From Sphingopyxis sp. (GTDB lineage Bacteria; Pseudomonadota; Alphaproteobacteria; Sphingomonadales; Sphingomonadaceae): a stretch of DNA of 64,000 bases. The stretch is taken from NCBI RefSeq assembly GCF_040216815.1, contig NZ_JAVJOJ010000001.1:129229-193228 (forward strand), read 5' to 3'. The translations under genes were made by a program, and so were the position numbers. Below are positions 1 through 64,000 of this stretch, piece by piece (within the stretch, counting starts at the first letter, position 1; the number at the start of each line of letters is the position of its first letter). The notes under the pieces are model-generated. The model made no database searches, was not told the origin of the DNA, and saw only the letters and a list, made by a program, of their open reading frames with translations.

Positions 1-3
1 TAT

Positions 4-89
4 CGTCATGCTGAGCTTGATTCAGCATCCACTCTTCCCGGCCCGCAAGGCGAGCACCGAATGGATCCCGGATCAAGTCCGGGATGACG
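4..89. repeat. CGTC-tagged REP-like doublet
   Basis: CGTCATGCTGAGCTTGATTCAGCATCCA ... TGGATCCCGGATCAAGTCCGGGATGACG: two inverted hairpins, each with a terminal CGTC tag. Confidence 0.85.
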
Positions 90-105
90 ATGAAAAAGGA
101 TCGGC

Positions 106-909
106 TCAGGCGTCGATGCTGGTCTTCAAATCGCCGTGCACCAGCCCGCCGTCGACGGTGATCGTGTCGCCGACGACATAGTCACCCGCCTTCGACGCGA
201 GAAAGATCGCGGCGCCCGCCATATCTTCGGGCACGCCGATACGCTTCACCGGGATGCTCTGTGCCACCGCATCGCCATGATCGCGCGCGGCCTTGTTCAT
301 GTCCGACTGGAAGGCACCCGGCGCGATCGCGGTGACGAGTATATGGTCGGTGACAAGGCGCGCAGCCATGCGCTTGGTCAGATAGAGGATCGCCGCCTTG
401 GACGCATGATAGCTGTAGGTTTCCCAGGGATTGAGGCGCATCCCGTCGATCGAGCCGATGTTGATCACCTTGGCGGGGCGCTCGGCGGTGCCACCGGCCT
501 TGAGCAGCCCGTGCAGCGCCTGCGTCAGGAAGAAGGGCGATTTGACGTTGATGTCCATCACCTTGTCCCAGCCCGCTTCGGGAAAGCCCTCGAACGGTTC
601 GCCCCAGGCGGCACCCGCATTGTTGACGAGGATGTCGAGCCGCTCTTCACGCGCTTCGAGTTCCTTCGCAAGCGCACGGCACCCCTCGACGGTCGAGAGG
701 TCGACGGGAAGGCCGACGACCTTGCCGGGGTAGCGCGTGTCGAAATCGGCGACGGCATCCTCGATCTGCGCCGTCTTGCGCGCCGAGATATAGACGCGCG
801 CGCAGCCCGCGGCGAGATAGCCCTCGACGATCATCTTGCCGATCCCGCGCGAGCCGCCGGTGACGAGCGCGATGCGGCCGTCGAGGCCGAACATGGTGTT
901 GAGATTCAT
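106..909 (-). CDS. Short-chain dehydrogenase/reductase (RhlG-like SDR)
   Basis: TGGSRGIG, NNAG and YHASK motifs. Confidence 0.9.
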   Translation of the reverse strand: MNLNTMFGLDGRIALVTGGSRGIGKMIVEGYLAAGCARVYISARKTAQIEDAVADFDTRYPGKVVGLPVDLSTVEGCRALAKELEAREERLDILVNNAGAAWGEPFEGFPEAGWDKVMDINVKSPFFLTQALHGLLKAGGTAERPAKVINIGSIDGMRLNPWETYSYHASKAAILYLTKRMAARLVTDHILVTAIAPGAFQSDMNKAARDHGDAVAQSIPVKRIGVPEDMAGAAIFLASKAGDYVVGDTITVDGGLVHGDLKTSIDA

Positions 910-922
910 TGGTTGGGCTCCT

Positions 923-1059
923 TAAAGCCCCTCCCCTGAAGGGGAGGGGTTGGGGTGGGGTCTCGCGAGGTAGCGCAAGGCCGATAGACCCCACCCCGCT
1001 GCGACTAGAGAACAAGTTCCCAAGTCTCACTACCCCTCCCCTGAAGGGGAGGGGTTTTA
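923..1059. repeat. CCCCTCCC-type palindromic intergenic repeat (MITE/REP-like), long variant
   Basis: Two identical CCCCTCCCC-TGAA-GGGGAGGGG hairpins with inner GGGGTGGGG/CCCCACCCC arms. Confidence 0.85.
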
Positions 1060-1065
1060 GGTCGT

Positions 1066-2184
1066 TTAGTATCCGTTCATCCGGGCGACCTGGTCGATGT
1101 GATAATGGACATCGCCCATAAATTCGGCGAGCGCGCGGTCGCGCTTCATATAGAGGCCGATATCATATTCGTCGGTCATGCCGATGCCGCCGTGCATCTG
1201 GACGCCTTCGCGCACCGCGAGATTGGCGGCGCGGCCGGCCTTCGCCTTGGCGACCGAGACCATCAGCTTGGCGCCCTCGCTGCCCTCGTCGAGCAATTGC
1301 TGCGCCTTCATCACGGTGGCACGCGCGACTTCCATTTCGCCATAGAGATGCGCGGCGCGGTGCTGGAGGCCCTGGAACTCGCCGATCAGTTTCCCGAACT
1401 GCTTGCGTTCCTTGAGATAATTGACGGTCATGTCCATCGCACCCTGCCCGACCCCGACCATTTCGGCGGCAGCGCCGGTGCGCGTCGCAGCGAGCAGCGC
1501 GTCGAGGATCTCGCCGCCGGCATCGACCTCGCCGATCACGGCGTCGGCATCGACCTCGACCCCGTCCAGCGTGACATGGCTGGCAAGCGAGGAGTCGACG
1601 AGACGGCGCGGATCGGCGGTCATGCCCTTCGCATCCTTCGGCACCGCGAACAGCGTGATGCCGCCGTCCGTTTTCGCCGCGACGATGCTCATGTCGGCGA
1701 CATGGCCGTGGAGGACGAAGCTCTTTTTGCCGTCGAGGCGAAAGCCGTTGCCGGCGCGCGTCGCAGTCGTCGCGATACGGTCGGGGCGGTGCTTCGCGCC
1801 CTCGTCGATCGCGAGCGCGACGATCGCCTCGCCGCCCGCGATTGCGGGAAGCCAGCGGCCCGCCTGCGTACCCCCCGCCTTTGCGAGCGCGGCAACCGCG
1901 CCGACGCTGGTAGCGAGGAAGGGCGACGGGGTCAGGTTGCGGCCGATTTCCTCGAGCACGATGCCCGCTTCCATATGCCCCATGCCGAGCCCGCCATGCG
2001 CCTCGGGAACGAGCATGCCGGGGAGGCCCATTTCGGTGAACTGCGCCCAAAGCTCGCGCGAAAAGCCGGTGGCGTCGGCGCTGTCGCGAAGGCTGCGCAG
2101 GTGCGACACCGGCGCCTGTTCGGCCATGAAGGGCGCGACGCTGTCCTTGAGCATCGCCTGGTCGTCATTGTGATACAAGGGCAT
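1066..2184 (-). CDS. Acyl-CoA dehydrogenase, small subunit type (PimD-like)
   Basis: ACAD fold motifs (RKQFGKLIGEFQ, QMHGGIG); 3 bp downstream of its partner ACAD. Confidence 0.85.
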   Translation of the reverse strand: MPLYHNDDQAMLKDSVAPFMAEQAPVSHLRSLRDSADATGFSRELWAQFTEMGLPGMLVPEAHGGLGMGHMEAGIVLEEIGRNLTPSPFLATSVGAVAALAKAGGTQAGRWLPAIAGGEAIVALAIDEGAKHRPDRIATTATRAGNGFRLDGKKSFVLHGHVADMSIVAAKTDGGITLFAVPKDAKGMTADPRRLVDSSLASHVTLDGVEVDADAVIGEVDAGGEILDALLAATRTGAAAEMVGVGQGAMDMTVNYLKERKQFGKLIGEFQGLQHRAAHLYGEMEVARATVMKAQQLLDEGSEGAKLMVSVAKAKAGRAANLAVREGVQMHGGIGMTDEYDIGLYMKRDRALAEFMGDVHYHIDQVARMNGY

Positions 2185-2187
2185 GGG

Positions 2188-3369
2188 TCAGGCTCCGGGC
2201 AGGTCGAGGATACGCTTGGCGATGACGTTGAGCATCACCTCGCTCGTCCCGCCTTCGATCGAATTGGCCTTGGTGCGCAGCCAGCTGCGCGCGCGCGCGC
2301 CGCCCTTGCTTTCTTTGCTGTCCCATTCGAGCGCGTCGCTGCCGCCCCCCGCCATGACGAGTTCGTGACGGCGCTTGTTGAGTTCGGTGCCAACATATTT
2401 CATCATGTTCGAGCTGGCGGGGTGCGCGCGGCCGGTCTTCCACATGTCCATGAAGCGTTCGCCCATCGCGCGATAGGCAAAGACATCGACGTCGAACGCC
2501 GCCATTTCAGCGCGCAGGATGGGATCGTCGAGCTCGCCAGCGGCATTTTTGCCAAAGGATTTGGCGAAGGCGCCGCCGATGCTGACCATGTCGCCGCCCG
2601 CACCGCCGCCCGAAATCATCTCGCGTTCGTGGCCGAGCAGATATTTGGCGACGTCCCAGCCGCGATTGACCTCGCCGACGAACTGGTCCTTCGGCACCTT
2701 CACATCGTCGAAGAAGGTTTCGCAGAAGGGCGAATTTCCCGAAATCAGCAGGATCGGCTTGGTCGAGACACCGGGGCTATCCATGTCGAAAAGCATGAAG
2801 GTGATGCCCTGATATTTGTTCGCCTTGTCGGTGCGGACGAGGCAGAAGATCCAGTCGGCCTTGTCGGCATAGCTGGTCCAGATCTTGCTGCCGTTGACGA
2901 CCCAGTGATCGCCCTGGTCCTCGCCGAACGTCTGCAAGGACACGAGGTCGCTGCCCGATCCGGGTTCCGAATAGCCCTGGCACCAGCGGATTTCGCCGCG
3001 CGCAATCTGGTTCAGATAATGGACCTTCTGCTCTTCGGTGCCGAATTTGAGCAATGCAGGGCCGAGCATCCAGATACCGAAGCTGTCGAGCGGCGAACGC
3101 GCGCCGATGCGCTTCATTTCCTGTTTGAGGATCTTGGTCTGTTCGGGCGTAAGACCGGCGCCGCCATAGGGCTTGGGCCAGTCGGGCACCGTATAGCCCT
3201 TGGCCACGCACGCATCGAGCCACGCCTTCTGGGCGTCATTCTTGAACACCCATTTGCGGCCGCCCCAGCAGACATCGTCCTCGTCGCGCACGGGCTCGCG
3301 CATTTCGGGCGGACAATTCGCCTCCAGCCATTCGCGCACCTCGGTGCGGAACGCGTCCAGTTCGCTCAT
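2188..3369 (-). CDS. Acyl-CoA dehydrogenase, large subunit type (PimC-like)
   Basis: WCQGYSEPGSGSDL and SIEGGTSEV motifs. Confidence 0.88.
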   Translation of the reverse strand: MSELDAFRTEVREWLEANCPPEMREPVRDEDDVCWGGRKWVFKNDAQKAWLDACVAKGYTVPDWPKPYGGAGLTPEQTKILKQEMKRIGARSPLDSFGIWMLGPALLKFGTEEQKVHYLNQIARGEIRWCQGYSEPGSGSDLVSLQTFGEDQGDHWVVNGSKIWTSYADKADWIFCLVRTDKANKYQGITFMLFDMDSPGVSTKPILLISGNSPFCETFFDDVKVPKDQFVGEVNRGWDVAKYLLGHEREMISGGGAGGDMVSIGGAFAKSFGKNAAGELDDPILRAEMAAFDVDVFAYRAMGERFMDMWKTGRAHPASSNMMKYVGTELNKRRHELVMAGGGSDALEWDSKESKGGARARSWLRTKANSIEGGTSEVMLNVIAKRILDLPGA

Positions 3370-3415
3370 CCTTTTGGCTCCTCTTCTGCCCGCAAATCTA
3401 AGTCCGCTTCGCTAC

Positions 3416-3431
3416 TTTACGCAAGCGTCAA
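3416..3431. promoter_or_regulatory. Putative LiuR-type (MerR family) operator
   Basis: TTTACGC-AA-GCGTCAA versus consensus TTTACGT-ww-ACGTAAA, in the divergent promoter region. Confidence 0.6.
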
Positions 3432-3542
3432 CTTGGAGCGCCGTACCTGCCGTTACGGCGCCGTAGCGTCGGATCGACCGCCGTTGACGCGGCTCATCGC
3501 ACGCCTAAGCTGAGTAGCAAAAGAAAACGGGAGAATGGGTCT

Positions 3543-4400
3543 ATGCGATTCGCGGGCAAGGTAGCCGTCGTCACCGGCGCGGCGTCGGGCATCGGCAAGG
3601 CAGCGGTGTTGAAGCTGGCGAGCGAAGGCGCACATGTCTTCGCCGCCGACATCGACGAAGCGGGCGGACGCGCGCTCGCCGAGCAATCGAACGGCAGGAT
3701 CGACTTCGTCCGCTGCGACGTCACCGTGGCGAGCGACATCGAGGTGCTGATGAACACCGCCGCCGAACGCGCGGGCGGGATCGACATCGTCTTCAACAAT
3801 GCCGCCGCGGGCGGCGACCGCGCCCCGATCGACGAGATCACGCCCGAAGGCTGGGACCGCACGATGGACCTGGTGCTGAAATCGGTCGCGATGGGCATCC
3901 GTTATGCGAGCCCGCACATGAAGCATCGCAAGGGCGCGAGCATCGTCAACACCGCGAGCGTCGCCGCACTCGGCGCGGGCTATTCGCCGATCGCCTATGC
4001 CGTCGCAAAAGCCGGGGTGCTGCACCTGTCGAAAGTCGCAGCGACCGATCTCGCGCAATATGGCATTCGCGTGAACGCGATCTGCCCCGGCTTCATCAAC
4101 ACCAATATCTTCACCGCATCGCTCGAGGTGCCGGGCGAGCTCAAGACACAGGCCAATGCGGTGATCGCCGAGATGAGCGCGAAGGCGCAGCCGGTGGCGC
4201 GCGGCGGCCAGCCCGATGACATCGCCAACGCCGTCGCCTATCTCGCGAGCGAGGAAAGCTCGTTCATGACGGGGACGCATCTGCTCGTCGACGGGGGGCT
4301 GACCATCGGCCAGCGCCATGCGTGGGATCCCGAAACGCCGGGGATGTTCGACGCGCTGATCGCCATGGAGGAGGCCGCGAAGGCCGAGACCGCAGCGTGA
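3543..4400 (+). CDS. SDR family oxidoreductase
   Basis: TGAASGIG, FNNA and YAVAK motifs. Confidence 0.9.
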   Translation: MRFAGKVAVVTGAASGIGKAAVLKLASEGAHVFAADIDEAGGRALAEQSNGRIDFVRCDVTVASDIEVLMNTAAERAGGIDIVFNNAAAGGDRAPIDEITPEGWDRTMDLVLKSVAMGIRYASPHMKHRKGASIVNTASVAALGAGYSPIAYAVAKAGVLHLSKVAATDLAQYGIRVNAICPGFINTNIFTASLEVPGELKTQANAVIAEMSAKAQPVARGGQPDDIANAVAYLASEESSFMTGTHLLVDGGLTIGQRHAWDPETPGMFDALIAMEEAAKAETAA

Positions 4401-5869
4401 GCGCCCCGTCTGTGCACGCCCCTGCGCACGCCCCGGTCGCCGAGCGCCTGCCGGTGCGGCTGAAGGTGATGCACGGCCTCGGCAGCCTCGCCTATGGCGT
4501 CAAGGAGAATGGCTTTTCGACCTTTCTCCTGCTCTTCTACAATCAGGTGGTGGGGCTCGACGCGAGCCTTGTCGGCGGGGCGATCATGGCCGCGCTGATC
4601 TTCGACGCCTTTGTCGATCCGGTCATCGGCGAGCTCACCGACCGCACGCGCAGCCGCTGGGGACGGCGCCTGCCCTGGCTTTATGCCGCGCCATTGCCGC
4701 TGGCGATCGCGTGGATGCTGCTGTGGAGCCCGCCCGCAATGAGCGACGCGGCGACGGTTGCATGGCTGATTGCACTGGCGATCGTCGTCCGCACGCTCGT
4801 TTCGATGTGCGAAGTGCCGTCGGTCGCGATCGTCCCCGAACTCACCGCCGATTATGACGAACGCACGGTGGTGATGCGCTATCGCTTTCTGTTCGGCTGG
4901 GGCGGCGGGCTGGTCATCCTGTTCCTCGCCTATGGCGTGTTTTTCGGCGGCGAAAAGGGGCTGGTCGATCCGGCGGGCTATTTCCCCTATGCGCTCACCG
5001 GCGCGCTGATCATGCTCGGCGCCGTGCTGCTGTCCGCGCTTGGCCAGCATAAGCGCATTGCCGTGTCGAACCGCGATCAGGTCGTGCCGAGGGCCAGCCT
5101 GTCGCACATCGCCCGCGAGATGCGCGCAACGCTGTCGAACCGCGCTTTCCTGTGGCTGGTGTTCGCCGCGCTGTTCGGATTCGTCAACCAGGGCATCACC
5201 TTTTCGCTTACCAATTATCTGCTCGGCTTTTTCTGGCAGCTCGATCAGGGCGAGTTCGTCGCCTATCCGCTGATGCTTTTCGGGACGATGATCGCCGCCT
5301 TCCTGCTTGTCGCGCCGATCGCCGCGCGGCTGGGCAAGCGCGACGCGGCGATCCTTGCCGGCGCGATCGCGCTGGCGGTGAACAGCGGCCTCTATCTTTC
5401 CTATATCCAGGGCATCTTCCCCGGCCTGCCCGGCAAGCCGAGCATTGCCGCGATGTTCGCCTTTGTCTTTGTCGGAAACACATTTTCGATCATCCTGATG
5501 ATCCTGTCATCGTCGATGATGGCCGATGTCGTCGAAGCGTCGCAGAGCGAAACGGGGCGGCGATCCGAAGGGCTGTTCTTCGCGGGATATTTCTTCATGC
5601 AGAAATGCGCGACGGGGATCGGCATCGGCGTCGCCGGGCTGATCCTGTCGCTGGCGGACTTTCCGCCGGCGGCGCGCCCCGGCGAGGTCGGCGATTCGGT
5701 GCTGAACAATCTCGCGCTCGGCTATATGCTCGCGATCCTTGTCATCGGAAGTCTGGGACTCGTTGTGATGCGGCGCTTTCCGATCTCGCGCGCTGACCAT
5801 GAAGCGCGGCTGGCCTTGCTCGATGACGCCGCGCGCGCCGAACCCGACGCGACCGCGGCGCATCCGTAG
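4397..5869 (+). CDS. MFS transporter (GPH/MelB-like)
   Basis: About 12 TM helices, DPVIGELTDRTRSRWGRR motif; GTG start overlaps the upstream stop (GTGA). Confidence 0.85.
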   Translation: MSAPSVHAPAHAPVAERLPVRLKVMHGLGSLAYGVKENGFSTFLLLFYNQVVGLDASLVGGAIMAALIFDAFVDPVIGELTDRTRSRWGRRLPWLYAAPLPLAIAWMLLWSPPAMSDAATVAWLIALAIVVRTLVSMCEVPSVAIVPELTADYDERTVVMRYRFLFGWGGGLVILFLAYGVFFGGEKGLVDPAGYFPYALTGALIMLGAVLLSALGQHKRIAVSNRDQVVPRASLSHIAREMRATLSNRAFLWLVFAALFGFVNQGITFSLTNYLLGFFWQLDQGEFVAYPLMLFGTMIAAFLLVAPIAARLGKRDAAILAGAIALAVNSGLYLSYIQGIFPGLPGKPSIAAMFAFVFVGNTFSIILMILSSSMMADVVEASQSETGRRSEGLFFAGYFFMQKCATGIGIGVAGLILSLADFPPAARPGEVGDSVLNNLALGYMLAILVIGSLGLVVMRRFPISRADHEARLALLDDAARAEPDATAAHP

Positions 5870-5950
5870 CGGAAAATGTCCGTGGTCAGTCGCTTTGGCG
5901 CAATTTTCGGGCGGCAGGGGTTGGCAAAGGGGGCCGAATCGGTCCAAAGG

Positions 5951-5966
5951 CTTACGTGAACGTAAA
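5951..5966. promoter_or_regulatory. Putative LiuR-type operator
   Basis: CTTACGT-GA-ACGTAAA, 17 bp upstream of the ACAD ATG. Confidence 0.65.
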
Positions 5967-5983
5967 GGGAAAGGAAGCACGCG

Positions 5984-7273
5984 ATGGATTTCGACCTCAC
6001 CGAACGGCAGAAGCATTGGCAGGGCCGTGTGCGCGAATTCATCGAGCGCAAGGTTCGCCCGGCGGTGCCGACCTATTATGAACAGGATGCCCAGGGCGAC
6101 CGCTGGAAGGTCATCCAGGTCGTCGAGGATCTGAAGGCCGAGGCGAAAGCAGCGGGCATCTGGAACCTGTTCATGCCGCCGCGCAGCGCGGCGCACCACC
6201 ATGTCGACGAGACGTTCGAGTTCGAGGGGCCCGGCCTCACCAACCTCGAATATGCGCTCTGCGCCGAAGAAATGGGCCGCATCGGCTTTGCGAGCGAGGT
6301 GTTCAACTGCTCGGCGCCCGACACGGGCAATATGGAGGTGTTCCATCGTTACGGCACCCGCGCGCAGAAGGACAAATATCTAAGGCCGCTGATGGAAGGC
6401 GAGATCCGCTCGGCCTTTCTGATGACCGAGCCGCAGGTTGCCTCGTCCGACGCGACCAATATCGAAACGCGGATCGAGCGCGATGGCGACGATTATGTGA
6501 TCAACGGCACCAAATGGTGGTCGTCGGGCGCGGGCGATCCGCGCTGCAAGGTCGCGATCGTGATGGGCAAGACCGATTTCGGCGCGAAGCGCCACCAGCA
6601 GCAGTCGATGCTCGTCGTCCCGCTCGACGCGCCGGGGATCACCATCAAGCGGCATCTGCCCGTCTTCGGCTATGACGACGCGCCGCACGGCCATATGGAA
6701 ATCGAGTTGAAGGACGTGCGCGTCAATGCCGAGGAAGCGATGCTGCTCGGCGAAGGCCGCGGGTTCGAGATCGCGCAGGGCCGCCTGGGGCCGGGGCGTA
6801 TCCACCATTGTATGCGCACGATCGGCGTCGCCGAGGAAGCGCTTTCCAAAATGTGCAAGCGGCTGCAATCGCGCGTCGCGTTCGGCAAGACGATCGCCGA
6901 GCACAGCATCTGGGAACAGCGCATCGCGCGCGCGCGCATCGACATCGAAATGACGCGCCTGCTCTGCCTCAAGGCCGCCGACATGATGGACAAGGTCGGC
7001 AACAAGTCCGCCGCGGCCGAGATCGCGATGATCAAGGTGCAGGCGCCGAATATGGCGCTTTCGATCATCGACGACGCCATCCAGGCGCATGGCGCGGCGG
7101 GCGTGTCGAATGATTTCGGGCTCGCCAACGCCTATGCCCATCAGCGTACGCTGCGCCTCGCCGACGGTCCCGACGAGGTCCACGCGCGCGCGATCGCGCG
7201 GATCGAGTTCGCAAAGCATTCGGCGGCAGCCGATCCCGGTTTTTCGTCGGGCGACATCGGCGTTTCGCGATAA
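5984..7273 (+). CDS. Acyl-CoA dehydrogenase, ACAD10/11 (LvaC-like) family
   Basis: [27 protein letters not shown] and LADGPDEVH motifs. Confidence 0.88.
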
Positions 7274-7280
7274 ACTTTCT

Positions 7281-7376
7281 TCCCTCCCGCTTGCGGGAGG
7301 GCCGGGGGAGGGCGTGTTGCTCTCCCGTCCGGAACCGACATGCCCTCCCCTAGCCCCTGCCGCACGCGGGAGGGGG
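7281..7376. repeat. CCCTCCC-type palindromic intergenic repeat
   Basis: CCCTCCCGCTTGCGGGAGGG-CCGGGGGAGGG ... CCCTCCCCTAG-CCCCTGCCGCACGCGGGAGGGG. Confidence 0.85.
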
Positions 7377-7393
7377 ACTGAACGGAGATTTGA

Positions 7394-8485
7394 ATGACCA
7401 GAGCCGCAATCCTGATCGAACCCGGCAAACCCTTGTCGGTCGAGGATGTCGTCGTCGACAAACCCGGCCCGCACGAGGTCCGCATCCGTACCGCCGCGTG
7501 CGGGCTTTGCCATTCGGACCTGCATTTCATCGACGGCGCTTATCCGCACCCCCTTCCTGCAATCCCTGGCCATGAAGCGGCGGGGATCGTCGAGGCGGTC
7601 GGCAGCGAGGTTCGCACGGTGAAGGTCGGCGATGCGGTCGTCACCTGTCTGTCGGCCTTTTGCGGCCACTGCGAATTTTGCGTCACCGGGCGCATGTCGC
7701 TGTGCATGGGGGGCGACACGCGGCGCCCCGCCGGATCGGCGCCGCGCATCACGCGCCCCGACGGGTCGCCGGTCAATCAGATGCTCAACCTCAGCGCCTT
7801 TTCGGAGGTGATGCTGGTCCACGAACATGCGTGCGTCGCGATCGACCCCGACATGCCGCTCGACCGCGCCGCGGTAATCGGCTGCGCGGTGACGACGGGC
7901 GCCGGAACAATCTTCAACGCGTGCAAGGTGACGCCGGGTGAGACCGTTGCGGTGGTCGGGTGCGGCGGCGTCGGGCTGGCCACCATCAACGCAGCGAAAA
8001 TCGCGGGTGCGGGGCGCATCATCGCCGCCGACCCGGTTCCCGAAAAGCGCGAGCTGGCGATGAAGCTGGGCGCGACCGATGTGGTCGATGCGCTGTCGGA
8101 CGATGCCGCCAAGCAGATCGTCGAAATCAGCAAGGGCGGGGTCGACCATGCGATCGAGGCGGTCGGACGCCCTGCGTCGGCGAACCTCGCGGTGGCCTCG
8201 CTCCGCCGCGGCGGCACCGCGACGATCCTGGGAATGATGCCACTCAGCGAAAAGGTCGGGCTTGGCGCGATGGACCTTCTGTCGGGCAAGAAACTGCAGG
8301 GCGCGATCATGGGCGGCAACCGCTTCCCCGTCGACATCCCGCGGCTGGTCGATTTTTACCTGCGCGGACTGCTCGATCTCGACTCGATCGTCGCCGAGAC
8401 GATCCCGCTCGATCGGATCAACGAAGGGTTCGACAAAATGAAGAAGGGCGACGCCGCACGGTCGGTGATCGTGTTCGACCAATGA
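7394..8485 (+). CDS. Zn-dependent alcohol dehydrogenase (MDR)
   Basis: CHSD, GHEAAG, structural-Zn CGHCEFC..C and GCGGVG motifs. Confidence 0.9.
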   Translation: MTRAAILIEPGKPLSVEDVVVDKPGPHEVRIRTAACGLCHSDLHFIDGAYPHPLPAIPGHEAAGIVEAVGSEVRTVKVGDAVVTCLSAFCGHCEFCVTGRMSLCMGGDTRRPAGSAPRITRPDGSPVNQMLNLSAFSEVMLVHEHACVAIDPDMPLDRAAVIGCAVTTGAGTIFNACKVTPGETVAVVGCGGVGLATINAAKIAGAGRIIAADPVPEKRELAMKLGATDVVDALSDDAAKQIVEISKGGVDHAIEAVGRPASANLAVASLRRGGTATILGMMPLSEKVGLGAMDLLSGKKLQGAIMGGNRFPVDIPRLVDFYLRGLLDLDSIVAETIPLDRINEGFDKMKKGDAARSVIVFDQ

Positions 8486-8531
8486 GGGCGCACGTCCCCC
8501 AATCCTCCCCATCTTCGACGGGGAGGAACAT

Positions 8532-9599
8532 ATGACCCTCGACGCGCAAAAAGCCTTCAGCGGCACCGTCGCGCCCGAGGGCGCCGATGTGCTCGACGAG
8601 GCGAAGCTGACCGCTTGGATGGAAGCGAATGTCGAAGGCTTTGAAGGCCCGCTGACGCAGAGCAAGTTCGCCGGCGGCCAGTCGAACCCGACGTACAAGA
8701 TTGCGGCGCCGTCGGGCAATTATGTCCTGCGGCGCAAGCCCTTCGGCCCGCTGCTCCCGTCCGCCCATGCGGTCGACCGCGAATATAGGGTGCAGGCGGG
8801 CCTCTATAAGATGGGCTTTCCGGTCGCGCGCCAATATGGCCTCTGCACCGATGACAGCGTGGTCGGCAGCTGGTTCTATGTGATGGGCATGGTCGATGGC
8901 CAGACGATCTGGGACGGATCGATGCCGGGATCGACCCCCGAAAATCGCCGCGCCACCTATGACGCGATGATCGATACGCTCGCGGCGCTGCACAATGTCG
9001 ATGTCGAAGCCGCGGGACTGTCGGATTATGGCAAGCCGGGCAATTATTTCGGGCGCCAGGTCGATCGCTGGACGAAGCAGTATAAGCTGTCCGAGACCGA
9101 GACGATGGACGAAATGGAGCAGCTGATCGCTTGGCTGCCGGCGACTTTGCCCGAGCAGACGCGCACCAGCGTCGTCCATGGCGATTATCGCATCGACAAT
9201 ATGATCTTTGCGAAAGACCGGCCGGAGGTGCTCGCGGTGCTCGACTGGGAGCTGTCGACGCTCGGCGATCCGCTCGCCGATTTCACCTATGTCGCGATGG
9301 CGTGGGTCACGGAGAATGGCGGGCGTTCGGGGGTGATGGACGTCGACCGCGCGGACCTCGGCATTCCCGAACTCGACGAGGTGGTCGAACGCTATTGCGC
9401 CGCCACCGGCCGCGACGGCGTACCCGACATGAACTGGTATTTCGCGTATAATTTCTTCCGCCTCGCGGGGATCATGCAGGGGATCAAGAAACGCGTCATC
9501 GACGGCACCGCCTCCTCCGCCCATGCCAAGGCGATGTCCGAACGCGTCCTACCGCTCGCCGAAAAGGCATGGGACTTTGCCCGAAAGGCCGGCGCATGA
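8532..9599 (+). CDS. Phosphotransferase family protein (APH-like; ACAD10/11 N-terminal or LvaA-like)
   Basis: GGQSNPT, AHAVDRE, HGDYRIDN and LDWELSTLGDP motifs. Confidence 0.88.
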   Translation: MTLDAQKAFSGTVAPEGADVLDEAKLTAWMEANVEGFEGPLTQSKFAGGQSNPTYKIAAPSGNYVLRRKPFGPLLPSAHAVDREYRVQAGLYKMGFPVARQYGLCTDDSVVGSWFYVMGMVDGQTIWDGSMPGSTPENRRATYDAMIDTLAALHNVDVEAAGLSDYGKPGNYFGRQVDRWTKQYKLSETETMDEMEQLIAWLPATLPEQTRTSVVHGDYRIDNMIFAKDRPEVLAVLDWELSTLGDPLADFTYVAMAWVTENGGRSGVMDVDRADLGIPELDEVVERYCAATGRDGVPDMNWYFAYNFFRLAGIMQGIKKRVIDGTASSAHAKAMSERVLPLAEKAWDFARKAGA

Positions 9600-10372
9600 G
9601 CCTGTTCGACATGACGGGACAGGTCGCGCTGATCACCGGATCGTCGCGCGGTATCGGCAAAGCCACGGCAGAAGCAATGGCCGAACAGGGCGCCAAGGTC
9701 GTGATTTCGAGCCGCAAACAGGATGCGTGCGACGCCACCGCGGCAGAGATTAATGCGCGCTTCGGCGACGGCACCGCGATTGCGGTTGCCGCCAATATCT
9801 CGTCGAAGGACGACCTTCAGAATCTCGTGGGCGCGACGCGCGCGGCGTTCGGCAAGATCACCGCGCTCGTCTGCAACGCCGCGTCGAACCCCTATTATGG
9901 CCCCGGCCTCGGCATCAGCGACGAACAGTTCCGCAAGATCATGGACAATAATATCCTGTCCAACCACTGGCTGATTTCGATGGTCGCGCCCGAAATGCTC
10001 GAGCGCGGCGAAGGGTCGATCACGATCATCAGCTCGATCGGCGGGCTCAAGGGATCGCCGATCATCGGCGCCTATGGCATCTCGAAGGCCGCGGACATGC
10101 AGGTTGCGCGCAATTTCTCGGTCGAGTTCGGCCCGAAGGGCGTCCGCGTCAACTGCATCGCGCCAGGGCTCATTCGCACCGACATGGCGCGCGCGCTATG
10201 GGAAAATGAAGAGAATTTGCGCCGTTCGACGGCGGCCTCGACGCTGAAGCGGATCGGCGAGCCGCACGAGATTGCGGGCGCAGCGGTTTTTCTGGCGTCG
10301 AAAGCAGGCGCCTTCACCACCGGCCAGACCATCGTATGCGATGGCGGGGCGACAATTTCGGGAGGCGCATGA
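9596..10372 (+). CDS. SDR family oxidoreductase (DHRS4-like)
   Basis: TGSSRGIG and YGISK motifs; ATGA overlap with the APH gene. Confidence 0.88.
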   Translation: MSLFDMTGQVALITGSSRGIGKATAEAMAEQGAKVVISSRKQDACDATAAEINARFGDGTAIAVAANISSKDDLQNLVGATRAAFGKITALVCNAASNPYYGPGLGISDEQFRKIMDNNILSNHWLISMVAPEMLERGEGSITIISSIGGLKGSPIIGAYGISKAADMQVARNFSVEFGPKGVRVNCIAPGLIRTDMARALWENEENLRRSTAASTLKRIGEPHEIAGAAVFLASKAGAFTTGQTIVCDGGATISGGA

Positions 10373-11175
10373 TGGGCGCGTTGGACGGCAAGGTTGCGAT
10401 CATCACCGGCGCAGGATCGGGAATCGGCCGCGCGAGCGCGCTCCGCTTCGCCGCCGAAGGCGCGAAGCTGGTCATCGGCGACAAGACCGCGGCGGTGCAT
10501 GAAACGGCGCAACTGGTGAAGGATGCGGGCGGCGAGGCGGTCGCGCTGGAGATCGACGCTGGCGTCGAAGATGATGTCGCGAAAATGGTCGCGACCGCGA
10601 AAGACACCTATGGCGCGCTCGACATCGCCTTTGCTAACGCCGGGATCATCGGCGACATGGGCGGTATTTTCGATTTCGACCCCGCCGCCTGGGCCGAAAC
10701 GCTGCGCGTCAATCTGATCGGCCCCGCGCTGATGGTGAAGCACGCCGGAAAGGCGATGGTCGACCAGGGCCGCGGCGGCGCGATCGTGCTGACCGCGAGC
10801 GTCGCGGGGATCAATTCGGGCGCGGGTCCGGGGGCATATTCCGCGTCGAAGGCGGGCGTCATCAATCTCGCCAAGGTCGCGGCGCAGCAATTGTCGACGA
10901 GCGGCGTGCGTGTGAACGCCGTCTGCCCCGGCCTCACCGAAACGGGGATGACCAAGCCGACCTTCGACTATGCCAAGGCCAAGGAAGTGACGCACAAGCT
11001 CGGCCAATTGAACCCGCTGCGCCGCGCGGCGCAGCCCGAGGAGCTTGCCAATGTCGCGCTGTTCCTCGCCAGCGATCAGGCAAGCTATGTCAACGGACAG
11101 GCGATCGCGGTCGACGGCGGGCTGACCAGCTCGCATCCCGTCACGCGCCAGTTGCTCGGCCAGACCTCGCACTGA
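10369..11175 (+). CDS. SDR family oxidoreductase
   Basis: TGAGSGIG and YSASK motifs; ATGA overlap. Confidence 0.88.
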
Positions 11176-11188
11176 TAGGTCTTCGTCC

Positions 11189-12391
11189 ATGAACCACGGA
11201 TTCGACCTCGCGCGACTGGAGCGCCTTCCCGCTTTCCTCAAGGCGAAATATGTCGATAGCGGCCGCCTGCCGCACGCGGCGACTCTGGTGTCGCGCGGCG
11301 GCGAGATTGCGCACCTGTCGTGCATCGGCGACGCCCGGCCGGGCGAGGCGTTGAAGGAGGATGCGATCTTTCGCATCGCGAGCATGACCAAGCCGATCAC
11401 CAGCATCGCCTTCATGATGCTGGTCGAAGAGGGCAAGGTCGCGCTGTCCGATCCGCTGGTCAAATATTGCCCCGAGTTCAGGGAAACCGGCGTGTTCGTC
11501 GCGGGCGGCGGCAACGTCCCCTTTCTGACCCGCCCGCCGGCGCAGCCGATCCGCATGGTCGATTTGCTGCGCCATACCGCCGGTCTGACCTACAGCTTTC
11601 AGGAACGCACCCCGGTCGACGCGGCGTATCGCAAGACCAGGATCGACGATTTCGACGCCGATTATACGATGGACAGCTTTATCGCGGCGCTGGCCAGGAT
11701 ACCGTTGCAATTCGACCCCGGGGCGCACTGGAATTATTCGATGGCGACCGACGTGCTGGGCGCGGTCGTCGAACGGATCGAGGGCAAGCCGTTCGAGCAG
11801 GTGTTGCAGGAGCGCATCTTCGGCCCGCTCGGCATGGCCGACACCGGATTCAAGGTGCCTGCCGATCAGCAGCACCGGCTGACCGATTGCCATGTCTTTG
11901 ACCCCAAAGAGAAGATGAAGCTTTTCGACAGCGGCGAACGCAGCCGCTGGGCGAAGGACAGAAGCTTTCATTCGGGCGGCGGCGGGCTGGTTTCCACCCT
12001 GTCCGACTATCATCGTTTCTGCCTGATGCTGCTGGGCGGCGGCCAGCTGGACGGCACGCGGATCATCAGCCGCAAGACATTGGCGCTGATGACGTCGAAC
12101 CATTTGATCGGCGGCGGCGATCTGACGCAGCATAGCGTCGGCGTGTTCAGCGAGGATGAAAATGCCGGGATCGGCTTCGGCCTCGGCTTTGCGGTGACGC
12201 TCGACCCGGCGCGCGCAGGCATTCCCGGCTCCGCGGGCGATTTTTACTGGGGCGGCATGTTCTCGACCGGCTTCTTCGTCGATCCGGTCGAACAGATTTG
12301 CATGGTTTTCATGACCCAGCTCATGCCCTCCTCCACCTATCCCGTGCGGCGCGAGGTCAAGACCCTCGTTCATGCCGCGCTCGATGACTGA
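11189..12391 (+). CDS. Serine hydrolase, beta-lactamase-like (family VIII esterase)
   Basis: FRIASMTK (SxxK), LLRHTAG and WNYS motifs; no signal peptide. Confidence 0.85.
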
Positions 12392-12408
12392 AATGCAACG
12401 CCCACACT

Positions 12409-12491
12409 CCGTTCGTGTCGAGCGAAGTCGAGACATCCATCGATCCGGCGCCTAGCCCGAGGTGCATCTCGACTTCGCTCGATGCGAGCGG
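12409..12491. repeat. GTCGAGCGAAGTCGAGAC-type palindromic repeat
   Basis: CGTTCGTGTCGAGCGAAGTCGAGA ... TCTCGACTTCGCTCGATGCGAGCGG inverted arms. Confidence 0.8.
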
Positions 12492-12514
12492 GTCCATTTT
12501 GAAGGAGTTCTCCC

Positions 12515-14548
12515 ATGTCCGAAGACACCCCCGTTAGCGTGCGCGTAGAAAAGGACGGCGACGTCGCCGTCATTATCGTGAGCAACCCGCCGGTCAACGC
12601 GCTGTCCTGGCACGTCCGGCAGGGGCTGGAGGATCATTTCACCGCCGCGCTCGCCGACGACAGCGTCAAGGCGATTGTCCTGCGCTGCGACGGCGCGACC
12701 TTCATCGCGGGCGCCGACATCAGCGAGTTCGGCAAGCCGCCGCGCGGTCCCGACTTCAACGCGGTGCTGAACATGATCGAAGCCGCGCCCAAGCCGGTGA
12801 TCGCCGCGATCCACGGGACAGCCCTTGGGGGAGGTCTCGAAACTGCGCTCGTCTGCCATTATCGCGTCGCGGTGCCTTCGGCGAAGCTCGGCGTGCCCGA
12901 AGTGAAGCTGGGCCTGCTGCCGGGTGCGGGCGGCACCCAGCGGCTGCCGCGCATCGTCGGCGTCGAAGCGGCGGCATCGATGACCTCGCTCGGCGATCCC
13001 GTTCCGGCGCCCAAGGCCAAGGAGATGGGCCTTGTCGACGAGCTCGCGGGCGAAGACAGCCTGGCCGCCGATGCAATCGCCTTTGCCCGCGCCAAGATCG
13101 CCAATGGCCCGCGCCCGACGCGCGACCGCGACGTGTTCGGTGACGTTGCGGTGATCGAACAGCTCAAGGCCAAAAACGCCAAGCGCTGGCGCGGCTTCGA
13201 GGCGCCTTACGCCAACCTCGCCTGCGTCGAAGCCGCAACGCGTCTGCCTTTCGACGAAGGCCTCGCGTTCGAGCGCGAGCAGTTTATGAAGCTGATGTTC
13301 GGCAGCCAGTCGGCGGCGCAGCGCCACATCTTCTTCGCCGAGCGCCAGGCCGCGAAGATCGACGGGCTGCCCAAGGACACACAGCTGCGTGACGTCAAAA
13401 AGGTCGGCATCATCGGCGCCGGCACGATGGGCGGCGGCATCATGATGAACTTCCTTCAGAAGGGCATCCCCTGCACCATCGTCGAGATGCAGCAGGAAGC
13501 GCTCGACCGGGGGCTGGGCGTGGTGCGCAAGAATTACGACGCCAGCGCCGCCAAGGGGCGTTTCAAGCCCGAACAGGTCGATCAGATGATGGGCCTTATC
13601 ACGCCGACGCTGAACCTCGACGATCTCGCCGACTGCGACCTCATCATCGAGGCGGTCTATGAGAATATGGACGTCAAGAAAGAGATTTTCGCCAAGCTCG
13701 ACAAGATTGCCAAGCCCGGCGCGATCCTCGCGTCGAACACCTCCTATCTCGACATCGACGAGATCGCGACCGCGACGAGCCGTCCCGGCGACGTGCTGGG
13801 CATGCACTTCTTCTCGCCCGCCAATGTGATGAAGCTTTTGGAAGTGGTGCGCGGTGACAAGACCGCGCCCGATGCGCTCGCGACCGCGATGGCGATCGGC
13901 AAAAAGATCGGGAAGGTCGCGGTGGTCGCGGGCGTGTGCGACGGCTTTATCGGCAACCGGATGCTGAAGCCCCGCCAGACGGAGGCGATGAAGCTGCTGC
14001 TCGAAGGCGCGACCCCGGCGCAGGTCGACAAGGTGCATGTCGAATTCGGCATGCCGATGGGTCCCTTCCAGATGAGCGACCTCGCCGGTGTCGACATCGG
14101 CTGGCACCGCGACCCCAATCGCATCGAAAGCATCCGCGATGCGCTCGCCGCCGAGGGCCGCTGGGGCCAGAAGAAGCAGGCGGGCTTTTACGACTATGAC
14201 GACAAGCGCAACCCGTCGGAAAGCCCGCGCGTTGCCGAGATCATCGAAGAGTTCCGCAAGAAGGCGGGCGTCGAAAAGCGCGAGATCACCGATCAGGAAA
14301 TCATCGAGCGCACGCTCTATCCGATGGTCAACGAAGGCGCGCTGATCCTGGCGGAAGGCAAGGCGCAGCGCGCGTCCGACATCGATGTCGTCTGGATCTA
14401 TGGCTATGGCTGGCCCGTCTATCGCGGCGGCCCGATGTTCTGGGCCGGGCTCGAAGGCACCGACAAGATCGTCGCGGCGCTGGAAAGCCATGGGTTCGAG
14501 ATCGCGCCTTTGCTCAAGGAAAAGGCGGAGGCGAAATCGGGCTTCTAA
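12515..14548 (+). CDS. Bifunctional enoyl-CoA hydratase / 3-hydroxyacyl-CoA dehydrogenase (FadB/PimF-like)
   Basis: N-terminal crotonase (FIAGADI, GGGLE), GAGTMG, ASNTS, HFFSP and GFIGNR motifs. Confidence 0.92.
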
Positions 14549-14572
14549 TCCCGCCACCGCTTACCAAAACAG

Positions 14573-14608
14573 GGCCGCCTGTCCCAACGCGGGGCAGGCG
14601 GCCTTTTT
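14573..14608 (+). terminator. Rho-independent terminator
   Basis: GGCCGCCTGTCCC-AACGC-GGGGCAGGCGGCC followed by TTTTT. Confidence 0.8.
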
Positions 14609-14692
14609 CTTGCCCCGAACGCGCGGCCGCCATGACCGAAAAGCTGCGATTCAGGGTTAAAGCGCTGGCAAGACCTGCCGTTAGGGCAGAGC

Positions 14693-14932
14693 ATGAACGC
14701 GATGTTCCTTGCCGCCGCCCTGTTCCTTGCCGCAAGCGCCCCGGCCGCGGCACCGGTGCCCGACCGGCCGCACGCCAGTGCCGTGGGCATCGCGCGCGCG
14801 CGCATTCTGGCGCCCGCCGAGGTGCGGCGCATAAATGGACGGCTGGAGGTGCGCAGCGGCAGCCGCGATGCGCCGACGCAGCTTCACCGCACCGAACGGC
14901 GCGACGGGGGTGAAACCGCCGATTTTTACTGA
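14693..14932 (+). CDS. Small secreted hypothetical protein
   Basis: Signal-peptide-like N-terminus, occupies its own intergenic gap, 79 aa. Confidence 0.6.
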   Translation: MNAMFLAAALFLAASAPAAAPVPDRPHASAVGIARARILAPAEVRRINGRLEVRSGSRDAPTQLHRTERRDGGETADFY

Positions 14933-14942
14933 AAAAGCGGGC

Positions 14943-15353
14943 TCAGCCCTTTTCGCCGGGAAAGAAGCGCGCGATCACGTCGCTCGCGAGGCGCGCGGGG
15001 CGCAATGTTTCGGCGTCGATGCAGCACCAGCTCGACTTGACCTCCGCCAGCACCTCTTCGCCGCGGCGGATGACCGTTTCGTAAAAGGCGCGCGCGCCCT
15101 GCACTTTTTCGAGGATGACGGTCGCGATGACCCGATCGTCGAGAAACGCAGGACGGCGGTAGGTGATTTCATGCTTGAGCGCGACCCACAGATGCGCCGC
15201 GACGGCTTCGGGCGGCGCGATCTGGCGCCAGTGCGACAGCACCGCTTCCTGCACCCAGCTTAAATAATGGGCGTTGTTGACGTGCCCCATGAAGTCGATG
15301 ACCTCGGGCCCGACGGTGATGTCGTGATCGTGCGGACGTGCGGCGGCGTTCAT
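14943..15353 (-). CDS. Acyl-CoA thioesterase (4HBT/YbgC hotdog)
   Basis: IDFMGHVNNAHYL motif. Confidence 0.88.
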   Translation of the reverse strand: MNAAARPHDHDITVGPEVIDFMGHVNNAHYLSWVQEAVLSHWRQIAPPEAVAAHLWVALKHEITYRRPAFLDDRVIATVILEKVQGARAFYETVIRRGEEVLAEVKSSWCCIDAETLRPARLASDVIARFFPGEKG

Positions 15354-15357
15354 ATCG

Positions 15358-15373
15358 TTGACATTAGTGTCAA
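15358..15373. promoter_or_regulatory. Palindromic operator TTGACA-N4-TGTCAA
   Basis: TTGACA-TTAG-TGTCAA, 4 bp from the thioesterase start codon. Confidence 0.65.
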
Positions 15374-15398
15374 TATATCGTGACGGAAAGATGAATCT

Positions 15399-15869
15399 TC
15401 ATCCCCGCCCGCGATAGGGCGCCACCCCCTGATCGGGAAGCCAGAGCCCGGCGGGCGGCGGCCCCGACTGCCAGAACACGTCGATCGGGATACCGCCGCG
15501 CGGATACCAATACCCCCCGATGCGCAGCCATTGCGGCTGCATCTCGTCGAACAGGCGGCGGCCGATACCGACGGTGCAATCCTCGTGAAAACCCGCATGG
15601 TTGCGAAAGCTGCCGAGAAAAAGCTTCAGGCTTTTCGATTCGACGATCGTGTTGCCCGGCGCATAGTCGATCACCAGATGCGCAAAATCGGGCTGGCCGG
15701 TGACGGGGCAGAGCGAGGTAAATTCAGGCGCGGCGAACCGGACGAGATAAAGCTCGCCCGCGCGCGGATTGGGGACATAATCGAGCACCGCCGCCTCGGG
15801 CGAGGCAGGCAGTTCGCTCGATTGGCCGAGATGTTTCGGCGCCAGCGGCGCAGGGGTGGAATCGGTCAT
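15399..15869 (-). CDS. queF: 7-cyano-7-deazaguanine (preQ0) reductase
   Basis: [21 protein letters not shown] and FHEDC motifs. Confidence 0.95.
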
Positions 15870-15995
15870 GGAAACCCTCTAGTGCGCAGCGCGGCGGATG
15901 TCATCCGGGGCCATGGGCGCCAGGTGACGGCCGCAAGGTTCAGCGTCAATTCAGCGGCGCGGCCGAGATATGGGCAGTTTGGGATCGCAGACAAG

Positions 15996-17306
15996 ATGAG
16001 CGCGCGGAACTTCGGGCAGGATCGGGTGGCAGGATGGGCGCTGGCGGCAACACTGCTCGCCGCGGGCCTGCCCGCCGACGCGCAAGACAGCACCGCCGGC
16101 GCGCCGCCGCCGCGGCAGATTGATTTCCGCCTCCAGCCGGAGGATGACGACCGCGCTCCGGGGGTACAGGGCCCCGCCGACAACGGCCTGCCCCCCGTCG
16201 CGCCGGGCGAGCGCCGCGGCCAGCCCGCACCGCCCCCCACACCGGCGCCAACCCCCGCGCCGACGTCGCCCGCCGTGCCGCCGCGCGTGGTCCCGACGCA
16301 ACCCGATACGGCAAACGCACCTGCGCCCACGTCGGAGCGCCGAACCACCCCGGCCGAAACGCCGCGCCCCGGCGTCGTCCCGGCGCCGGTCGATCCGGCA
16401 CCCGCGCCCGATACGACCGTCCCATCCGCGTCGCCGATGGACGAATCGGCGGCAACCAGCACTGTGACGACGGCAGAGGCGGCCGACGACGCACCCGCGG
16501 CGGGTTCGCCCGCTGCGCCTCCGGCGCCATCCGGTACGCCGCTCTGGGCGTGGGCGCTGGCCGTGCTCGCCGCCGCAGCTGCGGGGCTTTGGTACTGGCG
16601 CCGCCGCGCGGCGCCCGCCGGGCCCGATCTCGACGATGCGCCCGCTACGCCGCCCGCGGCGCCGGTACCGCCCCCGGCATCGCCGCTCCCCGAAGCCGCA
16701 ACGCCCCGCGCCCCCGCCGCAGCGCCCACCCCGGCGCAGCAACCCGCGGCGCGGTCCGCCACCCCGCTCGTCACCCGCCCCGCGGCCGAACGCCGTGCGG
16801 TCGTCGGCATGGCGCTGGAGATACGATCGATCCGGTTCGCGGCGGATCATGTCGCGGTCGGTTTTACGCTCAACCTGCTCAACGAAGGCAGCGCAGCGGC
16901 CACGGGCCTGATGGTGCGGATTGCCGTGGGCCAGGGATCGGCGATGACCGAGCCCGTGCTCGGCCGCTTTTTCGACGGCGCGGGCGGCAGCGTGCTGCGC
17001 GACGATATGGCGCTGGCGCCCGGCGCGGGCGAGCAATTGTCCACCGAGGTGATGTTGCCGCGCGCCGCGATCGAACCGCTGATGATCGGCGGCAAACCCA
17101 TGCTGGTGCCGGTGATGGCGATCGACGTCACCTATCATTGGGATGGCGAAGGCGACGCCTTCGGGCAAAATGCCGGCAGTTTCGTGCTGGGCCGCGACCA
17201 AATGCCCGGCGGCAACGAAAAACTGGCGCCGCTGGCGCTCGACCGCGCGGCCTATAGCGTCGATCGCCCCGCCGCCCGGCCCACCGCGATTCGCCGCGTG
17301 CAATAG
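15996..17306 (+). CDS. Pro/Ala-rich single-pass membrane protein, hypothetical
   Basis: Signal peptide, Pro-rich linker, TM segment followed by RRR, C-terminal globular domain; start chosen at ATG 15996. Confidence 0.7.
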   Translation: MSARNFGQDRVAGWALAATLLAAGLPADAQDSTAGAPPPRQIDFRLQPEDDDRAPGVQGPADNGLPPVAPGERRGQPAPPPTPAPTPAPTSPAVPPRVVPTQPDTANAPAPTSERRTTPAETPRPGVVPAPVDPAPAPDTTVPSASPMDESAATSTVTTAEAADDAPAAGSPAAPPAPSGTPLWAWALAVLAAAAAGLWYWRRRAAPAGPDLDDAPATPPAAPVPPPASPLPEAATPRAPAAAPTPAQQPAARSATPLVTRPAAERRAVVGMALEIRSIRFAADHVAVGFTLNLLNEGSAAATGLMVRIAVGQGSAMTEPVLGRFFDGAGGSVLRDDMALAPGAGEQLSTEVMLPRAAIEPLMIGGKPMLVPVMAIDVTYHWDGEGDAFGQNAGSFVLGRDQMPGGNEKLAPLALDRAAYSVDRPAARPTAIRRVQ

Positions 17307-17487
17307 CTGTTTGCAGCCGCGAGGGCCGCTTTTCTGTTGCGGTGCAGCAAGGGCTGGGGCAGAGCGGACCCGCTTGAAAAAGCACAGGGGCAGGCATAGG
17401 CTGACGATCCCCGGAAAGAAGCCGCAGCAGGATGGCCGGGCGAGGGAGAGACAGACGCTTCCCGACCGGCCGTAACAGGAGCATGAC

Positions 17488-18327
17488 ATGGACGCCTTGG
17501 TCTCAACCGACTGGCTGGAACGCGAACTGGGGGCATCGGACCTGCGGGTCGTCGATGCGACGAAATTTCTGGAACCCGATCGCGACGCACGCGCCGAATA
17601 TGAGGCAGGGCACATTCCCGGCGCCGTGTTCATGGACCTGGCCGAGCTGACCGATACATCGAACGCGGTCGAGAATATGGCCCCGCCCGCCGAAAAATTC
17701 GCGAGCCGGATGCAGTCGCTCGGCCTCGGCGACGGCAGCCGCATCGTGCTTTATGACGACAGCCCGCTCAAGAGCGCGGCGCGCGCGTGGTGGCTGCTCA
17801 AATTGTTCGGCGCGCACGATGTCGCGCTGCTCGACGGCGGGCTCGCCAAATGGAAGGCCGAAGGGCGCGCGCTCGAAATGGGCAAGCAGACGCTTCGCCA
17901 CCGCCATTTCACCGTGTGGCGCGACGCCAAGGCGGTGCGGACCAAGGATCAGATGCTCGCCAATGTCGACAGCGGCGCCGAACAGGTCGTCGATGCCCGC
18001 CCCGCGGCGCGCTTTACCGGCGAGGAACGCGACCCGCGCCCCGGCCTGGCGCCGGGCCATATCCCGAACTCGCGCAGCCTGCCGCACAGCCAGCTCTTCA
18101 ACGAAGACGGCACCTGGAAGCGCGGCGACGCGCTCAAGGCCGCGTTCGACGCCGCCGGAATCGACCTCGACAAACCGCTGGTCGCGACGTGCGGCAGCGG
18201 TATGACCGCCACCGTCGTCGCTTTTGGCGCGCATCTGCTCGGCAAGGACGATGTCGCGGTCTATGACGGCAGCTGGCTCGAATGGGGCGCCGACGCCGCG
18301 ACGCCGAAAGCGACCGGCGCAGCCTGA
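17488..18327 (+). CDS. sseA: 3-mercaptopyruvate sulfurtransferase (rhodanese)
   Basis: GHIPGA, two rhodanese domains, active-site TCGSGMTA, YDGSWLEW. Confidence 0.92.
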   Translation: MDALVSTDWLERELGASDLRVVDATKFLEPDRDARAEYEAGHIPGAVFMDLAELTDTSNAVENMAPPAEKFASRMQSLGLGDGSRIVLYDDSPLKSAARAWWLLKLFGAHDVALLDGGLAKWKAEGRALEMGKQTLRHRHFTVWRDAKAVRTKDQMLANVDSGAEQVVDARPAARFTGEERDPRPGLAPGHIPNSRSLPHSQLFNEDGTWKRGDALKAAFDAAGIDLDKPLVATCGSGMTATVVAFGAHLLGKDDVAVYDGSWLEWGADAATPKATGAA

Positions 18328-18345
18328 TCGGGCACGGCGGTCGCC

Positions 18346-19695
18346 TTGCCGCCTTCCCTCACCCCCCGTATCGACCCAAGCGTCGGCCCCGGTTTCGGAG
18401 AGGCGGTGCGCGCCTATGCCCGCGTCGGCCTGCTAAGCTTTGGCGGGCCCGCGGGCCAGATCGCGCTGATGCACCGCGAGTTCGTCGACGAGCGGCGCTG
18501 GGTCGACGAGGCGGCATTCCTGCACGCGCTCAATTTCTGTCATCTGCTGCCCGGCCCCGAAGCGCAGCAGCTCGCGACCTGGATCGGCTGGCGGCTGCAC
18601 GGGCTGCGCGGCGGCCTTGCGGCGGGATTGCTCTTCGTGCTGCCGGGCGCCGCGGTCATGTTGGGCCTGTCGATCCTCTATGTCCTGGCGGCGGATCTCG
18701 ACTGGTTCGCGGCGCTGTTCCTCGGCATCAAGGCCGCAGTGCTCGCGATCGTCGTGCAGGCATTGCTGCGCATCGCGGCACGCGCGCTGAAGACGCCCTT
18801 GCAGCGCGGCATCGCCCTCGCCTCCTTCGTCGCCATCGCGCTGTTCGCGCTGCCCTTTCCGCTCGTCATACTCGCCGCGCTGGCGATGGGCTGGGCGGCC
18901 GGGCGGTGGCGCCCGCACTGGCTGAAACTGGCATCGACGGCACCGGAACCGCCCCCGCCGCCGCGCATGTCGGCAGCGCGACAGAGCCTGCACGCCATCC
19001 TGCTCTGGGGCATGATCTGGGCAGCGCCGATGCTGCTGATCCTGCTCACGCTGGGGCGCGGCCATGTGCTCTGGGACATCGGCGCCTTTTTCTCGCAGCT
19101 GGCGGTCGTCACCTTCGGCGGGGCCTATGCCGTGCTCGCCTATATGGCGCAGGAGGCGGTGAGCGGCTTCGGCTGGCTGCAACCGGGAGAGATGGCCGAC
19201 GGGCTGGGGCTCGCCGAAACGACGCCGGGCCCGCTGATCCTGGTTACGCAGTTCGTCGGCTTCCTCGCCGCCTATCGCGACGCCGCGCCCTTCACCCCCT
19301 TCGTCGCGGCGCTGCTCGGCGCAGGGCTGACGCTGTGGGTTACTTTTGCGCCCTGTTTCCTCTGGATTTTCACATTCGCGCCGTGGATCGACCGGCTCGA
19401 TCGCGCGGCGGGGCTGAAGGGCGCGCTTGCGGCCGTCACCGCCGCGGTCGTCGGCGTGATCGCGAACCTGTCGCTGTGGTTTGCGCTGCATGTGCTGTTT
19501 AGCCAACTGATCCGCAGCGAATGGGGCATGGAACTGCCCGTGCTCGCGAGCCTCGACCTTCGCGCACTGGTGCTGGCGCTGCTCGCCGCAATGCTGCTGT
19601 TTCGCCTCAAGCTGGGGATCATCGCGGTGCTGGCGATCTGTTCGGCGGCGGGGCTGCTGCTCGGCCTTGCCAGTCCGCCACTGGATTTTGCCTAG
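18346..19695 (+). CDS. chrA: Chromate ion transporter (long-chain CHR)
   Basis: SFGGPAGQI, LPGPEAQQ, TFGGAYAV and ETTPGP motifs; TTG start. Confidence 0.9.
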   Translation: MPPSLTPRIDPSVGPGFGEAVRAYARVGLLSFGGPAGQIALMHREFVDERRWVDEAAFLHALNFCHLLPGPEAQQLATWIGWRLHGLRGGLAAGLLFVLPGAAVMLGLSILYVLAADLDWFAALFLGIKAAVLAIVVQALLRIAARALKTPLQRGIALASFVAIALFALPFPLVILAALAMGWAAGRWRPHWLKLASTAPEPPPPPRMSAARQSLHAILLWGMIWAAPMLLILLTLGRGHVLWDIGAFFSQLAVVTFGGAYAVLAYMAQEAVSGFGWLQPGEMADGLGLAETTPGPLILVTQFVGFLAAYRDAAPFTPFVAALLGAGLTLWVTFAPCFLWIFTFAPWIDRLDRAAGLKGALAAVTAAVVGVIANLSLWFALHVLFSQLIRSEWGMELPVLASLDLRALVLALLAAMLLFRLKLGIIAVLAICSAAGLLLGLASPPLDFA

Positions 19696-19715
19696 CGCTT
19701 CGCTACGATTGACCG

Positions 19716-20918
19716 ATGACGAACGACGACGACAGCCTCCGCCCCGCCACACGGCTCGTGCAAGGCGGGCGGCGGCCCGAATGGACCGGCGATCCGCGAC
19801 TGGGCGGCGGCGTCGTCAACCCGCCTGTCTGGCGCGCCTCGACCATCCTTTACGACAATATCGCCGACCTGAAGGCGCGCGGCCATGCGACGCACGACAA
19901 GCTTTATTACGGCCGCCGCGGAACCCCGACGGTGTGGGCGCTCGCCGATGCCCTCACGGCGATGGAGCCGGGTGCTGAGGGCACATTGCTCTATCCCTCC
20001 GGCGTCGCGGCCAATTCGGCAGGCCTGCTCGCGCTGTTGTCGCCGGGCGATCATCTGTTGATGGTCGACAGCGCCTATGAACCCACGCGCGCTTTTTGCG
20101 ACGGGATGCTGCGGCGGCTGGGCATCGAAACCACCTATTATGATCCGCTCGTCGGCGCCGGAATCGCCGAGCTGATCCGCCCGGAAACGAAGCTGATCTT
20201 TCTCGAATCGCCCGGCAGCCTGACGTTCGAGGTGCAGGACGTTCCCGCGATCACGCGGATCGCGCGGGCACGCGGCGTGCTGACGATGATCGACAACACC
20301 TGGGCGACGCCCTTGCTGTTCCCCGCGCTGAACCACGGCGTCGATGTCGCGATGATGAGCCTTACCAAATATGTCGGCGGTCACAGCGACGCGATGATGG
20401 GATCGCTCACCGCGACGCGCGCCGTGTGGCCAAAGCTGCGCAGCGCCGCCTACCAGCTCGGCCAGTCGGTATCGCCCGACGATTGCGCGGCTGTCCTGCG
20501 CGGGCTGCGAACGCTCGACGTGCGGCTCGAACGGCACGCGGCCAACGGGCTGACGGTGGCGAACTGGCTCGCCGCGCGCGCCGAGGTCGGCCGCGTGCTC
20601 CACCCCGCGTTGGCCGGCGACCCCGGCCATGCGATCTGGTCGCGCGATTTTGCCGGAAGCAGCGGGCTGTTCGGCTTTACGCTGAAGGGCGCCGACGAAA
20701 CGGCGCGCACGCGCTTCATCGACGCACTCGCCCATTTCGGTATCGGTTTCAGCTGGGGGGGCTACGAAAGCCTCGTCGTGCCGGCCGATCCCGCGGGCAT
20801 CCGCAGCGCGACGCACTGGAACGATCCCGACCCGCTCGTCCGCCTGTCGATCGGGCTCGAAGACCCCGCCGACCTGATCGCCGACCTTGAGCGCAGTTTT
20901 GCCGCGATGACGACATGA
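19716..20918 (+). CDS. metC: Cystathionine beta-lyase
   Basis: YGRRGTPT, DNTWA, SLTKY (PLP lysine) and GFSWGGYES motifs. Confidence 0.92.
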   Translation: MTNDDDSLRPATRLVQGGRRPEWTGDPRLGGGVVNPPVWRASTILYDNIADLKARGHATHDKLYYGRRGTPTVWALADALTAMEPGAEGTLLYPSGVAANSAGLLALLSPGDHLLMVDSAYEPTRAFCDGMLRRLGIETTYYDPLVGAGIAELIRPETKLIFLESPGSLTFEVQDVPAITRIARARGVLTMIDNTWATPLLFPALNHGVDVAMMSLTKYVGGHSDAMMGSLTATRAVWPKLRSAAYQLGQSVSPDDCAAVLRGLRTLDVRLERHAANGLTVANWLAARAEVGRVLHPALAGDPGHAIWSRDFAGSSGLFGFTLKGADETARTRFIDALAHFGIGFSWGGYESLVVPADPAGIRSATHWNDPDPLVRLSIGLEDPADLIADLERSFAAMTT

Positions 20919-22192
20919 GCGGGATCGACGGCCTGCTCGCCCGCATGGGCTTTCCCGCGATCGCCGAGGCGCACATGGTCGAACTGGGCATCGCCGCCGC
21001 GCTGGGCGTGCTCGCCCTTGCCGCAAGCTGGGTGGTCCGGCGACGGCTGGGCCCCCGCCTTTCCGACTGGCTGCACGGCCAGGATTTCGAAGCACGCGGA
21101 CCGTTGACCGAACGGGCCGGGGCGATCCTCGGCTGGACAGCTGCGCTGCTCGTCACGGGAATTTCGGCCGCGGCCTGGCCGTGGCATCCCTATGCGCTGC
21201 TGCTGCTCAACATCCTGTTCGCGTTCGGTGCCGCGGCGCTGGTGCGTCACCTGCTGATCGGCGTGGGGCTGGGCGACGGCGCCGCGCTTGCCGCGGCGTT
21301 CGTCGCGCTCGTCATCCTGTTGTCGCGCGCGGTCGGCGGGCTCGAACTGTTGCAGGAGCGACTCGCGGGGTTCGGTTTTTCGATCGGCGACCGCAATTTC
21401 TCGTTGCTGACGGTGATCAACCTGTTGGTCACGGTCGTCGTCTTGTTCACCCTGGTCCGCCTCGCGACGCGCCTGCTGCGGCGCGTGATCAAGCGCAACG
21501 ACCGCTTCGACCCGACGCAGCGGCTGCTGATCGAAAAGATTTCGGCGGTGGTGATCGTCGTCGCCGCCTTTTTCGTCGGCATCGACATATTGGGCATCGA
21601 CCTCACCGCCTTTGCCGTGTTTTCGGGCGCGCTCGGCCTCGCGATCGGTTTCGGGCTGCAAAAGACGGTCGGCAATCTGATCGCGGGCATCATCCTGCTG
21701 ATGGACCGGTCGATCAAGCCCGGCGACGTCATCGCGGTCGGCAACAGTTTCGGTTGGGTCAACAAGATCGGGGTGCGCGCGGTGTCGGTGATCACGCGCG
21801 AGGGCAAGGAACATCTTATCCCCAACGAAATCCTGATGACGCAGGAGGTCGAGAATTGGAGCTATTCGAGCCGGTCGGTGCGCGTCAAAATCGCCGTCGG
21901 CGTCGCGTATGACACCGACCTGCGGCTGGCGCAGCAGTTGATGATCGAAGCCGCGAAGGAAGCGAAGCGCGTGCTCGATGAGCCCGAGCCGGTGTGCTGG
22001 ATCACCGGCTTCGGCGACAGCAGCGTCGACCATGAACTGCGTTTCTGGATCACCGACCCCGAAGCTGGGATCGGCAATATCAAGGGCGCCGTTTTCCTGA
22101 GCGTCTGGGACAAGTTCCAGGCGGCGGGGATCGAAATCCCCTTCCCGCAGCGCGACCTGCACCTGCGTTCGGTGCCCCCCGCGAAGGAGTAA
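20915..22192 (+). CDS. Small-conductance mechanosensitive channel (MscS family)
   Basis: GALGLAIGFGLQ, IKPGD, IPN and IPFPQRDL motifs; ATGA overlap with metC. Confidence 0.9.
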   Translation: MSGIDGLLARMGFPAIAEAHMVELGIAAALGVLALAASWVVRRRLGPRLSDWLHGQDFEARGPLTERAGAILGWTAALLVTGISAAAWPWHPYALLLLNILFAFGAAALVRHLLIGVGLGDGAALAAAFVALVILLSRAVGGLELLQERLAGFGFSIGDRNFSLLTVINLLVTVVVLFTLVRLATRLLRRVIKRNDRFDPTQRLLIEKISAVVIVVAAFFVGIDILGIDLTAFAVFSGALGLAIGFGLQKTVGNLIAGIILLMDRSIKPGDVIAVGNSFGWVNKIGVRAVSVITREGKEHLIPNEILMTQEVENWSYSSRSVRVKIAVGVAYDTDLRLAQQLMIEAAKEAKRVLDEPEPVCWITGFGDSSVDHELRFWITDPEAGIGNIKGAVFLSVWDKFQAAGIEIPFPQRDLHLRSVPPAKE

Positions 22193-22222
22193 GCGGCCGG
22201 GGCACGAACGCCCCAGCCCGCG

Positions 22223-22759
22223 TCAGAAGCCGCTTTTCGTCGCGCGCTCGACCGCTTCGACGATGATGCGCTTGGCTTCGTCGACATCGCCCCAGCCGTT
22301 GAGCTTCGCCCATTTGCCGGGTTCGAGATCCTTATAGTGGGTGAAGAAATGCTCGATCTGTTGCAGCACGATCGGCGGCATGTCGGTGTAGCTCGCCACG
22401 TCCTTGTAATAGGGAAAGGTCTTGTTCACCGGTACGCACAGCAGTTTCTCGTCGCCGCCCGCGTCATCCTCCATCATCAGCACGCCGATCGGGCGGCACT
22501 TCACCACCGCGCCCGCGACGATCGGCGAGCGCGCGACGACGAGGGCGTCCAATGGATCGCCGTCGTCGCCCAGCGTGTGCGGGATGAAGCCGTAATTGGC
22601 GGGATAGCGCATCGGCGTGTGCAGGAAGCGGTCGACGAACAGCGCGCCCGATGCCTTGTCGAACTCATATTTCACCGGCTCGCCGCCGATCGGCACTTCG
22701 ATCAGGACGTTGAGGCTGTCGGGCGGGCTGTCGCCCGCCGGGATGAGGTCGATACGCAT
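22223..22759 (-). CDS. ppa: Inorganic pyrophosphatase
   Basis: YPANYGF, DGDPLD and DEK motifs; start moved to MRIDL. Confidence 0.95.
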
Positions 22760-22829
22760 GGGAGAAGTCCTGTCTTTTCTTGATTCGCGCGCGGCCTTAG
22801 CCCCGGAAGGCGCGATAAGTCGAGACCCA

Positions 22830-23705
22830 TCAGCCCTGCAATGTCGTGATGATCGCCGAAAAGTCGCGGCCATCCTTGTCGGCGCCCACAAAGCTTTCGT
22901 AAAGTTCGCGCGCCCTGGTGCCCATCGGAACGTCGGCGCCGACGCTCGCCGCCGCCTCCATCGCAAGGCGCAAATCCTTGAGCATCAGCGCCGCCGCAAA
23001 GCCGCCCTTGTAATCATTGTCGGCGGGCGTCGTCGGCCCGACGCCGGGAAGCGGCGCATAGCTGGTGAGCGACCAGCATTGCCCCGACGAAACGCTGGCG
23101 ATGTCGAAGAATTTCTGCGGATCGAGCCCCAGCTTCTGCGCGAGCGCGAGCGTCTCGCACGTCGCGACCATCGACGCGCCGAGCAGCATGTTGTTGCAGA
23201 TTTTCGCCGCCTGCCCCGCCCCCGCGTCGCCCGCATGGATCACCGCCTTGCCCATTTTCGCAAGGATCGGTTCGGCGCGCGCGAAACCCTCGCCCGTGCC
23301 GCCGACCATGAAGGTGAGCGTTCCGGCATTGGCGGCGGCGATGCCGCCCGATACGGGCGCATCGACCGCGACAAGGCCCCTGGCGCTCGCCGCTTCGATA
23401 TTGGTACGCGCGGTTGCGACGTCGATCGTCGAGCAATCGAGCAGCAGTGTGCCCGGCGCGGCGTTGGGAAAGACGTCGCTTTCATAAACTCCGGCGACAT
23501 GCTTGCCCGCGGGGAGCATCGTCACGACGGCTTCGGCACCGGTCACGGCCTCGGCGGCCGATGTGGCGCGTGTGCAGCCCGATTCGACGGCACGCGCAAG
23601 CGCCTCTTCGCTGAGGTCGAAGGCGCGGACGTCATGCCCCGCCTTCGCGAGATTCGCGGCCATGCCGCCGCCCATATTGCCGAGTCCGATGAATGCGATT
23701 TTCAT
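22830..23705 (-). CDS. mmsB: 3-hydroxyisobutyrate dehydrogenase
   Basis: [21 protein letters not shown] and LMLKDL motifs. Confidence 0.93.
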
Positions 23706-23710
23706 GTCAT

Positions 23711-23815
23711 CTCCCCTCCCGCTTGCGGGAGGGGCCGGGGGAGGGCCTGTCCCGAATATTGCACTGATGGCGAGGGACCAGCCCCTCCCCTAACCCCTCC
23801 CGCAGGCGGGAGGGG
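23711..23815. repeat. CCCTCCC-type palindromic intergenic repeat
   Basis: CCCCTCCCGCTTGCGGGAGGGG-CCGGGGGAGGG ... CCCTCCCCTAA-CCCCTCCCGCAGGCGGGAGGGG. Confidence 0.88.
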
Positions 23816-23823
23816 AACCGGGC

Positions 23824-24606
23824 TCACCGCCCCTTCCACACGCCTTCGCGCTTTTCGATGAAAGCGGCCATGCCTTCGGCCTTGTCCTCGGTCGCGGCGA
23901 GGATCTGGAACAGGCGGCGTTCGTAGATCAGCCCCTGGTCGAGCGTGGTCTCGAACGCGGCATTGACCATGTCCTTGTTCACCATCGCGGCCATCGGCGG
24001 CATCGACGCGATGAGCGTCGCGGTCTTGACCGCTTCGTCGACAAGGCTCTCGTGCTGAACAACGCGCGCGACGAGGCCCGACCGCTCGGCTTCCTCGGCG
24101 TCCATCATCCGGCCGGTGAGGCACATTTCCATCGCCTTTGCCTTGCCGATCGCGCGCGTCAGCCGCTGCGACCCGCCCATGCCCGGCGCGACGCCGAGCT
24201 TGATTTCGGGCTGGCCGAATTTCGCCTTGTCCGATGCGATGATGAAATCGGCCATCATCGCAAGCTCGCAGCCGCCACCGAGCGCGAAGCCGTTCACCGC
24301 GGCGATCCACGGCTTGCGCACCTTCTTCACGAAATCGCTCGTCCATTTCGAGAAGAAATCCTCAAGGTAGAAATCGGCGGCGGGCTTGTCAGCCATTTCC
24401 TTGATGTCGGCGCCCGCGGCAAAGGCCTTGTCGCCCGATCCGGTAAGCACAGCGCAGCGCTGGCTGTCGTCGGCCTCGAAGGCGGCAAAAGCGGCGATCA
24501 GATCGTCGAGGACGCCCGAATTGAGCGCATTGAGCGCCTGCGGGCGGTTCAATGTCACCAACGTGACGGCGCCGCGCTGTTCGATAAGGAGGGTTTCATA
24601 GGTCAT
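23824..24606 (-). CDS. Enoyl-CoA hydratase
   Basis: [17 protein letters not shown] and FGQPE motifs. Confidence 0.92.
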
Positions 24607-24620
24607 TCGGCAATCTCCTT

Positions 24621-24679
24621 CGTCATTCCGGCGAAGCCCGGAATCTCGACGGTGAGACCCCGGCCTTCGCCGGGGTGAC
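24621..24679. repeat. CGTC-tagged REP-like doublet
   Basis: CGTCATTCCGGCGAAGCCCGGAATCTC-GACGGT-GAGACCCCGGCCTTCGCCGGGGTGAC. Confidence 0.85.
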
Positions 24680-24682
24680 TGT

Positions 24683-25729
24683 TCAGGTTAACGGGGTCCA
24701 TTTCTCATTCTCGGGCAGCGGCGCAAAGATGGCGTCGATCCATTCGTCCGTGACCGCCTCTGGCGTCGGGGGGTCCCATTTGGGGCTGTTGTCCTTGTCG
24801 ACGATCAGCGCGCGCACGCCTTCGATAAAGTCGTGCATCTGAACGACGCGGCTGCCGATCGCATATTCCTGGGCCATCTCGGCAGCGAAGTCGTGCATCG
24901 CGGCCCCTTCCTTGAGCTGGCGAAGCGCGACCTTGCACGTCTGCGGCGATTTTGTCCCGAGCGTATCGCGTTCCTTCTGCGCCCATTCGCCGCCATCGGC
25001 CTCGATCGCGGCGAGGATTTCTTCATAGCTGTCGCTCGCGAACAGGCGGCCGATCTTGTCGATGTGCTGCAGGATCGCGGCGGGCGGCGCGGTGATCGAC
25101 AATTCACCCAGGATACCGCCGATGCGATCGGGGTGCTGTGCGATACGCTCCTTCGCCTCCGCGAGTTTTTCGGGCGGCAGATAATGCGTCGCAAGGCCCA
25201 GCGCGAGGCACTCCGCGCCATCGAGCCGCGCGCCGGTGAGCGCGAGATATTGCCCCACGCGCCCTTCGAGCCGCGGCAGATACCAGCCGCCGCCGACGTC
25301 GGGGAACAGGCCGATCCCCGTTTCGGGCATGGCAAAGCGCGTATGTTCGGTCGCGACGCGATATTTGGCGGGCTGCGAAATGCCCACACCGCCGCCCATG
25401 GTGATGCCGTCCATGACGGCGACCACGGGCTTGGGATAGGTAAAGAGCAGGTGGTTGAGCCGATATTCGGTGTGGAAGAATTGACGCCCTTCTTTGCCGT
25501 CCTTCGCGCCGCTTTCCGCGAGCATCCGGATGTCGCCGCCCGCGCAAAAGCCACGGCCTTCACTATGGTCGATGATGACAGCTTCGATCGCATCGTCGCC
25601 GCGCCATTTGACCAGCGCATCGATCATAGCCTGGCACATCGGCAGATTGAGCGCGTGGATCGCCTTCGGTCGGTTGAGCGACAGGCGGCCGACGCGGTGG
25701 TCGACCCAAATCAAAACATCATCGGTCAT
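24683..25729 (-). CDS. 3-hydroxyisobutyryl-CoA hydrolase (crotonase family)
   Basis: [32 protein letters not shown] and DNSPKW motifs; true start MTDDV. Confidence 0.88.
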
Positions 25730-26877
25730 TGGCGCAACAAATCCCTTCCCACGATCATCCGCATCACCTGGTTGGTGCCTTCGAGGATCGAATGGACGCG
25801 CAGGTCGCGCCAGAAACGCTCGATCGGATAATCCTTCAAATAGCCGTAGCCGCCGAACAATTGCAGCGCGTCGTTGACGATCTTGCTGCCGCTGTCGGTC
25901 GCGAGCCGCTTCGCCATCGCCGAAAAGCGCGACTTGTCGGGGGCGTTCGCAGTGACTTTGGCCGCCGCCATATAGAGGAGCGCGCGCGCGGCTTCGAGGT
26001 CGGTCGCCATGTCGGCGAGCATGAACTGAGTGTTCTGGAAATCGGCGATCGGCTGCCCGAACTGCTGGCGGTCCTTGGTATAGGCGATCGCTTCGTCGAG
26101 ACAGCGTTGCGCCCCGCCCAGGGAACAGGCCCCGATGTTGAGCCGTCCGCCGTCGAGCCCCGCCATCGCGAAGCGGAACCCATCGCCCTCGGCGCCGACG
26201 AGATTTTCGGCGGGAACGCGGCAATCCTCGAAAATCACCTGCGCGGTGGGCGAGGCATTCCAGCCGAGCTTCTTCTCCGGCGCGCCAAAGCTGAGGCCCG
26301 GCGTATCCTTTTCGACGACAAGGCAGCTGATGCCTTTGGACTTTTCCTCGCCGGTGCGCACCATGCAGACATAAATATCGTTGACCCCGGCGCCCGAGAT
26401 GAACTGCTTGGTGCCATTGAGCACATAATGGTCGCCGTCCTTCCGCGCGGTCGTCTTGAGCGCCGCGGCGTCGGACCCCGATCCGGGTTCGGTGAGGCAA
26501 TAGCTTGCGATTTTTTCCATGCTCACAAGCTGGGGCAGGAAACGCTCCTTGATCGCGGCGGCGCCAAAGCGGTCGATCATCCAGGTCGCCATATTGTGAA
26601 TCGACACATAGGCGGATGTGGCGGGGCAGCCATAGGCCATCGCCTCCATGATCAGCGCCGCTTCCAATCGGCCAAGCCCGATACCGCCCGATTCCTCGGC
26701 CACGTAAATGGCGCCGAAGCCAAGCTCGCCCGCGGCCTTCCATACATCGACGGGATAATGGTGCGTCTCGTCCCATTCGGCTGCAAAGGGCGTGATGCGA
26801 TCGGCGGTGAATTTACGCGCCATATCCTGAATGGCGAGCTGGTCGTCGGTAAGCTGGAACTGGTCGGTCATGGTCAT
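25726..26877 (-). CDS. Isobutyryl-CoA dehydrogenase-like ACAD
   Basis: YCLTEPGSGSD, GGRLNIG and ILEGTNQ motifs; start at 26877 or 26871. Confidence 0.9.
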   Translation of the reverse strand: MTMTDQFQLTDDQLAIQDMARKFTADRITPFAAEWDETHHYPVDVWKAAGELGFGAIYVAEESGGIGLGRLEAALIMEAMAYGCPATSAYVSIHNMATWMIDRFGAAAIKERFLPQLVSMEKIASYCLTEPGSGSDAAALKTTARKDGDHYVLNGTKQFISGAGVNDIYVCMVRTGEEKSKGISCLVVEKDTPGLSFGAPEKKLGWNASPTAQVIFEDCRVPAENLVGAEGDGFRFAMAGLDGGRLNIGACSLGGAQRCLDEAIAYTKDRQQFGQPIADFQNTQFMLADMATDLEAARALLYMAAAKVTANAPDKSRFSAMAKRLATDSGSKIVNDALQLFGGYGYLKDYPIERFWRDLRVHSILEGTNQVMRMIVGRDLLRQ

Positions 26878-27269
26878 TTCTCTAGAATCGCCTCGGCTTC
26901 GATTTCGACTTTCCATTCGGGGCGGATCAGCGCCGGAATGACGAGCATCGTCGCGGCCGGGCGGATGTCGCCGAACACGGCGCCGTGTGCGCACCCCACC
27001 AGGTCGGCGTCGGCGGGGTCGGTGATATACATGCGGGTGCGCACGACGTCGGCGAAGCTGCCGCCCAAGGCTTCGAGCGCTTCGCCGATGATCGTCAGGC
27101 AGCGTGCCGCCTGCACCCCCGCGTCGCCGACGGTCGAACTGCCATCGGGCTCGATCGGTGCGCAGCCCGCAACGTCGATGCGGCTCCCCACCCGAACCGC
27201 GCGGCTATAGCCGTAAACGGGTTCGAACGGGGAGGCCGAGCTATGCTTGCGTCTGGTGGCGTCAGCCAC
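26874..27269 (-). CDS. Rid (YjgF/YER057c/UK114) family protein, non-RidA subtype
   Basis: GYSRAVRVG, DVVRTR, RPAAT and VEIEAEA motifs. Confidence 0.85.
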   Translation of the reverse strand: MADATRRKHSSASPFEPVYGYSRAVRVGSRIDVAGCAPIEPDGSSTVGDAGVQAARCLTIIGEALEALGGSFADVVRTRMYITDPADADLVGCAHGAVFGDIRPAATMLVIPALIRPEWKVEIEAEAILEK

Positions 27270-27567
27270 AAGTGACCTGCGTGATCTTGTAGGCGTCGTC
27301 GTACATGACGTTCACGCGGTCCTGCCGATAGTCCATCGTCATCGCGCTGCGCGGCGGGCCCCAGCGCAGCGTGCGCGCGCCCGATTCCTTGAGGATCGCC
27401 GCGCCCATTTCCGGGCTCGCGCGATGACCGACATGGCTCTGCACCGCATCGGCGTTGCACGTCATTTCGGCGGGCGGCGGCGGGGTCGATTCGGCGGGAG
27501 CCTCGCTACTCATACAGGCGGCAAGCGGCAGGGCTGCGGCGGCGATAGCTAGCAGGCGAACATCCAT
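27262..27567 (-). CDS. Lipoprotein, peptidase inhibitor I78 family
   Basis: Lipobox LAAC; C-terminal TMDYRQDRVNV..D..I..V.CG. Confidence 0.8.
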   Translation of the reverse strand: MDVRLLAIAAAALPLAACMSSEAPAESTPPPPAEMTCNADAVQSHVGHRASPEMGAAILKESGARTLRWGPPRSAMTMDYRQDRVNVMYDDAYKITQVTCG

Positions 27568-27592
27568 CGTGAATCTCCCTTTCAAAACGCCG

Positions 27593-28102
27593 TCATCCGG
27601 CACAGCGCGTATAGCGCATCGTGTCCGGTGCGGCACCCTCGCCCATGTCGCGGCGGACCAGCGCCTTGCCGCCATCGGCAAGATCGAGCTGCATCCGGCG
27701 GTCCCATTCCTCGCCCTCGCCGCTGAACCGGTAATCGGCGACGATATGATGCGCATCGCTTTCGCGCACACGCTTCAGCTCGCCATGCGATTCATGGAAC
27801 CGCAGGTTGGCGGCGTCGATCGTCAGCACGGTGAGATCGGTGCCCGGACGCTTCGCGCAATCGGCCGCGTCGAGTGCCCAGCGACCGCGAATCGCCCGCG
27901 GGATCGCCTGGTCGTCCCCATCGGCACCCGTCCCGGCCGGCGCCGGTGGTTCGTCGGCCTTGGGCGTTTCGGCGGCCGCCGGACGGTCGGCCCTTTGCAG
28001 CGGGCCGATGTTCGAGCGGGCTTCGGGACCCGATTCCTCGTCCGGCCCCCCGCTGCACGCGGCGAGCATCAACAGGGCGGCCGGCATCGTCCATCGCATC
28101 AT
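27593..28102 (-). CDS. Hypothetical lipoprotein
   Basis: Lipobox LAAC; domain IP.AIRGRW...C...F.ES.G...Y.RC. Confidence 0.7.
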   Translation of the reverse strand: MMRWTMPAALLMLAACSGGPDEESGPEARSNIGPLQRADRPAAAETPKADEPPAPAGTGADGDDQAIPRAIRGRWALDAADCAKRPGTDLTVLTIDAANLRFHESHGELKRVRESDAHHIVADYRFSGEGEEWDRRMQLDLADGGKALVRRDMGEGAAPDTMRYTRCAG

Positions 28103-28167
28103 CGTACTTCTCCTTCGCGGGGAGAAATGTTCGACGCCGCACACAGGTTTCATCGGCCGCCTGTCCG

Positions 28168-29661
28168 TCAGCCCATTGTCGGAATGACAAAGGCGTTACC
28201 GCCATCCGGCGACCCGTCGGGCCAGCGCGCGGTGACGGTTTTCACCTTGGTCCAGAATTTGACGCCCTCCATGCCGTGCTGGTTGGTGTCGCCGAACGCC
28301 GAGCGCTTCCAGCCGCCGAAGCTGTGATAGGCGACGGGCACCGGGATCGGCACGTTGATGCCGACCATGCCGACATTGACGCGCGCGGCAAATTCACGCG
28401 CGGCGTGGCCGTTGCGCGTAAAGATCGCGACGCCATTGCCATACTGATGCTTCGACGGCAGTTCGAGCGCGGTTTCGAAATCGGGCGCGCGGACGATCTG
28501 GAGCACCGGGCCGAAGATCTCTTCCTTGTAGCTTTCCATATCGGGGGTGACATGGTCGAACAGTGTGGGGCCGACAAAAAAGCCCTTTTCGTGCCCTTGC
28601 AGCGTGAATCCGCGCCCGTCGACGACCAGTTCGGCGCCCTCATCGGCGCATTTCGCGATCCAGCCTTCGACCTTTTCCTTGTGCGCCGCAGTCACCACGG
28701 GGCCATAATGCGCCTCGGCATCGGTCGACACGCCGACGCGCAGCGCCTCGATCGCGGGGACCAGCTTTTCGCGCAGGCGGGTCGCCGTATCCTCGCCGAC
28801 CGGAACGACGACGGGAAGCGCCATGCAGCGTTCGCCCGCCGACCCGAAGGCCGCGCCGGTAAGGTCGTTCACCACCTGGTCGAGGTCGGCGTCGGGCATG
28901 ACGATGCCGTGATTCTTCGCGCCGCCCATCGCCTGCACGCGCTTTCCGTTCGAAACGCCGCGGTTATAGACATAATGGGCGATGTCCGACGATCCGACGA
29001 AGCTGACCGCGCCGATATCGGGGTGGTCCAAAATCGCGTCGACCATTTCCTTGTCGCCGTGGACGGTCTGGAAAATCCCCTCGGGCATCCCGGCCTCAAG
29101 GAAGAGTTCGGACAGGCGCACGGGGACCGACGGATCGCGCTCGCTGGGTTTCAGGATGAAGGCGTTGCCGACCGCGGTGGCGACGCCGCCCATCCACAGC
29201 GGGATCATCGCGGGGAAGTTGAACGGCGTGATCCCCGCCCCGATGCCGATCGGCTGACGCATCGAATAAACGTCGATGCCGGGGCCCGCGCCTTGCGTAT
29301 ATTCGCCCTTCAGCACATGCGGAATGCCGCAGCAAAATTCGATGACTTCCAGGCCGCGCTGGATGTCACCTTTCGCGTCGGCGATCACCTTGCCATGTTC
29401 GCTCGACAGCATCTCGGCGAGCTGGTTCATATTGGCTTCGACGAGCCGCTTGAACTCGAACATCACGCGCGCGCGGCGCTGCGGATTGGTCGCCGCCCAG
29501 GCGGGCTGCGCGGCCTTTGCGGCGGCCACGGCGCGATCGAGGACGGCGCGGTCGCCGAGCGCGACCCGCGCCTGCACGCCGCCGTTGTTGGGATCGAGGA
29601 CGTCGCCGAAGCGCGCGTCGCCGCCGGCGCCGCCGACGATGTGATGGTCGATCTGTCGCAT
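28168..29661 (-). CDS. mmsA: CoA-acylating methylmalonate-semialdehyde dehydrogenase
   Basis: ITPFNFP, KPSE, FVGS, GAKNH, GERCMA and EIFGPV motifs. Confidence 0.93.
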   Translation of the reverse strand: MRQIDHHIVGGAGGDARFGDVLDPNNGGVQARVALGDRAVLDRAVAAAKAAQPAWAATNPQRRARVMFEFKRLVEANMNQLAEMLSSEHGKVIADAKGDIQRGLEVIEFCCGIPHVLKGEYTQGAGPGIDVYSMRQPIGIGAGITPFNFPAMIPLWMGGVATAVGNAFILKPSERDPSVPVRLSELFLEAGMPEGIFQTVHGDKEMVDAILDHPDIGAVSFVGSSDIAHYVYNRGVSNGKRVQAMGGAKNHGIVMPDADLDQVVNDLTGAAFGSAGERCMALPVVVPVGEDTATRLREKLVPAIEALRVGVSTDAEAHYGPVVTAAHKEKVEGWIAKCADEGAELVVDGRGFTLQGHEKGFFVGPTLFDHVTPDMESYKEEIFGPVLQIVRAPDFETALELPSKHQYGNGVAIFTRNGHAAREFAARVNVGMVGINVPIPVPVAYHSFGGWKRSAFGDTNQHGMEGVKFWTKVKTVTARWPDGSPDGGNAFVIPTMG

Positions 29662-29715
29662 GATCCGAGTCTCCCGTAAAATCTTGCCCTTGCCACAGAC
29701 CAGTTGCGCTCCGAT

Positions 29716-29756
29716 TGCAAGGCATAGACTTGCAGGACGATACTGCATATTTGCAG
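29716..29756. promoter_or_regulatory. LysR recognition and activation boxes
   Basis: TGCAAG-N7-CTTGCA (contains T-N11-A) plus CTGCA-N4-TGCAG, between the divergent lysR and mmsA. Confidence 0.7.
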
Positions 29757-29759
29757 GAT

Positions 29760-30647
29760 ATGGACTGGGACAAGCTGCAATATTTCCTGTTCGTCGCGCG
29801 TCACGGCACGCTCGCGCGCGCCGCGGCGGCGTTGCACGTCGATGCAACAACGGTGAGCCGCCGGGTCAGCGCGCTCGAGGCGGCGCTCCAGCAGACCTTG
29901 TTCGAACGCACGCCGACGGGTTTCGTCCTGACCGCCGCGGGCCGCGCGCTCGTTCCGCACGCCGAAGCGATGGCGGCGGCGGCGGCGCGCATTCACATGG
30001 CGCCCGACGGTGGATCGGCGCTGTCGGGGCAATTGCGCGTCAGCGTATCCGAAGGTTTCGGCAACAGTTTCATCGCGCCGCGGCTGGGCGGGTTCGTCGC
30101 GGCGCACCCCGAACTCGAAATCGATCTCGTCGCCTCGTCGGGCTTCCTCAACCCCTCGCGGCGCGAGGCCGATATGGCGATTTTGCTCGCCCGGCCGCGC
30201 AAAGGCCCGCTGATCACGCGCAAGCTGTCGGACTACAGCCTCGGTCTCTACGCCCCCGCCGCCCGCCCCGACTGGCATGACGCGGTCGAGGCCGCGCCGC
30301 TTTCGCGCGCGGCCATTCCCGTGATCGGTTACATTCCCGACATCCTTTACGCGCCCGAACTCGACTATCTCGGCGAAATCGAGCCGGGACTGCGCGCCAA
30401 CATCCGGTCGTCGTCGATCCTGGCGCAGCGGCGAATGATCGCGGGGGGCGCGGGCATCGGCGTGCTCCCCTGTTTCCTCGCGGCAGGCGACCCGGCGCTG
30501 GTGCGCGTCCGGCCCGCACAGACGATCGCGCGCGCCTTCTGGCTCGCGCTCCACCGCGACGTCGCGCCGCAGCCGCGCATCCGCGCTTTTATCGACTGGC
30601 TCGATGCCGAGGTGCGCGAAAGCCGGGGCCTGCTGGTTCCGGTTTAG
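29760..30647 (+). CDS. LysR family transcriptional regulator (probable mms regulator)
   Basis: N-terminal HTH (TTVSRRVSALE..LF.R), LysR substrate domain, divergent from mmsA. Confidence 0.9.
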   Translation: MDWDKLQYFLFVARHGTLARAAAALHVDATTVSRRVSALEAALQQTLFERTPTGFVLTAAGRALVPHAEAMAAAAARIHMAPDGGSALSGQLRVSVSEGFGNSFIAPRLGGFVAAHPELEIDLVASSGFLNPSRREADMAILLARPRKGPLITRKLSDYSLGLYAPAARPDWHDAVEAAPLSRAAIPVIGYIPDILYAPELDYLGEIEPGLRANIRSSSILAQRRMIAGGAGIGVLPCFLAAGDPALVRVRPAQTIARAFWLALHRDVAPQPRIRAFIDWLDAEVRESRGLLVPV

Positions 30648-30669
30648 GCGGCGGGGGTTCAGCGTCAGG

Positions 30670-30703
30670 AAAAAAGAAGCCCGGCGAATTGCTCCGCCGG
30701 GCT
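30670..30703 (-). terminator. Rho-independent terminator
   Basis: AGCCCGGCG-N8-CGCCGGGCT, with a U tract on the minus strand. Confidence 0.75.
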
Positions 30704-30729
30704 CCGTTCTGTCCTTATGTCCGTTCCGC

Positions 30730-31458
30730 TTATTCGCGGCTTCCCAGAAGGTTGAGCAGGAAGGTGAACATGTTGACGAAGTCGAGATAGAGCGACAGCG
30801 CGCCCATCACCACCGATTTGCCAACAAAGTCGGTCCCGCGAACATAGAAATACATGCTCTTGATCTTCTGCGTGTCATAGGCGGTGAGGCCCGCGAAGAG
30901 CAGCACGCCGATCACGCTGATCGCCAGGCTGAGCGCGCTCGACTGCACGAAGAAGTTGATCAGCATCGCGACAAGAATGCCGACGACGCCCATGATCAGG
31001 AACGTGCCGAAACCCGACAGATCCTTCTTGGTCGTGTAGCCATAGAGGCTGAGCCCCAGGAAGGCCGCCGCCGTCGCGAAAAAGGTCGTTGCGATCGACG
31101 TTGCGGTAAAGGCCAGGAAAATCGTCGACATCGACAGGCCCATCACCGCGGCATAGACCCAGAAGATCGCCTGTGCGGCCGGGGTCGACAGCTTGTTGAT
31201 GCCGAAGCTCAGCACCAGCACGAACGCCAGCGGCGCGAGCATCACCACCCACATCAGCGGGGAGCCGATCATCGATGCGGTGAAGCCCGACTGAAAGGCC
31301 AGCAATGCGACGATGCCGGTCAGCAGCACGCCCGACGCCATATAGTTGTAAACCGACAGCATGTACGACCGCAGGCCGGCGTCGACGGCCTGGTCCATTG
31401 CGTTCGCGCCGGCGCCAAAACCGGAAGCCGCCATATTGGGGTCGTTCCAATTCGCCAT
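30730..31458 (-). CDS. Bax inhibitor-1/YccA family membrane protein
   Basis: GLRSYMLSVYNYM, AYDTQKIK and ALSLYLDFVNMF motifs; 7 TM. Confidence 0.92.
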   Translation of the reverse strand: MANWNDPNMAASGFGAGANAMDQAVDAGLRSYMLSVYNYMASGVLLTGIVALLAFQSGFTASMIGSPLMWVVMLAPLAFVLVLSFGINKLSTPAAQAIFWVYAAVMGLSMSTIFLAFTATSIATTFFATAAAFLGLSLYGYTTKKDLSGFGTFLIMGVVGILVAMLINFFVQSSALSLAISVIGVLLFAGLTAYDTQKIKSMYFYVRGTDFVGKSVVMGALSLYLDFVNMFTFLLNLLGSRE

Positions 31459-31502
31459 TTTTCATCTCCATAACCGGCCAGCCCATACCGGCCGTGCCCC
31501 CA

Positions 31503-31531
31503 ATATCGGGGCTTTCCTTCTCCGATTCAAG
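31503..31531 (-). promoter_or_regulatory. Putative RpoH (sigma32) promoter of the yccA-like gene
   Basis: Minus strand CTTGAA-N15-CCCGATAT. Confidence 0.55.
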
Positions 31532-31618
31532 CGAAACCGGACGGGGGGGACGGCTGTGATAATCGCCGGCGCAGCAGCAGGGTCGCCGCCCGCCACCGAA
31601 ACCCCTATGCTCGCCGAC

Positions 31619-32233
31619 ATGTCGACCCACCGCCTGTTCGTTGCATTGCGCCCGCCGAAGCCCATTCGCGCGCTTTTGCTGCGCGCGATGCACGGAATTG
31701 CGGGCGCGCGCTGGCAGGACGACGATCAGCTGCACCTGACGCTGCGCTTCATCGGCGAAGTCGACCATCACCGCGCCGAGGACATAGCGGCGGCGCTCGG
31801 TGCGCTCCACGCCCCCGCGGCGGCGGCGCGAATCGCGGGAGTGAGCCTGTTCGAACGGCACGGGCGGCCGCACATGATATGGGCCCGCGTGACGCCCGAA
31901 GACGCGCTTGCCGCGCTGCATCGCAGGGTCGAACAATGCCTGGCACGCGTCGGGATTGCGCCGGAAACGCGCACGTTTCTGCCGCATATCACGCTCGCAC
32001 GCCTCAACCGGGCGTCGGGGCCGGTGGCACCCTTTCTCGCGCTGAATGGCGACCTCGCGAGCGGTCCCTTCTCGTTCGACCATGTCATCCTCTACGAAAG
32101 CGAGCTGGGGCATGGCGGCTCGCGCTACCATCCGGTCGCGCGCTATCCGCTCGTCGAGCAGCGCGCGACGAGCGCCGACGCGACCGCGGCGACATCCTCC
32201 CACGTCGCTGCAAAGCCTTCGTCGCCGCCATAA
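31619..32233 (+). CDS. thpR: RNA 2',3'-cyclic phosphodiesterase (2H family)
   Basis: RLFVAL, HLTL and PHITL motifs. Confidence 0.9.
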   Translation: MSTHRLFVALRPPKPIRALLLRAMHGIAGARWQDDDQLHLTLRFIGEVDHHRAEDIAAALGALHAPAAAARIAGVSLFERHGRPHMIWARVTPEDALAALHRRVEQCLARVGIAPETRTFLPHITLARLNRASGPVAPFLALNGDLASGPFSFDHVILYESELGHGGSRYHPVARYPLVEQRATSADATAATSSHVAAKPSSPP

Positions 32234-32628
32234 TAGGGATCGCGCACCCCCTCGCCCGCGCGGCCGGGCAACAGGTCGAGCATCAGCATCAATTCGGCGG
32301 TCGCGTCGGCGGGCCGGATCGCCCGCGCATCGCGCAGATTCGTTTCGTCGGCGGCGAGGATCAGGTCGAAATCGTAGAAATCGTTGCGGGTCAGCTGGCG
32401 CGCGCGCAACGCCGATATGTCGATACCGCGGCGCCGCGCCTCCGCCTGGGCGCGGCGGTCGGGCGGGTGGCCGACGTGCCAGTCGCCGGTGCCCGCCGAA
32501 TCGAGAGTGACGTCGATCCCCGCTGCCGCGAAAGCCGCGCGCGCCGCCCCCTCGGCCAGCGGCGAGCGGCAGATGTTGCCGAGGCAGAGGAAAAGAATCG
32601 ACAGCGGTGCCGTAACGTCCTTGTTCAT
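32143..32628 (-). CDS. Low-molecular-weight protein-tyrosine phosphatase
   Basis: CLGNICRS P-loop, DSAGT and DPYY motifs. Confidence 0.92.
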   Translation of the reverse strand: MNKDVTAPLSILFLCLGNICRSPLAEGAARAAFAAAGIDVTLDSAGTGDWHVGHPPDRRAQAEARRRGIDISALRARQLTRNDFYDFDLILAADETNLRDARAIRPADATAELMLMLDLLPGRAGEGVRDPYYGGDEGFAATWEDVAAVASALVARCSTSG

Positions 32629-32646
32629 GTCACTCCCATCACACCA

Positions 32647-32668
32647 AAGTTGAACCGACTTTCAACTT
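32647..32668. promoter_or_regulatory. Palindromic operator in the divergent promoter
   Basis: AAGTTGAA-N6-TTCAACTT, perfect inverted repeat. Confidence 0.6.
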
Positions 32669-32732
32669 GCGCGATCGCGCGGCTCTGCTAGCGATGGCGC
32701 AACAGATAGAGGGTCAGGGAGAGAGTTGCCAT

Positions 32733-34343
32733 ATGGCCGATGCCGCGAGCGAGAACAGCATGGCGGGGGCGCCTGCACCCGCCGAACCCAAAGCCACCGG
32801 ATATAGCTGGTATGTGCTGTCGGTCCTCGTCGTCGTCTATATCCTCAATTTCATCGACCGGCAGATCATCAGCATCCTGGCGGTCGACATCAAGGCCGAC
32901 CTGGGGCTCAGCGATTCGGACATGGGTTTCCTTGGCGGCGCGGCCTTTGCGGTCTTTTATGCGCTGTTCGGCATTCCGCTCGGCCGCCTCGCCGACAATT
33001 GGAACCGCGTAAAGCTGCTGTCGATCGGGCTGACCTTGTGGTCGGCGATGACCGCGGCGTCGGGTTTCGCCTATGACCGGCTGACGCTGACGCTCGCGCG
33101 CATGGGCGTCGGCGTCGGCGAGGCGACCGCCAGCCCGACCGCTTACTCGCTGATTTCCGACTATTTCCCCAAAAGGCAGAAAGCGACCGCGCTCGCCATC
33201 TATTCCTCCGGGCTCTACCTCGGCGGCGGCGTGTCGTTGTTCATCGGCGCGGTGATCGTCGAAAGCTGGAACCGCGCCTATCCCGCCGGCGGACCGCTGG
33301 GGCTCGTCGGGTGGCAGGCGGCGTTTCTGGCGGTCGGCATTCCGGGGCTTATGCTCGCGCTGTGGGTCGCGAGCCTTCGCGAACCGATCCGCGGCGCGAT
33401 GGACGGCTCACCCGCCGCCAGTTCGCCGACCCCTTTCCGCGAGTTCGGCAAGGATCTGTCGATGATCGTCCCGCCGCTGACGCTGTGGGGCGCGTGGAAG
33501 CGCGGCCCGGCAGCGCTTGCGATCAATGTCGGGACCGCCGCCGCGCTCGCCGCCTTTGCCTGGTGGATGATCGAGCTGACGGGAAATTTGCCGCAATGGT
33601 CGGCGGTCGCGCTCGGCTATTATGCCGTTTTTTCGTGGGCGAGCGCGCTGCGCGCCAACGACCCCGCGACCTTTCGCCTGATCTGGGGCACACCCGCCTT
33701 CATCTGCACGACGCTCGGCTATGGCCTCGTCGCGCTCGCCGCCTATGCGCTCGCCTTCTGGTCGGCGCCCTATGCCGAGGTCGTGCTTGGCCTGCCCAAG
33801 CAGGAACTCGCGTCGATCCTCGGCGCCAATGGCGCGCTCAGCGGTTTCATCGGCGTCATCCTCGGCGGCCGCGCCGCCGATGCGCTGCGCGCCCGAAACC
33901 CGTCGGGACGCATTTTGATGATCCTGTTCGGCGTGATCGCGCCGATCATCCCGATCTGGATCGGCTACACCACCGAAAGCGCGGTGCTTTTCTATACGAT
34001 GAACTTCCTCGCCGGGCTGTTCGGCGCCGCCGCGCTTGGCGCGGCTGCGGCGACGACGCAGGATCTGGTGATGCCGCAGATGCGCGGCACCGCGACCGCC
34101 GCCTTCTTCCTGGGCACGACGCTGATCGGCCTGTCGTTCGGCCCCTATATGGTGGGGCAGATTTCGGACCTGACGGGGACGGTGGTGAACGGCCAGCCGG
34201 TCGGCAATCTGCGCACGGGCATATTGTCGCTGATCGGGGTGGCGCCGGTCGCGGTCGCGTTACTGCTCTATGCCTATCGCGCGCTGCCCGAGGCCGAGGC
34301 GACGATCGCCGAGCGCGCGCGCGCGGCGACCGCCCCGGCCTGA
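32733..34343 (+). CDS. MFS transporter (spinster-like)
   Basis: NFIDRQII, GRLADNWNR and GVGEA motifs. Confidence 0.88.
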   Translation: MADAASENSMAGAPAPAEPKATGYSWYVLSVLVVVYILNFIDRQIISILAVDIKADLGLSDSDMGFLGGAAFAVFYALFGIPLGRLADNWNRVKLLSIGLTLWSAMTAASGFAYDRLTLTLARMGVGVGEATASPTAYSLISDYFPKRQKATALAIYSSGLYLGGGVSLFIGAVIVESWNRAYPAGGPLGLVGWQAAFLAVGIPGLMLALWVASLREPIRGAMDGSPAASSPTPFREFGKDLSMIVPPLTLWGAWKRGPAALAINVGTAAALAAFAWWMIELTGNLPQWSAVALGYYAVFSWASALRANDPATFRLIWGTPAFICTTLGYGLVALAAYALAFWSAPYAEVVLGLPKQELASILGANGALSGFIGVILGGRAADALRARNPSGRILMILFGVIAPIIPIWIGYTTESAVLFYTMNFLAGLFGAAALGAAAATTQDLVMPQMRGTATAAFFLGTTLIGLSFGPYMVGQISDLTGTVVNGQPVGNLRTGILSLIGVAPVAVALLLYAYRALPEAEATIAERARAATAPA

Positions 34344-34374
34344 TCGGCCCTGGCCTGATCGGGACGCGGCGGCG

Positions 34375-34947
34375 TCAGTCGCCGCCGCCGCGCACGATCA
34401 CCCCGCACGCTACGCGGCCGCCGCTGTTGCCGCTGGGGTCGGTCTTCATATCGTCGGGCCCGGCGTGGATCACGAAAGCGGCGCCATCGGCATCGAGCAG
34501 CCCGCCGTCGCCCTCGAAACGCGATCCCACGAGGCGCAGCGTCGCGCGGCCGATCTGTTCGGGTTCGACGACCAGATTGGGCAGGTCGCCATGATGCGCA
34601 CCCATCGGATTGTCGCGGCCGTGCTGCGCGCCCGTGGGGTTCCAGTGGCCGCCCGCGCTCGCGAAATCGGGCGGCGTGCAGGTGCCGGTGGTATGGACGT
34701 GCATGCCATAGGTGCCGGGTCCGAAACCGCGCGCGACCAACTCGATGCGAAGCCCGCTGGCATCGCGATAAATGTCGGCGCGGCCGCGATCGGCCCCGCT
34801 GGCATCGTAAAGCTGGGCGTGGGCATCGGGCGGCGGCAGCGTGTTGGCCGGCGCCTTGGCGGTTCCGGCGCACCCCGAAAGCAGCAGCGCCCCTGCGATG
34901 GCGCCGCCCAGCGCGGCAAATTGTTTGTGCTGCGAACCGATCGTCAT
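34375..34947 (-). CDS. sodC: Cu/Zn superoxide dismutase, lipoprotein
   Basis: Lipobox LSGC; HVH, GHWN, HG, HHGDL, IH and GRVACG ligands. Confidence 0.92.
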   Translation of the reverse strand: MTIGSQHKQFAALGGAIAGALLLSGCAGTAKAPANTLPPPDAHAQLYDASGADRGRADIYRDASGLRIELVARGFGPGTYGMHVHTTGTCTPPDFASAGGHWNPTGAQHGRDNPMGAHHGDLPNLVVEPEQIGRATLRLVGSRFEGDGGLLDADGAAFVIHAGPDDMKTDPSGNSGGRVACGVIVRGGGD

Positions 34948-35107
34948 TGGCTGCTCCCTATTGTCTGTCGGGATCAGAACGCCGCGACGGCGCGCTTCGA
35001 TCCCCGCGCGGAAACGATGCCGGTTTTTGGCTCCGGTTCCAAGGCTATAGTGCCGGGCGAAACGCGGCGCCGCGCGTTGCGGTGCAAAAGGGACGGCCCC
35101 GGACAAA

Positions 35108-35133
35108 CAAAGGGGGCCGAACGACCCCCTTTG
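35108..35133 (-). terminator. Terminator downstream of dcp
   Basis: CAAAGGGGG-N8-CCCCCTTTG hairpin. Confidence 0.65.
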
Positions 35134-35153
35134 CCTCCCCGGTCTGATTGACC

Positions 35154-37337
35154 TTATTCGGTCGGGAAACCGCGCTTTTTTAGCAGCGCCTTCACATCGG
35201 GATCGCGGCCGCGAAAGGCGCGATAGGCCTCGGCACGGTCGGTCTCATTGCCGGTCATCAACAGGATGGTGCGGAACCTGTCGGCGACGCTGCGGTCCCA
35301 CGGCCCGCCCGCTTCGGTGAACGCCGCCCAGGTGTCGGCGTCCATCGTTTCGGACCAGAGGTAGGAATAATAACCCGCCGAATAGCTGTCCGAGCTGAAC
35401 AAATGGCCGAACTGCGGCAGGCGGTGCCGCATCACGATTTCCTTCGGCATCCCGATTTCGGCCAGCGTCTCGCGCTCGAACTTGTCGACGTCGGCGGGCG
35501 GCACCTTGCGGTTATGCAGCTTCATGTCGACGATCGCGCTCGCCAGATATTCGACCGTCGAAAATCCCTGGTTGAACGTGTCCGACGCCAATATCTTGTC
35601 GACCAGCGCCTGCGGGATCGGCTCGCCCGTCTTGTAATGCGTCGCATATTTCGACAGCACTTCGGGGGTCATCAGCCAGTTTTCGTTCACCTGGCTCGGA
35701 TATTCGACGAAGTCGCGCGGCACCCCGGCGAGCGCCGGATATTTGACCTGCTGGAGCAGGTAATGGATGCCGTGACCGAATTCGTGGAACAAGGTCTGCG
35801 CGTCGTCGAGGCTGATCAGCGTCGGTTCGCCCTTCGCCGCCTCGGTGAAATTATTGTTGTTCGACGCGAGCACATTGCGTTCGCCGCCGAGTGACTGCTG
35901 GCTGCGATAGGTCGTCATCCACGCGCCCGACCGCTTGCCGTCGCGCGCGAAATTGTCGAGGTAAAAGACGCCGACATTCTCGTTTGTCTTGAGGTTATAA
36001 ACCTCGAACGTCCGGACCTTGGGATCGAACACCGGGATCGTTCCGGTATTTTCCCTGAACCCCAGATCGTAAAGCCGGCCCGCCGACCAGAACATGCCGT
36101 CGACGAGCTTGTCGAGCTGGAGATAGGGTTTCACCTCGCTTTCATCGAGATCGTATTTCGCCTTGCGCACCTTTTCGGCGTAATAGCGGTAATCCCACGG
36201 CTCGATGGTGATCTTGGGGCCCTTGCCCGCCTTGGCCTCGGCGTCGGCGATCGCCTGCATATCGGCGACCTCTTCCTTCACGCGCGCGACGGCCGCGGGC
36301 CAGACCTTCATCATCAGGCCCATCGCATTTTCAGGCGTCTTCGCCATCGTGTCGGCCATGCGATAATGCGCGTGCGTCGGGAAACCGAGCAGTTCGGCGC
36401 GCTGCTGGCGCAGCTTCAGGATTTCGGCGATCGTTGCGTTCGTATCATTGGCGTCGCCATTATCGCCGCGATTCACGAACGCGCGCCACACTTTTTCGCG
36501 CAATTTGCGGTTGGTCGCATTCTGGAGCACCGGCTGCGCCGACGAGCGCGTGTTTTTGATCGCCCAGTGGCCGGCGTGTCCATTGGCCTCTGCCGCCGCG
36601 GCAAGCGAAGCGATGAACGCCGGGTCGAGCCCGTCGAGTTCGGCCTTGTCGGTGACGAAGGTGTAGAGTTTTTCGTCACCGAGCAGCTTCGACGAAAAGG
36701 CCGAAAAGAGCCCCTCCAGCTTCGCGTTCATCGCGACCAGCTTTTCCTTGTCGGCGGCCGACAGATTGGCGCCGTCGCGCACCATTTCGTCATAGCTGCG
36801 CTCGACGATGCGGATCTGCTGTGCGTCGAGTCCGCTCGTGTGGCGCTTGTCGTACACCGCCTTGTAGCGCGCGAAAAGCTTGGGCTCCAGGAACAGCTCG
36901 GTGAAAAAGGTGGTGAGCTTGGGGCTCCATTCGGCGTCGATCTCTTCGACCCGGTCGCTCGACTTGTTCGACGTCTGCACGCCCCACAGCGCATAGACGC
37001 GCTCCATCGTGTCGCCCGCAAGCATCATCGGCACATGCGTATTTTCGAACGTCGGTTCGGCGGGATTGTCGATCACCGCCTGCACCTCGGCCTTCACTTC
37101 GGCCATCGCCTTCTGGAAGGCGTCGGGGAAAAGCTCGGGGTCGAGCTTGTCCCACGGCGGCACCCCTTCAAAGGGACCGGTCCAGGATGCAAGCAGCGGG
37201 TTCTGGCCCGCGGGGGTCGCAGCGGCGACAGGTTCGGCGGCGATGGCAATGCTCATCTGGCTATAACCCATGATCATCGCGGTGGATGCAAGCCAGATCG
37301 GCAGCTTGCGGACAAGGCGGGGCGCATTGCGCAGCAT
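35154..37337 (-). CDS. dcp: M3A metallopeptidase (peptidyl-dipeptidase Dcp-like), exported
   Basis: FHEFGH, DFVEYPSQ and GYYSY motifs; signal peptide. Confidence 0.9.
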   Translation of the reverse strand: MLRNAPRLVRKLPIWLASTAMIMGYSQMSIAIAAEPVAAATPAGQNPLLASWTGPFEGVPPWDKLDPELFPDAFQKAMAEVKAEVQAVIDNPAEPTFENTHVPMMLAGDTMERVYALWGVQTSNKSSDRVEEIDAEWSPKLTTFFTELFLEPKLFARYKAVYDKRHTSGLDAQQIRIVERSYDEMVRDGANLSAADKEKLVAMNAKLEGLFSAFSSKLLGDEKLYTFVTDKAELDGLDPAFIASLAAAAEANGHAGHWAIKNTRSSAQPVLQNATNRKLREKVWRAFVNRGDNGDANDTNATIAEILKLRQQRAELLGFPTHAHYRMADTMAKTPENAMGLMMKVWPAAVARVKEEVADMQAIADAEAKAGKGPKITIEPWDYRYYAEKVRKAKYDLDESEVKPYLQLDKLVDGMFWSAGRLYDLGFRENTGTIPVFDPKVRTFEVYNLKTNENVGVFYLDNFARDGKRSGAWMTTYRSQQSLGGERNVLASNNNNFTEAAKGEPTLISLDDAQTLFHEFGHGIHYLLQQVKYPALAGVPRDFVEYPSQVNENWLMTPEVLSKYATHYKTGEPIPQALVDKILASDTFNQGFSTVEYLASAIVDMKLHNRKVPPADVDKFERETLAEIGMPKEIVMRHRLPQFGHLFSSDSYSAGYYSYLWSETMDADTWAAFTEAGGPWDRSVADRFRTILLMTGNETDRAEAYRAFRGRDPDVKALLKKRGFPTE

Positions 37338-37471
37338 ATTCGGAGTCTCCCGGTGGATAAGGTTTCGGATGAAACCATGTCGGGAGGTGGATTAACCAGA
37401 TATGACAGGGGTGTGCAAGAGCGAGACCGGCTACGCAGATCCTTCCCATCGCTACGCGACAGGGAGGGGGT

Positions 37472-38341
37472 TCAGCCGCCGAACATTTCCTGCGGTAGCC
37501 CCGGCACCTCTACCCCGAAGGTGAAGATGCCCCCCGCATGCGGCTGGGCCTTGCGCTCTTCGTCGCTCAGATTCTTGCCCGCACTGGTGACGAAAGCGGT
37601 TTTGAGGTCGGCTCCGCCAAAAGCGATCATCGTCGGGCGCTGCACCGGCAGCTCGACCGTCTGGAGCAATTCGCCCGTCGGCGACAGGCGGACCACGCGC
37701 CAGCCGTCCCACAGCGCCGACCAATAGCATCCCTCGGCATCGACCGCAGCGCCATCGGGGCGGCCCTTCCCTTCTTCAAAGGCGTGAAACAGGCGTTTGC
37801 CGCCCAGCGTTCCCGTTGCGGGGTCGACGTCATAAGCGTCGATACGGTGCGTCGGCGTGTCGGCGTGATAGAAAATCCGCCCGTCGGGGCTGAACGCCGC
37901 ACCGTTGCTCGTCATCAGCCCGCCAAAGATTTGGGTGAGCGTGCCGTCGGGGCCCAGCCGATACAGCGCCGCGTCGCGGCGGGACTTGTCGCTCGTCAGG
38001 CTGCCGACCCACAGCCGCCCCGCGGCATCGACGCGCCCGTCGTTGAAGCGCTGGTGCGGTTTATCGCCAAGCAGCGCGGGCCCGAAAGCGCGCGGCGCGG
38101 CGCCCCAGCGGTCGATCAGCGCGCAGCCGTTTTCGAGTGCGGCAACGAGCCCGCCCCCGGCACGCGGCGCGATGCAGCCCACCTGTTCGGCAAGGCCCAT
38201 CAACTCGTCGCCGCCCGTCGCGGGATCGGTGCGGTGAATTTTGCGGCCCTCGATGTCGACCCAATAGAGGCGGGCTTCGGCGGCGTTCCAGACGGGCGAT
38301 TCGCCGAGCAGCGCGCCGGCGTCGAGGAGCAGTTGAACCAT
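37472..38341 (-). CDS. SMP-30/gluconolactonase/LRE family protein
   Basis: LGESPVW, RFNDG, SNG and GRPDG motifs. Confidence 0.9.
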   Translation of the reverse strand: MVQLLLDAGALLGESPVWNAAEARLYWVDIEGRKIHRTDPATGGDELMGLAEQVGCIAPRAGGGLVAALENGCALIDRWGAAPRAFGPALLGDKPHQRFNDGRVDAAGRLWVGSLTSDKSRRDAALYRLGPDGTLTQIFGGLMTSNGAAFSPDGRIFYHADTPTHRIDAYDVDPATGTLGGKRLFHAFEEGKGRPDGAAVDAEGCYWSALWDGWRVVRLSPTGELLQTVELPVQRPTMIAFGGADLKTAFVTSAGKNLSDEERKAQPHAGGIFTFGVEVPGLPQEMFGG

Positions 38342-38450
38342 GGCCGGCTCATAGCGCGGGGCGGCCGGGGTGCCCAGCGGCTGCAATGCTATTCTGCGAA
38401 AACCGCGAACAGGGGCGCTGCGGTGGGGCGCCGAACGTGCTTTGTGAATC

Positions 38451-38478
38451 CGTCATCCCGGCGAAGGCCGGGATGACG
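38451..38478. repeat. CGTC-tagged perfect hairpin (collapsed REP doublet)
   Basis: CGTCATCCCGGC-GAAG-GCCGGGATGACG, 12 bp perfect stem. Confidence 0.85.
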
Positions 38479-38491
38479 ATAAGCGTAGCGG

Positions 38492-38980
38492 TTAATCCCG
38501 TGCGTGTTCGCTCGACGGCTCTTCGGCCGCCGCCTTCGCCTTTTCCTTCGGCTTTTCCTTCTCGAAAATCTTGATCAGTTCCTTTTTGCGCGCCTCGGAC
38601 AAATCCTTCGCCGCCGCGGGAAACATCTCATCCTCCTCCTCGTCGATATGGTGGAGGTAACGATCCTTCATCGTGCGAAAGCGCGTCAGCCAACCGCTCG
38701 ATGAAAAATCCATCTCGTATAATTCGGTCAGGAAATCCTCGATTTCCTTATGTTCAGCAACGCTGTGCTGCGCCTCGTCGCGAAGGTCGGGATCGGCGAG
38801 CATCGTCGCATAAAGCGACATTTCCTCCGATGCTGCGTGCGCCGTCACCTCGACGCGAAACGCCTCGAACAGTTTGCGGCGTTCTTCGCTGTCGCCCTGC
38901 GTCGCGTCGATACGATCGAGCAACTCGCGGTGGCGGTCGTGATCGGCCTTCAGCCGCGCGAAAATTGTGGTTTCGGTCAT
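38492..38980 (-). CDS. Hemerythrin/HHE cation-binding domain protein
   Basis: DHDRH, AHAASEE, EH and HHIDEEE ligand pattern. Confidence 0.85.
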   Translation of the reverse strand: MTETTIFARLKADHDRHRELLDRIDATQGDSEERRKLFEAFRVEVTAHAASEEMSLYATMLADPDLRDEAQHSVAEHKEIEDFLTELYEMDFSSSGWLTRFRTMKDRYLHHIDEEEDEMFPAAAKDLSEARKKELIKIFEKEKPKEKAKAAAEEPSSEHARD

Positions 38981-39013
38981 TATCGTCTCCGTCCGTTGGT
39001 CGGTCGAAGACAG

Positions 39014-39038
39014 AACGAAGCGCGGCCCGAGGGGTTCC
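39014..39038 (-). promoter_or_regulatory. EcfG/SigT general-stress promoter
   Basis: Minus strand GGAAC-N16-CGTT, 33 bp upstream of the hemerythrin ATG. Confidence 0.8.
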
Positions 39039-39042
39039 GGCG

Positions 39043-41232
39043 TCAGGCCGCTTTCCAGTCCTCTGTGGTCGTGAATGTCGGCAGTGCGAGCGCACTCGTC
39101 GGCTGCGCTGCGGCTGCGATCAGATAGGGCGATACCCGGTGACGGGTGCATAGCCCGCCATTGCCGTCGCTCACCATCGTCTGTTCGAATTCGATCCCCT
39201 GCTGGTGTTTCGTTGATCGGCGCACCGTGGCCGTAACGAGCTGACCTTCGCCGAAATCAATCACGAAGCGGGTGCCGATCGGCACGTCCAGAATGCCTTC
39301 GATGAAGGCACCGGTAGCCGACAGGTTGCGAATGACGACGGCATAGCGATGATTGTCATGGATCGCCGTTACCTTGCGGAACATCGAAAAGCGGTCGTTG
39401 CGCTGGCGCGCGGGGCCCGAAGGCTTGATCGTCCACGACCCCGCCTCGCCATGGCGAACGACCTCGGCCGAGGGTACGGGCTTGCTGTAGATATAGCCCT
39501 GCACATGGCTGACGTTGAGTTTGCGAACGAGGGCGAGTTGGTCGAGCGATTCGATCCCTTCGGCTGTCGTTTCCATATCGAGCGCTTCCGCCAGCGCCAC
39601 GATCGCCGCGATGATCGCACCGTTGCGCGACCCCGCTTCGGTCGCGCCGCGCACGAAGCTCTGGTCGATCTTGATCTTGTCGAACGGTGCCGACTGCAGA
39701 TAGCCGAGCGACGAATAGCCGGTACCGAAATCGTCGAGCGCGAGCCGCACGCCAAGGTCCTTCAGCGCCTTGAACATCCGATTGGTTTCGGCCGTATCGC
39801 CAAGGAACACGCTTTCGGTAATCTCGAGCTCCAGCCGGTCCGGCGACAGCCCGCTCGCCGCGAGCGCCCTGGCGACGACTTTCGGCAACTCGGGATTCGC
39901 GAACTGGATCGGCGATACATTGACGGCGACGCGCATCTCGCCCGGCCAGCTTGCCGCATCCTCGCATGCCTTGAGCAACACCCATTCACCCAGCGGCCAG
40001 ATGAGGTTCGTTTCCTCGGCGATCGGAACGAATAGCGCCGGCGAGATATGGCCCCTGTCGCGGTGGGTCCAGCGAATGAGCGCCTCGACCCCCGTTACGA
40101 CATTCGATCCCGCGTTGACGACGGGTTGATAACCGATCGAAATCTCCCCGCGCGTCAGCGCATCGCGCAAATCTTCTTCGAGGACCCGGCGATCCTCGGC
40201 CGCCTGGTGCAGATCGCTCGAATAAAAAGCGAAGCGGCCGCGCCCGTTCCCCTTGGCTGCATAGAGCGCGAGGTCGGCATTGCGCACCAGATCGTCGCTG
40301 CTCTGTCCGTCGAAGGGCGCGATCGCCACGCCGACCGACGCGCCGATGATGCAGCGGCTGCCTTCGACCGAATAGGGTTGCGTCAGGCTGGCGATGATGT
40401 CCGCCGCCATTTCGCCCAATTCCCCGCGATCCTCGATATCGGGAAGGATGATCTGGAACTCGTCGCCGCCGAGGCGGCTGACCATTTCCTTGTCGCCCAC
40501 AATCTTCAGCAACCGTTCGGCAACCTGTTTGAGCAGCGCATCACCGGCGGGATGGCCCAGCGTGTCGTTGACCTGCTTGAAACGGTCGAGGTCGAGCAGC
40601 ATGATCGCGCACGGCCGCTGCTGCTGGGAAAAGGCCGCGAGCGTCGAGTCGAGCTTTTTGGAGATGTTGAAACGGTTGGCAAGACCGGTGAGCGAATCAT
40701 AAAGGGCAAGGCGCGATGCATCCTCCGCCGACCGGCGCTGCGCTGTGATGTCGATCCCGCTGCCGCGATAGCCCGCAAAGCGGCCATTGGCATCGAGCTG
40801 CGGCCGCCCCGACACCGCCCACCAACGATCGTCCCCTTCAAAGGCGCCGCGCAATGGCAGGTCGTCGAACTTCGACTGGCGCGTCATCAGAAAGGGCAGG
40901 GTGCGTTGGCGTTCGTCATGGCTGTCTGCGGGCAGGAACAGTTCGACAAAGGGCGTACCGATCAGCGACGCCGCCGGACGCCCCATCATTTGCGCCACCG
41001 CATCGGTGATATAGGTGATCCGCCCCTCGGTGTCGGTCGACCAGAACCAGCCGCGGCCGCTTTCTTCATAATTTCGAAGGAGGAGCAACGCCTCGCGCGT
41101 TTGCATTTCCGCTGCGGCATCGGTCCCGGGCTTGCGTCTGCGCGTGCCGATCAAGCCGAAAAAGCCGCGCTGGCTCTCGTCGGCGCCATGCTCGGTTGGT
41201 TCGACGCATTCGATCCGCGATGGCATGTCCAT
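39043..41232 (-). CDS. PAS-GGDEF-EAL-PilZ c-di-GMP protein
   Basis: PAS (WFWSTD), RLGGDEF, VEAL, LDDFGTGYSS, KIDQSF and AEGIE motifs; C-terminal NLSATG PilZ. Confidence 0.9.
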   Translation of the reverse strand: MDMPSRIECVEPTEHGADESQRGFFGLIGTRRRKPGTDAAAEMQTREALLLLRNYEESGRGWFWSTDTEGRITYITDAVAQMMGRPAASLIGTPFVELFLPADSHDERQRTLPFLMTRQSKFDDLPLRGAFEGDDRWWAVSGRPQLDANGRFAGYRGSGIDITAQRRSAEDASRLALYDSLTGLANRFNISKKLDSTLAAFSQQQRPCAIMLLDLDRFKQVNDTLGHPAGDALLKQVAERLLKIVGDKEMVSRLGGDEFQIILPDIEDRGELGEMAADIIASLTQPYSVEGSRCIIGASVGVAIAPFDGQSSDDLVRNADLALYAAKGNGRGRFAFYSSDLHQAAEDRRVLEEDLRDALTRGEISIGYQPVVNAGSNVVTGVEALIRWTHRDRGHISPALFVPIAEETNLIWPLGEWVLLKACEDAASWPGEMRVAVNVSPIQFANPELPKVVARALAASGLSPDRLELEITESVFLGDTAETNRMFKALKDLGVRLALDDFGTGYSSLGYLQSAPFDKIKIDQSFVRGATEAGSRNGAIIAAIVALAEALDMETTAEGIESLDQLALVRKLNVSHVQGYIYSKPVPSAEVVRHGEAGSWTIKPSGPARQRNDRFSMFRKVTAIHDNHRYAVVIRNLSATGAFIEGILDVPIGTRFVIDFGEGQLVTATVRRSTKHQQGIEFEQTMVSDGNGGLCTRHRVSPYLIAAAAQPTSALALPTFTTTEDWKAA

Positions 41233-41467
41233 CAAATTCAACTCTTTACCCTGTTCCCCACTGCGGCCGCTATGCCCGCAATCCCTTGCCAGAGAGTAAA
41301 TATCTAAGTGTTTGTCCCGAAATGCGACGAACGAATAGGTCAAGTTTTGAACGGGTCGACTGTGCCGCCGGCGACAAGGCTCGCGGGGTTGCCGGCTCGG
41401 ATCGCCGTACCGCATTAACCTTGTCCTAGAACAGAATGTTAAGGCTGTGGTCGCGATGGGAGCGCGC

Positions 41468-42136
41468 ATGGCGATGACCGTTTATCTCAACGACACTCCG
41501 CGCGCCGCCGGCAAGGGTCGCGCATCGCGGCGCCAGCTGCGGCTGCCGCTCCACGGGTCAAAGGCGACCGGCACCGAAATCGAAGCGCTGGTCCACAATC
41601 TGTCTGCGACAGGGATGCTGGTCGAAAGCGAGGCGGCTTTCGACATCGGCGAGGTGATCGAAGTCAATCTGCCGCATAGCGGGAAAACCGCCGCAAAAAT
41701 CATCTGGACGAGCGCGCGGCTTGCCGGATGCCAGTTCGAAATGCCGATCTCGCCTGCAACGCTGAGCGCGGCGCAGCTGCGCAGCGTCGTCGTCGAACCG
41801 GAGGGCCAGCCGATCGAAGCGGGCACTCCGGCTTCGATCGAGACCTTTGGCGGCCGACTTCAGCGGCTGCGCGTGGCGCGGGAATTAACGCAAGGTCAAC
41901 TGGCAACCCAGCTCGGCGTCAGCGAGCCGTCGATCTCCGCCTGGGAGCTCGACAAAGCGCGGCCCAAGGCGGGCCGCATGGAAGCGCTGTCGGAAGCACT
42001 GGGCGTCGAGGTTTCCGAACTGCTAGGTTTCGACGGTTCCGAAACGCTCGGCACGCTTGTCGCCCGCGCCAAGCAGCAAATCGCGCGCGCCGCCGGCATC
42101 GGCGTCGATGGGGTACGGATCACAATCGAAATTTAA
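41468..42136 (+). CDS. PilZ domain - XRE helix-turn-helix transcriptional regulator
   Basis: RASRR-x21-NLSATG PilZ; LTQGQLATQLGVSEPSISAWE HTH; start uncertain (41456, 41468 or 41474). Confidence 0.85.
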   Translation: MAMTVYLNDTPRAAGKGRASRRQLRLPLHGSKATGTEIEALVHNLSATGMLVESEAAFDIGEVIEVNLPHSGKTAAKIIWTSARLAGCQFEMPISPATLSAAQLRSVVVEPEGQPIEAGTPASIETFGGRLQRLRVARELTQGQLATQLGVSEPSISAWELDKARPKAGRMEALSEALGVEVSELLGFDGSETLGTLVARAKQQIARAAGIGVDGVRITIEI

Positions 42137-42191
42137 GGATCGAAAAGGGCTCGACCCCGACGCCGTGCGCTCCCCGACAGAGCGATGCGAT

Positions 42192-43262
42192 CTACGCCGA
42201 ACGGTCGCTGTGACGCGGCAAAAGCAGGCTGGCGTCGCCATAGCTGTAAAAACGATATTCGGCGGCTATCGCGTGCGCATAGGCTGCCTGCATCGTCTCC
42301 AATCCCATCAACGCGCTGACGAGCATGAAGAGCGTCGAGCGTGGCAGATGGAAATTCGTCATCAGCCCGTCGATCGCCCTGAAGCGATAGCCGGGGGTGA
42401 TGAAGATCGACGTGTCGCCTGCAAAGGGTACGATGGCACCGTCTTCGCGGGCGGCGCTTTCGAGCAGGCGCAGGCTGGTCGTGCCGACCGCGATCACGCG
42501 GCCCCCTTCGGCGCGCACGGCGTTCAGCCGCGCCGCCGTCTCGGCTTCGATGCGCCCCCATTCGGCGTGCATGACATGATCGTCGGTATCGTCGGCCTTG
42601 ACCGGAAGGAAAGTGCCCGCGCCGACATGAAGCGTCAGCGTCTCGGTCTTCACGCCGGCCGCGATGAGCGCTTCGATCAGGCCGGGGGTGAAGTGGAGCG
42701 CCGCCGTCGGCGCGGCCACCGCGCCGTCACGCTGTGCGAACATCGTCTGATAGTCGTCGCGATCGGCTTCGTCCGTCCCGCGCCTGCCCGCGATATAGGG
42801 CGGGAGCGGCATCGTGCCCGCGCGTTCGAGGAGCAGTTCGACGGGCTCGTCGCCTGCGAACGCGAGAATGAAGCTGCCGTCCGCGAGCCGCTCTTCGGCC
42901 AGCGCTTCGACCCCCGCACCGAAATCGATCGTTTCGCCGACCCGCAGCCGCTTGGCGTTACGCACGAACGCCTGCCAGCGGCGCAGGTCGACGCGCTTGT
43001 GCAAGGTCGCGCCGATTTTGGCGCCCTGCGCGCCCTCCTCGCCCCGGCCGCCTCGATGTCCTTCGAGCTGCGCCGGGATCACACGCGTGTCGTTGAAAAC
43101 CAGGCAGTCGCCGGGACGCAGCCATTGCGGCAGGTCGCGTACACCGGCGTCGCTGATCTCGCGGCCTTCGACCACCAGCATCCGCGCCGCGTCGCGCGGG
43201 CGCGCGGGGCGGAGTGCGATGCGTTCGCTGGGAAGATCAAAGTCGAAGGCGTCTACGCGCAT
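42192..43262 (-). CDS. queA: S-adenosylmethionine:tRNA ribosyltransferase-isomerase
   Basis: [34 protein letters not shown] and YGDA motifs. Confidence 0.95.
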
Positions 43263-43287
43263 AAAGGTTCGCGCGCCTTCCCGCGGA

Positions 43288-44094
<807 letters not shown>

Positions 44095-44180
44095 GCTGGA
44101 TCGGCCTCTGTATAACATTCCGGAATTGCGCCCCGTCGGGCGCCACTAGCGGGAAAAAGCTGAACGCTCAATGGATGGCG

Positions 44181-44687
44181 TCACGCCTCGCCTTGACGAA
44201 GCCCGCGCTCGGCGATGCGCGCGACGACCGCCTCGCGCACCGCCGGCGTCACAAATTTGTGGATCGCCCCGCCAAAGATGGCGATTTCCTTGACCAGCCG
44301 CGACGCGATCGGTTGCAAGCCCACGTCGGCCATCAGGAACACCGTTTCGATGCGGTCGTTCAATTGCTGATTCATCCCCGCCATCTGATATTCATATTCG
44401 AAGTCGGCGACGGCGCGCAGCCCGCGAACGATGACCGTGGCGCCTTCGCGTTCCGCAAAATCCATCAGCAGCGAGTTGAACCCGACGACCTGAATATCGC
44501 CCTCGATAGCCTCGACCTCGCGCTTCACCATCGCGATGCGTTCGTCATCGTCGAACATCGGCGATTTGGTGATGTTCGTCGTCACCCCGATGACCAGACG
44601 ATCGACCAGCTTCGCCCCACGCCGGATGATGTCCATATGGCCGAGCGTGATCGGATCGAACGTCCCCGGATAAACCCCCACCCGCAT
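44181..44687 (-). CDS. coaD: Phosphopantetheine adenylyltransferase
   Basis: YPGTFDPITLGH and RGLRAVADFEYE motifs. Confidence 0.95.
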   Translation of the reverse strand: MRVGVYPGTFDPITLGHMDIIRRGAKLVDRLVIGVTTNITKSPMFDDDERIAMVKREVEAIEGDIQVVGFNSLLMDFAEREGATVIVRGLRAVADFEYEYQMAGMNQQLNDRIETVFLMADVGLQPIASRLVKEIAIFGGAIHKFVTPAVREAVVARIAERGLRQGEA

Positions 44688-45586
44688 TATCGGTCCCTTT
44701 CCACGACATAGCGCGCGATCGCGCGCAGCAGCGCGGCCTCGTCGCCAAAGCTGCCCAGATGGGCGATCGCCTGTTCGACGAGCAGCGTCGCCTGTTCGCG
44801 CGCGCGTTCGATCCCCATAAGGGTCACGAACGTCGCCTTGCCCGCGGCGTCGTCCTTGTGCAGCGCCTTGCCCGCCAGCGCCTCGTCCCCTTCGACATCC
44901 ATGATGTCGTCGGCGATCTGAAAGGCGAGCCCGATGTCGCGCGCATATCCGCGCAGCGGCCGCCGTCCCTCGGCGGGGATGCGCGCCAGTATCGCGCCTG
45001 CCTCGACCGAAAAGGCGATCAGCGCGCCGGTCTTGAGCTGCTGGAGCCGCGTGACCGTGAGCAGGTCAAAATCGGCGGTTTCGGCGGCAAGGTCCATCAT
45101 CTGCCCGCCCGCCATGCCCGCGGGACCGGCGGCGCGTGCGAGTTCGCAGCACAGTTCGGCCCGGACGAAAGGGTCGGCACTCGTCGCCGGATCGCACAGC
45201 CATTCAAAGGCGAGCGCGTGGAGCGAATCGCCCGCCAGCACGGCGGTCGCCTCGCCGAACGCCTTGTGCGTCGTCGGCTTGCCGCGGCGCATCTCGTCAT
45301 CGTCCATGCACGGCAAATCGTCGTGGATCAGCGAATAGACATGCATCGCCTCGACCGCCGCGCCGACACGCAGCGTCAGCGACCGGTCGACATGGAACAG
45401 GTCGCCCGCGGCGCGAACCAGCAGCGGGCGCAGCCGTTTGCCCCCTGCGATCGCGGCATAGCGCATCGCTTCATAAAGCGGCCCGCGCGGATCGGCCGGG
45501 ACGGCTAGCCATTTGCCGAACAAGGCATCGATCCCGTCGGCGACTTCGGCCTGCGTGGCGCGGAGCAAATCCGCACCGCGCGCCAT
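44687..45586 (-). CDS. ispA: Farnesyl-diphosphate synthase
   Basis: GKRLRP, LIHDDLPCMD and FQIADD motifs; start may be the GTG at 45607. Confidence 0.92.
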   Translation of the reverse strand: MARGADLLRATQAEVADGIDALFGKWLAVPADPRGPLYEAMRYAAIAGGKRLRPLLVRAAGDLFHVDRSLTLRVGAAVEAMHVYSLIHDDLPCMDDDEMRRGKPTTHKAFGEATAVLAGDSLHALAFEWLCDPATSADPFVRAELCCELARAAGPAGMAGGQMMDLAAETADFDLLTVTRLQQLKTGALIAFSVEAGAILARIPAEGRRPLRGYARDIGLAFQIADDIMDVEGDEALAGKALHKDDAAGKATFVTLMGIERAREQATLLVEQAIAHLGSFGDEAALLRAIARYVVERDR

Positions 45587-45612
45587 ATCGCCTCCGACCA
45601 ACGCCACGCCCG

Positions 45613-45876
45613 TCAGCCCTCGCCAAAGCTTGTGGTTCCCGCCGGCCGGCCGTCGGCAGCCAGGCTGACCTGCTCGATCCGCGCCTGCGCGGCGGCGAGC
45701 CGTGCCTCGCAATGGCTGCGCAGCGCGTGACCGCGCTCATAAAGATTGACCGATTCTTCAAGGCTGACGTCCCCGCTTTCGAGCCGTCGGACGATCGTTT
45801 CCAGCTCGCCCATCGCGGCTTCGAACGACAGCGATGCGATGTCCGCCGGGGCGGCGGTGTCGGGGGTGTCCGTCAT
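45613..45876 (-). CDS. xseB: Exodeoxyribonuclease VII small subunit
   Basis: SFEAAMGELETIVRRLESG..SLEES...YERG pattern. Confidence 0.92.
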   Translation of the reverse strand: MTDTPDTAAPADIASLSFEAAMGELETIVRRLESGDVSLEESVNLYERGHALRSHCEARLAAAQARIEQVSLAADGRPAGTTSFGEG

Positions 45877-46123
45877 GCGCCTGCTTTGGCCCCTTCGCCC
45901 CCCCGTGGTCAAGTGCGGTCGGTCTGGATCTCGCCCGCCAACATCCCGAATGCGGCGCTTTTCTTTCGCTCCCCTCGGCGGGTCACTTCTTATCGCTTCC
46001 CGTCCGCGCAAATGCGGTTCCGCTTTTTGCAATTGCGCCGCGCGGGTGCGCGAGCCATGTTGCATTGCACAAGAAGAGAGGGGCTCGAAGGCAAGTTTTG
46101 TTACAGAAACAAGGACTTGCACC

Positions 46124-46420
46124 ATGAAAAAGATCATTCTTCCCGCGCTCGGCCTGCTCGCGCTGGCACCTGCCACAGCCGTTGCCAAGGACGCCGAGGT
46201 CAAGCGTTTCCAGCACGACGGCGCAACCTACAGCTACACCGTCACCCAGGTCGGCGACACGCGCGTGATCACCGGCGTCGAGGAGCGCACCGGCAAGCCG
46301 TTCACGCTGCGTGTCGGCGAGCACCGCGTCCGCGGCACCGTGGGATCGCAGCAGGTGAGCTTTCCGCTCCGCGCTGTCGAGCCGCTGAAGGCCGACAAGA
46401 CGACGCTCGCCTCGCGCTGA
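46124..46420 (+). CDS. Small secreted beta-rich hypothetical protein
   Basis: RBS AAGGA, MKK signal peptide with AVA cleavage site, typical codon usage. Confidence 0.75.
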   Translation: MKKIILPALGLLALAPATAVAKDAEVKRFQHDGATYSYTVTQVGDTRVITGVEERTGKPFTLRVGEHRVRGTVGSQQVSFPLRAVEPLKADKTTLASR

Positions 46421-46439
46421 ACCCCACTCCGACGGCAGA

Positions 46440-46467
46440 CTCCTATCGCCCGAAAAGGCGATATGGG
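46440..46467 (+). terminator. Putative terminator hairpin
   Basis: CCTATCGCC-CGAAAA-GGCGATATGG. Confidence 0.45.
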
Positions 46468-46505
46468 GTCTGTTCGTTTCGCGCCGGTGCGGCTAAAGGC
46501 GCGCC

Positions 46506-48749
46506 ATGACTCAGCCAGCGCCCGCCATCACCCCCGAAATCGTCGCCGAACACGGCCTGTCTTCCGAAGAATATGACCGCGTTCTTGCCGCGCTCGGGCG
46601 CGAGCCGAACCTTGTCGAACTCGGCATTTTCTCGGTCATGTGGTCCGAGCATTGCAGCTATAAGAGCTCGCGCATCCATTTGAAGAAACTGCCGACCGAG
46701 GCGCCGTGGGTGATTTGCGGCCCCGGCGAGAATGCGGGCGTCATCGACATCGGCGAAGGGCCGGACGGCAAGAAGCTCGCCGCCATCTTCAAGATGGAGA
46801 GCCACAACCACCCGAGCTACATCGAACCCTATCAGGGGGCGGCAACCGGGGTCGGCGGCATTTTGCGCGACGTCTTCACCATGGGCGCGCGCCCCGTCGC
46901 GAATTTGAACGCGCTGCGCTTCGGCCGGCCCGACCATCCGAAGATGCGCCATCTGATTGCGGGCGTGGTCCACGGCATCGGCGGCTATGGCAATTGCGTC
47001 GGCGTGCCGACCGTCGGCGGCGAGGTCAATTTCCACAAGGCCTATGACGGCAATATCCTCGTCAATGCGATGACGGTCGGCGTGGCCGAGCAGGACAAGA
47101 TTTTCTATTCGGCGGCGAGCGGCGTCGGCAATCCGATCGTCTATGTGGGTTCCAAGACCGGCCGCGACGGCATCCACGGCGCGACGATGGCGTCGGCCGA
47201 CTTCGGCGAGGATGCCGAGGAAAAGCGCCCGACCGTCCAGGTCGGCGACCCCTTCACCGAAAAGCTGCTGATCGAGGCGTGCCTCGAGCTGATGGCGTCC
47301 GACGCGATCGTCGCGATCCAGGACATGGGCGCCGCGGGCCTGACCAGCTCGTCGGTCGAAATGGCGTCGAAGGGCGGCGTCGGCATCCACCTCAAGATGG
47401 ACGATGTGCCGCAGCGCGAAACCGGCATGACCGCCTATGAGATGATGCTGTCCGAAAGCCAGGAACGCATGCTGATGGTGCTGAAGCCCGGCAAGGAAGA
47501 GTTTGCGAAAGCGATCTTCGAGAAATGGGAGCTCGACTTCGCGGTCATCGGCACGGTCACCGACACGGGACGCATGGTGCTGGAACATAAGGGCGAGATC
47601 GTCTGCGACATCCCGCTCGCTCCGCTCGCCGACGACGCGCCGCTCTATGACCGGCCGCATGTTCCGACGCCAAAGCAGGCCGACCTCGGCGACGTTCCCG
47701 AAACGGCCGACGTCGCCGCAGACCTCAAGACCTTGATGGGCACCCCCGACATCGCCAGCCGCCGCTGGATCTGGGAGCAATATGACAGCCAGGTCGGCGG
47801 CGACACGGTGCAGACGGGGGGCGACGCCGCGCTCGTCCGCATCCACGGCACGAACCGCGCGCTCGCGATGAGCACCGACTGCACCCCGCGCTATTGCTAC
47901 GCCGATCCGTTCGAGGGCGGCAAGCAGGCGGTCGCCGAAACGTGGCGCAACATCAGCGCGGTCGGCGCGACCCCGCTCGCCATCACCAACTGCCTCAACT
48001 TCGCCAACCCGCAGCGTCCCGAGATCATGGGGCAGATCGTCGGCTGTCTCGACGGCATGGCCGAGGCGTGCCGCGCGCTCGACTATCCGATCGTTTCCGG
48101 CAACGTCAGCCTCTATAATGAATCGAAGGCGACCGGCGGCGGCAGCGCGATCCTGCCCACCCCTGCGATCGGCGGCGTCGGCGTGATCGACGATCTGTCC
48201 AAAGCGATCGGCATCGGTTTCAAGCGCACCGGCGACATCGTGCTCGCGGTCGGCGAGCGCATGGGCCACCTCGGCCAGTCGGCGTGGCTGCGCGAAATCC
48301 ACGGGCGCGAGGAAGGCCCGCCCCCGCCGGTCGACCTCAAGGCCGAAAAGCGCACCGGCGACTTCATTCGGGCCAGCATCAATGCCGGCTGGATTACCGC
48401 CTGCCACGACGTCTCCGACGGCGGCGTCGCGGTCGCGCTCGCCGAAATGGCGCTGAAGTCGGACATCGGCGTCCTCGTCAGCGAAGAACAACCCTTCGGC
48501 ATCGCCGAAAGCTTCTTCGGTGAGGATCAGGGCCTTTATCTCGTCACCGTCTGCGACACCTGCCTTGCCGACTTCCTCGACGCCGCGAACCGCGCGGACG
48601 TGCCGGTCGACCCGCTCGGCCGCACAATCAAGGACCGCATCGTCTTCGAACTGCCCGAGAGCGATCATCAGGTGACGCTGGCTGCGTTGCGCGACGCACA
48701 TGAGACCTTCTTTCCCAAGCTGATGGGGGCCGACGCGGCGCTGGCGTAA
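46506..48749 (+). CDS. purL: Phosphoribosylformylglycinamidine synthase subunit PurL
   Basis: [27 protein letters not shown] and SESQERM motifs. Confidence 0.96.
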
Positions 48750-48760
48750 CAATCCCACCT

Positions 48761-48885
48761 TGTCATTCCGGCCCTTCGACTGCCTTGCAGGCGCTCAGGA
48801 TAAACTTCCGCCCTTGGCAGGAGGCCGGAATCTCGCCGGTGTGGCATAACGCGACGATGAGATCCCGGCCTTCGCCGGGATGACG
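48761..48885. repeat. CGTC-type REP doublet with a nested insertion
   Basis: TGTCATTCCGGC-[~48 nt]-AGGCCGGAATCTC ... GAGATCCCGGCCTTCGCCGGGATGACG. Confidence 0.8.
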
Positions 48886-48908
48886 ATATTGGTGGAGGTT
48901 ACAAACTC

Positions 48909-49655
48909 ATGAGCATCCATATCGGCGTCGGCGGCTGGACCTACGAACCGTGGCGCGGGACCTTTTACCCGCCGAAGCACCCGCAAAAGCGCGAACTTGA
49001 ATATGCCGGCCAGCATCTGACCGGCATCGAGATCAACGGCACCTATTATGGCAGCCAGAAGCCCGAAAGCTTCGTGAACTGGGCCGCATCGGTGCCCGAC
49101 GGCTTCAAGTTCAGCGTCAAGGCGTCGCGTTTCACGACCAATCGCAAGATATTGAAAGAAGGGAACGCGTCGATCGAAAAATTCCTGGGCCAAGGCCTGA
49201 CCCGTCTCGGCGACCGGCTCGGGCCGATCCACTGGCAGTTCATGGCGACCAAAAAATTCGATCGCGACGATTTTGCGGGCTTCCTCGACCTGTTGCCCGA
49301 CGCGCAGGACGGCCTCCCGCTACGCCACGCGATCGAGGTCCGCCACGAAAGTTTCCGCGATCAGGCGTTCATCGACCTGCTTCGCGAGCGGAACATGGCG
49401 GTGGTGTTCGCCGACAGCGACGAATTTCCCTGCATCGACGAACAGACCGCCGACTTCACCTATGCACGGCTCCAGCGGTCGCAGGAAGACATCGAAACCG
49501 GTTATGACGCCAAGGCGCTCGACGGCTGGGCAAAGCAGGCGCTCGACTGGGCCAGGGGCGACCGCGACGTCTTCCTCTTCTTCATATCGGGCGCGAAAGT
49601 TCGCAACCCCGCCGCCGCGCAGGCGCTGATCGCCAGGGTTCAGAACGAAGGCTGA
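48909..49655 (+). CDS. DUF72 domain protein
   Basis: IGVGGW.Y..W...FYP, IEINGTYY and AIEVRH motifs. Confidence 0.88.
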   Translation: MSIHIGVGGWTYEPWRGTFYPPKHPQKRELEYAGQHLTGIEINGTYYGSQKPESFVNWAASVPDGFKFSVKASRFTTNRKILKEGNASIEKFLGQGLTRLGDRLGPIHWQFMATKKFDRDDFAGFLDLLPDAQDGLPLRHAIEVRHESFRDQAFIDLLRERNMAVVFADSDEFPCIDEQTADFTYARLQRSQEDIETGYDAKALDGWAKQALDWARGDRDVFLFFISGAKVRNPAAAQALIARVQNEG

Positions 49656-49659
49656 CGGA

Positions 49660-50478
49660 TCAGGCCGCCTGCGCGAGCGGGATTTGCGTGCCCGCTGCCT
49701 CGGCCGCCTTATTGCCGAGCAGATCATAGGGGTCGATACCGTCGGCGCGCATCATCGTATGCACCCGTTTATAGGTCGCGGGCTCGGCGATTCCCAACCG
49801 CGCGCGCGCGGCGCCCAGCGGTTCGGCGAGCAGCGCCGCGATGTCCTGATGCGCGATCTGCTGCGCCGCGCGGCCGATACGCTGACCTTCGCGAACCGCG
49901 GCATAAATCGGATAGCGATTACCGAAGCCCTTGCGGATTTCGCGCGCGCCCGCCCAGGCGATGAACAGCGTCCCCCAGCTGGGCGTCTGGCTGTAGGAGA
50001 AAGCGAGCACGCATTGTTCGCCGAGCGCGTCGCGGCCATAGCCGGTGAGAATGTGGAACAGGTCGTGCGTATCGCGCAGCCGGTTGCCATAAAGTTCCAT
50101 CATATCGTCATAGCGCGGCTGGCCGCGCCGGAATTTGTCGAATTCGTCGACCAGCCCCTGCGCGGTCAGCCCCTCGCGCTCCATGAAATCGACATAGGTG
50201 CGCCCGACGCTGCCCTCGGGCAGCTTGCGCAAGCTTTCATGGTCGTCGAGCATCGCGGGCAGATAGGGGCGCTCGGCGAGTTGCTTCCGTCCTTCGGGCG
50301 TCGCGAAAAAGGCCTCCGCCGCCTTCCCGAAACGCTTGTCGCGCAGCGCCTCGATGATGTGGAACACCTGCTCGGTGTCCTCCTTGTCGGCGATCAGCTT
50401 GCGGAAATGACGCCAGGCCTTGAGCGGGCGAAAGCCGCCATCGGTGCGATCGGGATGGGAGAGCGGGAAGCTGGTCAT
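49660..50478 (-). CDS. Coq4 family protein
   Basis: LPEGSVGRTY motif and the HDLFH-x11-E metal motif. Confidence 0.85.
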   Translation of the reverse strand: MTSFPLSHPDRTDGGFRPLKAWRHFRKLIADKEDTEQVFHIIEALRDKRFGKAAEAFFATPEGRKQLAERPYLPAMLDDHESLRKLPEGSVGRTYVDFMEREGLTAQGLVDEFDKFRRGQPRYDDMMELYGNRLRDTHDLFHILTGYGRDALGEQCVLAFSYSQTPSWGTLFIAWAGAREIRKGFGNRYPIYAAVREGQRIGRAAQQIAHQDIAALLAEPLGAARARLGIAEPATYKRVHTMMRADGIDPYDLLGNKAAEAAGTQIPLAQAA

Positions 50479-50521
50479 AGGAACCTCTTTGGCGAATCCT
50501 TCTAGGGTTCAGATAGCATTA

Positions 50522-50537
50522 CTGACATAAATGTCAA
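50522..50537. promoter_or_regulatory. Palindromic operator TGACA-N4-TGTCA overlapping a -35 box
   Basis: CTGACA-TAAA-TGTCAA; on the minus strand TTGACA-N16-TATCTG forms a plausible promoter for the coq4-like gene. Confidence 0.65.
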
Positions 50538-50589
50538 TAGTTGATGATAGCTGTGGCGTGGGGGACGTTTCGCCGATAGACCGTTGCGA

Positions 50590-51264
50590 ATGAAACCGCA
50601 CGCAACGACGCGCTATACGGCGCTTCCGTCCATGACCGACGCCGCGCGGATTGCTGCGGCCGAGGCGTTTCGCGATCATATAGCCGCGCGGCGTACGTGC
50701 CGGATGTTCAGCGATTCGCCGGTGCCGCGTGGGGTGATCGAAGCCGCCATCGCCGCCGCCGGAACCGCGCCGAGCGGGGCCAATCACCAGCCCTGGCATT
50801 TCGCCGCGGTTTCCTCCCCCGACATCAAGCACCGCATCCGTCTTGCCGCCGAAGCCGAAGAACGCGAATTTTACGCAAGCCGCGCCGGGCAGGAATGGCT
50901 GGAGGCGCTCGCGCCGCTCGGCACCGACGAGGACAAAGCGTTTCTCGACATCGCTCCGTGGCTGATCGTCGTATTCGGGCAGCGCCGCGGCGGCATCGAG
51001 CCCGGCGACACGCGGCAGAATTATTATGTCACCGAAAGCGTCGGCATCGCCTGCGGCCTGCTGCTCACCGCGCTGCATGGCGCGGGGCTCGCGACGCTGA
51101 CCCATACGCCGTCACCGATGGGTTTCCTGCGCGAGATTTGCGGTCGCCCGGCCGATGAAAAGCCGGTGATGCTGATCGTCGCGGGACACCCCGCTCCCGA
51201 TGCGACCGTGCCGCTATATGCGATGCGCAAAAAGCCGCTGGAACAAATCAGCAGCTGGCTTTGA
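50590..51264 (+). CDS. Nitroreductase superfamily, iodotyrosine deiodinase-like
   Basis: RRTCR, TAPSGANHQPW, E-x3-Y, GT...K and LTHTP motifs. Confidence 0.85.
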   Translation: MKPHATTRYTALPSMTDAARIAAAEAFRDHIAARRTCRMFSDSPVPRGVIEAAIAAAGTAPSGANHQPWHFAAVSSPDIKHRIRLAAEAEEREFYASRAGQEWLEALAPLGTDEDKAFLDIAPWLIVVFGQRRGGIEPGDTRQNYYVTESVGIACGLLLTALHGAGLATLTHTPSPMGFLREICGRPADEKPVMLIVAGHPAPDATVPLYAMRKKPLEQISSWL

Positions 51265-51283
51265 CATCGAGGGGGGTGAAGCG

Positions 51284-52534
51284 ATGACAACAGCCGTACC
51301 GGCGCGCTATGAAGGCCTCGATGCGCTCCGCGGGATCGCGGTGATGGGCATATTGGCGATGAATATCCTCGCCTTCGGACTGCCTTTCCAAGCCTATGCC
51401 AACCCCGCCGCCGCCGCGCCGCCGGGCAGCGCCGATCTGGTGGGCTGGTTCATCAGCTTTGTCTTCATCGATGCCAAGATGCGCGGGGTATTTTCGATCC
51501 TCTTCGGCGCAAGCACGCTGCTCGTGATCGAGAGCGCGGCTGCGGCCGGCCGCAGCGCGGCTGGCGCGCATTATTCGCGCATGGTCTGGCTGGCGGTCTT
51601 CGGCCTCGCCCATTTCTATCTGATCTGGTTCGGCGACATCCTGTTCCTCTACGCGATATGCGGACTGCTGCTCTTCTTCTTCCGCAATCTTTCGGTGAAG
51701 GCGCTGATCCTCTGGGCCATTGCCTTCCTCGCCGTCGGCTTTCTGCTTTTCACATCGGGCTGGGCGACGATGGCGCTCGCCGAGGCGGGCCGGCTGCCGC
51801 CCGAAACGACCGCGGCGATGCGCGAAGGCATCGACCAGATGAACCGCGATATGGGCGCGGCATCCCCCGCCTATGCCGAGGAGGTTGCACATTATCTTGG
51901 CAGCTATGCCTCGATCGTCGCCGACCGCACGGGCGAGATGCTGGCATTTCCGTTCGTTTCGATCGGGCTCTTTATCTGGGAAACGATGGGGCTGATGCTG
52001 ATCGGCATGGCGCTGTTCAAGACACATATGCTCACCGGCGCGTGGGAAAGCGCACGGTATCGTCGCTGGGCGGTCATCTGCTTCGCGATTGCCGTCCCGC
52101 CGCTCCTTCTCCTCGCCGCCTATCAATATAGCGCGGGCTTCAGCGGCGTCGCGGTGTTCGGGTCGGTGATCGCGCTGTCGGTGCCGTTCGACGTCGTCAT
52201 GGCGATCGGCTGGGCGGCGCTGATGATGTGGCTGATCCGCACCCGGTTTTCGCCCGCGATCCGCGCGCGTCTCGCCGCGACGGGACGCATGGCCTTCACC
52301 AACTATCTGATGACCTCCATCGTGATGACGACGATCTTTTACGGCTATGGTCTTGCCCTGTTCGGCAGCGTGCCGCGGGTCGCGCTTTATCTGTTTTGCA
52401 TCGGCATGTGGGCGGCGATGCTGCTTTGGTCAAAGCCGTGGCTCGAACGCTTCCAATATGGCCCGTTCGAATGGCTGTGGCGCAGCCTGTCGCGCTGGCA
52501 GATCCAGTCGATGAAAAGGGAGGGTCCGGGCTGA
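51284..52534 (+). CDS. DUF418 (YeiB-like) membrane protein
   Basis: LDALRGIAVMGIL, FSILFG, GDIL..YA, GRMAFTNY and GPFEWLWR motifs. Confidence 0.88.
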   Translation: MTTAVPARYEGLDALRGIAVMGILAMNILAFGLPFQAYANPAAAAPPGSADLVGWFISFVFIDAKMRGVFSILFGASTLLVIESAAAAGRSAAGAHYSRMVWLAVFGLAHFYLIWFGDILFLYAICGLLLFFFRNLSVKALILWAIAFLAVGFLLFTSGWATMALAEAGRLPPETTAAMREGIDQMNRDMGAASPAYAEEVAHYLGSYASIVADRTGEMLAFPFVSIGLFIWETMGLMLIGMALFKTHMLTGAWESARYRRWAVICFAIAVPPLLLLAAYQYSAGFSGVAVFGSVIALSVPFDVVMAIGWAALMMWLIRTRFSPAIRARLAATGRMAFTNYLMTSIVMTTIFYGYGLALFGSVPRVALYLFCIGMWAAMLLWSKPWLERFQYGPFEWLWRSLSRWQIQSMKREGPG

Positions 52535-52547
52535 AACGCCCGGCCGG

Positions 52548-52952
52548 TCAATAACCGACGGCGCGGCCGAACCGCACGGGCCGCCTTTGAACAAGCGGAT
52601 TGGCCTCGCGTTCGAGCGCAGCGAGCGTTTCTTCGAACAGTGGGCGGAGCGCAACGACGCGCGGCAGATATTCCTCGGGACTCGTCTGGCTTTCGACGCA
52701 GTGGCGCGCGAACATCTCGATGTCCTCGGCAAGTGCGCCCAGCCGTTCGCCGCCGAATTGGCGCGCCTCGCTTTTCAGCGTGTGCGCGGGCATCACGAGT
52801 CCGCGCGGATCGCGCGCGCGCATCGCCTCCTCGATCGCGGCGACCGACTTGATGCCGTCTTCGCGAAAATAGCCGAGAATGCGCACAAAAGCGGCGCCCA
52901 ATTGGGTCCGCGTCGCGCGAAACTCATCCCAATCGACCAGGATCTCTTCCAA
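52548..52952 (-). CDS. Stand-alone Hpt domain protein
   Basis: AHTLKSEARQFG phosphoacceptor His; TTG start. Confidence 0.85.
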   Translation of the reverse strand: MEEILVDWDEFRATRTQLGAAFVRILGYFREDGIKSVAAIEEAMRARDPRGLVMPAHTLKSEARQFGGERLGALAEDIEMFARHCVESQTSPEEYLPRVVALRPLFEETLAALEREANPLVQRRPVRFGRAVGY

Positions 52953-53068
52953 TGCTTTAGTCCCTTGGTGTTCAAATCGGTCGTGGTCCCGCCCGTTCCA
53001 TGCCGTAAAGTCGGTAAAAAAGACGTTACGAAAACGGCTTGGGCCGGGCCAAGCCGTCCCGTTTCGGG

Positions 53069-53293
53069 TCAGTGCCGGACGCGCCAGCGTCCTTCGCGCG
53101 CGTCCTTCCCCTCGTCCGTCACCGTCCAGCCATGCTCGGCCGCGAGCGCGGCGACCTCGCTGGCGGCGTTGGGATCGTCGGCGATCAACAGGACCTCGGC
53201 CGCATCGCGCATCGCGCGCGCGAGCCTGAGCGCCGGCCAGGGACAGCGCATCCCGCGCGCATCGACCAGCCGCGCCGCAGCCTCATTCGTCAT
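53069..53293 (-). CDS. TusA/SirA family sulfur carrier
   Basis: VDARGMRCPWP (CPxP) and ADDP motifs. Confidence 0.85.
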   Translation of the reverse strand: MTNEAAARLVDARGMRCPWPALRLARAMRDAAEVLLIADDPNAASEVAALAAEHGWTVTDEGKDAREGRWRVRH

Positions 53294-54671
53294 AGGGGTT
53301 GCGCGAATTGCGGAAATTGAGCCGCACGGGAACCCCCTGAAACCCCAGTTCCTTGCGCATTCCGTTGACCAGATAACGCTCATAGCTTCCCGGCAGTGCG
53401 TCGGTGCGCGAACCAAAGACCACAAAGGTCGGCGGCCGGGTGCGCGCTTGCGTGATATAGCGCAGCTTGATCCGCTTCCCCCCCGGCGCGGGTGGCGGGT
53501 TCGACGTCACCGCGCCTTCGAACCAGCGGTTGAGCCTGGCGGTCGAGACGCGGTTCGTCCAGATCGCGCGCTGCTCGAAGGCGACGCGCACCAGCGTGTC
53601 GATCCCCTTGCCCGTCGCCCCCGAAATGCTGAGCACCGGCACGCCCTTGACCTGGCTGAGCCCGTCGTCGAGCGCGGCGCGGACGCCGTTGAACAGCGAC
53701 GAGGGATCTTCGGCAATATCCCATTTGTTGAGCGCGACGATCAGCGCGCGGCCTTCCTGCAGCACCCGGTCGGCGATGCGCAGATCCTGCGCCTCCAGCC
53801 CCTTGGTCGCGTCGAGCAGCAGCACGACGACCTCGGCGAAATCGACGGCGTGCAAGGCGTCGGCGACCGATAGCTTCTCCAGCTTGTCCTGCACCTTGGC
53901 GCGCTTGCGCATCCCCGCGGTGTCGAACAGCTGGATCTCGTGGACCTCGCCGTCCTTTTCCCATTGCCAGTCGACGCGGATCGAATCGCGCGTGATCCCC
54001 GCCTCGGGGCCCGTGATCAGCCGATCCTCGCCGATCATGCGGTTGATCAGCGTCGACTTGCCGGCATTCGGACGGCCGACGATCGCAAGTTTCATCGGGC
54101 CGAGCGGCGCCTCATCCTCTTCATCGCCCTCGGCGGGCGGCGGCGGAACTTCGGCTTCCGCGGCGTCGAACCCCTCGACGATCGGGCGCAGCGCGTCGAA
54201 CAGGTCGACGACGCCTTCGCCATGTTCGGCGCTGAGGGCGATCGGATTGTCGAACCCCAGCGAATAGGATTCCATCAGTCCGTTTTCGCCCTGCTTCCCC
54301 TCGGCCTTGTTGACGAGAAGGATGATCGGCGTGTCCTCGCTGCGCAGCCAGCGCGCGATTTCCTCGTCGAGCGGAGTGACCCCCGCCCGGCCGTCGATCA
54401 TGAACAGCGCGGCGTCGGCCTCGCGCACCGCCTTTTCGGTCTGCACGCGCATCCGGCCGGGCAGGGTCGCCGCGTCATGATCCTCGAACCCCGCCGTGTC
54501 GACGATGCGAAATTCAAGGCCGAGAAGCTTTCCGTCGCCTTCGCGCCGGTCGCGCGTAACACCCGGCTGGTCGTCGACGAGCGCGAGGCGCTTGCCCACC
54601 AGCCGGTTGAACAGCGTCGATTTGCCCACATTGGGGCGCCCGACAATGGCGATCGTCGCGTGTCGCGACAT
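53283..54671 (-). CDS. der: Ribosome biogenesis GTPase Der
   Basis: Two GRPNxGKS/DTAG/NK GTPase domains plus a KH-like C-terminus. Confidence 0.96.
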   Translation of the reverse strand: MSRHATIAIVGRPNVGKSTLFNRLVGKRLALVDDQPGVTRDRREGDGKLLGLEFRIVDTAGFEDHDAATLPGRMRVQTEKAVREADAALFMIDGRAGVTPLDEEIARWLRSEDTPIILLVNKAEGKQGENGLMESYSLGFDNPIALSAEHGEGVVDLFDALRPIVEGFDAAEAEVPPPPAEGDEEDEAPLGPMKLAIVGRPNAGKSTLINRMIGEDRLITGPEAGITRDSIRVDWQWEKDGEVHEIQLFDTAGMRKRAKVQDKLEKLSVADALHAVDFAEVVVLLLDATKGLEAQDLRIADRVLQEGRALIVALNKWDIAEDPSSLFNGVRAALDDGLSQVKGVPVLSISGATGKGIDTLVRVAFEQRAIWTNRVSTARLNRWFEGAVTSNPPPAPGGKRIKLRYITQARTRPPTFVVFGSRTDALPGSYERYLVNGMRKELGFQGVPVRLNFRNSRNPYDE

Positions 54672-54684
54672 CCGTTTTCTCCGC

Positions 54685-54707
54685 AAACAGGGGCATAGTC
54701 CCTATTT
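54685..54707. repeat. Degenerate copy of the AAATAGGGACAGTCCCTATTT palindrome
   Basis: AAACAGGGGCATAGTCCCTATTT. Confidence 0.5.
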
Positions 54708-54714
54708 ATTCGTC

Positions 54715-56049
54715 TTAGCGCCAGGCGGTGATCGTCCCATCGTCCGCGAGGATATAGAGGATGTTGTTCGCGACGATCGGCGGCTGCGACAGCGACGTCT
54801 TGAACTCGGTCGATGCCAGCAGCGACCCGTCGGTCGGCGAAAATTCGGCCAGCGTCCCTTCGCTGTTCACCGCGAGCAACCGTCCGCCGGCCAGAATCGG
54901 GCCCGTCCAGCGGATCGGGTCCTTCTTTTTCTTCTCGGTCTCGACGCGGAAACGCGCGAGCTGCTGAATCCAGCGAACCTTGCCGCTCGACCGCGCGACG
55001 CACAGCAATTTGCCGTCGTCGGTCATCGCATACACCCACTCGCCGACGACATAGGGGGTCGAAATACCGGCGATCGAGATTTCCCAGCTCCGCTGCCCGG
55101 TGACGAGTTCATAGCTCGCCATGCGCCCGCCCTGGCCCAGCGCAAAAACGCGGCCGCGGTCGATCACCGGATCGGCATCCACGTCGGTCAGCGTCGACAC
55201 CGACAACGCCATCGAGGTCCGCGCAAGCGCATCTTCCCAAAGGTCGCGGCCATTTTCGTAACGATAGGCCTGAACCTCGCCCGACGAAAAGCCGGCGACG
55301 ATCGTGCCCTGTCCCGCCGCGGGCGATGCCGCGCCGAACACGCTGCCCGCCTCCAGCGAGGCCGTCGCCTGCCACTGCACCGCGCCGTCGGCGGCGTTGA
55401 GCGCGAAAATCTGGTTGTCCTGACTGATCACATAGACGCCGCCGAACGCCACCGTCGGCGCGCCGCGCAGCGGCCCCGCGGGCCGCACCTTCCACAGCAC
55501 CGAGCCGTCGGCGGCATTGATCGCAGCGACATCGCCGACGCCGCTGGTCGCATAGACGACGTTGCCATCGACGCTCGCGCCGCCGCCGAACAGCGAATCC
55601 CTGAAGTCCTTGCCCGTGCTGCCGATCGCGGCGCTCCACAGCTTCGCGCCGGTGTCGGCGGCGAAAGCGGAGACGACAGCGTCGGTATCGACGACGAACA
55701 GCCGGTTGTCGGCAACCACAGGCGACGAGGCAAGGCGCTGTTTGTTAGTGCTGCCCGCGATCCTCGCTTCCCAGAGCCTGGCCCGCGTCGCTCCGAGCGC
55801 CGGATGCCCCATCGATTTCGACGCATTGCCGCCTGATTGCGCCCAGGCGGCGTTCACCACCGGATCGGGCAGCACGACCGCGATCGCCGCGGTCGCGGGA
55901 TCGACCTGGATGCTGTTGTCGTTCGACAGGATCGAGACGCGATTGCCCACCGTCGGTGTCTTGGGTCCGCCGTCGCCCTTGAGCACACCGCAACCCGCCA
56001 GCGGCAACGCCAGCAGCGCTGCATAAAGTCCGAAACGCGCGTTCCGCAT
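54715..56049 (-). CDS. bamB: PQQ-repeat beta-propeller lipoprotein (BamB-like)
   Basis: Lipobox LAGC, repeated G..LW motifs, yfgM-bamB-der synteny. Confidence 0.85.
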   Translation of the reverse strand: MRNARFGLYAALLALPLAGCGVLKGDGGPKTPTVGNRVSILSNDNSIQVDPATAAIAVVLPDPVVNAAWAQSGGNASKSMGHPALGATRARLWEARIAGSTNKQRLASSPVVADNRLFVVDTDAVVSAFAADTGAKLWSAAIGSTGKDFRDSLFGGGASVDGNVVYATSGVGDVAAINAADGSVLWKVRPAGPLRGAPTVAFGGVYVISQDNQIFALNAADGAVQWQATASLEAGSVFGAASPAAGQGTIVAGFSSGEVQAYRYENGRDLWEDALARTSMALSVSTLTDVDADPVIDRGRVFALGQGGRMASYELVTGQRSWEISIAGISTPYVVGEWVYAMTDDGKLLCVARSSGKVRWIQQLARFRVETEKKKKDPIRWTGPILAGGRLLAVNSEGTLAEFSPTDGSLLASTEFKTSLSQPPIVANNILYILADDGTITAWR

Positions 56050-56050
56050 A

Positions 56051-56812
56051 TTAATTGGCTTCCTCAGTCTTTTGGGCGGCAGGCGCCGCCCCTTTCTGCT
56101 CGGCCGCCACGCTTTCGGCGGCGCGGTCGGCGACGGCATCGACGCCCAGCATCCCCGCCATCTGCACCGTTCGCGACTGCAATGATTGGGGGAGGTCGGG
56201 CAATTTGGCGATCCGTCCATAAAGCGCGCCCGCCCGGTCGAGCTGGCCAAGCCGGTAATGCGCCCCCGCCGACAATTCCGCGGCGCTGGCGAACCAGCTC
56301 GACGCGGGATCCTTCGCATCAACAAAGGGCTTCATCCGCGCGATCACCGCTTCGGGCTTCAGCGTGTCATATTCGAACGCCGTCTGACGGATCAGCGCAA
56401 GATCGCGCAGCGACTGATCGACCTCTGCATCGGCCACAATCTTTGCCATCAGCGCCGCCGCGGCTTTGAGATCGCCTGCCCCGGCCTTGATATTCGCTTG
56501 CTGCATCAGCGCCGCCGCGCGATAGGCCGGGCTGCCTTCGGCCGCGATCGCCTGCAATTCGCTCGCCGCGGCACGCGGCTGGTTGGCGCCGAGCTTGTCG
56601 AGCGCCGCGATCAGCTTTTCGCCCTCTTCGCCGCGCGCGGTATCCTGGTGATGGTCCCAGTAGAGATAGCCGCCAAAGGCGAGCAACAGCCCCAGCACGC
56701 CGCCGATGATCCAGCGGCCATAGCGCTGCATGACCGTGTCGAGCCGGTCCTTGCGGACGGCCTCGTCGACCTCCTGCAACAGCGCGGCGTCATTCGTCGG
56801 GCTCAGGGCCAA
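56051..56812 (-). CDS. YfgM-like TPR ancillary SecYEG/chaperone subunit
   Basis: EVDEAVRKD, one TM segment, TPR-like helices; synteny. Confidence 0.8.
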   Translation of the reverse strand: MALSPTNDAALLQEVDEAVRKDRLDTVMQRYGRWIIGGVLGLLLAFGGYLYWDHHQDTARGEEGEKLIAALDKLGANQPRAAASELQAIAAEGSPAYRAAALMQQANIKAGAGDLKAAAALMAKIVADAEVDQSLRDLALIRQTAFEYDTLKPEAVIARMKPFVDAKDPASSWFASAAELSAGAHYRLGQLDRAGALYGRIAKLPDLPQSLQSRTVQMAGMLGVDAVADRAAESVAAEQKGAAPAAQKTEEAN

Positions 56813-56914
56813 TCAAACCTCCGTAAACTCAATAGCGGCGCGAGGCCGGCCCGCTTCCTTAACGATGGCACGGGGAAAGGCCAAGCGTTTCACTTGCCGG
56901 ACACGCGGGGGCAA

Positions 56915-57778
56915 TCAACCGGCGTAAATCTGATCCTCGGTCGGGAATGAACGGGACCTGACTTCGCCCGCATAATCCTGCACCGCGCCGCTGACCACGC
57001 TTGCCATGTCCTGATAACGCTTCACGAATTTGGGGACGCGTTCGAACATCCCCAGCATATCGTCGGTGACAAGCACCTGGCCGTCGCACTGCGCCGACGC
57101 GCCGATACCGATCGTCGGGCAGGCGACCTTGTTCGTGATCTCGATCGCAATCGATTCGAGCACGCCCTCGATGACGATCGAAAAGGCGCCGGCCTGCGCG
57201 ACGGCGACCGCATCTTCGACGATCGAGCGCGCCTCCTCCTCGCTCTTGCCGCGGACGCCATAGCCGCCAAGGATGTTCACCGCCTGCGGCGTCAGGCCGA
57301 CATGGCCCATCACCGGAATGCCGCGCTGGGTCAGAAACTCGATCGTCGGCGCAAGCACCTTGCCGCCCTCGACCTTCACCGCGGCGGCGCCGGTTTCCTT
57401 GAGCAGCCGCGCGGCATTGTCGAATGCCTGTTCGGGACTGCCCTCATAGCTGCCAAAGGGCATGTCGACGATCACCGCGGCATGATAGCTGCCGCGCACC
57501 ACCGCCGCGCCGTGGAGCGCCATCATGTCCATCGTCACGCCGACCGTGTGCGGCAGACCGTAAATCACCTGCGCCAGCGAATCGCCGACGAGCAGCATGT
57601 CGCAATGCGGGTCGAGCAGCTGCGCCATGCGCACCGTATAGGCGGTCAGCATCACCAGCGGTTCGCCGCCCTTGCGCTGGCGGATGCGCGGCACGGTCAG
57701 CCGCTTCATCGGCTGCGGCGTCGGGTTCGCGCGGCTCGTGGAGGTGTCGAGGGTGAGCGTTTTGGGGAGCGTAGACAT
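56915..57778 (-). CDS. panB: 3-methyl-2-oxobutanoate hydroxymethyltransferase
   Basis: [27 protein letters not shown] and DGQVLV motifs. Confidence 0.95.
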
Positions 57779-57943
57779 GGCGCCGGGGTTTAGCCGCTAA
57801 AATGGCCCGGCGAAAGCGCGAAAGCCCGTTTTTGCTGCACGCAGCCGGGAGCGCGGTCACGCGAAGCCGCCCATTCAACGCGCCGAACCCGCCCGTCGCG
57901 TCCGACCGGGCCTCAAAGCATGATCGCACACGGCGCGACCCGG

Positions 57944-59011
57944 TCAGCGCCCCGTCCGGGCCGCCACCGCCTCGCGCACATTGTCGCTGAACAGGCCGTC
58001 GATGCCGGTCGCCAGATAGGCGCCGATCTCCGCCGCCAGATCGCCATGTCCCGCGGGATTGACCCCGCCGCGATCGCCCAGCGGCAGGAAATAATTTTCG
58101 CGGCGGAACGTCCACGGATGAACCTTCAGCCCCGCTTCATGCGCATCGCGCACGAGGCTGGTCGGCGTGACGAGGCGGCCGAGGGTGCCGCGCGGGATCA
58201 CCATCGCCTTGTTGGGCCCTATGCCGTCGGCGTAAGCAGCGATCATCTTCAGCCCCGATGGCGACGCCATGGCGGCATAGCCGGTGCCGGGCCGGTCGGC
58301 CGGACCGCCCTCGACGTCCATCAACTGGATCAGCGGCAGGTCGCTCCTGGCGCGCAGGTCGATCAGATTGCCGACCTCGAAGCTCTGGATGAACACCGGC
58401 GCGCTGCGGCCGCGATAGCCGAAGCGGTCCAGCATCGCGAGCAAAGGCGATTCGTGCGGCAGGCCGATCGACGCGAAATAACTCGGATGCTTGGTTTCGG
58501 GATAGACGCCGACCGGCTTTGCCCGCCCCCGGTTCGCCTCGGCAAGCAGCGTCAAAATCTCCTCGAAGGTCGGAATCTCGAACCGGCCGTCATAATCGGT
58601 GCCGCGCAGCCGCGGCAGCCGTTCGCGCGCGCGCAGCGTTTTCAGTTCGGCGAGCGTGAAATCCTCGGTGAACCAGCCTTCGACCTTTTTTCCATCGATC
58701 GTCTTCACCGCCTTGCGATCCGCAAACTCGCGGTGTTCCGCGACGTCGGTGGTCTCCGAAATCTCATTCTCGTGCCGCGCGACAAGGACGCCGTCCTTGG
58801 TCAGCACCAGGTCGGGCTCGATAAAATCGGCGCCCTGCTCGATCGCGAGCCGGTACGCGGCGATAGTATGTTCGGGGCGCTCGCCCGACGCGCCGCGGTG
58901 CGCGATGACGATAGGCGGCCGCCCGTCAAGCGTTGGCTGCGCCGTCACCGGATCAGCCGAACAGCCCGCGGGCAGCATGAAGGCGCCCAGCGCCGCGAGC
59001 CAGCGCTTCAT
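57944..59011 (-). CDS. glpQ: Glycerophosphodiester phosphodiesterase, exported
   Basis: IAHRGASG..PEHT, IEPDL, ETK and QSF motifs; lipobox-like AGC. Confidence 0.9.
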   Translation of the reverse strand: MKRWLAALGAFMLPAGCSADPVTAQPTLDGRPPIVIAHRGASGERPEHTIAAYRLAIEQGADFIEPDLVLTKDGVLVARHENEISETTDVAEHREFADRKAVKTIDGKKVEGWFTEDFTLAELKTLRARERLPRLRGTDYDGRFEIPTFEEILTLLAEANRGRAKPVGVYPETKHPSYFASIGLPHESPLLAMLDRFGYRGRSAPVFIQSFEVGNLIDLRARSDLPLIQLMDVEGGPADRPGTGYAAMASPSGLKMIAAYADGIGPNKAMVIPRGTLGRLVTPTSLVRDAHEAGLKVHPWTFRRENYFLPLGDRGGVNPAGHGDLAAEIGAYLATGIDGLFSDNVREAVAARTGR

Positions 59012-59358
59012 CGCGCAAAGCGCGCGCGCCATTCGTCGGCGGAAAAGCCGACGCTGACCCTGTCGTCCTGCTCGACGACCGGGCGGCGGATCATGGCCGG
59101 CTGATCGAGCATCAGCGCCTTGGCCGAGGCGGCGTCGAGACCGGCCTTCGCGTCGTCGGGCAGCTTGCGAAAGGTGGTGCCCGCCTTGTTGAGCAATTTT
59201 TCCCAGCCGAGCACGTCGATCCAGCGCTGCAAAAGGCCGGGGTCGAGCCCGTCTTTCCGGAAATCATGGAAGCGATAGGCAATATCCTGGTCGTCGAGCC
59301 AGCGGCGCGCCTTTTTCACGGTATCGCAATTGGGGATGCCATAGAGAATCATCGTCAT
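59008..59358 (-). CDS. ArsC/YffB family reductase
   Basis: YGIPNCDTVKKA and IRRP motifs. Confidence 0.88.
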   Translation of the reverse strand: MTMILYGIPNCDTVKKARRWLDDQDIAYRFHDFRKDGLDPGLLQRWIDVLGWEKLLNKAGTTFRKLPDDAKAGLDAASAKALMLDQPAMIRRPVVEQDDRVSVGFSADEWRARFAR

Positions 59359-59412
59359 GGACGAACGATTAGCAGCCGCGCGTTGCAGATTCGAGGCTCA
59401 AGCGCCCGGAAT

Positions 59413-60090
59413 CTATGCCGTCGGCGTGCGGTCCGCGATTCGCGTGTTGGCGCTCGCCAACTTGCCGCGCAGCGCGCGCGCAAAGCCTTCGTGCAGTTCG
59501 GCCGCGATATCGGGATTGGCGGCCAGATAGGCGCGAAGCGCCACTGCGGGCACGAACCACAGCCGGGCGTTGCTGCCGAGCACGACCGTGCCGGTCGCGT
59601 TCGATCCGTCGAGCACTGTCGCTTCACCGATCAACTCGCCCTCGGCCGATCGTCCGACCTCAACCCCGTCGCGCAAAATCGTCGCGCGGCCGTCGGCCAG
59701 ATAGAAAAGGCTGGGCGCGGCCTGGTTCTCGCGGATCAGTACCTCGCCGCGCCTCGCCGAAATCCAGTGCCCCTGATCGATAAGACGGCGCGCGGCAACC
59801 GCGCTCAGCCGACGAAAATGGCGGCGGCGCAATTCCTCATCCTCGGGCGAGAAGCGCACCTTGGCGCCGCGCAGCCAGAGCCGCGCGAGAATGCCGATAT
59901 TGACCGCGAGGATCGCGAGAACGAGTAGGCTGTAGCCGGGGTCCGAGGCGCGAAAGAGGGTAAGCGGCAGCGCGACGAGCGCAGCCGCGGCAAGGCCGAT
60001 GCGTGCATAGTCGATGCGCACGACGAAACTTGTCGCCAGAAGGAGCAGCAATGCCCCGTAGAGGAACCACGCAGAGTCGAAACTCGCCAT
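59413..60090 (-). CDS. Membrane protein with a cyclic-nucleotide-binding (Popeye-like) domain
   Basis: About 3 N-terminal TM helices, then a CNBD (GEVLIRE, LFYLADG, IGE); no HTH. Confidence 0.75.
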   Translation of the reverse strand: MASFDSAWFLYGALLLLLATSFVVRIDYARIGLAAAALVALPLTLFRASDPGYSLLVLAILAVNIGILARLWLRGAKVRFSPEDEELRRRHFRRLSAVAARRLIDQGHWISARRGEVLIRENQAAPSLFYLADGRATILRDGVEVGRSAEGELIGEATVLDGSNATGTVVLGSNARLWFVPAVALRAYLAANPDIAAELHEGFARALRGKLASANTRIADRTPTA

Positions 60091-60339
60091 AGCCAATCGC
60101 TCGCATCCCGGCCCCGATAGAGACCCCTGGGTGTATGACGTTGCCGATAGCTCCGTGCCTTGCGCGCTCCGCCACCGCCCAAAGCCGCAATAAACTATCA
60201 GTTCCTGGTCCCGAAGAAAAGCATAGGTGCGCAAATGTCACGATAATGCTAATTATCCGCCTCGTCCGTGCTGCGAGCGTTGCACCGGGCGGGCATTCGC
60301 GCCATGGGGCGCATGATTCGACGATGAAATGACAGGCAA

Positions 60340-61713
60340 ATGACGAAAAACTGGCAACCGCATAGCTGGCGCACGCACGAGGCCCGCCAGCTTCCCACCT
60401 ATCGCGACGCCGATGCCCTCGCGGCCGCCGAGCGCGAGCTTGCGGACTATCCGCCGCTCGTCTTTGCAGGCGAAGCGCGCGCGCTGACGAGCGAGCTCGC
60501 CCGCGTTGCCGAGGGCAAGGCGTTCCTGCTCCAGGGCGGCGACTGCGCGGAGAGCTTTGCCGAATTTCATCCGAACAATATCCGCGACACCTTTCGCGTG
60601 CTGCTTCAGATGGCGGTCGTGCTCACCTTCGCCTCGAAGATGCCCGTGGTGAAGCTCGGCCGCATGGCGGGCCAGTTCGCCAAGCCGCGTTCGGCGGACA
60701 TGGAGGAAGTGGACGGCGTTTCGCTGCCCAGCTACCGCGGCGATATCATCAACGACATCGCCTTCGAGGAGGCAGGGCGCGAACCCGACCCCGCGCGCAT
60801 GGTCAAGGCGTATAACCAGTCGGCGGCGACGCTCAATCTGCTGCGTGCCTTTGCCGGCGGCGGCTATGCCAATCTGCACCAGGTCAACGCCTGGACGCAC
60901 GACTTCATGGACCGCAGCCCCTGGGCCAAGAAATATCAGGAAACCGCGGCGCGGATTTCTGAAGCGCTCGCCTTTATGGAAGCGTGCGGTGTGACCCCCG
61001 AAACGGTACCGCAGATCAAGGGCACAAGCTTCTACACCAGCCACGAGGCGCTGCTGCTCCCCTATGAGCAGGCGCTCACCCGGCAGGACAGCCTGACCGG
61101 CGGCTGGTACGACACGTCGGGTCATTTCCTGTGGGTCGGCGACCGCACCCGCTTCGAAGGGTCGGCGCATATCGAATATCTGCGCGGCATCGGCAATCCC
61201 GTCGGGATGAAATGCGGCCCGAGCCTGGAGCCCGACGTGTTGCTGCGCCTGCTCGACACGCTCAACCCCAATCATGTCGCGGGCCGGATGACGCTGATCA
61301 CCCGCTATGGCCACGACAAGATCGAGGCGCATCTGCCAAAGCTCGTGCGCGCGGTGAAAGAATCGGGGCATCCGGTCGTCTGGTCGTGCGACCCGATGCA
61401 CGGCAACGTCATCAAGACCTCGACCGGCTACAAGACGCGGCCGTTCGAGCGTATCCTTGCCGAAGTGCGCGGCTTTTTCGCCGTCCACCGCGCCGAAGGG
61501 ACGCATGGCGGCGGCATCCATATCGAAATGACCGGCCAGAATGTCACCGAATGCACCGGCGGCGCGATGGACGTGACCCAGATGGACCTCGCCGACCGCT
61601 ATCACACGCACTGCGACCCGCGTTTGAACGCGGGGCAGTCGTTGGAGCTGGCCTTCCTGCTTGCCGAAATGCTCAATCAGGAAATGGCGGACCGGGCGAA
61701 ACAGGCGGCTTAA
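60340..61713 (+). CDS. Class II DAHP synthase
   Basis: [34 protein letters not shown] and CDPRLN motifs. Confidence 0.95.
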
Positions 61714-61742
61714 AATAGGGACAGTCCCTATTTTAAGCCGCC
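61704..61742. repeat. 39-bp perfect palindrome with an AT-rich core
   Basis: GGCGGCTTAAAATAGGGAC-A-GTCCCTATTTTAAGCCGCC. Confidence 0.9.
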
Positions 61743-61820
61743 CCCGCGAAGGCGGGGGCCTATCTCCGATCGTTTAATTCCGAAACACCCGGTGATGGGT
61801 CCCCGCCTTCGCGGGGACAC
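61737..61820. repeat. REP-like doublet (CCCCCGCGAAGGCGGGGG type)
   Basis: CCCCCGCGAAGGCGGGGGCCTATC ... GATGGGTCCCCGCCTTCGCGGGGAC. Confidence 0.8.
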
Positions 61821-61839
61821 ACTGGCTTCTTTCTCGGCG

Positions 61840-63348
61840 CTACTTCTCGGTCCCGCGCCACCGCTTCGTATCGGCGAACGCCCGCCCCAGCGCGACGTGC
61901 AGGTCGGCGTCCTCCGCCGCGCCGCCGAGCGGGATCTTGTCGGAGAAATTGTCGGCCGCGCTGTGATAGTGGCTCGACAGAAACGCCTCGAGCAGCTTCA
62001 TGTCCGAAAAGCTGCCGCCGACCATCAGCGACGTCACGCCCTTTGCGCCGAGCGCCCAGCCGTCCTGCCGCTGGATGAACGCATCGGCCTCGCCATCCTC
62101 GTCGAGCGTTCGGCCAAGCTTGGTCGCCACCTCGCGCACCACCGCGTCATAGGCGGGCTTGCCGCGCCCGATCGTCGCGACGGGCGTACCGCGCGGCGAG
62201 ATCGCGATCGTATCGACGTTGAGCGCGACGGTGATGGCGCCGAGGGGCACGACCGGATGATCGGCGAACCAGCGCGCGCCGAGCAGCCCCTTTTCCTCGG
62301 CGGTTGTCGCGAGGAAATAGATGTCGCGATCGGGCCGCGCGCCCTTGCCCAGCCGCTTCGCGACCTCGATCAGCACCGCGATGCCGCTCGCATTGTCGAC
62401 CGCGCCGTTGCAGATGCGGTCGGCTTCGCCCTCGGGTACGCAAAGGCCCAGATGGTCCCAGTGACCGAGAAAGAGCACCGCCTTGCCGTCGGGCCGGGCG
62501 CCGGGCAATTTGGCAACGACATTGTGGCTGGCAAAGGCGCGCACCGCCGACTGTGCGGTGAAATCCGCGGTCGCAGGCAGCGCCGCGCCCTTGTAACCCG
62601 GCGATTTCGCCGCCGCGCGCAGCGCAGCGCCATCCTGCCCCGCGGCTTTGAACAGCGCGTCGGCGGCGGCGCCCGACAGGAAACCGCTCACCGGCGCGCC
62701 GGCCTTGGCACCGGCGAGCCGCATCGCCTTGCTGCCGACGCTTTCGCGCAGCGCGTCCCACGGCACCGCGTCGGTGGCGATCACCAGCACAGCAGCAGCG
62801 CCCGCATCGGCGAGTAGCTGGCGCCGCTCGCGATAACGCGGCAATTTGTCGCCAAAGGGCGCGTTATCGAACAACATGATCGCCAGCTTGCCTCTGACGT
62901 CGGCATTGACGTGCCCCGCCCCGTCGACGCCATAGCCGACAAAGACCGCGGGCACCCCCGCCAGCGACACCGACGCATCGCGTCCGTTCAGCAGGATCCC
63001 GTCATCGGCCAGCGCGAAATCGCGCCCCCGCACCTTGAACTTCGCGGTGCCGTTCAGCGCCTCGGTCTCGACGAACGGCACCGGCTGGAGCCATGGCGTC
63101 GCGCTGCCCGGAACGGCTTCGAGCCCTGCCTTCGCCCATTCGCCGACGATATAGGCGATGGTGCGATCCTCGCCATCGCTGCCTGGTGCGCGTCCTTCAA
63201 ACGCATCACCGGCAAGAATCCTCATATGCGCGGCGAGATCGGCCTCGGTGATGGGTGCATCGGCGGAGGCGGAAGCGGCGTGTGCAGACGCGGATGTTGT
63301 GACGAGCGCGGCGGCCGCGACGGCAGCGCGAAAGAAGATGGCTTTCAT
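61840..63348 (-). CDS. M28 family metallopeptidase with PA domain, exported
   Basis: GHWDHLG, NGAVDNASG, TAEEKGLLG, NVD and YH motifs. Confidence 0.9.
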   Translation of the reverse strand: MKAIFFRAAVAAAALVTTSASAHAASASADAPITEADLAAHMRILAGDAFEGRAPGSDGEDRTIAYIVGEWAKAGLEAVPGSATPWLQPVPFVETEALNGTAKFKVRGRDFALADDGILLNGRDASVSLAGVPAVFVGYGVDGAGHVNADVRGKLAIMLFDNAPFGDKLPRYRERRQLLADAGAAAVLVIATDAVPWDALRESVGSKAMRLAGAKAGAPVSGFLSGAAADALFKAAGQDGAALRAAAKSPGYKGAALPATADFTAQSAVRAFASHNVVAKLPGARPDGKAVLFLGHWDHLGLCVPEGEADRICNGAVDNASGIAVLIEVAKRLGKGARPDRDIYFLATTAEEKGLLGARWFADHPVVPLGAITVALNVDTIAISPRGTPVATIGRGKPAYDAVVREVATKLGRTLDEDGEADAFIQRQDGWALGAKGVTSLMVGGSFSDMKLLEAFLSSHYHSAADNFSDKIPLGGAAEDADLHVALGRAFADTKRWRGTEK

Positions 63349-63429
63349 GGGCGCGCGGCATGACATTTCCGCCGCGGGCAGGCAAGGCGGTTCGTCGAAC
63401 GACCAACGGCGGCCTGCCCCGCCCTATAG

Positions 63430-63457
63430 CGTCATCCCGACAAGCGCCACGATGACG
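63430..63457. repeat. Degenerate CGTC REP remnant
   Basis: CGTCATC-N14-GATGACG. Confidence 0.45.
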
Positions 63458-63561
63458 GGTCAGCGCCAGGGGCCTTGGTGCGACCGGCGCCCATATGCCC
63501 ATATCGCCCGCCTGTCGAAGCGTGCATTGCCAAGGACCGGGCGCGTCCCTAGATTTGCCGG

Positions 63562-64000
63562 ATGACCGACAATATTGCGCCCACGCCCAACGATCCCGCA
63601 GGCCCATGGGCCATCCCCGTCCGCCGGCCGTTGCCGGGCGAGGATCGGCCGCGGCGTACCTCCAGCTTTCCCCGCAAGGTCTGGGGCCTGCTCGTCGGGA
63701 TCAAGGATGCCTTGGCGCTGATATTCCTGCTGCTATTTTTCGTTGCCCTGTTCGGGCTGCTCGCGGGGCGGCCCAATGCGGGGCTGCCGGTGAGCAAGGG
63801 CGCGCTGCTCATCGAACTCGACGGCATCGTCAGCGAACAGCCCGCCGAGGTCGATCCCTTTGCGGCGCTGTCGGGCAGCGCCCAGATCAAGGAAACACGC
63901 ACGCGCGATGTTGTGCGCGCCCTCGAAACCGCGGCTGAGGACCAGCGCGTCACCTCGGTCGTGCTCGATCTTGATCGTTTCCTTGGCGGCGGACAGGTCT
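63562..64000 (+). CDS. sppA: Signal peptide peptidase SppA (67K type), 5' part truncated by the window edge
   Basis: Hand translation: KVWGLLVGIKDALALIFLLLFF..GALLIELDGIVSEQ..DVVRALETAAED.RV.SVVLDL. Confidence 0.85.
   Translation, partial: MTDNIAPTPNDPAGPWAIPVRRPLPGEDRPRRTSSFPRKVWGLLVGIKDALALIFLLLFFVALFGLLAGRPNAGLPVSKGALLIELDGIVSEQPAEVDPFAALSGSAQIKETRTRDVVRALETAAEDQRVTSVVLDLDRFLGGGQV

What the first reader, a model, noticed from the sequence alone, without database searches (positions are those of the whole stretch)
39043..42136. Divergent c-di-GMP module: PilZ-XRE transcription factor opposite a PAS-GGDEF-EAL-PilZ enzyme
The plus-strand gene fuses a canonical PilZ (RASRR-x21-NLSATG) to a classic XRE helix-turn-helix, a one-component architecture for which I know no characterised example. 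It shares a ~235-bp, relatively AT-rich promoter region with a c-di-GMP synthase/hydrolase. That enzyme's PilZ has the identical NLSATG hexapeptide at the same 21-residue spacing, hinting at duplication or PilZ-PilZ pairing. A TTAAC-N18-GTTAA inverted repeat (41415-41442) is a candidate operator. Inference: a self-contained circuit in which local c-di-GMP directly switches a DNA-binding regulator.
Basis: partly seen in the sequence, partly recalled or inferred. Interest (0 to 1): 0.75.

Follow-up and report, generated by a model that had tools for sequence, protein, structure and literature searches.

The report
PilZ-HTH regulator beside c-di-GMP enzyme
A small Sphingopyxis gene joins a sensor domain for the bacterial signal c-di-GMP to an ordinary DNA-binding domain and sits back to back with an enzyme that makes or breaks that signal. 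It belongs to an untested regulator family found only in part of one bacterial family, and the proposed "operator" looks more like a CtrA-type promoter element.

Summary
The + gene (41468-42136, 222 aa) has an intact PilZ domain (RASRR, 21 residues, NLSATG), an XRE helix-turn-helix and a conserved C-terminal tail. The - gene (39043-41232) is PAS-GGDEF-EAL-PilZ with intact catalytic motifs. The spacer is 235 bp.

The regulator belongs to a family found in 19 of 112 sampled genera of its own GTDB family and in none of 254 genera sampled across the class. It is under purifying selection, and about 80% of cluster representatives keep both c-di-GMP motifs. GGDEF genes lie within 1.5 kb in 62 of 80 loci.

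- The two PilZ domains are not close paralogs.
- The enzyme is core to the genus, while the regulator gene is accessory and sometimes absent or separated by pilus islands.
- The TTAAC-N18-GTTAA repeat is at chance level within this sequence alone. It is conserved in 17 of 17 sister loci. In sister clades a CtrA-type box (TAA-N7-TTAAC) replaces it, and that box also precedes ctrA in this genome.

Best reading: an uncharacterised c-di-GMP-responsive one-component regulator, probably expressed from a CtrA-type promoter, with unknown targets. Novelty: new variant of a known kind. Interest is moderate.

The parts
41468..42136 (+). PilZ-XRE regulator gene, 222 aa. Alternative in-frame starts are ATG 41457 and GTG 41447.
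   Evidence: ORF. Pfam PilZ + HTH_3. Public gene calls give 222 aa. dN/dS is 0.08-0.18 against orthologues.
41519..41785 (+). PilZ domain, about residues 18-106. RASRR is at 41519-41533 and NLSATG at 41597-41614. It forms a six-strand barrel plus a C-terminal helix.
   Evidence: Pfam. AF2 strands 27-90 and helix 96-106 at pLDDT above 90. Foldseek matches to the Alg44 PilZ (4rt0) and a P. aeruginosa PilZ-domain protein (4xrn), both solved with c-di-GMP. R21, S46 and G49 are invariant in 42 family members.
41858..42022 (+). XRE/Cro-C1 helix-turn-helix, residues 131-185.
   Evidence: HTH_3 at 48 bits. Foldseek matches to P22 c2, 434 Cro, C.AhdI and SinR with TMt 0.8-0.93.
42026..42133 (+). Conserved C-terminal tail: helix 194-209 followed by a VRIxIE(L/I) end. 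No Pfam family matches it.
   Evidence: Alignment A1. AF2 pLDDT 85-96. The tail is shared with an HTH-less and a PilZ-less paralogue in the same genome.
41415..41442 (.). TTAAC-N18-GTTAA, starting 53 nt (41415) and ending 26 nt (41442) upstream of the ATG. It is either a pair of CtrA-type TTAA half-sites, a -35/-10-like pair (TTAACC, 17 bp, GTTAAG), or an operator.
   Evidence: Sequence. Kept in 17 of 17 type-A loci. At chance level in the single sequence. Its 3' TTAA lies where the 3' half of the TAA-N7-TTAAC box lies in sister clades.
41284..41308 (-). Conserved block next to the enzyme gene (CCTTGC.A.A..GTAAATATCTAAG), probably the enzyme's own promoter region.
   Evidence: Conserved in all loci that carry the enzyme. 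Also kept where the regulator gene is absent and the enzyme abuts queA.
39043..41232 (-). PAS-GGDEF-EAL-PilZ enzyme, 729 aa. Domains: PAS 40732-41046, GGDEF 40237-40707, EAL 39478-40176, PilZ 39184-39408.
   Evidence: Pfam. RLGGDEF is intact and there is no RxxD I-site (GDKE). EALIR, NVS, ELEITES, DDFGTGYSS, KIKID and AEGIE are all present. Orthologues at 64-88% identity occur in all congeners checked.
38492..38980 (-). Hemerythrin-domain protein about 60 bp downstream of the enzyme, probably co-transcribed with it.
   Evidence: Pfam Hemerythrin at 61.6 bits. Synteny is conserved, and the gene is kept even where the enzyme is deleted (L036, L040, L043).

Best explanation
The + gene encodes a one-component regulator of an uncharacterised family restricted to part of the Sphingomonadaceae. 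It has three parts: an N-terminal canonical PilZ domain that binds c-di-GMP, a flexible 20-residue linker followed by an XRE helix-turn-helix that binds DNA, and a conserved C-terminal helix-strand tail that probably mediates oligomerisation. Inferred mechanism: c-di-GMP wraps the disordered RxxxR loop onto the PilZ barrel and changes dimer geometry or HTH accessibility, which switches DNA binding. The gene is most likely transcribed from a promoter governed by a CtrA-type TTAA element, tying its expression to the motile/sessile programme. In this genome it sits divergently from a core-genome PAS-GGDEF-EAL-PilZ enzyme that can set c-di-GMP levels. Domain architecture, motif and fold conservation, family distribution, the linkage to GGDEF genes and conservation of the upstream element are shown. 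Ligand binding, DNA binding, the targets (itself, the enzyme, adhesion genes) and the identity of the protein that binds the TTAA element are inferred.
For: Architecture and motifs.

Fold: PilZ barrel and XRE HTH at pLDDT above 90, matched to c-di-GMP-bound PilZ structures and to P22 c2 / 434 Cro.

Family conservation: RxxxR and [DN]xSxxG at 21-22 residue spacing in about 100 of 123 full-length cluster representatives. dN/dS is 0.08-0.18.

Linkage to c-di-GMP proteins in two unrelated arrangements:
- Divergent PAS-GGDEF-EAL-PilZ in 18 named Sphingopyxis loci.
- PAS plus a degenerate GGDEF with invariant RxxD immediately downstream in about 41 Novosphingobium/Croceicoccus loci.
- In total, 62 of 80 loci have a GGDEF within 1.5 kb, against about 14 GGDEF genes per 3.7-Mb genome.

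Upstream element:
- TAA-N7-TTAA[CT] occurs in 56 of 63 non-type-A loci against 0.0015 expected per 170 nt.
- The type-A variant is kept in 17 of 17 loci.
- The same box precedes ctrA (NF045991, 416 bits), adhesin genes, a GGDEF gene and the HTH-less paralogue in this genome.
- CtrA is reported to control c-di-GMP signalling in Sphingomonas melonis (cited in PMC8921679).
Against: There is no experimental datum for any family member. The regulator's operator was not identified, and the one conserved block near the enzyme gene persists in genomes without the regulator. The enzyme occurs in all congeners checked, but the regulator does not, so direct control of the enzyme is not implied by co-occurrence. 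About 10-20% of family clusters have lost the PilZ motifs, so ligand binding is not universal. The CtrA reading of the window's own element rests on half-sites 24 bp apart rather than a full box.
Confidence: 0.55

Rival explanations
1. The adjacency to the enzyme is incidental. The regulator gene is an accessory insert, often travelling with chaperone-usher pilus islands, between a core enzyme gene and queA. It regulates surface structures or adhesion genes rather than the enzyme.
For: The enzyme abuts queA with no regulator in G013, G019, G001 and G009, and the enzyme is present in 8 of 8 further congeners. Pilus islands lie between enzyme and regulator in G003 (an equal ~7-kb gap separates them in G017, contents not examined), or between regulator and queA with a second regulator copy in G010. 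The enzyme-proximal conserved block is independent of the regulator.
Against: This genome has no homologues of those pilus genes, yet it keeps the regulator under purifying selection. Fifteen of 18 named type-A loci keep the direct divergent pairing, and the wider family is linked to GGDEF proteins almost without exception.
Confidence: 0.3
2. The TTAAC-N18-GTTAA repeat is the regulator's own autoregulatory operator.
For: XRE proteins commonly autoregulate at palindromes. The repeat is conserved in 17 of 17 type-A loci and overlaps the likely promoter core.
Against: The half-sites lie about 23-24 bp apart, unusually far for an XRE dimer. Sister clades have a direct repeat with 11-bp period, in places three repeats, which is typical of winged-helix response regulators. 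The same box precedes ctrA and unrelated adhesin genes. The recognition helix is nearly the same in type A and type B although the site architecture differs.
Confidence: 0.25
3. The PilZ domain here does not signal c-di-GMP to DNA binding. It would serve instead as a protein-interaction or dimerisation module, or the protein would act mainly through hetero-oligomers, and the XRE domain would bind DNA constitutively.
For: Some family clusters have lost both motifs yet keep the rest of the protein. PilZ-less and HTH-less paralogues that share the tail exist.
Against: In this protein and about 80% of the family both motifs are intact at canonical spacing, with invariant Arg, Ser and Gly. The genomic linkage is specifically to c-di-GMP proteins.
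Confidence: 0.15

Closest known systems
MrkH (Klebsiella pneumoniae), the PilZ-based c-di-GMP-dependent activator of type 3 fimbriae, encoded next to the EAL phosphodiesterase MrkJ
   Same: A PilZ sensor coupled to DNA binding in one polypeptide, encoded next to a c-di-GMP phosphodiesterase-type gene. In congeners the homologous locus also carries chaperone-usher pilus genes.
   Different: MrkH has no helix-turn-helix; it binds DNA through its PilZ and a PilZ-like N-domain. Here the output is a classic XRE HTH plus a C-terminal tail. The two are unrelated lineages with no detected sequence kinship beyond PilZ.
BldD (Streptomyces), an XRE-type HTH repressor dimerised by tetrameric c-di-GMP
   Same: An XRE-like DNA-binding domain joined by a flexible linker to a separate c-di-GMP-binding domain. 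It offers a model in which the ligand controls dimer formation (PMC4151990).
   Different: BldD's ligand domain is not PilZ and sits C-terminal, whereas here a canonical PilZ sits N-terminal. A ligand-bridged dimer is only an inference for this family.
SinR/SinI (Bacillus subtilis)
   Same: An XRE HTH followed by a C-terminal oligomerisation segment. The HTH fold matches (3zkc, 1b0n). Truncated paralogues share only the tail.
   Different: There is no sequence similarity in the tail and SinR has no ligand domain. Antagonism by the truncated paralogues is speculation.
Stand-alone and fused PilZ receptors (YcgR, DgrA, PA4608, Alg44, BcsA)
   Same: The same barrel, the same two motifs and spacing, and the same disordered N-terminal loop.
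   Different: Their outputs are protein-protein contacts or enzyme activation, not a fused HTH.
PAS-GGDEF-EAL proteins (DibA, PdeR and DosP types) and the PilZ fusions with GGDEF/EAL listed by Amikam and Galperin 2006 (as cited in 10.1101/814665)
   Same: The enzyme has this domain order with intact GGDEF and EAL motifs. Its best NCBIfam similarity is to DibA (434 bits).
   Different: It scores below every equivalog cut-off, so it is not an orthologue of a named enzyme. It adds a C-terminal PilZ with QxxxR in place of RxxxR and lacks the RxxD I-site.

Membership tests
PilZ domain (PF07238), regulator | Profile match above the curated cut-off | tested here: met
   35.1 bits against 22.5.
PilZ domain (PF07238), regulator | RxxxR, then 20-30 residues, then [D/N]xSxxG | tested here: met
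   R18-A-S-R-R22, 21 residues, N44-L-S-A-T-G49. Conserved in the family.
PilZ domain (PF07238), regulator | Six-strand beta-barrel with a C-terminal helix | tested here: met
   AF2 strands 27-90 and helix 96-106. Foldseek matches to 4rt0 and 4xrn.
PilZ domain (PF07238), regulator | Binds c-di-GMP | not testable with these tools
   Needs ITC or DRaCALA with R18A/R22A and S46A controls.
XRE / Cro-C1 HTH (PF01381) | Profile match and five-helix fold | tested here: met
   48 bits against 23. TMt 0.8-0.93 to P22 c2, 434 Cro and SinR.
XRE / Cro-C1 HTH (PF01381) | Sequence-specific binding to a palindromic operator | tested here: inconclusive
   The only conserved palindrome-like element (41415-41442) has CtrA-type half-sites 24 bp apart. 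No other element dependent on the regulator was found.
MrkH-type PilZ transcription factors | N-terminal PilZ-like second barrel (PilZN2) that, together with PilZ, forms the DNA-binding surface | tested here: not met
   The model shows one barrel only, followed by an HTH.
Active diguanylate cyclase (GGDEF), enzyme | GG[DE]EF A-site | tested here: met
   RLGGDEFQI. Activity was not assayed.
Active diguanylate cyclase (GGDEF), enzyme | RxxD inhibitory site five residues upstream of the A-site | tested here: not met
   GDKE occupies that position.
Active EAL phosphodiesterase, enzyme | EALxR, N, ExxE, DDFG(T/A)GYSS, KxD and EG(V/I)E motifs | tested here: met
   EALIR, NVS, ELEITES, DDFGTGYSS, KIKID and AEGIE read from the translation. 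EAL profile at 232 bits.
PilZ domain, enzyme C-terminus | RxxxR motif | tested here: not met
   QRNDR, conserved in 14 orthologues. NLSxTG is present. Pfam gives 24.4 bits against 22.5.
CtrA box | TTAA-N7-TTAA(C) full site | tested here: not met
   The window spacer has two TTAA cores 24 bp apart and no full site. The full site is met in 56 of 63 sister-clade loci and before ctrA in this genome.

The most novel reading that the evidence does not exclude
The family may be a modular, SinR/SinI-like system. The full-length PilZ-HTH-tail protein, an HTH-less PilZ-tail paralogue (G000 C5, kept at full length in 8 Sphingopyxis genomes) and a PilZ-less HTH-tail paralogue (G000 C9) would assemble through the shared C-terminal tail into mixed oligomers. 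c-di-GMP sensing and DNA binding could then be combined or titrated in trans. The whole set would be switched on by CtrA, making a previously undescribed link between the alphaproteobacterial cell-cycle regulator and c-di-GMP-dependent transcription.
Probability: 0.15. Interest if true: 0.75.

Novelty: new variant of a known kind. Interest (0 to 1): 0.55.

Why it matters
[quoted passage not shown] A direct PilZ-to-HTH fusion would be the simplest possible one-component reader of c-di-GMP. This family offers hundreds of natural variants, including versions that have lost the motifs, the HTH or the PilZ domain, which makes it a good system for working out how PilZ transmits ligand binding to an output domain. 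Its conserved CtrA-type upstream box and its near-obligate pairing with GGDEF proteins suggest a defined node between the cell-cycle/motility programme and c-di-GMP signalling in sphingomonads, which are environmentally important degraders and biofilm formers. All of this is inference until one member is tested.

Tried and rejected
- Recent duplication or pairing of the two PilZ domains: rejected. They share 25% identity over 51 residues, and each has closer paralogues elsewhere in the genome.
- Sigma-70 consensus scan of the spacer in the window and in L041: no hit at the tool's threshold.
- Rfam scan of 40900-41700 for a riboswitch or leader RNA: only a chance-level match (Xoo8, 12 bits, E 0.6).
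- The search for related loci with the 42-sequence alignment failed because no stretch was conserved enough. It worked with 12 sequences.
- The enzyme-proximal conserved block as the regulator's operator: rejected, because it persists in genomes that lack the regulator gene.
- The GTTAnnTAAC palindrome, found before the partner gene in Novosphingobium, as a regulator operator in this genome: it is absent from G000 (0 sites against about 11 expected).
- A pilus-regulator role in this genome: no homologues of the congeners' chaperone-usher genes are present.
- The flagellin promoter as a positive control for the CtrA box: it is sigma-28-like and carries no box, so it is uninformative.
- Toxin-antitoxin or prophage-repressor reading of the XRE domain: the NCBIfam hits cover only the HTH and fall far below cut-offs. 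The neighbours are housekeeping genes (queA, PPIase, coaD).
Full report
**Observation.**
The window lies in a Sphingopyxis genome, judging by the names of near-identical homologues. The + strand ORF at 41447-42136 scores Pfam PilZ (35.1 bits, cut-off 22.5) and HTH_3 (48 bits, cut-off 23). Public gene calls and a GGGAG ribosome-binding site favour ATG 41468, which gives 222 aa. The sequence reads R18-A-S-R-R22, then 21 residues, then N44-L-S-A-T-G49. The - strand gene is PAS_4-GGDEF-EAL-PilZ. Its conserved start is ATG 41232 (MDMPSR), so the spacer is 235 bp. Spacer GC is 0.557 against 0.653 for the window. The inverted repeat TTAAC-N18-GTTAA is at 41415-41442.

**Regulator structure and family.**
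An AlphaFold2 model built on a 42-sequence alignment has mean pLDDT 82 and shows:
- a disordered N-terminus (residues 1-23) that carries RxxxR;
- a six-strand barrel (27-90) plus a helix (96-106);
- a disordered linker (about residues 107-126; pLDDT below 50 at 114-120);
- a five-helix HTH (127-185);
- a further confident helix (194-209) followed by a short tail.

Foldseek matches the first half to c-di-GMP-bound PilZ domains (Alg44 4rt0; 4xrn). It matches the second half to P22 c2, 434 Cro, C.AhdI, SinR and DdrO. No solved chain convincingly covers both halves: only a HEPD dioxygenase aligned over the full length, at rmsd 15 Å and TM 0.26.

An exhaustive HMMER search of 1.84 billion cluster representatives gave 782 hits at E <= 1e-10. 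More than 120 of the top 150 are full-length proteins of about 220 aa. Roughly 100 of these 123 keep both motifs at 21-22 residue spacing, and a minority have lost both. R21, S46, G49 and the WE of the recognition helix are invariant in the 42-sequence alignment, as is a C-terminal ...IA.A.G....VRI.IE(L) tail that matches no Pfam family.

Named genomes that hold the family are Sphingopyxis, Novosphingobium, Croceicoccus, Caenibius and other Erythrobacteraceae. In unnamed species-representative genomes the full-length protein occurs in 19 of 112 genera of the window's GTDB family. It occurs in none of the other genera among 254 sampled across the class. Within the window's clade dN/dS is 0.08-0.18, like the neighbouring enzyme at 0.07-0.16, so the gene is functional.

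**Literature.**
Full-text searches found no characterised PilZ-HTH transcription factor. A 2025 review lists MrkH as the only PilZ-based transcription factor and notes that it lacks a canonical HTH (PMC12564702). [quoted passage not shown]

**The enzyme.**
The GGDEF A-site (RLGGDEF) and all EAL signature motifs are intact. The RxxD I-site is absent, with GDKE in its place. The C-terminal PilZ scores just above threshold and has QRNDR rather than RxxxR, conserved in 14 orthologues. It is therefore a plausibly bifunctional or phosphodiesterase-dominant enzyme with a non-canonical PilZ that may replace I-site feedback; that last point is inference. It falls below every NCBIfam equivalog cut-off. 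A hemerythrin gene follows about 60 bp downstream in all loci.

**Are the two PilZ domains related?**
They align at 25% identity over 51 residues, centred on the motif. Within the genome the regulator's PilZ is closer to four other loci (46%, 39%, 38%, 35%), and the enzyme's PilZ is closer to two others. NLSATG and NISATG are the commonest forms of the motif across the family. The duplication and pairing hint is not supported.

**Is the pair conserved?**
Partly. In the window's clade (type A) 15 of 18 named loci have the divergent pairing. In three the enzyme has been deleted while hemerythrin and the regulator remain. In the sister clade (type B) 4 of 14 are paired.

In the congeners examined that lack the direct pairing, the enzyme lies about 7 kb from the regulator. 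In G003 this gap holds part of a chaperone-usher pilus cluster; in G017 the gap was not examined. In G010 and four other genomes a second regulator copy lies about 7-8 kb beyond the first. In G010, the one examined, the intervening DNA is a pilus island lying between the regulator and queA.

The enzyme is present at 64-84% identity in 8 of 8 further congeners. These include genomes with no close regulator, where the enzyme directly abuts queA. So the enzyme is core and the regulator gene is accessory at this site. The window's genome has no homologues of those pilus genes.

**Family-wide link to c-di-GMP proteins.**
In the Novosphingobium/Croceicoccus clade the regulator is followed, 200-330 bp downstream on the same strand, by a PAS-GGDEF protein of about 310 aa (Pfam on L081). 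Across 80 named loci, 62 have a GGDEF domain within 1.5 kb. The window's genome has only about 14 GGDEF sites in 3.7 Mb, so roughly 1-2% would be expected by chance, although related loci are not independent.

The downstream partner has a degenerate and variable A-site (GSERF, GGERF, GGGSL and others) but an invariant RxxD five residues upstream. That is the signature of an I-site c-di-GMP receptor of the PopA/PelD kind rather than a cyclase. Two different gene arrangements thus tie the family to c-di-GMP proteins.

**The repeat.**
In the single sequence it is unremarkable: 4 inverted repeats with 5-bp arms in the spacer against 6.0 in shuffles. Across 17 named type-A loci, TTAA(C/T)-N19-TTAA is kept at a fixed 51-53 nt from the ATG while part of the spacer varies.

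In type B and the Novosphingobium clade the same position holds a direct repeat, [C/G]TAAC-N6-TTAAC(C), that is TAA-N7-TTAAC with an 11-bp period. It occurs in 56 of 63 loci against 0.0015 expected per 170 nt, and some loci show three repeats. This is the architecture of the CtrA box (TTAA-N7-TTAA plus half-sites; PMC8921679).

The window's genome has only 20 sites matching nTAA-N7-TTAAC. They include:
- a perfect site before ctrA itself (NCBIfam CtrA, 416 bits, cut-off 350);
- sites before DUF4402, DUF11 and cadherin-like surface proteins;
- a site before a membrane GGDEF protein;
- a site before an HTH-less paralogue of the regulator.

CtrA is reported to control c-di-GMP signalling, EPS and motility in Sphingomonas melonis (Francez-Charlot 2015, as cited in PMC8921679). 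The 3' TTAA of the window's repeat sits where the 3' half-site of the box sits in sister clades, about 29-30 nt before the ATG (my reading of the upstream sequences listed). In type A the pair also reads as TTAACC, 17 bp, GTTAAT, a weak -35/-10 pair that the consensus scanner does not call.

I therefore rate a CtrA-type or promoter element at about 0.55-0.6 and an XRE operator at about 0.25. The conserved block nearest the enzyme (41284-41308) is kept in genomes without the regulator, so it is not the regulator's operator. No Rfam family matches the spacer.

**Modular paralogues.**
The genome also encodes a 167-aa PilZ-tail protein without the HTH (C5:145821-146321) and a protein of about 136 aa with the HTH and tail but no PilZ (C9). 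Their tails match the regulator's at 60% over 25 aa and 49% over 39 aa. The HTH-less form is orthologous to a full-length paralogue clade of other Sphingopyxis and is kept at full length in 8 genomes at 69-80% identity. A shared oligomerisation tail, by analogy with SinR/SinI, is a hypothesis only.

**Verdict.**
The architecture is real and belongs to a sizeable, lineage-restricted, uncharacterised family. The most likely function is a c-di-GMP-switched transcription regulator under CtrA-type control (confidence about 0.55). Its targets are unknown, and direct control of the neighbouring enzyme is possible but not indicated by co-occurrence. [quoted passage not shown]

Noticed in passing
G000 contig C5:145821-146321 (-), outside the window: A 167-aa paralogue with an intact PilZ (RKLSL.../NISGTG) and the family's C-terminal tail but no HTH. 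A CTAAC-N6-GTTAAC box ends about 15-18 nt before its ATG. It is kept at full length in 8 Sphingopyxis genomes and is orthologous to a full-length PilZ-XRE paralogue clade elsewhere.
   Followed up: partly
G000 contig C9:~652460-652868 (+), outside the window: A paralogue of about 136 aa with the XRE HTH and the same C-terminal tail but no PilZ domain.
   Followed up: partly
G000 contig C9:232815-232831, outside the window: A perfect TTAA-N7-TTAAC site (TTAAATCAAAATTAAC) lies in front of the ctrA gene (NCBIfam CtrA, 416 bits). This fits CtrA autoregulation in this genome.
   Followed up: partly
window 38492-38980 (-): A hemerythrin-domain protein directly downstream of the PAS-GGDEF-EAL-PilZ gene, syntenic in all congeners. 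It is kept next to the regulator even where the enzyme gene has been deleted (L036, L040, L043). It is a possible O2, NO or iron sensor partner of the enzyme.
   Followed up: no
L081:6943-7878 and about 40 other Novosphingobium/Croceicoccus loci: The conserved downstream partner of the regulator family is a PAS plus degenerate GGDEF protein (GSERF, GGERF, GGGSL and others) with an invariant RxxD I-site. That predicts a c-di-GMP receptor rather than a cyclase. Its AT-rich upstream spacer carries GTTAnnTAAC-N5-TAAC.
   Followed up: partly
L113 (G010:C1:3139000-3152000) and L020:1-6000 (G003): Non-classical chaperone-usher pilus islands (usher-like, PapD_N chaperone, SCPU pilin). In G003 the island lies between the enzyme and the regulator. 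In G010 it lies between the regulator and queA and carries a second, divergent PilZ-XRE copy. This genome has no such island.
   Followed up: yes
window 41309-41325 and the aligned positions in L035, L037, L013: A small palindrome beside the enzyme-proximal block changes sequence between clades but stays palindromic (GTTTTCCGGAAAC, CTTTGCCCCAAAG, GTTTGTTCCAAAAC). It is imperfect in the window (GTTTGTCCCGAAAT).
   Followed up: no
whole genome G000: The 10-mer pattern GTTAnnTAAC does not occur at all, against about 11 expected from base composition.
   Followed up: no
G000 contig C7:523958 (-), outside the window: A membrane-anchored GGDEF protein (323 aa, RMGGDEF) is preceded by ATAA-N7-TTAAC, which makes a second c-di-GMP gene with a CtrA-type box.
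   Followed up: no

Follow-up and report, generated by a model that had tools for sequence, protein, structure and literature searches.

A three-helix membrane protein of Sphingopyxis with an arginine-less cyclic nucleotide-binding domain as a probable remote bacterial relative of the POPDC proteins

P0001, a protein encoded in a 64,000-nucleotide stretch of Sphingopyxis sp. [quoted passage not shown] We put the probability of this reading at about 0.6. Sequence comparisons partly support placing P0001, as a divergent member outside the Pfam family POPDC1-3, in a bacterial superfamily that shares homology with POPDC across the transmembrane (TM) helices, the linker and the cyclic nucleotide-binding domain (CNBD). 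The original prediction of a POPDC-like protein therefore stands with regard to remote, transitive homology across these three parts and falls with regard to the Pfam profile PF04831, which P0001 does not match, and to the DSPE and FQVT motifs, which it does not carry.

[quoted passage not shown] According to reviews, the family occurs in animals and a few protozoa, its nearest relative outside POPDC, for the Popeye domain alone, is the CNBD of bacterial CAP/CRP, and the biochemical activity of POPDC is still poorly understood (PMC5872366, PMC4918794, PMC8706714). Full-length bacterial homologues are not mentioned in these three reviews, in agreement with the initial remark that bacterial versions are unstudied, and a literature search found no cryo-EM structure of POPDC1. 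The comparisons described here point to a sizeable bacterial family with the whole POPDC plan, namely membrane domain, linker, CNBD and C-helix. Such small bacterial proteins suit structural and binding work, and P0001 could be a simple POPDC model.

P0001 is the translation of the open reading frame that runs from 60090 to 59413 on the minus strand and comprises 225 aa followed by a TAG stop. Close homologues across Sphingopyxis are 69–99% identical and typically 225 aa long. Because most of them share this length and open with MA(S/N)FDSAWF, the ATG at 60090 is likely the true start. The locus also contains a longer frame, 273 aa in length, with a TTG start. A search among close relatives returned 294 homologues at E<=1e-3; judged from these sequences, the gene is real and is evolving under constraint. 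An AlphaFold2 (AF2) model built with 112 homologues (mean pLDDT 91, pTM 0.78) has helices at residues 7–21, 26–46, 51–76, 82–91, 97–104, 156–161 (cassette), 182–191 and 193–220, together with an eight-stranded beta-barrel that carries the short cassette helix. The proposed order of three TM helices (7–21, 26–46 and 51–76), a linker and a CNBD is borne out by this model. The features are as follows.

59413 to 60090, minus strand: whole coding sequence of P0001 (translation; length and start common to most close homologues).
60028 to 60072, minus strand: TM helix 1, residues 7–21 (AF2).
59953 to 60015, minus strand: TM helix 2, residues 26–46, including R30 (AF2; alignments).
59863 to 59940, minus strand: TM helix 3, residues 51–76, including N64 (AF2; alignments).
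59779 to 59862, minus strand: linker and N-terminal CNBD helices, residues 77–104, KVRFSPEDEELRRRHF...ARRLI (hhalign; linker-dependent profile links).
59548 to 59778, minus strand: CNBD beta-barrel, residues 105–181 (Pfam PF00027; AF2 strands; Foldseek).
59584 to 59631, minus strand: phosphate-binding cassette IGEATVLDGSNATGTV, residues 154–169 (phmmer against PKG domains; column counts).
59431 to 59547, minus strand: helices alphaB and alphaC, residues 182–220, with K210-L211 (AF2; alignments).

As read from the sequence, the N-terminus MASFDS is acidic, and charges are found in loop 1 (RIDYAR) and after TM3 (RLWLRGAKVRF). This fits an N-out, C-in topology under the positive-inside rule. The linker string quoted in the original prediction, VNIGILARLWLRGAKVRFSPEDEELRRRHF, corresponds to residues 63–92, and its cassette string to residues 154–169. 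The charged linker KVRFSPEDEELRRRHF carries the RFS.EE..L...F motif of the bacterial three-TM CNBD family and is aligned by hhalign to PVKIEKEL...YRRLF of POPDC1. The chain stops 5 residues past alphaC, with neither a helix-turn-helix (HTH) nor a tail. Pfam and NCBIfam give no HTH, pore or catalytic family at E<=10, just as had been anticipated.

The CNBD is of a common type. P0001 matches Pfam cNMP_binding (PF00027) over residues 111–191 with 44.6 bits (cut-off 27.5), and an NCBIfam scan returned nothing specific. Foldseek aligned the P0001 model with CRP, PKG and CNG domains in the PDB at E about 1e-8; the full model retrieved generic CNBDs only, with no POPDC entry among the 50 matches listed. 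PKG, PKA-R, CRP/CAP and HCN/CNG/MloK1 share the CNBD fold and most cassette residues with P0001 and provide its best sequence and structure matches. Unlike these canonical proteins, P0001 has no cassette Arg, kinase, HTH or pore but has a three-helix membrane domain instead.

The Arg of a canonical CNBD cassette clamps the cyclic phosphate. In the phmmer alignment, IGEATVLDGSNATGTV lies on the PKG-domain sequence FGEAALIHNTQRSATI, so that Gly155-Glu156 is canonical and the position of the clamping Arg is occupied by Ala165. This column holds Ala in 125, Pro in 2 and Arg in 0 of the 127 sequences in a merged alignment of the Sphingopyxis clade and the wider family, which confirms the predicted lack of the canonical Arg. 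Elsewhere, PF04831-positive bacteria have Ser or Ala in the canonical-Arg column, and vertebrate POPDC1 has the Phe of FQVT there. Because the same column is Arg-free across relatives, the missing Arg characterizes the family and is no defect of a single gene.

That none of the 127 aligned sequences has this Arg lends weight to a rival reading, in which P0001 is a membrane-anchored small-molecule sensor whose barrel ligand is not a 3',5'-cyclic nucleotide, homology and architecture being unchanged. Loss of the cassette Arg accompanies a non-cyclic-nucleotide ligand in many CNBD-fold proteins, and those without both Arg and Glu take other ligands according to the same review (PMC5872366). Such ligand switches are repeated in the CRP/FNR superfamily, and in much of the PF04831-positive branch Asn, Asp or Ser stands in place of the Glu as well. 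However, within the Sphingopyxis clade Gly-Glu never varies, nor does the T-A/G-T-V end of the cassette, and the CNBD profile is closest to true cyclic-nucleotide binders, with E 4e-36 to 1e-13 against canonical PKG/PKA/CRP domains and only E=2.5e-7 against the Popeye domain. POPDC, which is without the same Arg, is reported to bind cAMP (PMC5872366). Furthermore, cyclic nucleotides are made by this genome: two class III cyclase domains and eight CNBD matches (about seven CNBD proteins) indicate that cyclic-nucleotide signalling is present. We consider a different ligand fairly unlikely.

As a cyclic-nucleotide receptor, P0001 most likely acts via a partner protein or its own membrane domain. 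What is proposed here for ligand, coupling and output is drawn by analogy from POPDC and other CNBD proteins. The ligand, probably cAMP or cGMP, would be supplied by one of the two class III cyclases and held in the barrel through Gly155-Glu156, backbone amides and Thr166/Thr168. With the cassette Arg absent, the missing positive charge may be supplied by conserved Lys210 of alphaC or by Arg101 of alphaA, both of which are candidates. TM3 is predicted to continue directly through the charged linker into the cytoplasmic CNBD. Closure of the alphaB/alphaC lid could then shift the linker, which in turn would move the membrane helices. The output may be a change in self-association, in the grip on a partner in the membrane, as with POPDC and TREK-1, or in what the membrane domain itself does. 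In Sphingopyxis, one of the about seven CNBD proteins is thus predicted to be a membrane-level cyclic-nucleotide receptor.

A further-reaching proposal, which we regard as speculative and improbable, is that the bacterial three-TM CNBD superfamily, the Sphingopyxis clade included, is the prokaryotic stock of animal POPDC and that a YgjV-type unit has an activity of its own, gated by Arg-less cyclic-nucleotide binding. For example, the three-helix unit may provide a small-solute or ion path once oligomerised. The POPDC-like TM profile A5 matches stand-alone YgjV-type proteins of 88–93 aa (Imp-YgjV, PF10688) at E 3e-8 to 4e-10, and PF10688 matches were obtained in 5 of 112 family members. Unlike P0001, the YgjV proteins are without a CNBD, and residues 1–95 of P0001 gave no match to PF10688 (cut-off 23.5 bits). 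If the proposal were true, POPDC biochemistry would gain its first tractable system in a 225-residue, tail-free bacterial protein. A SWEET-like fold was also considered for the membrane domain. It is unsupported because, when the TM-plus-linker part was modelled separately with AF2 (pLDDT 83) and searched against the PDB, neither SemiSWEET nor PnuC was retrieved and no match fell below E=1.

Direct comparison does not connect P0001 with POPDC. When the Popeye profile was set against cNMP_binding, P0001 scored solely as a generic CNBD at 44.6 bits and gave no match to POPDC1-3 (PF04831, cut-off 28.1 bits) even at E<=10, contrary to the original prediction. PF04831 did not match any frame of its own genome at E<=10 either, and human-type POPDC1, the positive control, scored 157 bits. 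An HMM built from POPDC1 alone returned the Sphingopyxis proteins at E>2. Over the full length, the Sphingopyxis clade alone (A4, of low diversity) aligned with POPDC1 with an hhalign probability of 2.2% and E=0.022. In the cassette, GE of P0001 falls on DS of DSPE and ATGT falls on FQVT, and the missing Arg is the sole common feature. The eukaryotic side of all comparisons is vertebrate POPDC1, which was taken from a protein collection; the best match to the POPDC1 query shared 99% identity with it and bore the name popeye domain-containing protein 1.

The failure of P0001 on PF04831, the non-significant direct comparison of its clade with POPDC1, and the Foldseek searches, which give generic CNBDs alone and a best E=1 for the membrane part, would suit an ordinary CNBD on a membrane anchor, whose likeness to POPDC is convergent or comes from hydrophobic composition. 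However, links become significant once intermediate sequences are used. The family profile A1, which includes P0001, aligned with POPDC1 with a probability of 97.2% and E=3.9e-11, collinear over residues 8–217 of P0001 and 43–267 of POPDC1 (hhalign), and a PF04831-positive bacterial set (A2) aligned with POPDC1 with a probability of 97.6% and E=4.7e-12. Because the common CNBD could drive such full-length scores, N-terminal-only comparisons were carried out with reversed-sequence controls. With the TM helices only, the Sphingopyxis clade was linked to an intermediate group ("GHLS") at E=9.7e-10 (reversed control 0.26), the GHLS group to PF04831-positive bacteria at E=1.3e-16 (0.54), and PF04831-positive bacteria to POPDC1 at E=2.3e-4 (0.31). 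With the TM helices plus linker, the Sphingopyxis clade was linked to PF04831-positive bacteria at E=2.7e-10 (0.11), and the latter to POPDC1 at E=2.7e-9 (0.1); the Sphingopyxis clade against POPDC1 gave E=0.015 (0.36), which is not significant. The lowest reversed-sequence control over all comparisons was 0.004, and subgroup sizes in these tests are rough.

The links are thus significant stepwise, and the reversed-sequence controls are not. For the Sphingopyxis clade, membership rests on these transitive links because the HMM from POPDC1 alone and the clade-alone comparisons were not significant. The linker-dependent profile links also indicate that the noted likeness of the linker to POPDC reflects real, although remote and transitive, homology. 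A CBU_0592-like membrane signature, which occurs in part of the family, gave E=0.3 against POPDC1 and provides an internal negative control, though a rough one, since the sorting pattern caught a single sequence. Three hydrophobic helices alone are therefore insufficient for a match. Individual positions also speak against convergence, being common to bacteria and vertebrates. R30 and N64 are the sole invariant columns of the N-terminal alignment A5 across three bacterial groups; R30 aligns with invariant R70 of POPDC1 and N64 with N104, and both columns vary in the wider family. K210-L211 in alphaC is conserved in all four groups and corresponds to invariant K260-L261 of POPDC1. In addition, relatives of P0001 exceed the curated PF04831 cut-off of Pfam. 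One of them, P0144, is 35% identical to P0001 over the full length and scores 28.6 bits on PF04831, for which the cut-off is 28.1. Taken with the profile links, this makes convergence quite improbable, and remote homology to POPDC is the preferred reading.

In a FastTree phylogeny of 111 sequences, POPDC1 groups with the PF04831-positive bacteria (SH-like support 98), and the Sphingopyxis clade lies in the other half of the tree with nine non-Pfam-positive relatives (support 98). This placement is provisional because the POPDC1 branch is long and compositionally odd. On that provisional basis, the PF04831-positive members would be the closest bacterial relatives of POPDC, and P0001 would belong to a sister branch. 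The family looks like a graded series that leads from a canonical CNBD to the Popeye domain, with loss of the cassette Arg common throughout. A gradient from canonical-looking cassettes, such as that of P0001, to Pfam-positive POPDC-like members would provide an evolutionary context for the loss of this Arg.

Animal POPDC1-3 and P0001 have in common an N-out three-TM domain, a linker, a cytoplasmic CNBD fold and alphaB/alphaC in the same order, as well as an Arg in loop 1/TM2, an Asn in TM3 and Lys-Leu in alphaC. In both, the cassette Arg is missing at the same position, and there is no enzymatic or DNA-binding output. Unlike POPDC1-3, P0001 is bacterial, remains below the PF04831 threshold, has Gly-Glu and ATGT instead of DSPE...FQVT, and has a 6-residue N-terminus with neither a glycosylated ectodomain nor a disordered C-terminal tail. 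The PF04831-positive bacterial proteins, for example P0271, resemble P0001 in length, topology, the RFS.EE..L...F linker and the K-L motif, and part of them also in a GE...ATATV-type cassette. They match the A1 profile over the full length at E 1e-43 to 1e-49. In contrast to P0001, they score 29–52 bits on Pfam POPDC1-3, group with POPDC1 in the tree, and carry GHLSF...RD.L.LR and PLW..IFW signatures.

The gene of P0001 is divergent from a class II DAHP synthase gene and is followed downstream, after a 55-bp gap, by an ArsC-family gene and then by GDPD and panB. The order DAHP synthase, CNBD, ArsC-family, GDPD, panB is the same in another Sphingopyxis. Distant family members have unrelated housekeeping neighbours, which argues for a stand-alone gene, and no recurring cyclase, channel or phosphodiesterase neighbour was found at the loci of seven family members. 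This context bears on the idea of an anti-phage effector of the Pycsar type, in which a CNBD with membrane helices would damage the membrane once a cyclic pyrimidine is produced. Weak PADLOC matches to PycTIR and other effector models (E 2e-9 to 3e-5) and a match of the family profile to the PycTIR chain 8jsk (E=5e-15) might suggest such a function, but the PADLOC matches are restricted to the generic CNBD. There is no adjacent cyclase, the neighbours listed above are housekeeping genes in conserved synteny, and the gene is conserved across the genus like a core gene, at 69–99% identity. The membrane helices of P0001 lie at the N-terminus and share homology with those of POPDC. The defence reading is therefore rejected on the grounds of genomic context and domain order, and we consider it very improbable.

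A Crp/Fnr-family transcription regulator, as the public names of close homologues would have it, is refuted by the sequence and has practically no chance of being correct, because no HTH family is matched at E<=10, the chain ends 5 residues past alphaC and three TM helices are present. A cyclic-nucleotide-gated channel of the MloK1/SthK/HCN kind was also rejected: such channels have six TM helices, a pore loop and a selectivity filter, and P0001 has three TM helices and no ion-channel match.

A phmmer search of a library of 1.84 billion proteins, which are representatives of 50%-identity clusters, returned 278 relatives at E<=1e-10, mostly 215–245 aa long and aligned from TM1 to the C-helix. 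A full-length family member is found in about 13 of 401 alphaproteobacterial genomes and in 7 of the 16 sampled genomes of Sphingomonadaceae, both Sphingopyxis genomes included. Other classes of Pseudomonadota yielded a few full-length relatives, and the bacterial three-TM CNBD superfamily is mainly concentrated in Alphaproteobacteria. Among 112 sampled family members, 23 match PF04831 at E<=10, the best at 1.2e-12, and proteins over the PF04831 cut-off occur in 8 of the 401 alphaproteobacterial genomes. The full-length PF04831-positive proteins that were inspected are about 215–250 aa long, with three TM helices, the RFS.EE..L...F linker, a CNBD and mostly a GE...ATATV cassette. In the bacterial matches, positions 3–106 of PF04831 cover the membrane helices and the linker, and thus extend beyond the nucleotide-binding domain.

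Close homologues of P0001 are publicly named "cyclic nucleotide-binding domain-containing protein" or "Crp/Fnr family transcriptional regulator", and the transcription-factor annotations need correction. Since some bacterial proteins already receive the Popeye tag from Pfam pipelines, the databases implicitly contain a bacterial branch; the Sphingopyxis clade is outside this tag. When the Pfam-positive bacterial set was used as a profile query, 118 of the 120 metagenomic proteins listed carried both PF04831 and PF00027. Several metagenomic matches had been automatically named "Popeye protein conserved region" by JGI.

A membrane domain fused to a CNBD is also found in a 308-aa protein whose host lies outside Alphaproteobacteria, and therefore this plan is not limited to one class:
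Locus L036 (G421:C2), ORF 492-1418, minus strand, protein whose membrane domain is POPDC-like (20.6 bits with PF04831) and whose CNBD is degenerate (16.6 bits).

Within the phmmer family of P0001, the protein encoded by the CNBD gene, about 40% of members (43 of 104 by motif count) have a different membrane-domain signature, Y..SY..LQ.G...Y.Y..LN...VL.SL..FN.SSA.IQ.SWI.IS, followed by the RFS.EE linker and CNBD that the other members also have. P0163, P0148 and P0181 (locus L025 1433-2128) belong to this group, and precomputed Pfam annotation tags one of them, P0163, as PF26604 (CBU_0592). The different membrane domain could have come in by a domain swap, or it could be the usual one after strong divergence. 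Public records label many 225-aa homologues of P0001 'Crp/Fnr family transcriptional regulator' despite their three TM helices and lack of an HTH. This label is an annotation error that has spread from record to record.

The POPDC-like TM profile, which covers the TM helices only, also matches stand-alone three-TM proteins of 88-93 aa (E 3e-8 to 4e-10) in G559, G761, G409, G583 and G731, including:
L033 467-733, plus strand, stand-alone three-TM protein.
L034 465-746, minus strand, stand-alone three-TM protein.
Their hosts have small genomes and belong to a class other than that of the window. These proteins pass the cut-off of Pfam Imp-YgjV (PF10688) and show faint matches to POPDC1-3, MtN3_slv and NMN_transporter. 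Because the profile finds proteins that pass PF10688, it is possible that the membrane domain of POPDC is a unit of the YgjV type, an idea for which Foldseek returned no structural support.

Downstream of the CNBD gene lie:
59008-59358, minus strand, ArsC-family gene.
57944-59032, minus strand, GDPD gene, listed from its first ATG.
57779-57943, 165-bp GDPD-panB gap with nothing else between.
Because only 55 bp separate the end of the CNBD gene from the ArsC-family gene, co-transcription of the two is possible. The ArsC-family and GDPD genes as listed overlap by 25 nt, counted from the first ATG. Since this overlap is 4 nt in Sphingopyxis sp. SE2, translational coupling of the two genes is probable, and GDPD translation probably begins slightly downstream of the listed start. 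In another Sphingopyxis, a gene for a 309-aa aldo-keto reductase occupies the position of the GDPD-panB gap.
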